Part shown: positions 1 through 64,000 of the stretch, piece after piece
Numbering within the stretch: the first letter of the stretch is position 1
How the letters are laid out: every line of letters begins with the position of its first letter
Translations under genes and position numbers: made by a program
The notes under the pieces: generated by a model
What the model saw: only the letters and a program-made list of their open reading frames with translations
Databases searched by the model: none
Told to the model about the DNA's origin: nothing
Assembly: GCA_036172245.1 (NCBI GenBank)
Contig: JAYWIR010000003.1
Location: 2,604,001-2,668,000, forward strand
Reading direction: 5' to 3'
Source: Raillietiella orientalis
Lineage: Eukaryota
DNA length: 64,000 nucleotides

Positions 1-1229
1 AACGGAAGAAAGAAGAAGAAGGACAAGCCGGAAGCGCTTTCGACATAATACAAACAGTAACATTCATGGTCTTTTATGTATACATATGTAAACCGACGAG
101 GTGGCTGCAGGAAATCTTTTTCCTTGCACGGACGAAAAAGGCAGCAGCACGCATCTCACAACTTGCGTCTATTCATTGAATGCAGGTTTTTGAATGGTAC
201 AACTTTTGAGCTTCAGCTCTTCGCGGCATCTACTCAGTTCGAGAGAGATCAAAAAAATGAATCCGCCCGAAGATTTCTTTAGAGCGACATCCCTCCGAAA
301 ATGATGAGGGTGTCGGCGCCTCGAGATGTTGGATCCCGGTTCCGAGTCGCGCAGTTTGTGAAAAGATAGGTTCGAGCTGAAGATGCGTTCTCTTAAGCTC
401 TCAAGGAGGCGATCCCCCGGAAACGAAAACCGAAGACGTTCGGCAACCACCGTTTGAGTCCAGATCTAAGATTTCATTGATTTCACGATAAGATTGGCCC
501 CTAAAAGATAAAATGAACTCACGTATGTCCTACATTGTGACTACTCTTCAACCATGAAAGGTCTTTTCAAGAAGCATGCAGAATCACGGTTTTAGCACGC
601 CTTTCGTGCATGGATGCTGTCATCTCAGTGTATTTACCTTTTTTTTATTACCTAGATCACTGTATTGAAAAAAAAAAAAAAAATTATACTCACCTCTCGA
701 GACAAAATTTTTTTTTTCAAAAAAAAAAAAAGCAAAAAAAATAAAATAAAATGGAATCAACGAATGCGAAATTGACCAGGGTCTTTCGGGAATTCTCATG
801 CTCTCCCATTTCGTAAACAAAAGATAAAACACACGTGTGATATGGGGAAAAGGGGGAAAAAAAAAAAATCGGCATCAGCTGATTCGCTTGTAAGAATTTT
901 TTTTTCCTTTTTTTTTTTTTTCCTTAAACTCTCAGCTGATTTCTACAAAGCGGACAAATGCGGTACGGGAACCCAACCAGTGTACACCACCAGTGCAGAT
1001 GCGATGGTACTGCACCTTAGGTCAAAGCACATTATCTGACACTTGCTGCAGATTCCACTGATGGAATCTGAAGCAACTGGCTTCGAAAAGTGCAACAAAA
1101 ATCACAGGACCAACACAAAATCACTTCGGCAACGCCTTAAATCCCGTGCAGCAAAATAGCGCCTTCAAAAAGCATTCGAAGGTTCGTACGACGAAATTTT
1201 TTTTTGTTTTTTTTGTTTGTATTCCTTAC

Positions 1230-1256
1230 CTTGAAGCACAAGACTTTGCAGCAAGT
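1230..1256 (-). CDS. Candidate 27-nt Ubx linker microexon (adds DLLQSLVLQ before the linker G)
   Basis: The minus strand reads TTTTTTTAG|ACTTGCTGCAAAGTCTTGTGCTTCAAG|GTAAGG. The segment is 27 nt, phase 1 at both ends, with no stop in the Ubx frame. The pyrimidine tract is short, so the call is tentative. Confidence 0.3.
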
Positions 1257-4200
1257 CTAAAAAAACTCTTTCTATTATAGCATCTCTTTTGATATACCCT
1301 CGGCAGTTTCTAGACAAATTTGAAAGATTGAATCGGGAAGAGGCAATCCCATTGGTTTCATAGATAGGAGCAACGACGTGATGTTGCTTTTTCTATTGAT
1401 TCTCTGTGAAAGATGACAGTGCCTTTCGTAATGCCCCTTTTGCTTCATGGAGCACCACACACAGCCTCTGCTCATCATTTATATAGTAATCAATAACCTA
1501 ATTACATTTCATGCACGTGTGCAAAAGATGCATCTCTTGAAATGGCTAGCAAGCAACAAACATCAAACACAAACACCGAACGGAAGCATCAGCTAAGGAA
1601 AACTAATTAAAGTATTGTCAAATCTACAAAAAAACAAGCAAAAAAACGAGCTTTTAAACGGGAGCCAACTTGCTGCTCTTTCTTGGGTTGCAAGTTGGAA
1701 GACAATAGAGGATGCAGGACATGATCAGATTCTGTTTACCAAAAATGAACAAAGCCGGTAAACATTGAAAAAGAAACAACGAAAATAAAAATAGCCAACA
1801 AACAATAGGAGAAAACTTTCATTAGGTCATACCTGGGACACCCCCATTAAACCAGAACCCAAGGGTTGGCATCTTTGTTGGTATATCATGTGCTTGCATA
1901 TCTGAAAAAACAGGGACTTCATGACTACATCCTTGGCTACCTAGATTCCCATCATTTTATACAAAAGAATGTTTCGGAATCCAGGCGAAAGTTAGTTTGC
2001 CTAACATTTTACTACGTATTCAATCAGGGATGTGAGCATAGCGGATCGCTCTTTAATTTCTGGCATTAAGGAGGAAGCGGGACTGTTCTTCGGGATAGCA
2101 TTTGGACCGAGCCTCTGCTTAATCTCTCTAAGGTCTATCCCGTGTGTGGCGTGTGGCATTCCGAGGAGGAACGGATCGTAGGGAACGCAGAAACAGTGAG
2201 GAAAGGTTCTTGCTTTTTTCAAGGGAACAGCCTTCCACGATTTGCCCAGGAATGGACACTGGTCTCGCGAAGTGTGCTGAAAACCAAAAAAAAAAAAAAA
2301 AAAAAAGGAAAACAGATCGCGCGCCAGAAGAAAAAAAAAAAAAAAAAGGAAAGAAGGGAATGCACAGAATTGCAGCTCTTTCCTAGGCTCGGGACGTGGT
2401 TTGCCACGCTCCATTAAGGAGGATAGGCTTTCCTGCAGTGCCGACTGAGGCGGTTTTGGCACCAAGTCATATTCTTCGCCGTGGTCAGGAGGAGTCAGCT
2501 CGACGGTGCGCTTGATTGCTGGCAGCATCGTTCGCCTTTGCAAAGCTTCCGGGAGCTCTGAAGCGCGATGCTGCACGGGGATTGCGCGACCGTGGGCCCG
2601 CGTTGAGGATTCGGGAAGGACTGCACGCAGAAGTGCTGCTCCTGTTCTCTTTCGGCGTAATTTATAATTGGTTTCTTCCACAGTGAGAACTTGTCAGCGT
2701 GATCAGAAAACAAAGTGCTTGTAAATCAGGAGCGAGGCAAAAGGTTTATACCTTTCGTTTCCTCCTCCTCCTTCCTACCACCAACTCCATCTCATTACCT
2801 CCGAGCATGAACACTCGTGGAAAGCCACTGCAGAGGGTTTGTTTTTTTTTTTTGTTTTTTTTTTTTTTTTTAATCACAGGAAAACGTGTAACACGATAAT
2901 ACTCAGTCTGGCAGGTAATACAGATCGCTGCAGAGTCGGGGAAACGGTACATTATAATGGAGAACTGTCGATACGACCGTATGCTTCGTATTAATGGATG
3001 GCACAACTCTAGTGGAAAATGAAATTTTCCTCTTCCTTGGAAGCCTCGGTCGCAAGCGTGCAAATTAAACACCTGGACCGTCGAGGAAGCGAACGAGAGG
3101 CACGGATGTGAGCTGCAGCTATCCAGTCGTGTCGAAATGGAATCGTATGTGTGCAATTTCACCTGGCGATAAATAAGTCCAGTTGCTTTAATTAGTGACT
3201 TGCTCTCCTTGTTTTGACACGAATTACGTTCGGCGCTGCACACACGCTGCACGGCACCCGAAGAAGAAGACATGCAGAATTCGGATCTTGCTGCTCGATA
3301 TCGGGCGCCTACAAGAGCTCATTGCTATTAAGTCATTCCATTACTGGACTTCACATATTGAGTATATGGTCTTCGGTCCCGTATGAAAAGAGAGTGCACG
3401 AGCTGGTTATGAGTTCTAAATGAGTTAGCGATTACCATTTCTTGGCTCACGTGAGTGCCCAGAACTCTGCAAATAAATCAGTCACATAAGATCGCCCCCT
3501 GAACTTATTCTTTCGATGTTCGTTCGCTTTCGAGTAAGAAGGACAAAAACAAAAAAAAAAAACATAGTGGGCAGTCTTTGAAACGCTCCTCATTCTTTAT
3601 TCGGATCTCGTTCAAACCGTTCCGTTCCCCAGATTGAGACATTCGACCAGCGACTCCTCTGGTCAGCTTCCATTTCAGTTCTCATCTTTCCGTTCACGGC
3701 GTGCAATGGAACACCGCCCAATCCACTTCAAGGTGATTTTCAGTAAAGGTTTGTTTTTCCTAGACATGGAACACCGCCCCGTAGGAGGCATGTACTTGCT
3801 CCTCATCCCCACAATCTTTTTCTAAGAAGATTCGAAGTGCTCGCCACGATCAGGTCCTGGCTGCTGATCAGTTTCGCCGCTCATTGCGATGATTCACACT
3901 TCGCTGCACAATAGCAACATGGCCGATTCTGATTCTTCAGCGATTGAATCGATTAAGAGGGATGTGGAAAAAATATTCGATTCCTCCGGGTTTGTGCATT
4001 GCACGCAGCAAAAAGAAATCTCTTAGTGTAGTCAGGTCAGAGTTTTCGAAACTCGAAAATTCCAGGAATCTTCTTCGAGGATCTGCTCGTGTTCTTCCGG
4101 TTCTCACTTCTCCTCGATAGCATCAACACTTCCTTCGCCGGCCTTGCAATCTCGGAAGATTGCCAGCGAGCTTTCTGATCACCCACCCGTGCGTGAACTC

Positions 4201-4501
4201 GGAAAGGGTGGATGATGAACACGAAAATTCACTCCAAGCGATCACCTTCCCCCGTTTCTCCATCGTGTGGTTCATCTGGGATGTCCGGTCTCCTCGACCT
4301 CTTTGAGACGGGCGGAGCGAAGCGTACACGCGGCTCCGGAACAGTTTTGTTCGTCGAGCGCTATCGATTCCGGGAGTTTAGAAAAAACTTTCCTTTTTCC
4401 TTTCTTTTTTTTATTTCGAGGACGATACTGGTTAGTTCGATGTCTTCGTCCCGGGAGTGATTTTTTTACTCTGCGGGGGCTGAAGGGGGCTCGTGAGCTT
4501 C

Positions 4502-4531
4502 GAACTGACTTCGTCGGAACGAAGTCAGTTC
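4502..4531. repeat. Perfect 13-bp stem / 4-nt loop inverted repeat in the Ubx intron
   Basis: GAACTGACTTCGT-CGGA-ACGAAGTCAGTTC. Confidence 0.9.
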
Positions 4532-7210
4532 CGTCCGGAAGTAACGAGAAGCAAGTGCTGCATGTCACTTCCTTTCTCGCCTGCCGAATCCTCTTGCCCG
4601 AATGACGATCCAGCCACTCATTTATTGAGCATCGCATATGCAGGAGATGACGGTGTGATTCCTTCCCATCCGAGAGAGCGCTCCCGCGGCTGAACGGAGA
4701 CTCAAAGACCTTTGAGCCGCCAACGCCCCGACCTCTACCGGCAGCAAGAGAAAACGTTTTAGGTTCCTGCTCGGATGCTAGATGCGAGAGGGAAGTTCCG
4801 CCAGCCCTGGGTACAGACACTAGGTAGCTGCAGCAGGAAATAATCTGCAATCTCTCCAGCTATTCTCGAAAGATGCAGCAGTGGAACGATAGCCAGTGTT
4901 GCGGCCTAGTCGGAATATGGTTTCCCCCCTCGAAACTACGAATACATGCATTAGATGAGGTCTCCCAGCATCCCGGCACGAGAATTTATTGACGATCTGT
5001 CGACACGTCTCTTATTGCAAAATCATTACTGCCGGAATTTTCAATCTCCGGGTCTGCTACCGGCTTGCAGAACTGCCCTCAACACTTTCGTTCCGGACAT
5101 CGTCTTGGGGAGCGAAAACAACGTATCGGTGTTGATATGTTGTAGTCGATCCCCACATGGGTTTTCCTGCGTGGGGTTGTGAGGTTCGACTTGTGCTCAC
5201 TCTAGCCAAATGCTCAGCCGCAGTGCCTTCTTCCTCCATGACTTTGAAAGGCACTTTCCGGAATTATTACTTTTATTTATCCCGCGCGTTCTTCTATTTG
5301 TCGAAGATCCAGTCGGAAAGTACTGCTTTTCATTCTTCCTCCGAAGACTAATTATTCATTGGTTTATTTTTACGGGATGCGTCTTCAGAATTCCTGAAAT
5401 TACAAAGTGCTGACTCAGGCATCTTAATGAGTTCCAGTTTCTTAAGCCTTTCCTCAGATCATTTGAAAGTTTCGTCGTTTTCTTTGCCAGCTCAATGAGA
5501 ATTTCACTCAGTTCCGAGATGATTTCCAATTTCCTTTATTCATGAATCTTAGAGCTTTGAGAATAATCCCTAAACGTCAAGCAATTTACACGGTAATGAA
5601 TTACGGTTTGTCCTCAGGTATTTTCTCCAACTCTAACGCCAATGGATGCATTAATGGCCGCTGATTCCAAAGTGCTTTCTAAGCTTCCCATCAACTGCTT
5701 TGCTCCACCTGAATCAGCCTCCACAAAGATGCCTCGACGCATTGGCCGTAGTGATCGCAGAAGCGATCGTGTGTGCCGCACGGGGTTTCCCTTGCACGAC
5801 GTTGGGGGCCCTGAGGAACCGCGTGTGGACAAAACGACCGGTCAGCTGCAACCGAGAGTTGTCTACCCTTAAAAGCTTCCAGGTGAAGTCGCTGAATACG
5901 TCATTTGTGGGAAGTGCAAAGCGAGAAAACTGCATGCAGCGCAACTGGCGGAACCGACATTCTCGTATGTCTCCACACGATTTCTTACAGCTTTTTTTTT
6001 TTCTTTTTTTCTCCAAATCAAGTCAGTCATGAAAATAGATCGTTAATGAACGAACAGTGCTATAGAGTGCTTAGAAAAAATAGGTGGCAATGCACATCGA
6101 CAAGTAACAACTGCTGCAATTTTTTTTTTGTCCGTTCTGTGTTCTTCACATCGGTCCCTCTAAAACTGGCAATCCACTTTAGTGTGCACTTGGGCAAATG
6201 TGATCAAGAGAGAGAGAGAAAAAAAAAAAAAAAAAAAATGGCCGAGTCCCCCCTGCGATTCTACAAATGGAACCAAACAAAAGCGGAAGAGCTCTCCCAC
6301 AACGAATGCTGAAAGGAGTATGTGCGGAACGCATCTGAATAAATCCGAATGCAATCAAGCAATTATTCTTAATTTGGACCAGTTCACAGTCCGGTCCTCA
6401 AGAGCGAAGCGAAGATGGATTCTGTTTTACCCACGGTGGTGGTTGTTATGGTGACATCGGCTCGTTGATGATGAGATGTAAGTGATGTGAAACTCGGATA
6501 AATCGAGGAAAGGTTGTACGATGGGTTCCTGTACATAAGGTCATTGATGAAATGTCATGAAGGCACTGCACAAGAGCGAGAGAGGGAAAAGGGAGGGGGG
6601 AGGGAGAAATAAATGCGGTTGGGAATTTGCAAGCGTTGGAGCACAGATATCTCTATAAGCGAATGCTTTCTCCGTTGAAGCAGCTACGGGAAATGGTCTT
6701 TTGATCCTCGCATGCAGAGAATCTGCAGCTAAATTCACCTACAGTATGACAAGATCGGAATGAATTCCTGATGGTGAATGGATACGTTTAAAATATGTTG
6801 TGCACAAGAAGAGCATTTAAGAGCTGAAAATATCTTATCGGAGTGTACCAAAAAGGAGAAATTCAGAGGAGAGTGGACAGCGCTTTATGATATAGGAGGG
6901 ATGGGTTACTTGTGAGGAACAAGCAAAAGAAAATATGACTGTTTGGTGTTTGGCCATTGCTTTTCGTACAAGAAAAAATGGCGATTTCATGTATGAACGA
7001 ACTTTTATTGCTATTCATTCTGACGATTTATAAGGGTGGTTTGAATGCTGGACATGTTTTTCAGAAAGATGAGGCTTTCTAGACTTCTGGATTTTTTAGA
7101 GACCTTCGCTAACAAAACAGATCCATAGAACAACGTTTATAACTTGATATTCTTTGTCACTGAATGAAAATTTTTCTTCAATTCGCAGTCTTCAGTTGAC
7201 GGAATTCATT

Positions 7211-7243
7211 TGTGTGTGTGTGTGGGTGCGTGCGCGTGTGTGT

Positions 7244-7278
<35 letters not shown>
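7211..7278. repeat. Imperfect (TG)n microsatellite
   Basis: Directly visible TG run with a few GC and TA interruptions. Confidence 0.95.
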
Positions 7279-7279
<1 letters not shown>

Positions 7280-10200
7280 CTCCACGGTTTGTTTAGATTT
7301 GAATGAACGGAGTAAAAACAAAATTCAATCGTGAACTCAGCATCACAAATTGAAAGCAATTTTTTTTTTTTTGTGTGTGTGTGTGGCGTGTACGTGGAAA
7401 AATATCAAGTCATAAACGCTATTTAGTTCTAAGTGATAGCGACTTGAACGGAAGCACCATGGAAACGGATGACAGTGCCATCCGATTTTGGTGGAAGGCA
7501 GGAACAGAAGTGTCCGAAACATCAGAACACTGCCCGTTGTCCGAATGCCTCCCTTGGCTTTTCTTGATTTCTCGGAAAAACATGATTAAGAGATTGTTCT
7601 CTTCCACGATGTTTGCCTAATATGTTGCGAGTGCGAATGGTCGGTGGGTGAGAGATGTTTTCACGTGTTTCGTATGGTCCAGCGCTACGCTCCATCGAAC
7701 GAATACAATTCTCTCCACTGTTTGTGTTGTCTAATCATCATGTTGTCCGTGTTTGGATCCCACTTTGCACAGAACTGGTTTGCAGGGGGGGGGGAAAAAA
7801 AAAAAAAAAAAAAAACCTCCTTTGCAACGCTGTTGCTGAATAAAGCCAATACCGTTCTTGATTAGTGTTTCAGCTGCGAATCTTATGGATTTTTAAATTG
7901 GTACTTCATACGGAGAAGCAAGCAGAAACGAGCATGACGTGTGATCACTGCTCAGATCAGGAAGGCAAGATATATCATGATTCGCAGAAAAACAAGTTCG
8001 AGTTCAAGGAGATTTTTTTTTTTTTTTTTTTGCACTCTGCTATCTTCCGTGTGAGAACAGAGAACGATTTGAGAATCAAAGAGCATTTCGAGGGCTGCTG
8101 CGAGGCTGGTAGGAATCGTTCGGGACCCACACATCCCCAGTTCGAAGCCCCCACATTTCCCAGCTTCCAGATTTTGCAAGTGATTGGGCGCAAGGAGGCG
8201 AGCACGGGGAAATCCTCCGAAAATTTCCAATTCTCTCCTCGGCATCCCAGGTCGCAATCAAATATCCCGCCCTGATGACATGGAAAAGCTTTTCCTGCGT
8301 CCTACGCAAGGCAAACAAACACACAAATACACAAATTACTCGCAAAAGAACACCACTGCTATCACGATAGGTTGAGGGGGTACTGCTCGAACTATTTGAA
8401 CAAAAAAAAAAAAAAAAAAAACAGAGATCTGAATCAGCATGGAGGTAGTTTTGATTCACTGCTTGCTTTTTGTTTGATCTGTTACGTGCCCACGAATTAT
8501 GACGCACAAAATTCTTCCTTTGAAAGCAGCCGTGGGCTATCCATCCATGTGTCTTCGGAAACATTCCCAAAATGGTGCGTTTATTGCGTTGGAAGGCTCA
8601 CATGTAGAACATGTAGAGTATTGCGAGACTTGGGTTGCGAGATGATGCCGCCGACATCCCAAGTCATCTGAGAGGGCAGAAATGCCTTTGTATTCAAAGG
8701 GGCACGTACTCTGGCCAGATAGAAGTGCGTTCGACGATTAACTCGGCTCAATAAGGAGATGGTGAATGAATGAAAAACGCCGGCTACACATGGAATCACA
8801 TGTGGACGAGAGAAACCGAAACGAAAAATAAAAACCATCATGATGCTCGCTTCTCTCCTGGACGGGGAATCAAATCGCTTCTTGTTTTCCTTGGGAAATA
8901 GGTGGTTTTTTCACACTGCGAGCAGTTCATTCTTCATGAGGAGGAGGCATCGATGGGGCTTCGGGTTTCTTCCGTGGTGGCAATTACATGCCTGCTGTGT
9001 TCCCCGCCTTGTTGGACAGCTTTCAGAGCATCGTAAGCTTCATTTAAGCTCGAGTTTTCCGTACATTCCGTGGAGGAAGAGAGCAGCAATCTTTGTTTCA
9101 AACGGGAATGTGTGGTTCATGATCAGCTCAGTTTCCTGTGTCTCCGGCGCGGACTGATTCACTGCCAAAATGATTTAGTCATGGTTACTCGTGGTTTCCT
9201 ACGTAAGTGTCCCCATAACTTGCCACCAAGGGCAAACCATAAAGTTTACTTCCTACTCCGAGGAACACGATGCCGTTCCCCTTGCTCAGGATGCATTCGG
9301 TTGCCTAATGTTTCAAGAGGAACTTTCGCGAATGAATTGGAATTTCCAGGTGAAAATCACGTTCGCTTGCTTTGCAAGGAGTTGACATGTCGGTGAAGCT
9401 CGGCGAGTGGAATGAACTTGAAATACTTCCGGGATCAAAAGCTGTTTCAATGTCACGAAAACAGCCAACGGACTTGGTACGTATCCTAAAGGAGATCCTC
9501 ATGGGAATTGATCTCAGACGTTCCATCGCTTGGAAACAGGTGGGCAAATCCAGATCACAGGTCAGAGATCTGATTTTCTAATTTCCTTTCAGGCGTTGAA
9601 TACATTTGTTTATTTGTAAAGGCTCATTCGATGCTCCGCATTCTTAGATGAACAGAATTTTAGAATCCCCACACTACTGTTAAGTCTCCTTAATAGGGAG
9701 TCCGTGTAATTAGTATACACTGCTAGTAAGTGAGTGCTATACTACAAGAGCGGTCGAAATCGCAGGATGTTTTTTTTTTTTTTTCTCCTTAAGGTAGTCA
9801 GCCTGACCTCAAACAATGCTGCAGCCCTGGAGACAAACCTAAGCTGAACTAAAAGTGAAAATACTAGCAGAAGTCCCTTGAACCTGCTGGCATGATTCGA
9901 CAGACCACTTGAGCAACCCCAGAAAAATGCGCCATCAGGCAGCAAAGTCACGTAGAAAGGCGATGTCAACTTCTCCCGACCCCTTTCGTTGACTGAAATC
10001 ATTTTTCTGGCAACCGATTTCGGCGTACCCTTTCTTTTCAGCCGCTTCCTCGCGAGTGTGTCACGGACCCAGGAATTCTCCACCAAGGCACCACCAGACA
10101 AAGATCCCAGTACAACGTTATGAAACGCGTGTTTACTCCATATGCGATGAAGAACATTCTGATCCCACTGTGCCACACGCAGGCCTTATCCACCAAGCGC

Positions 10201-13200
10201 CTCGATGTACCCAGCTGCATGACTCGCCCTTTTTCTTATCACCGAACATCCCGTTGCTTTCGATCCTTCCAGCATCCTCAACATCCCACTCGCACCGATT
10301 GCTTCCGTATCTTGACGATCACGGTGTCGTGCGAAACCAAGGAAACGCTTCGGAGTCTGCGGCTCACGCTGAATGCGCGCAGTGTGTTTGCGAATGCTCA
10401 TCCCCGTAGGTCCCCATTTGGGAAAACGTTCCCAAGACAGCGAAACGCCGGCACTCGCATTCGTGTTGTGAGATTCCTGTTTGGCTCGCGCCGATGCTCC
10501 ATCAATGCGCCACTTGCTCCCGATCTACGTGTTCCATCGGGAACGGAGGTACTCTCTTCCCAACCATCCTGTGATCGCTGAGGTTTCACACACGTGCCTG
10601 CGACCGGAAGCAGACAGAAAAGCTTGGAGGCACACTTGCCGGAGGCAACGAAGAGTGCACCGCGAGTCGAATTCAAGCAGAGCGGTGGTATTTTTCGATT
10701 GCGCCCCCACGGTGGGAGTCGGTTGCGAGTGGCTTGGGCCTTTGCACCAAAGCGGAAGTGATCGGCGGCCATTCACATTTAACGCGGGCTTCAGAAAGAC
10801 GGCATCCCGGATTTACGCACGTAGGTCCCCAGGGTATCAGTTTTTGTTTCGATGCAAATTCCGAGAAGGGTTACTGCAGGTTCCCGCAAGAGAGATGCCC
10901 CACATAAACTCGAATCACTTCTCTCACCAATTTCAAGATTCTCGTAAAAGGATGGGGGAGGGGACTCGCGGGGAGGGGGGGGGAGAAGGCAGAACGAAAC
11001 CTCACTCGTTCGGTAAATCACATGAAGGGCACATGCCAACTTCTCCCTCCTCCTTTCATTAATTCGGGCAATTTCTCGCGCAGAGGATTTCCGCTATGCT
11101 TCCCAAGCGTTTCAGTGAGTTATAAAATAGTAAACGATGAATCCCGATCGACTGGGAGGTCTGAGTACTTTGGGGGTGAGCACTTAGCCGCGGGCGGTCT
11201 TTGTTGTTTCGCAAGTTGAAACCACAGGTCCTCATCGCAACCAGAAACGAGGAGCGACCCGCTCGAGGGATGCCGCCGCAGTAACATTCCCTCCTTCCCG
11301 GTCTCCGCAGACAAGTCGCCTTCCGGGTGGACTCTTCCTCCGTTTTCCGGATTCCTCTTCCTGGAATTGTTTCCAGCTTGTGCTGCGTGAGATCCGGAAC
11401 AGCGGGTCTCCAGCAGCGCTCCCCCCGGCATCTGCTCGAAGACATGCCGTGGCATAACATTCTTTTTTCAAAATTTATCGCATGGAGAATCACGCGAGCT
11501 GCGCGACGTGATCAACACGTCATTTTACGTGGTTGCTTTGTGTAGAAACAGCACGAAAACGATCTTCCCATCTCCGTGGATACCGATCCCCACTTTCCCA
11601 AAACTTTCACGACTCTCGGAGATTTCCAGCGAGCGTGCTCGCGCTCCTTTCTTCCTCCCCTCCCCCGCCAGTCCTGTGGAAGCTGCAGGTCTTCTGGTAA
11701 GGGGTGCCTAACGAGATTGGTTTGCAGTATTCGGTTCCCTCCAGGCGTTCAAACAAACGGTCGGATATTCCCGCCGACAGCAGGCCTGCGGAAGGGCAGA
11801 GCGTTCCGGATCACTGCCTCGGTCTTGCGAATCCAACGTCCCTCTTCCTGCATACAGGTCACGTGTCCACAGTCTACTCTTGGCTCTCCTGGTTGGCTTG
11901 ACAACCCGCACATGAGGGACGCGGCGCGTCGTGAGCGATCGGTTCGCGCGCGCAAAGCGTCAGCGACGGGTTTTTCGCAGGAAAAAAAAAGAAAAAGGAT
12001 CGTCGTCTCCAAGGGGACCACGTCGCTTTACCTTCCGCTACGTCGTGTTCCAGCCGACAGAGTGCTCAATGGTCTCTTCTGGGCAAAGTTCGTTACGTCA
12101 CCGGAAACAACTCGTGTTTCCGCTTCTAGGAGACGTTCCTGTCCATCTCCCTTCCCATTCAAGGGGAGTGGAACACCTCCAGCCTCTCGACTCAGCAGGT
12201 CGAATGACTCAAATCTAAACCTCATTTCTGGCACTCTCAAAAAACACCAAAAGAGCTCCTACGGCGAGGAAGTTGAACTGCTTCGTGCCCAAGATCGCCG
12301 TCTTCCCAAACGGCCCGTTAGGACGGAACCTCAGTTCTCAATAGGAGTTTTATCTTCTGCTCAGAATTTCATTAAAAATCAACTCCAAAGGTATCGCGAT
12401 AATTGAAGAGATATCAGTTTCATGCATCATTACCAAGATTTACTGACGCAATTGCACTGTGTTACGGAAGCGACACTTTCCCGCGTGTACCTCCTGTACC
12501 CTCCCCCCCGTGTTTCTCTGAGAGACCCCGAGCAGTTCTGAGATCGTTTCGTTCGATTCAATCTTCGACCGCGCGCACGATTTGCGATTAGAGCTGCTCC
12601 TTCCGCGGTTCGTTTCCATAGAAACACTTTCGGTGTTTCTCGGGGAAGGGGGGACATGAATCGAAGTCTTCCGGTTCCAGTAAAGGAGTTGGTTGTCGGA
12701 AACTTCGGTCTTCTTGCCACAGTCTTCGACTGAAATCCCTGAACACGGGCTCTCGATTCCACGCCCAGCTAATTCTTGCTTAGCAACCGGCCAGCACATC
12801 ACCGCAGGCAGAATCAAAGCATTGCAGGTAATCCACTTTCGCTGTGACCGAACACTGACCGTCGACTTTGGATAGGAGTGCTGTCGATACTGCCAGCATC
12901 AGCACGGAAGTGTCGCCTAAGACCAAAGCTGTCGATCCTCTTCATCACTCAAGCACTCATAAGCAGGTGCTAATTCAGCTTCCACTAATTATCCGTTCAT
13001 TAGACAGCTACGATTCGTCCGGACCGTGCTGCTTGCACCTTCTGGCAACCCTGATTGTCCGCGTTCTCACTTTCACAGAAAAGTAGATCGATTTCTAGTA
13101 CTATGTATGACTCTGATGGCTTTGCAGCGTTTATGCTCGTATGGAGGATTACGGATGTTCATGGGAACGTCTTGTGAGTTCTTGTCCATTCCTCACGTCT

Positions 13201-16200
13201 TCGCATTTGTTCCCGCACGCGCTTCATCGTGTCCTTTTGGCTCAAGAGAAGTGAGGATCCAAGGATCCGGTAAGCTAAGACTCGCGTTTGAAGAAGAGCT
13301 AGTACGGCTCTGAAGACTTTTTAATGCCCTCGGCGCGCACTTGAAAACCATCACTGTCTCGCGCTGCTTTTCAAACGATCTCCTCGCTTGAAAGCAGACG
13401 ACCTATCCTCAACACGGGTTCAAGGACTCAAAGCTGGAGGGAGGTGGAGGGAATCGCGCATTCCCATCAACTGCTGCAAGGAACGCGAAGAAAGAGAATT
13501 CCAGATGAATCACCGACTCAACAAGTTGCTATGGAACAGCAGAACCATGCGGATGAAAACAGCTAAGGACAGTGTCAATAGCAAAGGGAAAAGTTCATTT
13601 TGTATCACGCGGATTCACGCAACCCATATATTATCGGGGAGGAGAACTTGGAGTTTCTTGGAAAGTCACCCCTTCCCAGATAGTTGTCTCCCAAGTAGCT
13701 GTCTGCCTCCGAGCACGCCCTTCTCGCTTATTTTGGGCGTAAATAACGTCTAGTTATGAAAGGCAATCTTATCGAACCGCTCTCGCGATGATTTAACTTT
13801 TCTAAAGACTTTTACGTCCGCGGCGCAACTTGTGTCAACCAGTTTCCTGACACACCGATAGAGAATAGGGGCCAGAGAAGGGAGGATTGTGTGTTTGTTT
13901 GTTTTTTTTTTTCCCCCCCCCCGCCCTCCTTTTTGCTGTTTGGTGATTTTGAAATCCCGTTTTCGTTTGCACCCCTCCGCCTTCGAGATGAGGGAGTTTG
14001 CTCGCATGCCGAGTTTGCAAGAGGAAGGATAACGCAAGCGTTCGAATGCACAAAGCAGATCGCGGTGCGAACCCTCCCACCACCTCCATTTCATTCAATC
14101 ACCAGGTGATTCCTGGTTCGGATGTCCGACGTCGAAAATCCATTCCCAAAAGCCGCCGCCTTCCCCCGGCCGGAGTCTGCTGGATGGGAACGTGGTCAGT
14201 GCAGGCGCTGGACGCGTCCTCCTTCCCTTTTAATTCGAAAGAGATGTTCATCGTGTTAATTTTCCTATGGTGCCGTGGTCAAAGCGGCAGTGTACATACG
14301 TTCACTACTGCTTCGCCTACATGGAAAACGCCTAAATCCCGCTCTGATCCGTACGCTGATTGCTATCAGGGAAGCTGAGCATCGTTTGATGCGAAAAATG
14401 AGGCGCTTAAGAAGCCGCATTTCGAGGAAGAAATAGGCTAATGGGGGCAGCATGTGACTTGAATGTTTCGTTCGAAAGTGTGAAACACATCATATTGCAC
14501 GGGCATGATGATGCCCTCGGAGTACATGCGAAGGAAAACTCAGGAATGACGAAGGAGACATCGTTTCTCATTGTACTGGACAGTACTGTTCCGTAAAAAT
14601 ACGATCGATCAGCCTCTCGTGGGTTTCACTGCATCACTGAACTTCTTTGGAAGCTCCAGATGAGAATCTCTTTTGATGCACATCGGAAAGCGCGGCAGGT
14701 TCGGGCTGGTTGCCTTGGTGGGTGCTCAGATGATTTCTCTACACGTCGAAAGTTAGCCACCAGGTTTTTCCTGATGCTGCGTCTTGCAGCTGCAGAGAAG
14801 AGACGCCACGAGGGATCGTACTGTTCGAAACTCGAATATCACGATTTTCCTATGAGCGGCCGTGTCCTCAGAATGAATCTCCGATTCGTTCGGCCGTTTG
14901 AAAGGAAAACAAAATTATACAGAAAGCCTGCTTTGAGCCTGCTTCCCTTTCTGACCAGACCGTGACCTTTCTACACCTATGCAAACGCCACCATCCGTAG
15001 AAGGAGTTCCAGGCCCCTTCTATTAGCTGTTGATCGCGAATGCATGTCCGTTCGAGACTGCGCGGTGCGAATGCCATCCAAAGCACGGCCCCCGATGGAC
15101 TTTTTGCGTGCGCATCATGATGCTCTTTTCTCGTCGGTTCCCCATCCGGAGTGGATGCGCTTATGGATTCTTCCTCCGCAACAACTGGAGAGAATCATTC
15201 CGCCTCTTTTTCTTCGTCTGTTTTGTAAACATTCGGTAATTAATGTTTGTGTCTTCTGAAATATCTTCAATTATTCAGTCATTATTTTGCTCTTTGTTTA
15301 TACGAGCAGCTTACCCCAAGAGAGCGTTCGGTGAAGCTTGGTAAGTCGTGTCGGCAAATACATTTCTTACAAGCAGCCAAATAATATCGATTTCTAATTT
15401 AATGAATTATTCAGCGACCTTTTGAGGAAAGTTGCGTATCCCTTCCGCAGTTGACCAGCGCTGTGAGATCTCTTGTTTGCGCTGCTCAGCAGCTCGGGAA
15501 TCGCGGTGGTATAAATACGACCATGTGACCTCAAACTGCATTTAAGATGATACCATCGATACGGAAACCTGCCCTCAAAATAGGTTTTTATTTTCTCTCC
15601 GAAAGAGCGCGTTGGGACTTTCTTTACGAGTGTCGTGCCAAAAGGCTCCAGGAAACGAACGACTTCTGCATAGTCAATTTATCGATTCATCTTTGATGGC
15701 AAGCTGTGTGTTCTTCAGCTGCCTTTTTTTAACGTGCGAACGCGTCGCGGAGGCATCGCACAGTGATTGGAAACGGTACTTCCTCTTCCTTCCAGAACAA
15801 AAATGGGGATTTTCTGCCTTTCGCAGAAGACTTTTTCTTTCCGGCTTAGCTGAAGCCACCTAGACTGACCCTCATCGGTTCCAGTGTGGCGAGCGCGAAG
15901 GTTTCACCCCTCGGACAAAATTGTCAGATAAAACAAGATGGAATTCGTTGTCATCGGATTCGTTTGACATTTCGCCATTACCGCCAGGGATGGCTCATCA
16001 AAATTATCGATCAACGAGTTGCCTTGGCGCGGTTTTATGGACGGAACGTCCCTTTCGCCTTTTGCCTAGGACGGTCAGTTTCTCTCTATGAGCAGAGGTC
16101 GCTAAAGGACGCGGATGCGAGCGCGAGCTGGAAATTCCAACTTTGCGGGGAACACACAATCATCAGTTATCAGTCAGAGATCGATACGCCTGAGGCGATC

Positions 16201-19200
16201 ATCATAGTCAAGCGGACTGCACAAGTAAGTGGGAGACGTCCACCGTGCAAATGAGTAGCAGCAGCAACGGAAACGGTAGAGCTTTGCCTCTGCTGCTTCG
16301 ACGGCGAAGGTTACTTATCGGGGGTTTTTTGCCACTGAGCGGATGATGCTGGAATTTCGAAATGGATCACCTGTATGATGAACGCGCGGTGGACTCGCCG
16401 TGGACACCCTGTCGATCGTGGAGCAAGAAGAAGCGAAAGCCTTCTCCCTGGTTTTTATGAACTGAGAGCAAATCAAGAGAGCTCGGGAATAAAAATAGGG
16501 AACACCGCGGCCTCATCAGTGGTAAACACAAACACTTAGCAAATGTCACGAAGTTACGCCGACGACGAGGTACCGCTAGTCAAGTAGGGTCATGATAACA
16601 GCTTCACCTTTAGGAAGCAGTCAAGAGGGAGTGAAGTGCTCCTTCCCGAGATGTCACTCGGATACCAAGCTGGTACTAATTCACCGCAAGTGCGGCGACA
16701 GTCCCGGATGCCTGATCTCAACTTGACACCGGCCGATTCGAAAGGCCGCATTTTTAATGTGCTTTTGCAAGGCGATTTCTGGTGGACCACAGCTTCTCGA
16801 TGCGGACAAATTTCGACAACGCTGGAGGGCAAAAGCTTGCTTCGGGAATAGGTGGCCCACTCTCCGTTATGATTTATGGCTCTTCAAGGCTATCATTTAG
16901 ACGAGACACTATTTGTAGCGGGAGACCAAGCGCATCCTGCTCTGCTGCTGCCTCACTGCGAGCACCGGAGATCCCGTGTTTTCCTCTGACCTGCTTTCAT
17001 TGCCAGGGTCATTAAAAGCTCCTGGGAGTTCCGGTCGGCGTGGTGGCTGAAATTCTTCAGAGCCCTGAACGCTGCCGATCCCGCCAGTTACAAGTACGAT
17101 TTTCTTAGCCTGCCGCTTCCACCCTTCTTCATGAGTGCACGTCCTGTGCAGCCCATCCACGCTGATCCCGAAGAGTCTTTTTTCATTTTCCTTTAAAACC
17201 TATCGTTGGCGATCAAAGGAAAAGGTTCTTGGTTTTCTTTCGGGAAAAAATTTCTCGAAAAAGATTTCTGTGGAACATGAGGACGGATAGATGAAAGCAC
17301 TTTGGTGCTTTTCTGATCGAGGAATCAGTTACTGTGTCAATGGGCAGATGAACCCATGGCAGCTGAGCCGCTTCATTGACATGCCGCTCTTGAGGAGCAT
17401 CTACAAGACCTCTCGACGGGAGAGTGCCTTTCAGCAAGAGATGACAGATTTGAGGGAACTTGAACTGTCTCGGTGGCAAGCCTGAGGATGTGGTCACTAC
17501 ACATCCCACACGAGGCGCTTCCTGCTTCGCTAGTCAGCCTTCACTTCAAATTCCCTTTACGATATCTTCATTCGCCATACTGGCCCTCAACATGAATGAG
17601 GATCGATTTGTTGGGCTGTCACCATCATTGGCAACTTGCTTGTTCGCCCTCTACAGTACCTTTTCGAAGGTTTGCGGGAAGGTTTCTTTCTTTCGGATGC
17701 CAGAGCGTCCGGGAATTGCTTTTCTTAAGCTCTTCTGTTCATAGAGACCATCTTCGGGCACCTTTTCTGACTCGCCCGTGATCTCCTGTCCACCGAGGTG
17801 GACAGGAGATTCTCCGTTCTACATAGGCGGCTTTCCGTTCTTAAAGACCGAGCTAACTCTCCCTCTCCGATCCAAGAGAGCATCGCAGGAGTCCCCGTTT
17901 TCCTCAAACGACCTGTAGGTCGTTGCAGAAATGCGTTACGGGACTGCAGCGGCAAACCTAATTTTTTTGCCCGAGAGAGTGGCCCCCATGAACTTAAAAC
18001 GAGCTTTCACAGCTTGCATGAAACATGCGAGGGTGTAAACGATGATAATTGTAAAATCTGGAACCTGACCGCGAAGTCCTAAAATCCATCGCGGCAGCCA
18101 ACTTCGTCTGGAGAGTAGCGACGCTTTTGCTTTCGATTGAGGAAGCGCAAGAATCACTGGATGTGGCACAGATCTGTGGAGGCAGCACGTTCCGTCCTTC
18201 AGAGGCGAAAGAGAGCGCGATGAAAGCAGCGATACCCGTGAGCACTATCTCCCGCGGTGTTTTATGCACCCTTGTAAATCAGCAGAATCGGCAAACGGCG
18301 CGGCTAATTGTGCCAATCCGTCTTACGACAAGCAGGTCATCAAGGCAAGGGCACACCGGCACTCCTTGCTCGAGCTTGAACCCAAGAGGCGAACGTTTGT
18401 ACATCGGAATTTCGAATTTCGCGAACACCGGGAGCTTGAAGTTCCTTCCAACTTTTGCAGAGAGAAGAAGAAGACGAAGGAGAAATGCAAAAGGCTGCCC
18501 TTCAGATCGTCGCAGGAGGTTACTGGAAAGGCACGCGGCAAAATCCCTCAAGGGTTCTTTCATCTGCGTCCTGCAATGCACCACTTCGGAACGGAATACT
18601 CTTCGGGTGTGCTTGAAGGTGTAGGGAGCAGCGCATAAGGGATGAGGATCTTTAGCTAGCACGTCAATGAAAACAGAAGACAAAAGTGTTACAGTGTTCA
18701 CCCTCCAGAGCTAGCATCAGCTGGAAGAAGGAAAAGTGCAAGTACAAGGGACTAAGAGGACGCTGGCATGGGCGCGGAGACGAGCAGAAAGAAGTTCGTG
18801 CAGCATCCCAGATGACTCGCCCTTCGTAGAGAAACCGGTGGCAACAAGCGCAAAGTAGGCACCGCCGAAGATTTCACCCTATCTAGGGCTGCAAGATTCG
18901 AGCGACCATTTCCAGCATCTCGAGTGTACTCCAGCGATCCAAGAATCGAAGACCACGACGGCCGCTTTTGAAAACTCCCGAAATAATGGCCCCTTGCTTC
19001 CCGTGGAGGCTCGATCGGGAGAAACGGTTGGGTAAGCTGGCTCGACCCGTGGACCAGATTCTCGCCGTTCTCAATCCGCGAACCAACCCTTCGGCCGCAC
19101 GCCTCAGTGATCTCCTGTTTCACCGAGCATTCGACATCCGCAATCTCTGCCGGACGACTTGAAGCTGCATCGCCACTAAGCAGGGTCCCCGTCACTGCCG

Positions 19201-22200
19201 TTCTTGTGACAGGGCTTGCATCTGGTCGGGTGGTAGCGCTGCTCGGAAGGAAAGAGGAAGGGGGGGGGGGGGATTTGCGCAGGAAGAGAGGTTCCTGCCG
19301 AAAAGGGGAGTGTTTCTCTCTTCGAGCTGCAATCCTGCAGCTTGCGTGATCCCATGACGGTGGTTCTGAGTATGGAGTGTAAATCATCATCAACCAGGAT
19401 CAGACTCAGGCCCAGGCATTTTCAATCCATTGCCTTGGGGGTAATGGCTCCAGCACCTAAAAGTTGGCTCGCTTTCACAGAACAACTGCCGAAGAGGATG
19501 CGAGTTTTCCTGTGGGGCTCGGAGTCGAAAAAGAGATACACAAACAAAAGATCAAAACGCTAACGGCAGCAGCGGATGCTTCCTTTCAAGCGACACAGAG
19601 GGAAGGACAATGTGTTGTTCTTGAAAGCCACTTCCTAGAGAGATAAACGTTTCGCAGAGAGCAACTATTGCAAATGAGATCAGCAAGCATGCGGAAGGAT
19701 GTCTCATCAGCTCTGGAAGGGAATAAATCACGAGAGCATCTCATTTTTTTTTTTTCTTCTTCTTCTTCCTCTTCTTCTTCTCCTTCTAGACACACACACA
19801 CACACAAAAAAAAAAAGGAAAAAAAAATCGCTAAGGGGCTCCGCGGAGAGATTACAATCTTGCAAGCCCTGTGGTTCTTTGTTTTGATTCTTGCACCAAG
19901 AACCGCGGTAAATGGAAGCACCCAGCCTCTCCCAAGGAGCATCTGCTAATTCCCCAATTTGCAAGCACTCATCCTCGAAAATTCGAAAGGATTCTCCTGC
20001 ACGAAGATGCAATCTGCTCCTGACTTTGCAATTCATATTTCCTGAAATTCACAGTTGCGCTCCAGAGGCAGGAGCCGCGCGCTGCGAGGGATCACTCGCG
20101 AGAATTGCGGCAAGTCGTCTGCATCTCGCACCGGGAACGCTGGATGCGAGGGACCGAGGAACCAATGCCTTTTGTTTCCCCTTTCACGCGGCGCAGAAGA
20201 TACATTCGGGAGGCAGCAGCAGCATCCATTGTGGAAGAGCGTGCGGTCCCCCGCCGAGCGTACGGAAACACCACGGAATCTTATCAATCGCGAGTTGATG
20301 CTCGGCATCACGGGAAACGGCCGCGTTGCCATGACAAATTTGCAAATAAACTCTCTTTGTTTCCCAGTTGCCTTCTCCGAAACGGGATGGATCCTTCGAG
20401 CGCCATCAAGGTGAATGGACTGGTAAAAATAGGTTCGGGGGGGAAGACGTGCGGTTTCGATTTCGACGGTGGGGGGAGGGAGGGGGTGAAGGGCTTGGAC
20501 AGGTGGCTGCGCCACGGCCCTTGAAGCGAGCTCCAGCAGCATCTCGCACCCGGCTCGCCTGTCGGCACCTCCGGCACAGGAACGCGATCTGCGCGCGCTC
20601 ATGGAGACCCGGAAATCCCCGAAGGAATCCTCGGCCGGGGACTTCACGTGCAACGCGCCCGCGTTGCCGTGGGCGACGGCCGGGAGATCTCCCCTCTCCC
20701 AACGGATCCCTCAGAATTCGGGAGAACGGAGCGAACAGGCAGCTGTCGATTCCCTCCCCCCTGCCCGCCCGGCTTTTCAGCCACGCTACCACTCGAGATC
20801 CACGTGGTCACGACACCGCCCCGCTACTCCCCGTTCCGAGCATTGTCACAGTGTCCCGAGTTTCCCCCTCAGTCCTCCTCCCCCGTTTGCATCTTTCGAT
20901 GCTCGCCACCGCGACTCCCGCCAGCGTGGCTGAATCGGTGCACTCGCGCTCGGCACTGCGTTCCTGGAAGCGCGCGGGAACAGGAAGAAGACCCGAACGA
21001 CCCCGGCTTTCACCGCACGAAGAACCCGATTCACCGGTTCGGCGGAGGGGGACGCGCAACGCCCCACCACCCTTGACCTCGGAGCTCGGGAGGGGACGCC
21101 CCGCTGCCGAACCCTCGTCCTCCCCTCAGGAAGGGGCAATTCGCCCCCGCGGCTTTCCTCGGCAAGGCCGCGCGCGAGCGCCTCCTCCAGGCGGGCCCGC
21201 CCGACCTCGCCCGCTGAACCCGTGCGCGGAGCGTCCTCCCACGCGAGCTGCATGAATGGGAAAGGGGAGGAGGGGGGGAGTTGCGGAGGCAGGAGGCGGA
21301 GGACGACTCCAGGAAACCCTTCTGCGCACTTGAAAATCCCGCCCGCAATCACTTCCGGCTTTTCCTCTTGGATCCCGGGAGCTTTCGGTGGGAAGAGAAG
21401 CGGAGAGGCGCGAACTCGGCTTGCCGGAGGTGACCTTCCCCTTCCCCCTTCCTTGGAGGAGGAGGCTGACTGACACGATCGAAAGACCAGGGATGTGTCG
21501 TCGAGGAAGGTCGTCGGCGTTTCCGCCCGGAAGGCTGCCGCGCTCTTTCTCGGAGGAGCAAGAAGATGAAGAAAGGATCCTTCCTTTTTGCGGGACGTCC
21601 GTTGCCACGGAAGCGATGTGTATATTTTTATCTTTTGCTCGCTGTTTGCGACTCAACCTCCTTCCCGAGGGAGAGTCCTCGAGCACCGCGCCCTGGGGCC
21701 GCGAAGAAGCGGCAGTGATTTCAAGGTCGCAGCGCTTGGCATGACCTGCACGGGCGCAACCGCGAACAGCGGAGAGGTCGGCCGACAGGAGGCGCTCGTG
21801 CTGGGGTACTGAGAGGCGGCGCGCGATCCCGGTCTCCCGCCGGAGGCTCCTGGTCTCCACGGGAACCTCCCTGGAGTCAGCAGGTTGTCGGGTCCCGAGC
21901 GAGCGTGACCCGACACGTCACGGATGGCAGCGGCTCCCGCGTTTCCGAGCAACGGCAACGGCGGCAGGTGCGAAGCGGCAGATTGATGGCTGCTCAGGCT
22001 GCAGGCACGGAGCTGCGAAGGGTGCGCGTCGCGTGGGGCCAGTGGACGCGTTCCTCTTCCTCGAGGAGGAGGAGCCAGGGATGCTGGGGTCACTGCACCT
22101 GGAGAGCCGGTCCCTCGACCCCAGAGGCCCGCTCTTCACCCTCCTGCGAGCGCGCGGCCGGCGGCGGCGTTAGCAGACCCTCCATCCCCTTCCTTTCCCC

Positions 22201-22708
22201 ACGGTAACCGTCTGCGCGCCCCTGCCGCAAGGTGCCGCCACTTCCTCCATCAAGGGTGGGCGCACGCCGCAGTCGAGTATCTCGGGCGACGGTGCGGCAA
22301 GGAAGGAGCGTGGTCGCCAGCCTCCGTCGCTTCCACCTTCACCGAGATCGGGGGGATGCCTTCCCTTTCGCCTCCGTCCGAGCGGATACGCTAAGGCGGA
22401 AGGAGGTGGAGGAAGAAGGGAGGAGGTACTTCCCGGAGAATGGGGGGCTTTTCCGTGGTTTCGTCTTCCTGCCCTTGGGCGAGGCGTGGGCGGTGGTCCC
22501 GCCGCGAACGGAAGTCCCCGCCCCCTCCTTCTCACACACGGTTACCCGCTCCCCCCTGTAGGAAGGAAGGGAGCCAGAATGCAAAGAAAGAAAAGAGGCG
22601 GAAAGGAAGCCTCTCCAGATGTCGCCATGAGGAGGAGAGGGGGAGAGCTGCCCGCTGTCCCGTGAACTTCCCGACGGACGCTGCACGGGGCGCGCTCGCT
22701 CTCGGCGT

Positions 22709-22783
22709 GAATAAATAGCCAAATAAATAGACGGGCAGACATAGATAAATGCATAAATAAATAAATGAATGAATAAATAATGG
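22709..22783. promoter_or_regulatory. AT-rich island with 7x ATAAAT (ATTTAT) plus TAATGG; candidate homeodomain-site cluster
   Basis: ATAAAT occurs at 22711, 22723, 22745, 22753, 22757, 22761 and 22773, and TAATGG at 22778, inside otherwise very GC-rich DNA. Confidence 0.35.
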
Positions 22784-24838
22784 ATGCCGGAACCGGCGCT
22801 TTCCTTTTCGGCATTTCAGCTGCTTCCTGGGAGATGGAGAGGCGTGATTTCACCGCGAGCGCGCGCGAGCACGACGCGGAGGCTCGCGACCTGGCCGCTA
22901 GGGGCGCGCTGTTCTCTCGGCGGCGCTTCCCGCGCCCGCGCCTGCCCAGCCAGCCTGCGAGCGGGCAGCGGCACGAAGAAACCGCCCTCTCCCCCTCTCC
23001 ATTCCTCCCCCCCCCCTCCCCTTCCGTTCCCCCTGCTTCCCGGAAACGGTTCCTCCGATCGATCCCGGCGCTCGGAGTCTCTCCTGGCCACCCCAGGCGT
23101 CCGGGAGGCAGGGAGGAAGGAGAAGCCGTTCCGCGGAAGGGGCAGGCGCCCCCTGGCGACAGAGCGACCTCCCGCTCGCGAGTTGCGCGTGACCAGTGCG
23201 CGTGCGCGCGCGCATGCGCCGGGGGGGACCCGCGGAGGGTCCTTCGCCGAGATCGGTCGAAGCGCGCCTGCGTGGCGGCCGCGCGCCCGGCGGATCGATG
23301 CGGAAGAGAGGAGAATGGGAGAGGCGCGCTCCCGCCGACGACGCTGCGGGCAAGCAAGGAGCGAGGAGGGGAGCGGCGACGGCGCGCACCCCTGGACCGG
23401 ACGCGCGCGCGCCCTACGGTCCCGCCTCCTCCCTGAAGTACGTGCGCGCGCGGATGCTCATGCCGGTCCGAGGAGATGGCGATGGCGTTGGCACGCTCAC
23501 GCAGGTGGAGCGGAGGAAAAACGTCCCGGGGGGGTGGGGTGACGGAGGTGCTGCCGCCGCCGTCGCGCGGGAGGACTGGAAAGCGGGCGCGCACGCACGC
23601 CCGCACGCACGCATGCACGCACGAGCAAGCGAGCGAGCGGGAGGGCTGAGAAGGAGAAGGGGGAGGGGGAAGCCGGCAAGAAGAGTCACAAAAAAAAAAA
23701 AATAAAGAAAACTAAAGAAAAAGGAAGGGGAGGGGGAGGAGGAAGAGGAGGAAGAGAAGGTGGAAAGAGGGAATGCGTGAGCTCGCACGCACGCATACGC
23801 TCGCGTGTGCGCGCGCGAGCGCGCCTTTCCCCGCGCTCTCCCGGCAGCTGCAGGGCGAGCAGCCTGCAGACTCTTCCACCGGTCCACGGGAGCGAGGAGG
23901 CGTGGGAGGGAAGAAGGGGGCCAGCACGCACGCGATGCCCCCCCCCCCTCCCCTCCCTCTACTTCCCATCGCAGATGGGGTTCCTCGCAGCGGCGGCTCC
24001 AAGACTCGGCGGAACGCTTGCAGGCGCGCCTGCGCCGTGCCACCACCACCCCGGCGAGGCGTCTCCTGGGCAACAAGAAGGAGGGGGAGGGAGACAATGG
24101 GGGAAGGAGGGGGGGGGGGGGGAAGTACGCGGTCGGTTTTTCCCGTGAACGCTGCTGCCCTGCCGACCACGTGGGCGACGCTGCCGGAGCGCCGCGGGCC
24201 TGCCGGGGCAAACGAGGCGCACCTCAGTCTCCCCCCTTCAAGCCCTACTTACAGGCTCCCCTGGTCGCCGTGTGGGAGCCTCAGGGCTTGCGCGGCCCGG
24301 TGGGAGTTCGCGCGTGGCAAACACTCCGCAGCGGCGAGGATGGCCGACGGCCACCACCCTTGGCCACCCTGCCTCTCTCTCGGCCATCCGACCGGGGTCA
24401 CCAAGGAAGCGGCGTGCGGTCGTTCGGGGGCGGAGGACGGAGTGGGAAGACGGCCTCCCGGGGCGCGGAGGGACAGCCGTCCCCTCAAGCCCCACCCGCG
24501 TCCCTTCCGTGCGCGCCGCTCGCGTCTCCCCGCGGCCGCACCGCGAACGCCGCCGTCCGCCGCCGGCGGAGGCGCTGCGTGCGGCGGTCCTCGCGCGCCG
24601 CCCGAGTGGGAACCGAGCCGAGAAGGATGAGGGGGGGGGGGCGGGGAGGGAGGGAGGGAGGGGCAGGGGTGCGACCCTTGTCGCGCCTGCCGCCCTTCCC
24701 CTCCTCCTCGCGGGTTGGCGCGGGCGGTCCCTCGTGAGCGTGCACGAGCTCACGGAGGCGACGGCAGCGGCCCGCGCGCGCGAGCAAGGGGCGCGCGTAG
24801 GGGGCGCGCGTAGCGGGAGATCGAGAGCCAAAGGTGCG

Positions 24839-24847
24839 TCCTACCTG
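24839..24847 (-). promoter_or_regulatory. 5' splice donor of the Ubx first coding exon (CAG|GTAGGA)
   Basis: The GT follows ...ATC GCA G directly. Ubx similarity ends here and the read-through peptide (RTHLWLS...) is not Ubx-like. Confidence 0.85.
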
Positions 24848-25454
24848 CGATGGCCATCCAGGGGTAGAAGGTGTGGTTGGCGGGCTGCTGCACCTGGGTC
24901 TGGGCCGCCGCGGCCGCGCTGTTGAGGGAGCACGTGTTCCAGGCTGCCCCGCCGACCGCCCGGGGGCTGGTGCTCAGCGAGTCACAGTAGGGCCGCGTGA
25001 GGTCTGGGGTGCAGACGGAGGGCCGCACGGGCCACGGCGGGCAGCCCACGTCCTTGGCGGCGGCGGCGGCGGCGGCGCCCGCACCGGCGCCGGCGCCCAC
25101 GGAGGGCACGCTGAATCCGTTCTGATCCTTGCCGGACCCCCCGGACAGGCAGTCCACTTTGTAGGCCGCCGCCGCGTGGGCGTGGTGGGCGTCGGCGGCG
25201 GCCGCGGCTGCGGCTGCGGCTGCGGCGGCGGCTGCGGCGGCGGCCGTGCTCGTGGTGCCCACGGCGGGGTACAGCTTGCAGGAGGGGGCCACGTTGGGCG
25301 AGTCGTAGGGCGCGTCCTGGGGCGGGCGGCCCTGGTGCTGGGCGTAGGGCGACACGCTGAGGCTCAGGGGGAAGCGGTAGGGCTGTTCGGCCGCCGCCGC
25401 GGTGGCTCCCTGGGGCCCGTAGAAGCCGGCGGTCTGCTCGAAGTAGGTGTTCAT
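24845..25454 (-). CDS. Ubx: Ultrabithorax (Hox7-class homeodomain transcription factor), first coding exon (203 codons + 1 nt); homeobox exon not found in the window
   Basis: Lies within ORF 24750..25493(-), with ATG at 25454. The translation carries the Ubx blocks MN(T/S)YFEQ-GFYG, EQPYRFPL, SCKLY, YKVDC, KDQNG, PVRPSVCTPD and WNTCSL, plus the Ubx hexapeptide context NHTFYPWMAIAG. It is followed at once by GCAG|GTAGGA, a phase-1 donor at the usual Ubx intron position. Confidence 0.94.
24855..24869 (-). other. Ubx: Hexapeptide (FYPWM) Exd/Pbx-interaction motif of Ubx
   Basis: Minus-strand codons TTC TAC CCC TGG ATG; an established Hox cofactor-binding motif. Confidence 0.93.
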
Positions 25455-25535
25455 AGCGACGACGGCTTCACTCGATGCACCGGCTGCAGACACCTCACTC
25501 GCAATGGCTCCGCGACAATCGCGCGGTATGCGGAG

Positions 25536-26270
25536 GAAAAAAAAAACACTTTTTTTTTTTTTTTTTTTTTTTTTTTTCTTCTTCTTCTTCTTCTTCTCTC
25601 CTTCTTCTTCTTCTTCTTCTCCTTCTCCTCTCCTCCTCCTCCTCCTCCTTTTTTTTTTTTTTCCGCCTCTTCTCTCTCTCCTCTCTCTCTCTCCTTGCTC
25701 TTCTCCTCCTCCTCTCTCTCCCTCTCTCCTCCTCTCCTTCCTCCTTGTTTTTTTTTTTGTTGTTGTTCGCCTCTCTCCCTCTCCTCTTCTTCCCTTCTTC
25801 TCTTTCCTCCCTTCCTCCTCCTCCTCCTCTTCCTTTCCTCCTCCTCCTCCTCCTGCCTCTCGCTCCTTACTTCGTCGTCGTAGCCGTCGTCGCCGTCGTC
25901 ACTCTTCCTTTTTGTGGGCTTTTTTTTTTTTTTTTTTTTGGCTCTTCTTCTCTCTCGTGCTGTCTCCCTCTCTCTCCCTCTCTCTCTCTCCTTCTCTCTC
26001 TGTTTCGTTTTCTCCTTCTCTTCCTTTCCTTTCTTTTTTTTTTTCTCGTTTTCTCCTCCTCCTTCTCCTCTGTGTACGTGTTTTTTTTTTTTTTGGCTTT
26101 GTTTTGTTGTTGTTTTTTTCCTCTTCTTCTTCTTCTTCTTCTTCTTCTTCTTCTTCTTCTTCTCCTCCTCCTCCTCCTCCTCCTCCTCCTCCTCCTCCTC
26201 CTCCTCTCTCCCTCTCTCTTTTTTTTGCTCGGATCTTCCTCCTCCTTCCCGCTTGCACCTCCTCTCCTTT
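25536..26270 (-). repeat. Compound low-complexity purine-rich tract (poly-A, (GAA)n, (GGA)n, (GA)n on the Ubx sense strand) just upstream of the ATG; probable 5' UTR or proximal promoter
   Basis: The + strand is mostly T/C for ~700 nt (T runs, (TTC)n, (TCC)n, (CT)n). Confidence 0.9.
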
Positions 26271-26368
26271 CTCGCCCGGCACGTCGAGGATGCGAATGGC
26301 ACAAGCCCGATCGCCACGGAACTGCCGTCTCCAGCGGCTCTGGCAAGCACCTCCTGTCCGCACGCTCC

Positions 26369-26411
26369 GGCCAATGGGGAAGTCCGACGTCATCCAGAAA
26401 CCGTGACGTAA
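26369..26411. promoter_or_regulatory. CCAAT box and two CRE-like (TGACGT) motifs at the upstream edge of the purine tract; possible Ubx proximal promoter elements
   Basis: GGCCAATG at 26369, GACGTCA at 26386 and TGACGTAA at 26404. Confidence 0.25.
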
Positions 26412-29400
26412 GCTCGCTCAGATGTGGTCGTCCGCCAAGGCATGTAGTTACTCCAGGCAGCTCCCGCAAGCGCCTCCAGCAGCAACGTCCCCACCATCTC
26501 GCGACCGCTCGGCGAACCGGAGGGACGAATGCGCGCCGTAGGACTCGGGAGAAGTCAGTCGTTTCTCCCGTTCAGGATCGCGACCTTACTCTCTCGCCCA
26601 GCATCAAATAGGGGAGGAGGGGCTGGAAGGGGGCGAAGAGCGTGCCGATGCACTCGGTTCTGCCCTGGCGTGGCTCGCTGCCGTGGATCCCAGCCACGCG
26701 AGATGATGGAAGATGCATCCTCGAGACTTCGCGCAGAGCCTCCCTCACCCTCCCACTAGCATCGCAGCAGAGGGATATGCTCGTTGTAGTTGCCTCCCTC
26801 GGACGCCCGAACCCATGGACCTCGGGTCGTCTCACTGGGCCGGACCAGATGCATCCACGCTCTTCATTCCCCAATAGAGCACCCAGGTCACGGGGCTCCC
26901 GGATACCGATCGCCATCCTCCCCCCCTCCCCCCTACGTCTCGTCCACTGGAGCGCCCCGCTCGAGAAGTTCTGCCGATCCCACGAGGGAACCTGGATTCC
27001 TGCTGTCATCCGTGCGGAGTCTTCGAAGCACATTGTTTCCCCAGGCTTGACCTCGCCAGTCAGGCTTCAGGTCTCAGAGCCCAGGACGCGACGGTCTCTC
27101 AGGTGCTCTTGGTGGAGAGCTCTGGCCTCGACAATGGCCGAGGGGTAGTACGCAATTTCCGCCGGCCCCCGTAATTTGTGACCACGGAGACCTCGGAAAT
27201 CGATGTCTGCAGGGCGCCGCTCCCGCACCGCCCTTGGTGATGCAGACTCCTTCCACTTCGATGGCTGCTAGCGGAGAGCCCGGGATCCTCTGAAGAGGAT
27301 ACCCACGAAGAGGTCGCTGCAGTTTCCGATTGCGTCTGATGCGCAAGCGATCGTTTCCGAAGAGACGGAGGATCGGCATGTCGGCTGGATCTCTTCCGTG
27401 TAGGACGCGTCACGCATTTCGCAGCTACCTGTGAAGAGGAGGCAAGGAGAGGATCCGTGGTCAACCCAAGAGGATAAAAGGCCAAAGTCAAGAGAGGATT
27501 CTCGTTCAAGCAGCAGCAGATCGAAAAAGTCGGAGAGGGAGGAGAGGACTGCGTCCTGTGCCGCTGGCTAACGTCAGCAGCAGTGCTGCCCGCAGTATGG
27601 CAGCCTTGACGCCGTGCTGACTTCACACACCCATATCCAAACTTGAGAGCTGCGTCTTTGCTGGCAGAGCCATCTCTTGTCAGCGCGGGTTCGCCCCTGC
27701 GACCCGAGGAGGCGAAACCAAAAGGTGGTGCTGGTGGGCAGCTGAGGCTATGGAACCCTCACACGGAACTCGGAAGAACCTGAAAGTGATCCCCAGAAGT
27801 GTTACTGCCCAGTGGAGATCCGTTTTCCAGCTTTCACCTGCTGCTCTTGAAACAAGATCTTCCGCTGACTTTGGCCGTGGACCCTTTTAGGTGACCAAGG
27901 ATCTTCTTCGCGTATCTTCTTCGCAGGTATCTGGGCTAGCATCCCTGAAATTGTAACTGTGGGAATATTCCGATTGTAAATTCACGGAGGAAATTGCGAG
28001 AGTTTTGAGTAGAGGAAGGGTAGAATTCTTTTGGTACTTTGTTGCAGCAAGGAAGAAGAAACGCAATCGATTCCCGTCTTTAGGTATTGCCGTTCTTCTT
28101 TTAGTCGCCTTCGTTGCCTGGAAAATCATCATTCGAATGGTTCGCATTGAGCTCGTTGCTTCCCTCTCTCCGACGCATCTCTTTTTCACACGGGATGCGA
28201 CAGGGGCGAAAACCAGAATTCGCAGGGACCGCCTCGACGTCCATAAGATTCAAGGCACAGCCTCTTCTTGCTGAGTTCAGGGATGTCCGCTTCTGGAACA
28301 AGTCCACAGAGGTCCATTTGAGAAAGCGCTCTAAACCGTAAGCTCTTCCGGCTCCTCGAACCTGTGCACTGCATCTCTCGCTTAGCTGGTTGCTCGGGTC
28401 AGCATCAATCCAGACTGACTAGCTCCCACAGGAGACCTTTCGTTCTTTCTATCCCAGATCTGCAAGGTTCGTGGAAACCGAGCTCAGAATAACGAAATAC
28501 TACGAAGTGGACGTGCACGTCGTGAGCCAACTGCCCGTGTAGTTGGGTCAAGGGAGGATAGGCTTGGATCACGTGCGGCTAAGGGCGGGTCAGTTGAGAA
28601 AATCCGAGTCCAGCAGGACGGAGTACTCCTTTTCCGAGACGGCTGACAAAGAGCAGCCTTCACATCGCCCTTCGCAATTCCTTCTACTTCCCAACATTCT
28701 AAAAAGGAAGCAACCCATCCACAAAAGCGAAAGTCGGGAACACGGTTAATCGAACAGAAGTGGCTGTAGTGGATGACCTCCTCAACTCGCATTCCCCGGC
28801 TTGAGCAGGGGACCACAAGAGTCCATCTGCTGATGCAAATGCTGCAGTGTGAAGAGCGCCTTTGTACACGCTCCTTGTACTTTGACTCTGAAAGCCTCGA
28901 CCTGGCCGCTCTCCTGAAACAAACGGCTACGAAGAGGCAACTGTCCTTGTCTTTCCTCTCACGTGGAGCAAGTGGCGTGTTCGCCTGCGTTCCAAAAAGG
29001 GACAGGCGGTCACCAATCATGCAGCATCTTTCGCATGTGAGCATTCCCGAAGAGAAACCGGTAGACATTTATTTATTTTTTCAAACATTTAGCGGTCTTC
29101 CAGATCTGGACGAGTGAATCCCTCTGCTCGAAGATTGAACAGCTGCTCACTGTCTGATTAAGAGCCACTAAAGAGCACAGTCACTTAGCACTTTGGATGC
29201 TTAGCGCCTGCAGTCAAAAAGATCCTGGAGTCTGATCAAGAATCGTTGCGTAGACGTATGCGTTTTCAAGAGAAACTCCCGAGATTCATTGATCAGAGTG
29301 CACAACACTTTCCGTTGCTGCTGGTCTTTTCTGGGTCAGGCGGGGAGTGAGAGGGCACGAATCTTATCAAATCCTGAGCTTTCCGAGCGTGTTCTTTTAG

Positions 29401-30604
29401 CTCACGTCTGAGCGCTCGATTTGTTGTGATGCGCTTTCGCCGAGGCATTGCTTTTACTTTTAAGGTGCCAACCAGCCGCGCGCGCGGGCGCAAAAAGGGG
29501 GGGGGGGGGGGAAAAAAAAAGCATGAAACCCCCTCGCAGCAAACGCGTACTTATCGGACAGATAAGTACGCGTGTATACACTTCTGGCCAAAACGTTGAG
29601 CTCGGCGCCTTAAATGTTCATTTATCTCGAAATGAATGGGGGAGGGCATTCTGTTGCATCTTTTCTTGCCCGTACGCAGGCTGTTGAGGCACACTTGGAG
29701 GCAGGGCGGTTTTCGGTGCTCGAGTTGTGATCAGATTTTTGCTCATTGCTACATGGTAACTTATTGTCTCACGACGTCCCATCGAAACATATTCATCTGC
29801 TACGGGATACGCTTGCAAAACCATCCGTTTTCCTGCGACGCCGGAAGACTTGAAAGTAACCATGCGCGCGTGCTGCCACATGTCATGCTTAGAGGAAAGG
29901 CTTTCCCAACTTTCGGAATGACAGGGATGCTGTGAAGATTTTCTCTAAGGTTTGCTCCTGTGTCTGAGCTCATGAGGCATCAAGCAACTACCGTGTGCCG
30001 AGTTCCGTCTGTTTCCTTTGTATTCAAAACTGGATCATTGGGCGGATCAAAGGATTTGCCCGGTTCCGTGGCAAGGCGGAAATACGTGGAAAGAAAATGA
30101 GGGGGTACTCAGAAGTCTTGATGACACAATTTCTCCCGTCGAAACTGAATGCACACCGTTAGGGAGTCATCATGACTTGGAAATGCATCCGAAGTGTGTT
30201 GCACAAAGATGAATCCATTGCTTCATTTTTTTTTTTGGCGACTTCTCTTTCGAATTAACATCACCCCTTTCGAAGGTGATCGAGTACCTTGTCGTCATCT
30301 AAACAGAAGCAGCAGATAGATAGAACTGCAGCTTCAAGGATGGACAAAGAATGACAGCAGTTACATGAGTGTCGGATAAGGGAAAATCGAGGAAAGAATT
30401 TTATGGCTTGCACTAATTTCCAGTTGCAAGAACGCCACTTAAGAGTAATTTTCCATGCTATTGGAGGGGCTCATGGTGCGATTCCCATCAGGCTAAGCAT
30501 GCCTTGCAAAGGGAGAGCAGGGAGGAGTAAATAAGCAATCGAGCACATTCCCTAATTCATCCTTCTTTCTCTGTTTCGTAGCATGCTGCACATTGTGGTT
30601 CCAC

Positions 30605-31243
30605 TTCATGATAGGGGGCACCCCGGGATGGAGGGGTCCGCCATATGAATCCAGGAAGGGCTCGGAGTCCGTTCCTCTCACGCTTGGGGAAGGATCCCCC
30701 CCGGACGGGGGGGATCGCACCTCCCACCCTGGTTGCCTCCGAAGGGGAACCCCGAAGGGAATCTCCTTCCTCATTCTCTCCAGAGGGACACCCACCGTAA
30801 TGGACGGTGGTCCTCTCCATTTCAACTTCTCCGAAGGAAACCCGGAAAGGATCCACTTGTAGGAATTTCTTCTCCGGAGGGAACCCGCAAGGGAACCGCT
30901 CCTGTTCACTCCTCTGAAGAGAACCCCGAAGAGACGCTTCCGAAACTCAGAAGGGGCGCTGCAGCTTCCCGCAGGGAATCGCTCTCGCTTGCCTCCTTTG
31001 TGCACACTCTGTGAAGAGGCGCCGACGACTCGGAGGGACCCCCCTGTCGGGGGGTCCGCTCCTTTGAACAGCTGGAGAGGTGCCCGTGAGGGCTCCTGCT
31101 CCATCTTGAAACCGGAGGCTGTCCCCCGGTGACGGGGGTCCACTCTCCTTTGAACACCGGAGGAGGAACTCCCCACTCCTTGATTCCTGGGAGGACCCGA
31201 AGGTCGACTCCCATTGTTCCGGCCTTCGTCGGGAGGCCGCCGG
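30605..31243 (+). repeat. Tandem array of ~15 sequence-diverged, structure-conserved GC-rich hairpins
   Basis: Example units: 30693-30716 GATC7-GGAC-G7ATC; 30741-30769 GAAGGGGA..CCC-GAA-GGG..TCTCCTTC; 30876-30902 GGAG-GG..CCC-GCAA-GGG..CC-g-CTCC; 31032-31062 GGAG-GGACCCCCC-TGTC-GGGGGGTCC-g-CTCC; 31074-31102 GGAG-AGG-t-GCCC-GTGA-GGGC-t-CCT-g-CTCC; 31189-31212 GGGAG-GACC-CGAA-GGTC-ga-CTCCC. The linker CTCCTTTGAACA occurs twice. Confidence 0.8.
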
Positions 31244-31348
31244 TTTTATCCACCGCCGGGGCCACGCCCGAATGACTCGGCCAACCAGCGCCGTTGCAGG
31301 AGAAACTCGGAACCCAAACGACGCAATGGCGTCAAGTTATCTGCCGAA

Positions 31349-31395
31349 GTATTCGAACCCGCGACGCATGGCCTCATTGCGGTTCCACTTCATTC
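31349..31395 (-). mobile_element. Possible degenerate tRNA-derived (SINE-like) Pol III head
   Basis: Minus-strand GTCGCGGGTTCGAATAC resembles a tRNA T-arm/B-box (GGTTCGANNCC, one mismatch). Only a partial A-box (AAGTGG) lies upstream and no cloverleaf is evident. Confidence 0.25.
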
Positions 31396-34300
31396 TGAAG
31401 CACTTCAAGAATTGAAAAGATCCAAGGGCTATAGTAGGTAAAAATGAAGTAGGCACCTGACTAGGTGCAGCGGACCTTCACTAGGTTTTGATGAATTCGA
31501 AACTCTTATCAGCTGAGTCAAAAGGCTGGGTCCAGTTCAAAAGAAGGCACTAAGAAGGCATCTGATGGGAGAGAGGAGGGGAGGGATAACTGAAAATAAG
31601 AATTCCCACAAACGGTGACATATGCAGCGTTTCAAATGCAGATATCGAAACCATTTTTGGAGAAATTTTTCCACGGCGTCCCGTGCTCTCTAGAAAGCAG
31701 GAAAGGATCACAAGAAACGATCGTATCATAAGAAAACAACGCACTGGAGTCTCTTCTCGGATAGTCTGAAAGTGGCTATTCCGAAAATTTCATCATTTAT
31801 CTTGTGTTTTGCATTAGGTCGGCCCCTCTCCTTAGTATTTTCAGCCATCCTTGGCACGTGGGTGAGCTTTAGTCGTTCTGTGCAGAACAGAGTTTCGGCA
31901 AATTAGGTGGGAAGAGATGGCATACGGTCCATTCCTCCTGCGCTGCGGATCTCCAGTTTGCCGTTCCTTACAGAATCACGAAACGCTCACTCTCCGGATA
32001 AGTTTCCCAAAAAGGCTCCCCGAATCCGAGAGCATCATGATTCCTCTGCAGCATGCCTCTCGTGATCTTCCTACTCCGCACCTCCAACTCTCACAGTCGC
32101 ACAGTTGCAGCGACAGAAACGGCTTACTGGCCAGTTTGAACAACAGCAGAAGTGGGAAGACGGCACACCAATTGCTCACGTAGATGAACCCGCAGTTCAG
32201 TTTCTGAACTCATCGCAACGATTTCAAATTATCAGCAGGCGGCGTTTCCATGTGATTTTTAAAGGAGGAAAGCGGGCGCATGCATGCGTTTCCGAACGCT
32301 GCCAGCGATTCTCCATTCTCCCTCAACCGCATATTTTGAGACAGCGTTTGTATGGAGTACGGAACTTTCCAGTGAACATCCAGTGATCCTCGTCCGCTTG
32401 AATTTTGTTCATACCGGAGAAACCCTTTGAGTCCTCGATGAAAAGCAACGGGTAGAAGAAGCAGTCTCCAGAAAGCGGCGCGGCAATAACACAAATGAGA
32501 ATGCAGGAAAGAGGAAATTTACTTCTCTTTTGTATGAATCCATGCCTCACTACGAAATATGCATGGAAAATCGGGGAAAGAACTTTTTGGAGATTGTCCC
32601 TTAGCATGGCCGAAGGCGTGCCAACAAGATGAAAACACCGGAGTGCAGGTAAGACGTTGGATGCTGCTAAGAGCACGTAGCACGTATTAATGTAAAGAGC
32701 CAGAAGAAAATGAGCGAAGCAGAGTAGATGGGGTCCATGCAAGTTCTAAAAAACATCAATGAGAGAATTTTTGACTCGCACATCTGCAGCGATTCCTCCA
32801 ATGGTTCCAGCTCACCCTTATTTCGGTAATCAAATGGCATGCACCGCTACGAATGTGCAAGAGACGAAGTAGGGGAACCATCTTCCGCTTTGACATGGAT
32901 CTCTGTTACGATGAGGATCCCACATTTGGGTAACCAGTGAATCCAGCATTCAAAGTCGAAACCTCATATCCTCTCGAATCAATGGTTGAGTGCGAGATTG
33001 CTTCGGGGCTATCGTAGCAATTCTTCGGCTAATCGAAATTCGAGGAACACTTACTTTGAAATTTGCAGTCCACTAACTCGATCTGCGCAAGCCGGACGGA
33101 GAAAAACCGGACGTAAGGTAGGAAAGATCCTTGTCATGGAGACTGATTCTCCCACTGGCGCAGAAGGTGTATTCCCGAGGTTTTCTTCCTAGAGCTGACC
33201 GAAGGTACCAAAGCACATCGCAGTCACAAGTCGACTTCTGCCGAGAGAAGAGTCGAAAGGAAGGAGAAATTTAGCGGATCAAGGGGGTCTCAAACGTTCC
33301 CCTGGTGTCTTCCAGCAGGAAGTTTTTTTCATCAGGGAAATTCTTTCCACTTCCAGATCACTACCCAGAGCGTTGCATATCCTAATCTGAGATTCATCCT
33401 AATCTGTCACGCCATTCTTCACTGCATCCCTGACTAGAATCGGTCGGTCCGATGCTCTCATGAAAGTTTCGTTTCTGTTGGAGTGGTGCAGGCCGGGAGA
33501 TCTCTCTTGCATTCGCACTATAACCCGTACGGAATCCGAGTCCTCCATCATCGTGATCAACGGAAATGTGAAAATCTGTGACCGGGATGAATGAAACTTC
33601 ACCGCAGAGCTGAAGAAGAAGATCAGTCCGTAAAGCAGATCGCCTTTAATTCGGAGATCCGAGAAACTGCCCAAGAAGTGCTCACGTGCTTTATAGCCAA
33701 TCGTAAAAATTCGGTAAAGTTCCCCCTCCTCCCTTTTTCTGAGCGGGAGAAGTGTATTCATCGTGACTTCGAATGACCATGTGTTTTACTAGTGGGAAAA
33801 GTGCTGGGCGCTTGCTAAACTGTTTCGATGCCAATCTTTCGCCCTGCACCCGAAGCGGACGATCTCGACGTACTGACCAAGAGAGCGGATTCCCTTCGCC
33901 TTTTCTGGTAACGTCTTGAAAGCAAGGACGACTGGCAGTTTGGAAGAGCTGCAGGATCGAGGGTGGATTCATGCTGCATGTGGGGTCGGCTTGGGAGCAG
34001 AGGGAGTATCGCTACGTGCAGATTTCTCTTTGACTGAGAGCTCTCTCCCTGACCATTCCATGCAGCGCACCTCTTTCCCGACGGGCACAAGACCGCAAGG
34101 TGGAGAGGCAAGGCTTCTTCGTAGCGGCCACATCAGCTTCGCTTTCGTTTCTCCAGAAGGAATTCTTGCAAGATGGACAGCCATTGGTAGTCAAAACTGA
34201 TTTGCGATGCCTTACTTTTCTAGCAAAATCCGTGGATTTTCAATGGACACATTTCGGGAGGCGAAACTAACGCGGGCAATAGAGTGATGGTTTGGTTTCT

Positions 34301-37300
34301 CCGAAAGGATGGTGCCAAATCTCGCATGGCGGGCAAACGGTGGTCCAGATCGTCCAGCGGTGGGATTCTCCAGTGGAAATCAAGGAGACTGTCCGTCATG
34401 GAGGCTATGGAATTTCCCTACGCTAAGCGCTAAAGGCGACTGGCAGTCTTCAACGTGTGCAAAGGGTAGGTAAGCATGGAGAGCGATGGAATTGACGGTC
34501 TATTCACAGCTCAGATCCCGCTCTGGGAAGATATATATAAGTTTCCATGTATCCAGTTATCGTAAATCGTTTTCTCCCTTGTTTCTTGAACATTCCTGCA
34601 AGCGCTCAGAATTTCTGTTTTTCTTTTCTTTTTTTTTTCCTACCATTGAGCAGTAGGAGCGTGAGAGAATACACCTACTCCTTTCAAATGATAGTTCATG
34701 GATTTGTCCAAAAAAAAATTATGGAGCACCCAAAATGGCTTTTTAAAACATCATCATTTCATTTGCAAACATTTCTCAACCGCAACCAGTCTGTTTTGTC
34801 AGGCGGCCAGTGGCATCTGCGATCTTCCATGAACTTGCCCTGAAACTCCCAGTGCCGTCATGATTTGATTTCTCTTGAGGTTAATATCACAGTTGCACTG
34901 GTGGGCTGTGAGGCACTTTTGTTTCATGGCACCGTGAAGAAACAAGGATGCTGTTGAGTCCGCGTAAGAGGAAAGGTTCAGCGATTCCCTGAATCGAAAT
35001 CAGCTGTTGGGGAAAAGGATCCTCCAGTGGAAGTAAAGTTTGTCCTTGATAGAGATATTTGGACATCGGAGATTTGCACAGCAAAGAAGTCGTCTTTTTT
35101 CGAAGCTGAATTCTCATGGGAAGTGATGGACGTTTCTGCTTAGACAAAGTCATCTTTAGCCTACGAGGACCATCAACAATTTTTTGTCATCTTTTGAAAA
35201 ACGAGGTTCTCTTCGCAAATCGAGAGATCTCTGGTTTTAATTTACAGGGCATTTCAGTTCTCTTCATGATCCGCAGCCATCCTATGTGTGTGACACTTTC
35301 TGGGCATGCCCGAATGGTGCACATGTTTGGGCTTGTTTCCTGGATCGACTCGTTTCTGAACACCTAAGGTGTTCCCCTCAAACGAAACTTCTTAAGCCCA
35401 TTTTTGTTGTGGCTTCCCGCAGGCAAGGCGCAGTTAAAAGCCTCTTTTTCCCCACTCTTAAAACAGGGCGTTCCCTCTTGGCGTTGTTCTCAGTTCGAAG
35501 GTTTCGGTGTTCCTGAATTTTATTTTCATTTTTTTATCACGGTGTGCAGTTGCCTTGATCTCCAGCTGTGGGGACAACTTACAGCTGTTTTCGGTCAAAT
35601 GCTCCAGAATCCATCAAAGCTGCCCAGGCAGGCGTGCATTTTTGCAAATTGCTGGGTGCTGAGAAGACATCAGCAAGCGCCAAAAGTTTTCCGAGAATGG
35701 TCATCCTCCCATCGGTGTGGTTTCCGAATGATGAAGTTTTTCTGCTAAATCGCCGCGGATTTCCTCTTCTCTTTGGACACTTTCACCTTCCACGACGTTC
35801 GGCTCCGTCACAGACAGACCCTTTCGGTTCTGATGACCATTCTACCTTCCTGAAAGGGAAACTCCACCCTTCCTCTTGCTTAAGCGAGCCCCACTTTTTG
35901 GGTGCTCTCAAGACTGTCACGTGATATGCATTCACTTAGTTCCTGAAGAGAAGCTGGATGAATTATGTGCTTTATTTCCGGAAACATTTGAATAAATAAT
36001 CATTCATTTGAAATGGTCCCCCAACTGGGGTTTTAACAGGTGTTCCCACTTCCCTGAGGGAATGCTTTCGTTGTGACGTACCAGTGGGAGGACGTACATC
36101 TCTCTACTGATATTTTATGCGTATGCATGTCATTTCATGCGCGGATCTGAGATGACAAATCCCATCTTAGGGACATGGCAGAGGCTAACCATTCATGTTT
36201 CACTCCTTTCAGAGGTTTCCTTGATTTCCCTTGGATTCATGCTACAAGATGCTGATGTCAAGATGCTTAACTCTCTGGTACCCATCTTCATCCCACGTGA
36301 TTATTGCCCGTGTGTAGTTCCCGGTGCGCTCAAACTCCTATTTTGCCCATTCCTTCCTTCACTTCATTTGTCGTGCAAGGAAACTTTTAAGTTTCAAAGA
36401 GAAATCACGCTGTTTGTAATCTCTCCGTGCTTATGATCTCATGGCAGCATGCACTGTGTCACTCATGGCAAGTTTTGAATTAGCATCCGCCCTGCATTTT
36501 TCTGCGGAAGCAGAGCATATTTCAGATGTTCGAAACTAGATATTTAATTGAGTGTTATCTTCCATGTGAAACGTCACAGAGATGCAAGTCACATTCCCAT
36601 GCACATGCGAAACGATTCTGATCGTCGTTCGAACAGTTGTGTCTGAATCCGTGCCGGGAATCAGCGCTATCCGCAGTTCATCCCTCGCGTTCTTTTCCAG
36701 ATTCCTCCAAATCAGGAGAAGCCGAGTTAAGGATTTCCAAGCTGCATGCATTTTCTCAAGTGACATGTTCTCAAGGCGTCTCCATCAGAAAAAAATGGAA
36801 ACTTAAGTTTTATCACTTCTCCATTTTATCTCCAAGATGCTAGGAAGGATTGCATAAGGATTGCACTCGTTTTCATAACTGAAGAATGTAATCCTTCCGG
36901 GCATCGCTTCCCGAATGGCTTACTCGAAGCTTGCTAGCTCGTTTTGCTATCGGAAGTGCGAAAGAAACACCCCTGCGTTGAAAATGGTGTTCTCGCTCGG
37001 CCTAGGAGTTTGCTCCCGAAAGGAGTGGACGTTCCCCGCTGGAAACGCAGAAATGGGAAAGTCCTGTGATGGAACCGCTTCCTCCTAGAGTGCACAGCTT
37101 GCTTGCCTTCCAGCGTATGTTTTATTTTCTTCGCTCCAGCATAACGTGGGAATCTGGTTTCGAGTTGAATCTTTGGATGGAACCAAGCAACTCTCTCCGT
37201 TTTCGTATTTTGCCTGCTGTTCCTGTTTTTGCAAATTGCTTCTCTTTTCCTCGAGAAGATTTATGGGAATTTTATGAACTGCTTTTCTGTAGCAAGTGAT

Positions 37301-39947
37301 ACTACACATTAGACAGCTCATTTAACTTCGAAGTTGGGATTCTGGAAGCTGGTTGAAGATCAGCACTTTGACCAGCCGTATTTCGTTTCGCAGTGCGCTC
37401 GAAAAGGAATCGAGATGTTTTGTCCAAGGGGGTGGTCAGATTGCTTTTTGCTCGCCTTCCGCGATTGTCCGCAGTGTCCGGCAGAATCTGTTTCCGTCAT
37501 CGAGAAGTGATTCGAAAAAGAAGATTGGCGATACAAAGTCCCTCACCTAAGTGAACTGTGAAAGGAAGAATCGGCAATTCTTTGTTTAACACAGGACCGT
37601 CGTTTGCTTCTGTTCAAGTGCGATTCGCTGAGTTGGGAGTCACTGAAGGTGACTAGAAGAACAGGGAGAAGGAATGGGCGGAACTGGAACTTTCGGATCA
37701 CGCAACCATAAGTGAAACCATACGGGTACGAATGGACCTTTGCATCCAAACCTGAGAGCAGCATATGCCTGTCAACCTCTCATTGTTCACCCTCTATCCG
37801 GGCTGTCCTTCTAGAGATCCTGGATTCACTAGTGAAGCGCTGCTTCAGTGCTCCGGGATCCTGAATTTCAAATTTGGATCTCCGGGAAAATCCCATTCTG
37901 ATGTGCAGCGATTCAGATAACTGTCCGAATGATACATGATGCACACAAGACCAGTTTCCTTTGGGCCTTTATGTTTCCGAAGAGCATATGGGCATTGCTG
38001 CATGTTACTTGTACAACTCATTCGATTCGTAATTGCCAGTTCGACCGAGGAGAGATAATAGGTGATGCATGTGGTAAGCACGGAAATACCGAAAGTCACA
38101 AAATAGGAAAACCTGATTACTATTCCGATTTCCATCTCATCACTTCAATGCAGGTTTTCGGGAAGAGTAAAAACCGGTGTTATCTTTGCGAACAGGGTCT
38201 GGGGTACCGATGGCAAATGCCACGGATAGTATGAAAAGGAGAAAGACAGTTGACAAGAAGAGGAGGTGAGCACAAGGAAATGATTCACTTTTCATCGTGG
38301 CTTCATAGGGTTTTTTTGTCGCAATTTGCTGCTTCCGATATTTCGGCAATCTCTCCGAGATAACAGCAACAGGTGATTAACGGAACCAGCGGGAGGAAGG
38401 AAGCAATGAGCGTTGCATGATCCGATTTTCATAGAAAATTTCGATGGTCTATCTGAGTGCATAAATTAAGCTACACGTGTCCAGAGACGACATGCGCAAT
38501 GCTTGGCACCCACGAACAACTGCAATCGTTTCGGATGACAAATTACCAAGCAACACGTTCGAGGAGTAGATCTCGAATTGACGGACAAAGAAAGTAAACG
38601 CAGCCAATGGAATGGAACTAAGTTGGGTCACTGATGTCCAGGCAAGCCATCAGGTGCTCGAGCAAACACGACGAGTTTCAGCTTCCTGAACTTGTAGCAT
38701 TTGACAGATCTTTTCGATTTAAGGAAAGAGATTTAGCTAGCAGAAACTCATCGCTGGACCAATTTGAAAGGCTGTTCCGTCCTTGCTATCTGAGGAACTT
38801 CAAATAAGGATGGAAGACTTCGAACGGAATGTCTTCCGTTCCCTATTTGAAGTCTAACATAAACCGGGTTGTCGAGGAAGCATGGTTTCTCACATGATGT
38901 CGAGGAGGGAATAGTGAATTTCTGGATCTTCATCTAAGCCTGTCCTTCAGGCGGTCCTCTCTTTTCATCAGTGTCATTCCTGGAAGGCTCAGCAGGCGCT
39001 TGAAAATAAAATCAGCTCTTGGTTTCTGAGGGTTTCTTGAGATTTCCATTTAGATGTTCGGCCAGCATTCTTGGGTACGGTACACTAACGTGTTGAATGT
39101 CTGCGTTCTGCCTGTCCATGCATGCAACTTTACCATTAGGATGGAAGGATCGGAAATTTCGCGGCAACTGCGGAAACGGCATGCTTCATTAGTTTGATTT
39201 TTCCTGCGATTTGAATTCTTAGAAGGAACCAGAGGGAACCTCTGCATGAACGCTGTCTGGAGATTCCTTCCGCGTTTGTTCCGTCTGAAGCCACTCGGAT
39301 CTGTTGCTCTCCGGTCTTCGACGCGTCTCTCATTGCTTGAAAGAATGATTTATTTTTCTTTTGCACAATGGAGCTTCGTTTGGGCTATTCTGCATTCGTC
39401 GTCTTTCGAATCTGGTCTGACAGCATGCTTGAGAGCGACCGCCGAGGCAGTTTTTGCTAAATCTCGTCTAACGAACCGGCATCGTTTAGAAAAGGTGATC
39501 TTGCTACACCCTTTAGATATTTAGCAAGTTATGCGGACAACTTTTTTCTTGCCGACAGAGACATCAGCTACGAACTTGAGAGGAGCGATCGAAACGCATA
39601 CAGACGAATGCTCCCATTGGGCCTCACTTCCTCATCGAACACTGAAAATTATGCACATCATTTTCGCAGTTGCAGATTATTCGTGTGATTCTGATCTCAG
39701 TAGTGGGTAGGAGATCTAGGAGGCGACATGGCTTTGGTGATTCCAAATTTTTTTCCGGATTCGAGAGATTTTCTTTATCCCCTGGTACCGTGGCGAAGGC
39801 GAGGTCTGCCTGGTCAAAACGCCTCCGCAGGATGGAAAGCCTCATTTTGTGGCTATGAGAGTTATGCACTTGACTCTTAAGCATTCCTCAAAGAGTGGGC
39901 GACGCCAAAAAATCAGATACCTCCTATAGGAGATTAGGAGGCATTAG

Positions 39948-39996
39948 ATTCTTCAATTCAGGAATCTCCTAATAGGAGATTCCTGAATTGAAGAAT
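39948..39996. repeat. Perfect inverted repeat with 24-bp arms and a 1-nt centre
   Basis: ATTCTTCAATTCAGGAATCTCCTA-A-TAGGAGATTCCTGAATTGAAGAAT; the arms are exact reverse complements. Confidence 0.95.
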
Positions 39997-41602
39997 TTTT
40001 CGGGGTCGAAATTTCTCCTGAGGATGAATCAATTACTGAACCCCAAAATTAGGAGTGCTCCGTCAGTGATGATATTTCATGGATCACTTTTCATGGATTG
40101 TTTCGGTTGCGCACGCTGCTTTCGGTGCTCCAAGCAATCTTGGCATTGTCGTCATGGCGATCACGACTGGATGTAAGTTGCAGAAGCTCATCAAAAAACC
40201 AGACTGATTGATCTCGTTCTTGATTTTAAAACTTTCCTTCCTTCTTTCCGCCCTTTCGCTTTTTGTTTTCCATTTGGTTAAGTACTTCTCACCTCACGTT
40301 CTGCCTTCGTCATTCGTGGGACAGTTTTTCTCTGGCAGCTGCATGGATTTTTCGGTGATAAAGGCAGAATTCATCTTATCATTTTGGCGAGGAATTTGTG
40401 GGTTCATCAGGATGGTAGCGAAAAGTGAACGCGATTTGACTTTACAGATGGAGATCGAGTCAGAGGGATCCGTTCTCACTGAAAGGCAGCGAAAAGCGTT
40501 TGCACCCCCCAAGATCGTTCCATCAGGTAGCACGTAATTTTCAAATTTCATTCTTCCGCGCACTCAAGGGGTGTCCTTACTTCTTGTAAACCTCCCTAAT
40601 CTTAACAAGCAGGCCGCCACGTCATGTAACACTGGCATAAGAATGAACACGAGATCGAATGGAAGCTGCCTCTTTAGAGATTCCTCTAGAATAACTAGTA
40701 GTACCCTGCTGTCCTAAGGAGCACATGACGTGCCTTGGAATCGGGCGGAATCTCAGCAACAGGAAAGGAAATTCCACATGGGAAGTCCATTATGATTTCC
40801 CCTGCACCATGTCACGTGACCGCTGGTTCCAGAAAGCAACGCGATGAATATCCACTGAATAAAAACTTTTTCCTGCGGAAACATTGCTGATGTCCATTGA
40901 GTGGACGCGCCAAAAGCTCGCTAGACATAGGCAGCAACACACAAGAAGATGCTTATTAGGGAAGCCTTATTACTAAGCCTCAATTGCCATCGCTGCCTCA
41001 GACGTGGGTAAGCTGAAGTTGCAACAGAAACTCTTTGGTTCCGCGAAATCCCTTTACTCTGTTCTTCTAGTCAGAACTCACAGATGTTTGCAACTGAAAG
41101 GATTTCCCTAGTGTGGAACATGAGCGCCTCTCAGGAAAAGACGAATGCTTCACGATTTTTGCGCATCGTTAGAAAGAAACGATAATAATTTAGATGAAAT
41201 AAATTTAGAAATTTATTTTTCATTATTCAAACAATCCTTCGCGGGAGGGGGGGCATTTACGGTCATTAGCAGCGAAGACACTCAGTAATGAGGCCGAATT
41301 ACATTGCAAGTAAACTGGGCAGCTACAAACTGACCGTTCAGCGAGTGCGGTGGTCATCTTCGGGAGTGCAAGCAAAAAGTGTTTTAGGTGATCTCGAAAA
41401 GGCATCCGCTAGGAAAGTGGGAATGGATGTTTTTCGAGTGCTTTTTTTTTTTTTTTTTGGAGTTGGCAAAAGCTGGGATCTGGCACTACTTGTTAATGAA
41501 TCATGGAAAATGTGGAAAACAAAGTAGCAGTGCTGCTTGCATGACTTACACGTTCTTGCCGTTGGAGCCACAACAGAAATTTCAATTTTTTGGCATTTTT
41601 TT

Positions 41603-41606
<4 letters not shown>

Positions 41607-41642
<36 letters not shown>

Positions 41643-41646
41643 CGTG
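41607..41646. repeat. (TG)n microsatellite following a T run
   Basis: Directly visible. Confidence 0.95.
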
Positions 41647-44600
41647 CCATAATATATGAGAGGAAGAGAAGCAAATCTTTGCTTCATCATGCTAAATCCG
41701 TCCAGCCTCCAGCCTTATCCAGCCTTTGAGCGTTTGATTCCATCGGAGCTGAGGATTTCCGAAGTGATTTAGTGAAGATGCAGGACTTGATGCAAAACAT
41801 CCAATTCGGTAGTTTCAAAAGATCGGACGCAGGAACAGGGGGAGATTTTTGCGAGCTTTCGGAAAGCTCAAGCCGGCATATGTTTGAGGAGATTTTTTGC
41901 AGATGGTTTGGCAGCGGACTTTACCAAACTTTCCTCCGAAGACGAGACTGAAGCTGAGTTTCGCTTGCAGTTACATCTGAAAGTACGAAGGCAATGGCAG
42001 CAGTGAAGGACGAGCTGCTACCACTTTCAGGCGGCAGGCCACTTTTGCAGAGCAACGATGCTCCTGACTCTGCCCACTGAGAGACCGCTAGCATCACTGA
42101 GATCAGACGACGCTGAGAGCACATCAGTGACGGGCACGCGAGATAACTTTTAAAATGTCGAAAAAGGAGCAGTCGCTCTCAGGAAAGAGGATTCTAAGGA
42201 ATGCGGAAAAGGAATTCCCTTCCAATGCGCTCTTTTGGCTAACAGGGAGACGGATTTTCCTGCGAATGGTGGTCGATCGGCAGAAAATCTGCCAGCGTAT
42301 CCTTGGTTACCAGCAAGGAGGACAAGCGAAGCGTGGGTTTTGACCTACGTGGTCCAACGCGGCTTTCCGATTGATTAATTGGTGGCTTTCTTGTATTGGT
42401 TTTACTTCGCTTTTGTATTTGAGCGTGCATTCACGGTGAGGCGAGTAAATGTTTTCAGGAGTGACCACCGATAAGCACTGTCGTTTCGAGAATGCTTCTG
42501 CAGAAGAAAAATTCTCATCCTGACGCATTCCCGCAACATGAGTTGCAACTTTGACGATCCCCACTCAGCTGGGCAGCGAGTGGGGAGCGAATGTTTGCAC
42601 ACAGTTTGCACTCGCGGCTGCCAAAAGCTTGCTGTTTCATCCTTCGGGCAGTTGGTCGCCAACTCCGAGGTGAATTCACACAGAACAAGCATGGAGGCGA
42701 CGTCGTTGCTTCAGTCAAGAAGCTGCCAAGCCTGCACACGCTACTTTTCCTCGCCTTCCCTTCCTCGCAGTGGTTTCACAAATCTGCCTGTCGAATTCTT
42801 AAAGATGGACGAGGTGTGCATGCACAAAAACTTTTCTTCAATGGGGTTGACCACTCTGCCCGTCCCATTCAGTGTGATGGCACCACACAAACATTATAGT
42901 TGAGTTCTTATTTTGTACTCAGTGACTGGAACCGGAAGTCGCTATTCAGGCGCTATTCTGAAATTTCCATCTTCCACTATCAACAGTTTTTTCCCTTCTC
43001 GAAACCCCACAGATAAACCAAGATTTCGCAGCGTCCTTCAGCAGGTCCTCAAGGGTATAGTGACAAACTATCATCAGTAACAGATGATCAAACAGGATGC
43101 GTACTTTTTGACTTCCCCATGAAGAATCTACGTGCATCGGCGAATCAAACGTTGCCTAGCAAACCATTGAGGAATGTGTCTGCGAAATTTCTTGGTATTC
43201 GGAGAGCAGTTGGCTATCTTTTCAAGGTGTTCATTCCTGGAGACGTAGAAAATGAGTTCATAAAGGAAAGCAATAATTCTTGAAAAGCATTTTTTCCGAG
43301 GTTTCCTAAACCATGCAGCGTGAGATTTTCAGGGAACATCGATGGGATCCCTTCTTGCAGGAAGGGTGCTGTTTTACCACATGAACGGAGTGATTAGGTC
43401 TACAATCTGTTGCTTCTTCTATCATGCAGCATTCCGGATGTTTTCATGTAGGAACAATGGATCGCATGCTCTTTGTACAAGTGCACAGGACATTTTCCTT
43501 TCGTTGGTCCGCTCCCCTTCCCCAGCCTTGATCCCAATGTCGACGAGGAGTTGCATTTCGCAAGGATTTCGCATCTCCTTCCTTACAAAATTGGGTTTTG
43601 CATAGAATTCGCGCGAGACGACTTCTTGGGTTTGGAGAAAGCTACCAGATGAAACACAGCTTCTCGCGAGAACGGCTCTTGCCATGGTTCTCGCGCGACC
43701 TTTCTTCCTTCTTGGTCCTTGAAGAAATACCACAGATACCCGCTCCAGACAATGAGTCTTCGTACGGCAGCATTTCGATCTATCTTGCTCTCAAAGACAC
43801 AAACCTTTCCCGAGTACTAGAAGAGACATCGGAACCGCTCTCCTCGGAAATCATTGCGTTCTGAACTCCCCGCGAGGCACACCTCAAATAATTGCCACAG
43901 GGATAGAATTTGTAGTATTTCTGTAAACAAAAATTTGGTCGCTTCAATACGCCCTGCTCGCCTCTCAAAGCCGAGAATCCATTGCAATTTGGGACGGGCA
44001 ACTTAAGAAGCCGTTTCTCGAAGTATTCCAAGCTTGGGAGCAAAAACTGATCCAGGGAGCACACACTCTTTCGAAAAATGTTAATGCCGAAGCCGAGAGT
44101 TCTCCGGAATCCAGGTTCTCAAATGGCATGCGAAATCATAAGGGAATGATGAATGTTTTTTCGTCGTGCATAATCTTTAGATGGACGCAAGCACCCGTGG
44201 CGAATGAAAACAAATGTGCATCCTTATATATGTAAAAATGCATCTCAAACGATGGAGGGGAGGAATCGAGGCTCGTCAGATAAAAAAAGAAGAAGAAAAA
44301 AAAAAAAAAAAAACAACGAAAGATCGGCCTTGAAAAATGTGTATTCTTCACACAAGAACACTAAATTGGGAATTTTCGCACGAGTATGGGAGACAGAAAG
44401 GAACTTTCCGAAGGTGTTTCGCATCCACCTCGTTTCTCTGGAGAATATCGAGCGCGATTTTCTCCAGGTTTTTTCTGCAGAAGCAACATCATTCGACACT
44501 TGACCAAGCCAACGCCGTGTTCCTCACGCGGCAGGAGGGACAAGGAAATTCCTTTCCCATAGTCCGCAAGTGGAACGCGGGTCAGAACACCGCACCTCGA

Positions 44601-47600
44601 TCCACCTAGCATCCCGATTCCCAACCGCCTCGGCGACTGCATCGGTTTTCGCGAGCTCAGTGCTTTCGGGAACCTTCGAAGTCGCCGCGTCCAAGTCTTC
44701 ATTCCAGAGTTTTCCTCCAGGAACGAGAGGGCTCCCTTCCGAATAAACGGAAGGCGTTCCCCTCGTCGAATCACGGCGAGGTCTTCCACAGGGAGAACTC
44801 TGCACTGAGCTCCCCGAGCATTCAGCGCGAGTTCCAGCATCGGCTTAAGCTGACATCTCGGTGGCACGCAGCACATTGCGCTTCCTGCCTGCCTCGGCTG
44901 GTCAGTTTTACATCACCGGCAGCCACGCGCGCCCCAAAGTGCCGGCAGGAAAGTGCATTCCCCTCCCCCCTCCCCCATGAGTGGACACATTAAAGGAGCG
45001 AACCGCTATCTCAGGATTTTTCCTAAGCTGGTTGCTCCTGGAGGTGCGACATGGCAAAAGAGACCATGGATGTAAGGTTCAGCTCTGCGGAGCGATGGCA
45101 ACGTCCACAACAGCGGTGGCGATTATTGACCCACATTGCACTTGCCAAACGGAACCTGCGCCTTGGCAACGAATGATGGCCATCCTTATGGCAGGATGAA
45201 AAATGGATGCAGGAGAAGCGATCCCTTACGAGTATGCGCCGACCCCTGGGATCTTGAGATGCAAGAAGTGCTGAGGGGTTGAGGGAAATGGAAATTCCCG
45301 AGAAGCAGTGGGAACGGACAGAAAGGAACCGATGCGTTCGGGCATGCAGTACTCCTAATAGACATGCTGAAAGCAAAGCGTGGTCCACCGCGCCCAGCGG
45401 AATGACTTCAGGAGAAGGCAGGAAAAGATGATAGAAGCTCTTTCCTGCACTTGTTTACCTTTTTTCCTTCCCGCCGACGTACTCTCGATGATGTTAATAT
45501 TCAAGAACATTAGCATCAGAGATCATTACTTCGCCGGTATTAGCTCGAAGAAAGGCGCAAGCAGAAAAGCAAAGCTTAGTGATAGGAATGGCACACCACA
45601 CGACTCCATACTCTAATAGAAAAGTGGGGGCACGCTGGCGTTAGTTAGTCCCTCTAGAAACGCTGCCGATCCAAAATAATGGAACTTCCATGTGAACGCG
45701 GTGGCGGTGTGGAATCCCCCGTTCACACGTCCATCCCCGGATTGTGGCCTCGACCCCTCCCCTATCACCGTTGGCTGCTCCAGGAATTCTCCGACACCAC
45801 TGCCGTGTACGCATTTCGCAAGTTTTAATCGCGGGGCGGCTCGGCGTGCTGTGCGCCAGAAAATGCGCCCGGCTTAATCCCAGAGCATGGATGCTGCGCT
45901 CCCCGTGTACGAATTTTCTCTCTTGCCGGCTACATTCACCCGCCCGGTCTGCTGGGCGAAAAGCGATTGGATGAGAAACGAGCCCACGGTCAGACCTTGA
46001 AATCCGTTGCATTATTCTGTCAGAAAAACGCTGGAAACCTGGAGCCTGATTTTATAGCCAATCAGGGTCGTTCTCCATCGCAGACTTAGACTACCCGCCA
46101 GCCATTCGAATATCCTGTACTTGTTCTGGAATGCACCCCTACGCTTTCATCTCCGAGCCTGCGATTTGATCATAATCGTCGCAATTGCCGATTTTTAAGG
46201 GATGAATTTTTTTTTTTTTTTTTTTCACTCTCCTTTGCCCTGTTGTTGGAAGCTGTTCCCGACAACCGTGAGAGTTGATCTTGTTCGCGATAAGGAAGCG
46301 ATCGCCGAGCCATATGAGTCCCGCCAATGTCCGAAGAGGAATGAGTAATTGGGAGCCATCACGAAATCCGAATCATCCTATCCTCCCTCTAGGTCACAGA
46401 AGCTCTCGGTGAGCAGGGACGTGTCCTTTCCCCGGGAAGAACAAGGGAGGCGGTAACTCGAAAGCGCGGCTCGGACTACAGGTGTCTGAAGCTCGAAAGA
46501 ATGGTCGTGGGCGTGCAGCAGGAGGTACAAGGTGGTGCCCCAGAGTATCTTCGCGGCGGGCATCGCCAGGAGCACAGATCGTCCTGCGTCTCCTTGGAGA
46601 GGGGAAACCCGAAGCCACCTCTGATGAGACCTTTGCGCGCTCGCCGGCCGCTCAGCAACTGCAATCTTGATGGGATCTCAGAACTTGTGCTGCAGTTGGG
46701 GTATTTTGGGGTGGTGGTGGCAATGGCAGCAGACCTTCGAGGACGTGGAAGGCTCTCTCACCTCGAGGCGCTTGCTTCTCGCCAGAGTATCGTGACTGAC
46801 GATCGCCGTCCCCTCTTCCCCCCTCCCTTGCGGCACATCGGCAAAAGAGCTAAGCGCGTTTCCGATTTCGGAGTGGAGCGAGGGAATGCCGCCAGAATGC
46901 TCTGTTGTTCGTGGCGACTCCCTCGAACGGGAACGCTTCGGGACTTTCACGGAGCGAAAGGGAGGGACTCTCAATCCCTCGAGCAAGTTCCGTCCTCTGC
47001 TTCTTCAAGAAGTGATTATCGCTCCATTCCGTTTTACAACGTCCGATGATTGTGAGCACAAATGAAATTACAGGATCATTCCGCTCTTCATAATGAGCGG
47101 GAATGGTCGTCGCCGAAGAATTCGGTAGTTTCCAGCGGTGGCGCAGGTTTTCGAGCTGGCTTTGTTATTTTTCGAAGCGCAAGTCATATGAATCTTTGCT
47201 GACAGGTTAATTACTTCCTCTTTGATTTAGTGCTTCTATCTGTCTGTGTCTGAATAACAACGCTTTCAAACTAATCTTCACGCGGCGAATTTACGACTGT
47301 CCCTGTTATAAGGAATATACGGTTTTCGGCTCCAGCGATCTCTCTCTGTTTATCAAGGTTTTCTCCTTTTTATCGAGGTTCACTCTTCTTCCTCCGCTGC
47401 TGCTGCTGCTTTTTTTTTTTCTTCTTCTTCTTCTTCTCGTGTACGTGTGTGTATGCGTGTATGTGTCCTCTTTCGAGGGGATGGAAAACATCCTCTCTCG
47501 ACGTGGAACTTTGAGATGCGCGCGCAAAGGACACCCTGCAAGTGCAAGAGCACCGCGTCCTCCCGAATCTTTAAAACATCACGTCCCCTCTCGCGAAAAT

Positions 47601-50600
47601 GCGAAATAAGGGATTCTGGGGGGGAAGGAACCGCGTGCTGCCGAACACTGCGATTCGAAAATATCCCGAAATGTGTTCCTCTTCTTGCAGACGCACTGCT
47701 TTCGAAATCCGCCGGCTTGGAGTAATCGGTTCGCAAGGAGACCGGCGATGATTCGATTTCGAAACCCAATCGCAACTGCCTGTAGATAGGCACAAAGGTG
47801 TCCCTTATACGTCCCTGAACACTTGGCGCTCGCCCGTGCTTCAAGGCACGGGTCATTTCACATCCACACGCGCCAGTCCTCCTCCTTCCAGCCTACTCGG
47901 CATCTCTTCGGGCTTACGCAACCTGTATGGCGCCTCATCCCAGAGCCTGTCTCGCCCGCTTGGTCTGGTTTCTATCGGCAAGCCCGCCTATTTCAATTTC
48001 TACGATGCAGACTCCCACCGGATCGAACTGCATTCAGAGGAAAGAGGCGATCGGACGGGAGTTTGTCAATCCGAAAAAGGGAAGGGGGTCGCGGACGCCG
48101 CAGGAAAGGTGTCGTCGGAAACGTCTCGATCATTCAGAAGGAACATCAGGATGCGAAGAGATTTGTTCGCCGATCTTGTTCTCACACGCGCGCGCGACGA
48201 TTCAGCTGCATCCCGCCTAACGCCAATTGAGAGATGATCATTGCTCGAAATTTTGCTCGAGGCATTGCTTTTTCCCTCCTAAGCCAACAAGGCTGATCAT
48301 CTTTCATAATCTTTCTCGAGGGCCCTCTGGTCAGAGATTACAAATGCTTGCACAAAGGCGCAGACGCTGAAAGCACCGAAAGAGTGTGTGTAGCTGGGGA
48401 CTGAAATGAACGGAATAGACGCCCGGTTGGAAAATTCCGGTTGGATGCTGAGATAACTCCCAAAGTGTGCCGAACTCTGCGCGAGAGAAACTCGAAGTCC
48501 AATCCGAAGTCCGAACGAGGAAGCGAGGAATTTGAAAGTTTGAAAAGGTGGTCGATCCTCCTCCAGAGTCTGCAAGGAATCAATCACTGTGACAGTCAAG
48601 GAGAGACTCCAAATTTCGAGGGCCGATGTAGAAAGCAAATGATCCTCAAACAGAGCAGCACCCCAAAGGTGTAATCAGGACAACCGCCAGCCGTTGCTAT
48701 ACTGCAGCTGTCGTTTCCTTGTATCCTCATTCTTGGTGAGACTACAAAAGAGCAGTCATCTCTCCGAATCGCGTCAGTGCAAGTGACACCCCACTGGAAT
48801 TCATCTGAAGGAAGAACATTTTTCTCAGAGAATTTTAGGTTTCCGGTAAATCTGACCGATTGTTTTCAATACACGAATGCGCGCCCAGTAGGCTTTTGCC
48901 GCATGCGCGTGTCAAGTTTCCGGGAGCAGCATCAGCAGCCAGGATGAACATCCACTAAGGAAGAATACTGGTCACATTTTTCCACCACATCTTCCAAATG
49001 CTTTCCTGCGCATTTGCGGAGCTTCCCATTTCTGGATGGAGATGAAAAAATTTCCAGCTGACCCGAAGTGTGCTGCAGAGATGCTGCAGAGGCCGCCATC
49101 ATGTGGTTCCCACTGCGTTGCTTCAGCTTAGTGACGAAGCAAATTTAGTGAGCTCAAGCACACTGTCCTCAGAAAAAGGGGAATTACGGAATTCCTCCAA
49201 ATAGGTTTCCGCGTTGCATTAGTTTACTGACTAATACGAACGTTCTGGTCCAGGGCTCATGATTTTGAACTCGGAATGCAAAATCTCTGCACTTTGAAGG
49301 CAAAGCCTTTGGAGCGCTGTTGCCTTCTCAAGTGGGAGGAAAATGGCATGCTCGGATGTCTCCAGAAAGGAAAGAAGAAGTATTAGGGGTGTTAAGCCGT
49401 CGACGACGACGTCTCCGGATGAATCGGATGTTCAGAAACGTAGGTCCTAGCCCGATAGTAGTTGCCAGAATATTGGCAACGTCTGAAAGTACTCTGTCCA
49501 TCGAACGAACAGAATTCTCTGGAAGTCATTGGGTCTTCCTTTTTATTCACCGGGTCGCAAGGAAGGCGAATCCACCTCCATGAAAATCCATTCCCCCGAG
49601 GACGAATTGTCATTTTTATTTGCTTTATTTACTCATAAGGATAATAAGAAAGTTCAAAGGTAGAGGACCAGCATGAAGGCGATGCGCCTGGGATTCGGGC
49701 GCCTTTTGTGCGCCTTTTGTTCGTAGGAAGACAATGACCTTGCATCTTCCTAGAAGAGTTATTGAAAATCGGCTGCGCAATAATTCCTTGCGGTGGCAAT
49801 TTCGTTTTAATGAAGCCAAACTTGTTTACAAATACGATGAAACGTTGATCCTTCGCTAGCTCACGTGATCAGACAGCGAAAGCATCACTGCAGGAAAACA
49901 TCTCAATATTGGGAAATATTGGATATGCGCCGGAGTCATCTCTGAGTATCACTGTGATGGCGCCATCTTTCGGAAAGCAAAATTTCCGTTAGCGGTTCAG
50001 CAGTTCATATAATGATACTTCACAAATTATGCATGCGTACATCAAGCATCGCTCAGATCAAAGGACCCCATCCAGTCCTTCCGTGGCTTTGGAGAAACAC
50101 ACGTCTTCGTCCGTTCGAAAGCATTTTCTTTGACGGAGAATATTCAAACACTGCTTACACGGAAAGTGACGTTAGGCAGTTTTGAAGACAAAAGCGCCGT
50201 GAGGAAACAGCCCGACCAAGATTCGACCAAGGAGCCAAGCGGAAAAGGCAGAAATGCAGATGAAGAGGTGGCAACCATGATATTGTGAATCCACTGTTTA
50301 GTCCCAGGTCTTGAATTCTTTTGGATTTTAAGAAGGAAATTCAAATAGGCAATGGCAGGAGGAAACAATTTAAGAAATCATGCAAATTCATAAAGCGTTC
50401 GATTCGTCGTTTGAATAAATCATCCCGAACTCTTGTTTGGAAATTCGCATTTAGAAAACATTCCTTCCTCAAGCCAATGATGATATACTGTTGTGAGTTG
50501 CACACTTTTCCATGGATGCACAATTATGCGTGGGGGGAAGAGAGTCCCAGTCCGCTACCGCTCGCAAACCCTGCATTCGTGCTGCTAACCAATCAGAGCG

Positions 50601-53600
50601 ACATGCTTCCAAGAAGTGAGGGTACATTGGAGGAACATTTCTCGTTGCCTCGGGGATCGAACAAAATACAAGTGATGAGCAAAGTCGTAGGTATCGCCGG
50701 GCGTCGGACGCCCCGATCACTGCGGCTCCACACGCGCCGGGATGCTGCAAAGGTGAACCTCGAGGAAATTCGGACCCGTTCCCCTAAAGCCGTCCAGGTT
50801 TCCCGAAGCCTCTGTGATGGACCGGCCAGAGATACGAGCTCGCCGGCGTGTCTTGCATGACGGTTTCACAGTGGTTTGCAATTCGGTTTAATGGTTGCTG
50901 CTACCGAGTAATTTACTAGCGTCAACACCGATGAGCAAATGTGCAGTTCGCATTCAAATGGGCTTGCGAAATCGTTTGCAAAAGGATTTGGCTTTGCAGA
51001 AGGTCTCCCCTTAGGGAGTCATGAAAGGCATTTCGAACTCTCGGGAAATATCGAAGGATCGGCCCTATCGAAGGAACGCCTGGAGTTCGGCCTTCATGCT
51101 GCCCTCCTCGCAGCGGCAAAAGCAGTCGCTGCTTCGCACGGCTGCAAAGAAGCTTTGCATAAACGAGTGGGAGTGGAATGCTGTCAGTAGCATCCGAGCT
51201 GGGAACAAGGGGCTCAACCGCTTGTCAAACACCTGCCACCCACCAGGTCCAAAAGAGGGTTGCAGACACATCTACGGAGGTTGGAGCTTCATCTGCGGGA
51301 TCAGGGAAAACAAACAAGCTCCAAGAAGGACAGGAAAGCGAACGGGGGAGGTTATCTTATCTCGTGCTGCGTCGCTACGAAACCAGGTCTTCGGTAAGTT
51401 TCTTGGAGTACCGCCGCGGTGCGTTCTTGGAGCGCGGAAGGAAAGAAATGTTCAGTAAAGGAGGCGTCCGTCATGAGTGGGTGAGGCACGATGCCACGTT
51501 TCCCATCAACACGAGGCCGCGAATTAAACTGTCAAGCAAAGAGAAATCATCCCGAAATTGAGAATGCCCAATGTGAAAGCCAAATGAAAAGAGGGCTCCG
51601 TCGTTCTAAAAATTGTTAAAGAGAATCCCACATGGCCACATGTGAATCGGCACGTCAGTAGCGCTTTCGGACACGGGCGCAGGCCCCACGAGCGAAAGTT
51701 CATCTTCAGTCTCGGATCCCTTGATCAGACCTCAGCTCAGGAATGCACTCGCTCGCGCTCCCAGTAAAGGCGAACCGCCGCCACGTTACCTCGGACACGC
51801 GAACGAAACTTTCCCCATCCGGTCTCGTGGAAACACGATACTCGTTCCGGTGGGGGTGGTGACCACCACCACGCGCGCCCGGTAGACATCGAGTGGGTGA
51901 GCACCTTCGCTACCCCCTTCCGTGGGGCCAGCCGGGGCCGTGGGAACCTTTGCTCTAAGCTGCAGGATCGAATGCTTGGAGACGAGAAAGACACCACGCC
52001 ATCCCGGAGGACGAATGGGGCTTTCGAATCGAAGTCTCTTCCGAATTGAAAAGCATCCGCGCTGGAATACAGATTGGGTCTTCCAAAGTGAGGGAGGGGA
52101 AAAGAAGGAAATTTTCCCAATGCCTCTGCACCGAGCACGAATGATGAAACTACCTATAAATTTCCTGACGCACTACCGCAGCAAAGAGGAAAGGGACTCT
52201 TAACTCCTTCCACACCATTATCGTAAACACGTATTTTTGTTTCCTCCTCAGATTAGATGCGAATGCCCTCCACCTAATGGATCCGAATGAAACTCTGAAT
52301 GGCTACAGAATGATACAATTACTGTATTTTCGAAACATCCACAAATGGCTGCCTTCACCGTAACTGTCAAAACTGATGTGTTCTTGTGTCTTCGTGATGC
52401 CCAATGACCTCACTATTGGGTGCATGGCGCATTTCCCTTTATATGGCCGATTTCATTTTCGTTTTCACTCATCGAGTTCGAACCCTAAAACTCACCACCC
52501 TATTTGTTGCAATGTTCAAAAAAATCGCAATAAAAAGCGAATCATTTTTCACTGGAAACGGCTGGGAAAGCCGAAACGAGAATTTGATTCAGAGAGGAAG
52601 AACTCCTCTTTCCTTCCTCCTTGCACCATTTGATGCCTCTCCGGTGCTTGTTTAGTTTTTTTTTTTTTCTCTCTCTCTCTCTCTCTCTTTTGCGCCTCCT
52701 TGGCACCTCCTTTCGTGTGGAACTCGTAATTCTTAGCGTTGGAATTAAATCTTCAAAAAGTAAATCCCTGATTTTTCCTTGGAGACGAACCCGAGTTCAC
52801 CACCTTAGAGCGAAACCATCTTTCCCGAAGTGCATTCGGTCCGAAGCGAATTCCAGAAAGATTCACTTTTTGTGCACTTCTTCCTGCGAAGGAAAATTCT
52901 TGAAATGTGGCTGGCCACTGGAGAAAGTCTGCAAAGTGGATGTTCTTCAGTGAAAGGCCAAAGAATTATGCGTCAGAATGCGGACCAGCCTCAAATCCTC
53001 CTCCAGCTGGCTGCTTTTATGATCAAGCGGATGGTTTCCCGAATGCCATCCCAGTAATTTGCGAATTGATTTACTCAAGGCATTCGTGGAAATCATCAAT
53101 AATTGCTTGTTTCTCCTGAAGACGTACAAGATGCTCCGGTTTTCCAGAAAGCCGATCGGCACGCAATCTTCATAAATGCTGTCCTATCCGAGGCTTCCTC
53201 TTTGCTTCGCACAAGCACTGCCGCGAAAGCGTTCAGTGCTTCATCGGATTTCGAAATCGGCGCCATTCATTTCTGTCACCTGATGTCGATCTTCACCGGA
53301 ACTCTTTGTAAGGTTCTCCGTTTGAATGTTCAGCTGTAGGTGCTTTGCACCCGCGTTTAGATCTGGAACACGCACTCACAATCGCGTGTACCATTCTTCC
53401 AGGATATGGATCTTAGTATGTGCATCCAGAATGATTATTTGCTATAGCCTGTTTCCTTTTTCCCGAGACCAGCGTTAGGAATCGCAAAGCATTGCCGCTT
53501 GTGTTTTGGGAAGCCACTGCTCCTGACATTCGAATGGAATTTGCCAAAACACCTCTGCCGCCCGGATGTTCATGCTAAACACCGGGGTTGCTCCAGCGAT

Positions 53601-56600
53601 GTGTCTTTTATGACCTTTTCCTTATTTAGGGATGCCTTCAGAGTCTGAGTCACCTCCACACTTGTGGAGTACTGGATGTTCGTCGGGATTTGTGTGCCGA
53701 TGAGTGATAAATCATCACAACGTAGATTAAATCAGATGCGAAACCAGGTCTTTTCTGATTTGCTTGTTTCTGGTCCAAGAGGCAAGCATGCTGCTTAAAA
53801 TGCAGCTCTTGCTTCTTCCCCAGCAATGCTGATGGCTGTAGCTACACAGAAGATTGCAGGCATCCCCAGCTGCTGTCTTGAAAGACGACATCCAGGTACT
53901 CATTTTCTAAAATAACTGGCGGGTAGTCCCGAATGAATCTAAGGCACAAACACCATGAGCTCTGATCTTAGCATCTTTAGTATTCACACCGGCTAGAAAT
54001 GTTCTTCTATCGAGTAAAAGATTACTCAAATGGGTTACTTTTATTTAGTAAAAGAAACTATGCAATCCATGATGGAAGAAGATGGGCATGGAAAACTTTT
54101 GAGCAGCTTGCATTATGCGAATGTTCCAAGCGGAGAGTTTCCATCTCTGATAAACTGGACTGAAGAATGCAGCCCATTTGCTGGGGGAATTTCCTTCAGC
54201 CAAACCCATCGAGTCTCGCCTCCACCCAAGAGACCTAAGGCTTGAAATCTTCTGCTCTTCTTTGATTCAAGAAAGACGGCTTTTCGAATGCAGCTTCCCA
54301 AGTGGCATGCCAGTCAAAAACTCAGCATGGCATTCTTAATAAATAAACCGTTTCTTTTGATTCGAAATCTCGCGAGTGTAAAATCTTTTCTTCTGGCATC
54401 TGCAGCCCGCGATAAAAACATAAAATGCATCTCGTGTTTTGAAATTTTTGTTTCTCTTCTGATCAATCAGCAAGCAGCACTGCTTGGAAGAGTTGAAGTT
54501 GGTGGCCGTGTTTCAGATGACAGGGCAGGGATATGCATTTTTGAAAGGGTGGAGTTTCCCATGAGGGCCTCATCGAAACTATGAGTCGCTATGCTGAGCT
54601 GCTGCTGTTGTTTCAGCTTTGCTCCAAATGCCTTCAAAGTGCCCCTTCAGAACGCTCGACAAAATCATGCAAATGATGAGATTCTATTACCATTGCATTT
54701 TGTTCTTGTTGAGCTCTCGGAGAATTTCACTTATTCGTGCAAGTAGTTTCTTTGTGTTCTTCTTTGGAAAGATGAATGAGAAACCAAGTAGGTGCGCTTT
54801 TCCTCCATCAGTTCCCCGAGTTTATCGACACCTGGATGGATAGCTCTTAATTCTATGGAAATTAATTCGGGAAAAAATTCGGGAATTCCCACAGAATCCT
54901 ATATGGATGCCGATCGTCTGCCGAGTATCCCAAGATTTTCAAGCTTATAATGGGAATGGATTCTATTAAACATCATGGAAATAAGTACCCAGCTCCCAAG
55001 CCTGGAAGCCAACACTTTACAAACGGCTGACCATTCAGTACAAGCGTGAAGCAAAAAGCATTGGGACTTTAGGACTATCTGGACCAGTCCCTTTTGAGAA
55101 TAGGCTTTGAAAAGGACATTTAGAAAGAGTAGAATGAAGCTATGAAAAGCTTTTTTACAAGGTGGTCGAGAGAAAGCTGCAGAAGAACGCCAGCTCATTT
55201 CAAGATCATGAATTTCTTATTGAGAACCTTTGGTCTGAGTGTTCTGTTAGCCTCGGAGAACTCTGTTTGTGCTCGTGTCACGACAGATACACCCATAATG
55301 ATGAAGAGAATCCGTGGTCTTGTTGATCGAGAATCGAGTCCCATGAGTTTTCAAAGCAGTCAGAAGAGAAGCGGATTTAGAAGTCATTGCGGTCGTTACA
55401 TCTCGTTGGCCTATAATTATTCAGTGTCAAAAGGGGGAAAATCCTTCTACTAAGTGGAAGAGAGTGAAAATGGGCCCTCAGATTCATTTATCGCTTTTTC
55501 AGTGTGCCTTTTGCCAATCTCCAAAGGTCAATTTGCTTTTCGCGTTGGCTCATCGCTTTCCGTATCTTATGCACATGCGAGCTCTCAATTTGGGTTCATC
55601 GGCATAGAGACGACGACTGCTTCATGAATCCTTTTATTAGCATTTGAGAAGTTGAATGTAGGGGAAATGATGGCAAAACGGATCGCCGAACAAATGTCCC
55701 ACGAACCTCCTTTATTCTTATACATGAAAATTGTTTATTTAGTCGAATGAGCACGTGGATAATGAGTTCCTTAACACCATATTCGTGTTGCTCCCTGAAG
55801 TGACCTGATTAGACGACAACCAGGAAGAAATGCTACTGTTCCACAGACTTCTCCGGCTGCTCAATGGTCTCCGGGTGTTCACCGAGCCTTGTTGTTTTTT
55901 TTGCTTCGGGTTCTGAATTGTCTTGTCCTCAGCTTGATAACGTAATCGATCCAAGCGAAGGAGTTGATAGGGCATTGATATCTTGATGTGATATCTAGAA
56001 GCAGCTGTCAGTTAAGATAAGTAGCTTTCTTCTTCAGGAACGATGGAGGAACGTATTTCTTCCTGAGAAGTTTAATTTCCTCAGGTCACTTGATTGGATC
56101 AGTATCTGGGTCACTTGGCGCATCTTCCGAGTATCTTTCGAGATTCAAATGCTCTGGAACAGAGTCTCAGTTCGGTGCAAGTGAACTCGAAATGCACTAT
56201 TGAATTCCGTGCTTGCCCACTGAGAGGTCTCAGGGCGTCATAGAAGCGAAATTTTGAGGTCAGACTTTGCTTCATAAAAGGTGCTCGAATTACTGGACGC
56301 TGTTGAGAAGGACATTCGATGCATTCGAACAGCCAGAAATATTGGTGGGATGCATGTTGACAGATAGCGGCACGCTTACAGATACTTGCGATTCCGCAAA
56401 CTCTTGAAGCTTGAGGACTGCTGCTTCAGTTTGCTGATCACTTGCTTTGGACAGGATACGTCATCCTTCATCAGAAACGGCATATGTGATGCTTGGCATG
56501 CTAAAAATAATCTTCGGATGCCCACGCATGCATGCTGTAAAGTACAACCAGACACCCATTCTTCCAGCTTCTGTGGTAAGCGTGATCGGTTCAGAAATCC

Positions 56601-59600
56601 ATGGTTTTCCTTTGTTCCCCCATAGTGAACTCACTTGTGCATCAGTCTGCAGCAGGATAGAACGCAGATCGTTAAACTCGAGCAAGATTTAGCCAGCCTC
56701 CAGCTAATCGATCCTCCGAGTGTAAAAGGAAAGCATTGAAATTTTTATGCGTTCGCCTCAACTGTGCCGTGTAAACACTCATGTTTATGGCTCTCGGTTT
56801 GCATCGGAGCGAAAGAAATTTATCCCACGGCGATCTCGATTAATTGAAGAGAGCCGAATCTCGGAGCCTGGAAGCGCAAAGAAAAAACGCTGCTCAGGGA
56901 TTCCTCCTGGTTTTGCTGCATACTTCCTCCCGTTCCGAGATCCAGACAAAAATCGTCCACTGAGCAGTTCTCTACCTGGAGAAGTCGGGATGCAAAATTC
57001 CATCTCTCGAAGAAATAAATGTCCAAGGCTGTGATAGATGAAAAAAAGAAGAATGGAATGTTCATCCTGATTTTATAACAGCTGTTTTCGCAAAAACTTC
57101 GAGAAGCTTCTTTGCAATCGTCTGAGATTTTCGGACGCGGGAATCCCTCGCCATGGAATTCTTTTTTTTTTTTTCCTCTATGGTTGCCATGGATACGGAA
57201 AGAAGCATCCACTCAGTTTCCTGATTCTACATGTCCAAATCCATATCATTAACATGAAAAACCTTATGATTCTGCGCTGTCAACACGATGATTTTTACAT
57301 CCTTTCGAATTTTTATGTTTTCTCTTTGATGCTTCTGCTGGAACTTTCGTGATAACTTAGCTGAAATGATCATCCGCGAAGAACTCAAAGATGTACTGGA
57401 GAAGCATCAAGAGACACGGAATGGAGGTTTAAATGCAATGTTCAATACTTTCGAGGTTTCTGGGTTCATTCTGAACTCGAAAAACAATTCTTCCGGAGCA
57501 TATCCTCTTTTCTACATCCTTTTTTTCTTCTCAATGGATAAGCAGACATTGTTGTAAACATCTACGAAAGCATTCCAAACAGTTTCCAGCAACCGTAGTT
57601 ATCCCATGTCATTGACGGGCACAGAGAATGCATTACGAGCTATTTGCGAAGGATGAATGCCTTTTGGGGTAACCAGTTGGAGAACTCGTCGAGTGGTCGC
57701 TGGAAGAATTGGTTCTTCGGAAGGCTCCTGAACGACTTTCTCTGCTCCAAGTCAGCAAACTTCAGCTTCACTTCAAAACTTATAGAGGAAGCTCCTGACG
57801 TTGAAAAACCAAAACAAAACCAAAGATTCGAAAGCGCGTCTCCTTGAAAATCTCCAAGTTCTGCTCTCTGAGCTTGCCGAGGCTGTCGCCGAAAGCGGAG
57901 AATCACTACGCATCCAAACCGAACATCTGTCAATACCGTAAGTGGACGAACGATTTAGAAGATTGGATGTGACCACGAGCAACAAAACATAATAAACGAA
58001 AAAAACACGCTAAAATAAAAAAAAAGTTTAAAAAAATTGTGGTCTTTTTGGGAAGGGTTTCTCTTGGATTTCCGCTAAGCGGGATGTGCCTCTCGAAATC
58101 CGAGTGGTGATTTGCAACTGGCAACGTAAGCGAGCAGCAGCCGGTGGTGGCACGTTCCAGAAGCGCAGCGACCTCCGGGAAACTTTTCGCCCCCGACTCA
58201 CAGGATTTCCAGATTCATCTTGCTCTCGTGGAATGTGGCGAAGAAACCTCTCGCTTTCGAATGTGTGCAGCCACCGGACACGAGGAAGCGTGTCCTCGTG
58301 CGTGGCACGTGAGCGCTTTCGACTGCCTCACCCGGAAGCATGCCTATTAGAAAATTGTCTTCGCCGGCTGCAAATTTTTCCTTCGAGGCTGGACGTGCCG
58401 ACTAGTGCTGCAGAGGGCGGCAAAAGTACCCGGAAGAGCTCGAGAGTGTCCTCAAAACTCTGAAGGAGGAGCCACTCTCGTTCGAGTACACAGAAATGCA
58501 TTAGAACACGAAGTGTATGTCAATGAGCCAATGAGAAGAATGATTCCAGCCGTTTCCCTCTCATTTCTCGGATACTTGCGCATTATAGCTACGGTTGCTG
58601 GAGTTTCCTTATTCCTTCGCGTGTTACTTTCCCTCTCAGTTTCGACGACCACGAAGACAAGCGGATCTTTCTCCGTCATTATTAGCGCCTCTGGGGTCAC
58701 GGCGCAGATGACGCCATCGTGGGATCTTCGATCCTTTTATCAAGGCACAAGCAAGCCGGGTTAAAAAAATGGGTTGAAAGGAATATGGAGCTCTAGTAAA
58801 GCACCTCCTGAGATTCGCGAAGAATCTCCGTCCCACCATGGGAGTCACCCACTTTTAGAGGAACGCAGAATGCGACACGTCCATCTCGCTCCTGCTGGCG
58901 TGTGCGGGCATGGAATGTTTCGGACTATCAGCAATCTGATGGTTAAAGGAAAAACCATTCTCAGCAAGCAGATGGGTGCACCGCGACCTAGGATGGGTCC
59001 ACGAGCAGGTGCAATAATTCGGGAGGCGTGAGCATTCGGGAACAGCGTCTAGAAGCGGAGTTCATCCATCAAAATGCATCGAAATGAGGAATGCGCTGAA
59101 TTGCCAGCAAGAAGGGGAGGTACGCGCTTCGATCCAATGAAGCGAAAGACGGCAGTCTTGAATTCACAAGAATTTGTTCTTTTTCAAAGGTTTCGGAGGA
59201 GAACATCAACAAGCCGCAGATGAACCGAAGCGGCCAATAAACGGACACGGCTTTCGGCGCGATGCCCGCTCCCTAACAAATGGAAGCGGAGGAAATCACG
59301 CTTGCCTCTCTTGTGGACCGTGGCGAGAGCTTTCGTTTCGCGTGCAGTTTCCTGGGTGATTGGACAAGCTTGGTGGAAGGCTGCATCGCTGGGGGATGAG
59401 GAGATGTGAGGTTTCAGGAGGGTCCGCGCAGGAGTGCTCAGAATCCTGAAATAAAAGGCTCCGATCTCCGAGAAAACGGGAAGAGAAAATCCAGGTTGCG
59501 ACCGAAATCTTTTCATTGAGTTCGTATGTTTCTCCTCCAGGAGACGACAGCGTCCCACTGGTGGATGCTCGCTATAGGGAAGAAATGACCTTAGATGAGA

Positions 59601-62469
59601 AAGACAAGACACGCCTGCCAGCAACGGAAGGTCATCAAAGGATGCAGTTATCACCAAAGTGATGTGGGCGCGCATTCGAAAAGAATCACAGAGAGCTGTT
59701 GCATAAAATGAGAACTGGCATGAGGCGCGTTGCCATGGGACCCGCACCACATTCCAGCAAAAACGATCGATGCCCCATTCACCGACGTGAGACGCATGAA
59801 CCCGCCCACCCTGAAAGACTTTCGAAGTGCATGAGGTTCCCGCTTTGGGGGAGTGGGGCAGCAAGATAAGTTCCAAAAAAGCAAACAGGGAAGGATGGGC
59901 ACTACCAAAACCGGGAGTGCAAACGCTTCGCTCGAGATGGAATTCCAAGAGAGATCTAAACATCGATCAACGGGTGGTAGCTCTCCACTCTGTGCGATGG
60001 CATTCTCTAGAGCCGTTCCCAAAGCACAGCTTTCCCACCGAGCGGAGACCGCGTCCATAAATCGCGTGACGTCACTTCGAGGAGAAGTTTGCAAACGCTT
60101 AGGGGGCGAGCAAGTCTAAGGAGATCCCAGGGAGCGGCGCGAACGAGCTACGTGCATCCCCTTCCGTCGGCAAAGCTCCTGCCCGAAAGAGAGAAAGTGC
60201 CGTTGGCCCACCGCAGCCCCCAGCGCATGATTGCCAGCAGGTGGCTGATCTTCCTGACCTCTTCATCGCCGCTACCTCCGTGTTTCCAGCATCCCTGCAA
60301 CGACGCCATTCTTGTTTCCCGCTCGCCATTCAGGCCAGTCCTCGATGCCACTCCACGGTGGGTTTAACCTTTCACGAAAGCGCCAGAGGGAGGGAGGGTA
60401 ACAGCTCTTTGAAATTTATTGGCACATGCCACCAGCAAAACACCGTCTGCATTTTCAGCTTCGCCGCGAACAAGACGCGGGTTCCATGGCAACTAAGGTG
60501 ACCGCCGTTGCCGCGCTATTTTCATGGTCCCCGCCTCCTTCAACGGCCTTGGTGCGGACGCTCTTCGTCTGTTGCGTCTTCTTTTCCCGGCAAATGAATT
60601 TCGTGTTGTTTTTTTATTTGGTCATCGATTGTTTTTCTGTTTGGGGGAAGAAATAAAGAGAAATTCTTCTCTTTTCTCGATCCTCCTCTTCCTTTACTCT
60701 TTTCTCGCCACGCACGTGTCATAGAGAACGTCCGTTGGTCCGTTGGTCCTCCCGCTGCCATAGCACGGGCTCTTTGAAAAGCTTCCTCTTCCAGGTGCCC
60801 CCGACGAGTCCCCGCTTTCTGCCCGCTCTCCGTCCGATTTGTTTTTTTTTCTCTCCGGGGTTACTTGGCATTCGAGCCAAACTCTCTACCACCGTCTCTT
60901 GCCCTATTCGCTGCTTCATCTGCTCTCCATCCGTCTCATGAGGGGGCTGGCGGAGGAGGCCCGCAACCCTGCCGCGACTGTGACCGGTCTGTCCCTTCGC
61001 GGCGGGACGTGTGCGCCATGGAGACCTCATACTCTCTTCCGGGGCATTGGAAGATCAGGTGCGCGTTTTCCCTGCGGACCTGCGAGTCTAGAGCTCCGAC
61101 GCAGCTGGTAAGCAGAAGAACTTCGACCTTTCCTCTTTGCCAAGTTCCTCGGCAGGAACCTCTGATGGTTCCCGACGTCGGCAAGACGGGAATGGAGAGA
61201 GAAGGGAGAGAGTGAACTACCGGACGGAGGTACCCGAAAGGGTGAACGAAGGGACGCAGCGAGCGAAGCGCGCCTGCTAGGCGATGCATTCGCTTCTCTC
61301 GCAGCATTCCCGGTCCTCATGCTAAGTGGTGCTGGAGGGCACAGCAGCAGGCGCTTGCGAAGGGTGTTCTTACTCTTGCGTGGAGCTTTTAGGGAAGAAT
61401 CCCGCAATGTAAGGACAAGGTCCTCCTCCTTTCCCGCTATCCAGACGCACCGCTTCAGGGTCGTGAAGTCAGTGGTCCGGTGCTGCAGCTCGTCTACCGT
61501 CTCGTACGAGCGGCCTTCGAAATGGGCAGCGTCCGCAAGTTCTTCAGTGGGATGGTCGGATTCCGGGAGAGCCTCCCCGACTTGTCAGTTTGCCACGTCT
61601 TTGACCGCTTATCGTCAAGACGATCTCCATCCAAGCTCTGCAGCTTTCCGGGAACGCAGGAGGGCAAAGGAAAGAGCCAGGAGTGGCTTCCTGGAGTCAA
61701 AGTCCGGTGTGGAGATCTCTAGACTGCCAGTCGTGACCCACTGAACTGCTCCTTGTGGGACTGCAAGGCAGAGGAACATTCCAGGGACCTATCTGTGCCC
61801 ATGCGAAGTGAACGACAAAGGAAAACCCCAGAGGGTCAAGGGCGTTTCCGAGCTGCGTCTCTCTCTCAACCAGCTATTGGAACCCAAAGTGGAAGGTCCA
61901 CTCATGGGAAAAGTTGCAATCTATTTTCAGTCTAGTTCACTTCAAATTTGTTTTCTTTCTGAACCTTTTTTTTTAATGCCTATTATGTTTCAGTATCGTA
62001 CCAATTTTTAGATTTTTTTCAGCTGTCGGAATCGTTTTATCCTCAAGAGTGTTCTATTTTAAATTTGTCCTGTTTCAAAAGTTCTCTATCTATAGAACTC
62101 TCGTGCCTTGAGAACACTTGTGTTAGAACGGAGACGCGCCTGCGTGTGGATTTGCTCCACTTTCAAATCAGTTCCATTTTCTTGCCTCTCTTGAATAGAA
62201 CGGTTCTATTTTTGGAGACTTTTCATTCTTAGAACTGCCTTTAGTCGTTCCTTTCGCATTGTTGACAACCCATTCTCACTGGTGGATGTTCATTCGATTG
62301 TTGCATATCCACTTGCATTGTTGGAACATCTGGGGCGGTTCCGTGCAGCATCCGCATTGCAGCACAGATTTCCCAGCCCCTTCCTTCAGCTCGGGGTGCT
62401 GCTTGGCCGTTCCAGCCAGAAATAGGCGGGGCTGGATGGAAGAGGACACCGGAAAGCGCACAGGGGAAG

Positions 62470-63370
62470 CCGGGGCTTACTCGTTCGGCCCCCCGAAATC
62501 GGGTTGTATGAGACGGGGAGAAGGGCTGCGTCCCCTAAGGATAACTGGAGGCTGGCTCCACCGCTGCTCCCTTCTCTCCACAGTCTACGGAAACCTCCCT
62601 CCATGTTTGGGAGAGGGAGCGGATGGAGGTGTGGCAGGAAACTTCCCTCCGCTCCCCTGCTGCAGAGTGGGAGAGGGGTGTCCTAGGGAGGGGGAGAGGG
62701 TGAAGGCGTTTCTCAAACCTATTTCTCCCGCTCTTTCGGGAGCGGGAAAGCCGAGCTGTCTTTCCTCCCATCCGTTCCCACTTCCATGATCCCGGGTCAG
62801 AGACAGATAGGCTTCCGATGAACCACCTACGGAGAAGGGGGCACCTCCTCACTCCCCACAGGGCGTGAAGGAATACGCCGGATGAAGGGAGCGGGGAAGG
62901 GGCGGGAGAAACCAGGGGCAAGGAAGACCGCAGGTAGAAAAGCCCGCCTCTCCGAATGGCCCTTTGCTCGCTGTCTCCACCTTGAGGGTCCTCTCCGTTC
63001 TCTTCGGGTTCTCAAAGCTGGGAGCGGCAAGCAGGAGAACTCTCCTCCTCACCTTCCCTCCCGGATGGCTGCCCTGTTGCACAATTGGATTCGAAAGCCC
63101 TCTTCGCTTCCCCGAATCATTTCTATGGAGCACAAAGATGAAGGGGAAGAAATGTGCGAGGAGTCGATCTCTGGGCGATTCCCCGCATCCCCAGTCCTTC
63201 GCAGGACCCCACTCGTCCGACTTCCGGTCGGCAATGTCTCATTGGCTGCCACCGCCACCGCTCCCCTACCTCTTCACCAATCAGCAGAGCCTGGGGCCAG
63301 CTGAGCAAAACACCATGGCCTCCGGGGGCTCGGACGGATCCTCCGGGACACAAGGACATTATCCGGAGGA
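62470..63370 (+). repeat. Second cluster of purine-arm/pyrimidine-arm hairpins
   Basis: Stems: 62515-62579 GGGGAGAAGGG/CCCTTCTCTCC; 62615-62656 GGGAGCGGA-GGAGGT/ACTTCC-TCCGCTCCC; 62664-62734 AGAGTGGGAGAGG/TTTCTCCCGCTCT; 62738-62779 GGGAGCGG/CCGTTCCC; 62831-62855 GGAG..CTCC; 62892-62954; 63339-63370 TCCTCCGG/CCGGAGGA. Confidence 0.55.
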
Positions 63371-64000
63371 GTCAAGGGACACCTCACGAGCTGAAGGAAG
63401 AGGAGGTGTAAGAAAGGGGGATGGTTCTTGCATGGCCGTGGCAAGGAGCACGCGTGCACCCCTGCCGCACTACCTTCTCCTCTTCCTCCTCTCTGCTTCA
63501 GGAAAGGAACGGCGGCAGCGGGAGCGGTCTTCACGCTGCCACGCCCGCCCGGGGTGAAAGATCGATGGAATATCATCGAGCGGTGCGCGGACGCACAGGG
63601 AAGACGGGAGGCTGCGCAGCTTCCGGTTGCAGCGGCGTCAGCAGATGAGCGCGCGGGCGGACGAGAGCGCTCGGGAGAACAGAGGGGGAGGCGGATGGCA
63701 CGTAAAAGAGCAGGAGCAGGGTCACGGAGGATGCAGATACCTCCGAGGGATCTGGCTCCCTCCCTTTTCCCGCATCGCACGCCAGTGCGTAAAGAGGAAG
63801 TGAGGGAGAGAGGGGGGAAGCGAAGATTCCGGAGGTCTCGCAGTGAAGTCCTGCGTAAGCACGGTTACTCTCCTCAACCTTTCACTACAGGCGCAGCATC
63901 CCTCCGGACCGCAGCCTTCTCCCTTGGAGTGTAGTGCTGTCCTCCTCGGCTTCACCCGCTGCTGTGGGACCCCAGTTCGCCATCCCGAGGGCAGGACGGA

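Follow-up and report, generated by a model that had tools for sequence, protein, structure and literature searches.

The window analysed here, a single stretch of 64,000 nt of DNA, contains on its minus strand an open reading frame (24843-25454) that begins with MNTYFEQ, ends with the hexapeptide motif and spans the coding portion of Ubx exon 1 between its start codon and that motif. This frame has 59 relatives, the best named ones being insect Ultrabithorax proteins with approximately 40% identity, and the gene is the Ubx of an arthropod with poor database sampling. A first-pass annotation had pointed to an array of about 15 hairpins at 30605-31243, some 5 kb upstream of Ubx, and had proposed that it forms a structured long non-coding RNA (lncRNA) or single-stranded DNA module of the Ubx region kept by selection. 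The placement was correct, as a distance of 5151 nt separates 30605 from the Ubx start codon (25454, minus strand), and the existence of the array was confirmed, with about 16 units counted.

Dividing the stretch 30611-31243 yielded 16 hairpin units of 26-58 nt each. In this array, for which the minus strand is the proposed sense, each unit has an apical stem-loop, GC-rich and variable, between its purine-rich 5′ arm and its pyrimidine-rich 3′ arm, plus a T-rich linker. The basal stem pairs GGAG/CTCC (30876, 31032, 31074, 31114 and 31159), GAAG/CTTC (30741 and 30916) and GGAA/TTCC (30654) were found where they had been described, and the bulged G residues at 30671, 30898, 31058 and 31098 were seen in the local folds. 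The loops GCAA and GTGA, the latter three times, were recovered as well, together with the T-rich linkers, including TTTGAACA, which occurs twice.

The strongest perfect hairpin, with a 10-bp stem and a 4-nt loop, lies at 30693-30716 (-21.6 kcal/mol on the plus strand) and is also present among the listed inverted pairs. A hairpin with a 7-bp unit-specific apical stem is located at 30792-30810 (-10.3 kcal/mol on the plus and -9.8 on the minus strand). Unit 7 (30876-30902; -13.8 kcal/mol plus, -14.9 minus) combines the GGAG/CTCC base with a GCAA loop on the plus strand and the bulged G at 30898, and unit 11 (31032-31062; -27.5 plus, -28.4 minus) forms 13 bp around the bulged G at 31058. GTGA loops on the plus strand close the hairpins of unit 12 (31070-31106, bulged G at 31098; -21.1 plus, -19.2 minus) and unit 13 (31114-31148; -20.5 kcal/mol). 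On the minus strand, the loop of the unit 15 hairpin (31188-31213; -13.2 plus, -14.1 minus) reads as a C(UUCG)G tetraloop. Outside the array, a hairpin of 16 bp with four G-U pairs at 31251-31293 reaches -23.9 kcal/mol on the minus strand and is far stronger there; the segment 31251-31295 yields -24.4 kcal/mol on the minus versus -12.7 on the plus strand.

The units are strongly diverged from each other. The mean column identity in their alignment is 34%, and the best direct-repeat families are 63-82% alike with spacings of approximately 40 and 85 nt. An approximately 85-nt higher-order repeat comprises units 11 and 12 on the one hand and units 13 and 14 on the other, with spacings of 84-86 nt in the three respective direct-repeat families. 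In the interval 29000-33000, Tandem Repeats Finder at a minimum score of 30 reported no array, its output being limited to a G15 run and a 7-mer. A satellite or minisatellite with head-to-tail copies detectable by this program was rejected, since the program is blind to the array and the units are only 63-82% alike. A covariance model of the unit gave 30 hits in the 64-kb window, 12 of them inside the block described below; the best hit outside scored 14.9 bits (E 0.81), and no further unit copies above noise were found outside the block in the window.

The array is part of a longer block of 765 bp (30610-31374, proposed sense minus) that is delimited by its GC profile, by a flanking repeat and by a second copy. 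Within the block the GC content is 0.57-0.63 versus 0.41-0.45 alongside, and the element as a whole has about 60% GC in a neighbourhood of 41-49%. It is bordered by a 19-nt direct repeat resembling a target-site duplication (TSD), CATTG[T/C]GGTTCCACTTCAT, with the left copy at 30591-30609 and the right copy at 31375-31393 matching at 18 of 19 positions. In the 64-kb window, 95 direct repeats of at least 18/19 identity exist at spacings of 300-2000; 94 of these are simple sequence according to a filter of our own, and the pair flanking the block is the sole remainder. The six nucleotides ATGAAG at 30604-30609 are also common to the second copy and may be the 3′ end of the element or priming microhomology. 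The length of the flanking repeat is given as 13-19 nt. Target-primed reverse transcription by a LINE enzyme generates duplications of 13-19 nt without inverted ends. According to PMC6007223, LINE-moved SINEs leave TSDs and, in RTE-related SINEs, the first TSD base correlates with the repeats at the 3′ end of the element. Among the 15 inverted pairs listed there is no terminal inverted repeat. A DNA transposon or MITE was ruled out, because no listed inverted pair joins the ends of the block and the repeat has a length of 13-19 nt.

A 955-nt contig from another public run, here X1, carries the same block. Its identity to 30604-31371 is 90-95%, the differences being 43 other letters and 25 gap letters. 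Past the common part, it goes on for 146 nt at one end and 28 nt at the other, both unlike the window; these loose ends are absent from the whole window at up to three mismatches. X1 is the one public run with words in common with the region; it contains 0.07 of the sampled words, and the flanks of the window were found in none of the listed runs. Hence, the same block is also present in a different genomic context, with limits that coincide with the flanking repeat. Searches by blastn gave no extra copies in the 64-kb window, so that dispersal is represented by one other copy with different flanks and none further in the window. A 20-mer from the region of the B-box-like motif (see below) matched two loci in a metagenome scan, with only 20-23 nt in common and no tRNA, at least one of them in a bacterial-looking context; three actinobacterial loci with only 21 nt in common were found among prokaryotic genome contigs, and there were no matches in the viral contig collection scanned. 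These matches of 20-23 nt in metagenomes and prokaryotes are due to chance.

Taken together, the block is very probably a mobile-element insertion upstream of Ubx. The first-pass annotation had mentioned, as a fallback, that the array could be the structured end of a mobile element not yet recognised, and had named dispersed copies with TSDs as the observation leading to a transposon. The TSD-like repeat and the copy with different flanks support that fallback, and, with one further copy known, the observations on dispersal appear to point in the same direction.

The folding of the array exceeds what is expected by chance. With a maximum pairing distance of 50 nt, the plus strand folded with -264.0 kcal/mol, compared to -220.9 +/- 10.2 in dinucleotide shuffles, and the minus strand with -270.5 versus -225.4 +/- 11.6. 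Hence, the check by shuffling proposed in the earlier annotation came out in favour of structure, as on either strand none of 200 dinucleotide shuffles folded locally as well as the real sequence (z about -4). Three flanking control stretches of the same length gave z values of -1.98 to +0.90. The mean length of purine or pyrimidine runs is 3.1 in the array versus 2.2 in a flank, and shuffles that preserve the order of purines and pyrimidines averaged -235.7 kcal/mol on the plus and -243.1 on the minus strand, with none of 150 reaching the real value. The composition of alternating purine and pyrimidine runs accounts for about a third of the folding excess.

Pairing is also specific to the individual units. 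Cognate arms fold with a mean of -15.5 kcal/mol versus -11.6 for chimeric hairpins in which the 3′ halves were swapped between units, a value matched by none of 2000 permutations; a clear preference for the own partner arm is seen in only about 6-7 of the 16 units. RNAalifold predicted no consensus pairs on a MAFFT alignment of all 16 units because these are too diverged for unguided alignment. Covariation was then assessed on an unfitted MAFFT alignment of eight of the 16 units, chosen as the best-formed ones, with the structure taken from one of them: 76.9% of the cells pair (shuffles: 71.7%, with 8 of 500 as high), six pairs have changes on both sides (9 of 500 shuffles), and the covariation score is 0.217 versus 0.149 (3 of 500). 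If the partners are slid by 1-3 columns in this alignment, pairing drops to 42-60%. Of the compensatory changes between units that had been claimed, the covariation is real; it is modest only, and part of the shape results from composition.

The plus strand had been suggested as the folding strand on the basis of non-Watson-Crick pairs, which does not hold, as, of 213 pairs per strand, those of the G-U type number 16 on the plus and 21 on the minus strand. Summed over the hairpins, the energy amounts to -280.2 kcal/mol (plus) versus -288.0 (minus). Energy favours neither strand, local folding being equally good on both. A preference for the minus strand in global folds (RNA z -1.90 plus versus -6.24 minus; DNA -2.22 versus -3.28; 20 shuffles each) was dropped because it was gone under local folding with 200 shuffles. 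With regard to the loops, the plus strand has four of the GNRA type (GCAA once, GTGA three times), and CTTCGG occurs six times on the minus strand of the element versus not at all on the plus strand, three of the six being judged to close good stems.

The second copy permits a comparison of structures within the family. The input for folding was a rebuild of the X1 copy from the listed differences, which is approximate, with four insertions or deletions missing, and which reached -314.7 kcal/mol on the plus and -335.7 on the minus strand. The window copy yielded -297.2 and -312.8 kcal/mol in the same comparison. In 100 versions of the window copy with an equal number of random changes, the means were -275.8 (plus) and -291.6 (minus), and none matched X1. 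The differences between the copies are non-random with respect to pairing. Among 18 hairpin segments, eight are better in X1, four are better in the window copy and six are within 0.5 kcal/mol, including three identical ones. The differences are clustered, for example at 30794-30805 and 31045-31048, and the largest divergence, with 13 letters, affects the unit at 30781-30819, of which both versions fold. The hairpins of the common ancestor were presumably better than those in either copy, and the copy at Ubx would have lost more. As the X1 copy folds better than the Ubx copy, the hairpins are ancestral to the family and decaying at Ubx. The better fold of X1 also fits a younger subfamily instead of decay at Ubx.

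Pairing is a property of the family and not of the Ubx locus. Our best guess is that the hairpins either make the RNA body stable and resistant to nucleases or serve the proteins of a partner element as a multivalent platform. Loops that stabilise RNA are frequent and cognate arms covary, and one reading of this is selection on the RNA of the element. Alternatively, the pairing may stem from a process at the DNA level without selection on RNA, namely from a quasi-palindromic minisatellite in which template switching between arms during replication (quasi-palindrome correction), along with the purine/pyrimidine composition, generates and renews the pairing. We regard this explanation as tentative and rather unlikely; it concerns the origin of the hairpins and is compatible with an insertion. 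It would account for the part of the excess recovered by purine/pyrimidine-preserving shuffles (-235.7 versus -220.9 in dinucleotide shuffles and -264.0 in the real sequence, about a third), for chimeric arms that still fold (mean -11.6 kcal/mol) and for equal folding on both strands, as symmetry at the DNA level predicts. However, the enrichment of RNA-stabilising loops, GNRA on the plus and C(UUCG)G on the minus strand, is not predicted by a purely DNA-level process. The clustered differences to X1 (30794-30805, 31045-31048) would be the footprint of template switching. Two copies do not reveal which way a given change went. Template switching is reported in PMC8794818 to create and maintain RNA hairpins.

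Concerning the class of the element, we favour a non-autonomous retroposon of which 30610-31374 is one copy, in minus sense and thus in the same direction as Ubx; a tRNA-derived SINE is the most likely type. The B box is the T-arm box of the Pol III promoter of tRNA genes. A motif at 31349-31359 on the minus strand, which we take to be B-box-like according to the consensus, is situated 16 nt from the high-coordinate end of the block; the pattern has no other match on the two strands of the window, compared to a mean of 0.20 matches for this 11-mer in shuffles of the whole window. In the 28-nt extension of X1, read on the minus strand, there are letters that presumably correspond to a D-loop, approximately 36 nt upstream of the T-loop box if tRNA numbering is assumed. 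The B-box-like motif and the tRNA-like letters of X1 suggest a tRNA-derived SINE that is 5′-truncated and in minus sense, and we put the chance that the block is such a truncated copy at even or slightly above. An A box is absent from the Ubx copy, and the D-loop-like letters are present solely in the 28-nt loose end of X1; the A-box-like letters, known from this loose end of one contig, could be the flank of that copy. Weaker hints for the minus sense are the hairpin at 31251-31293, the T4 runs in the element (none on the minus, one on the plus strand) and the microhomology at 30604-30609.

According to this interpretation, Pol III would transcribe a master RNA of the family, starting from a promoter within the element, and the reverse transcriptase of a partner LINE would copy this RNA into nicked DNA, primed by a short microhomology of a few bases at the RNA 3′ end (ATGAAG, 30604-30609). 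The Ubx copy would be 5′-truncated inside a tRNA-like head with loss of the A box, and without an A box it could not be transcribed on its own. The body of the family would consist of about 16 diverged tandem copies of an approximately 40-nt stem-loop unit. At Ubx, the array would be a passenger slowly losing pairs and not kept by selection on Ubx regulation.

No tRNA gene was detected by ARAGORN in the window, which rules out a tRNA gene as the identity of the block, and there was no Rfam tRNA hit at E values up to 10. With at least 765 bp, the element is long for a SINE, these being short with about 100-600 bp. We identified no poly(A), A-rich, microsatellite, simple-repeat or LINE-like tail at its minus-strand 3′ end and no partner LINE in the 64-kb window. 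Of six open frames, five had no Pfam match at E values up to 1 and the sixth matched DUF7552 with E 0.081 and 13.6 bits (cut-off 27). Two minus-strand frames had no relatives in a set of 5.8 billion proteins, nor had one frame in a representative set of 1.84 billion, and no other copies of the element came to light by way of predicted proteins. The spacings between units (39-92 nt) do not fall on multiples of three. A coding repeat was rejected on account of the non-triplet spacings, the lack of Pfam matches above cut-off and of protein relatives. Nothing in the whole window reached an Rfam gathering score, and among five weak hits in 29500-32500 the best was SNORD53-like with 24.1 bits versus a gathering score of 46; a known RNA family was rejected for lack of a match at gathering score. 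In the literature searched, as distinct from the catalogues Repbase, Dfam and SINEbase, no SINE or LINE carrying a comparable array of hairpins was found. The block belongs to a known kind, the LINE-dependent retroposons, and its hairpin-array body is unusual.

The commonest LINE insertions are 5′-truncated copies with TSDs. It is conceivable, and in our view unlikely, that the insertion is real and the element represents the 3′ untranslated end of a 5′-truncated LINE or of another retroposon, with the hairpin array as a repeat of the LINE 3′ UTR and the B-box-like motif as a chance match. An origin of this kind, the commonest among LINE insertions, would fit the unusual length for a SINE, the failure to call a tRNA and the end of the X1 contig 28 nt past the common part, as assemblies do in repeats. 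Against it, no reverse-transcriptase or other coding remnant is present in any frame, the B-box-like 11-mer occurs just once in 64 kb and lies inside the block near one end, and the D-loop-like letters in the extension of X1 are found at tRNA-like spacing.

A more far-reaching version of the retroposon interpretation, which we consider improbable, is that the approximately 630-nt RNA body of an undescribed arthropod retroposon is a selected ‘beads-on-a-string’ array, in which about 16 tetraloop-capped GC hairpins act as a multivalent scaffold or decoy. As part of this same improbable version, the targets would be the proteins of the partner LINE or a host RNA-binding protein. If true, non-coding transcripts from upstream of Ubx would include the copy located there, which could then bind these proteins as well.

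In Drosophila, the regions upstream of Ubx make non-coding RNAs. Together with the position of the block 5.15 kb upstream of Ubx, with hairpins that are real and with cognate arms that covary, this would be consistent with an array that acts at Ubx as a scaffold, in the form of a structured non-coding RNA or of single-stranded DNA, either born there or as an element co-opted later by the host, which is compatible with an origin by insertion; nevertheless, such a role is very unlikely given the TSD, the second copy elsewhere, the unit being found nowhere else in 64 kb, the lack of a significant bxd-family match and a fold worse than that of X1, with eight of 18 hairpin segments weaker at Ubx versus four stronger. 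The proposal of a module of the Ubx region kept by selection is not supported in view of the 765-bp insertion, the TSD-like 18/19 repeat, the second copy elsewhere and the worse fold; the block is not single-copy at Ubx, and the worse fold of the Ubx copy compared to the X1 copy is contrary to what selection for structure at this locus predicts. A platform for the GAGA factor was likewise dropped, GAGAG/CTCTC occurring at six sites in 765 bp, i.e. 7.8 per kb versus 4.4 per kb in the window.

These results point to a retroposon insertion that is ordinary except for its body, an unusual array of hairpins. For Hox regulation, a tempting candidate is removed: the array is imported and decaying sequence and hence gives no evidence for a conserved regulatory RNA. 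With regard to mobile elements, the family is probably an uncatalogued arthropod retroposon with 16 diverged stem-loop units, the pairing of which was kept in the ancestor of the family. More generally, paralogous ‘covariation’ within a repeat is no proof of selection at the locus of the copy.

The block shares its position upstream of Ubx with the Drosophila bithoraxoid (bxd) regions (Rfam RF01930 and relatives), but the sole match to these families, bxd_2, scored 15.3 bits versus a gathering score of 80 (E 2.8) and is noise. The Xist A-repeat consists of tandem GC-rich stem-loops and U-rich linkers, a plausible layout for multivalent protein binding, and has in common with the array the tandem GC-rich stem-loop units split by U/T-rich linkers. 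However, the A-repeat is locus-specific, belongs to one conserved lncRNA and has near-identical short cores, whereas the units of the hairpin block are diverged (34% mean column identity) and lie within a copy of a mobile element. Hairpins from quasi-palindromes and template switching, as described in PMC8794818, are similar in that the arms stay complementary as the sequence changes and that mutations are clustered; they differ as the result of a mutational mechanism and not of an element family, the likeness resting on the clustering of the X1 differences.

Closer parallels exist to tRNA-derived SINEs, of which, according to PMC8010984, only 23 of 234 catalogued SINEs were from insects. As in these, the block is non-coding, has a TSD of variable, LINE-like length and a B-box-like motif near the presumed 5′ end, is present as a second copy in another context and is possibly 5′-truncated. 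It differs in its length of at least 765 bp, most of which is the array of about 16 units, in the missing A box of the Ubx copy, and in that neither a recognisable 3′ tail nor a partner LINE was found. A further comparison is possible to the stem-loops at the 3′ ends of LINEs and SINEs. In the eel elements UnaL2 and UnaSINE1, a 3′-end stem-loop is recognised by the reverse transcriptase of the partner. These elements and the block have in common a structured RNA in a retroposon without a poly(A) tail. Single terminal stem-loops are found there, in contrast to about 16 hairpins over approximately 630 nt in the block, and, by analogy, recognition by a partner as in UnaL2/UnaSINE1 is a possible reason why the family may have kept its hairpins.

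The inserted element, a proposed retroposon copy upstream of Ubx that carries the hairpin array (30610-31374), has a CpG observed/expected ratio of 0.80, compared with 0.90 in 5 kb of its flanks, so that CpG depletion is hardly visible and there is little sign of it in the element. The 40 listed substitutions between this copy and the matching contig from the public run X1 are divided into half transitions and half transversions, a share of transversions which, judged from the two aligned copies, is unusually high for neutral decay.

About 1.1 kb from the insertion lies a G15 homopolymer (29497-29511). Perfect short hairpins reach 28 per kb at positions 1-1000 and 11 per kb at 4000-5000, while most other 1-kb bins of the window contain 0-9 per kb; these two hairpin-dense bins probably represent simple or palindromic repeats. 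A further peak, with 22 perfect short hairpins per kb, coincides with a tract of simple sequence of the purine/pyrimidine type, about 1 kb long, directly upstream of the Ubx start codon (about 25460-26400). This stretch is made up of GAA/GAG-type repeats on the minus strand, its translation yields long poly-K/E/R or poly-F/S/L runs, and the AT skew of the 24-26 kb bin is -0.354.

Ubx exon 1 itself (24843-25454, minus strand) encodes a poly-alanine run of 18 residues together with several others that are shorter. The closest database relatives of its product are only 40-44% identical, and the source lineage therefore seems to be poorly represented in the database. The exon is enclosed by a GC-rich block of 7.7 kb (20000-27700; 0.58-0.68 GC in 2-kb bins), within which all six readings have open frames. 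This block resembles a promoter and 5′ region of the CpG-island-like kind, an arrangement that is unusual for many insects.
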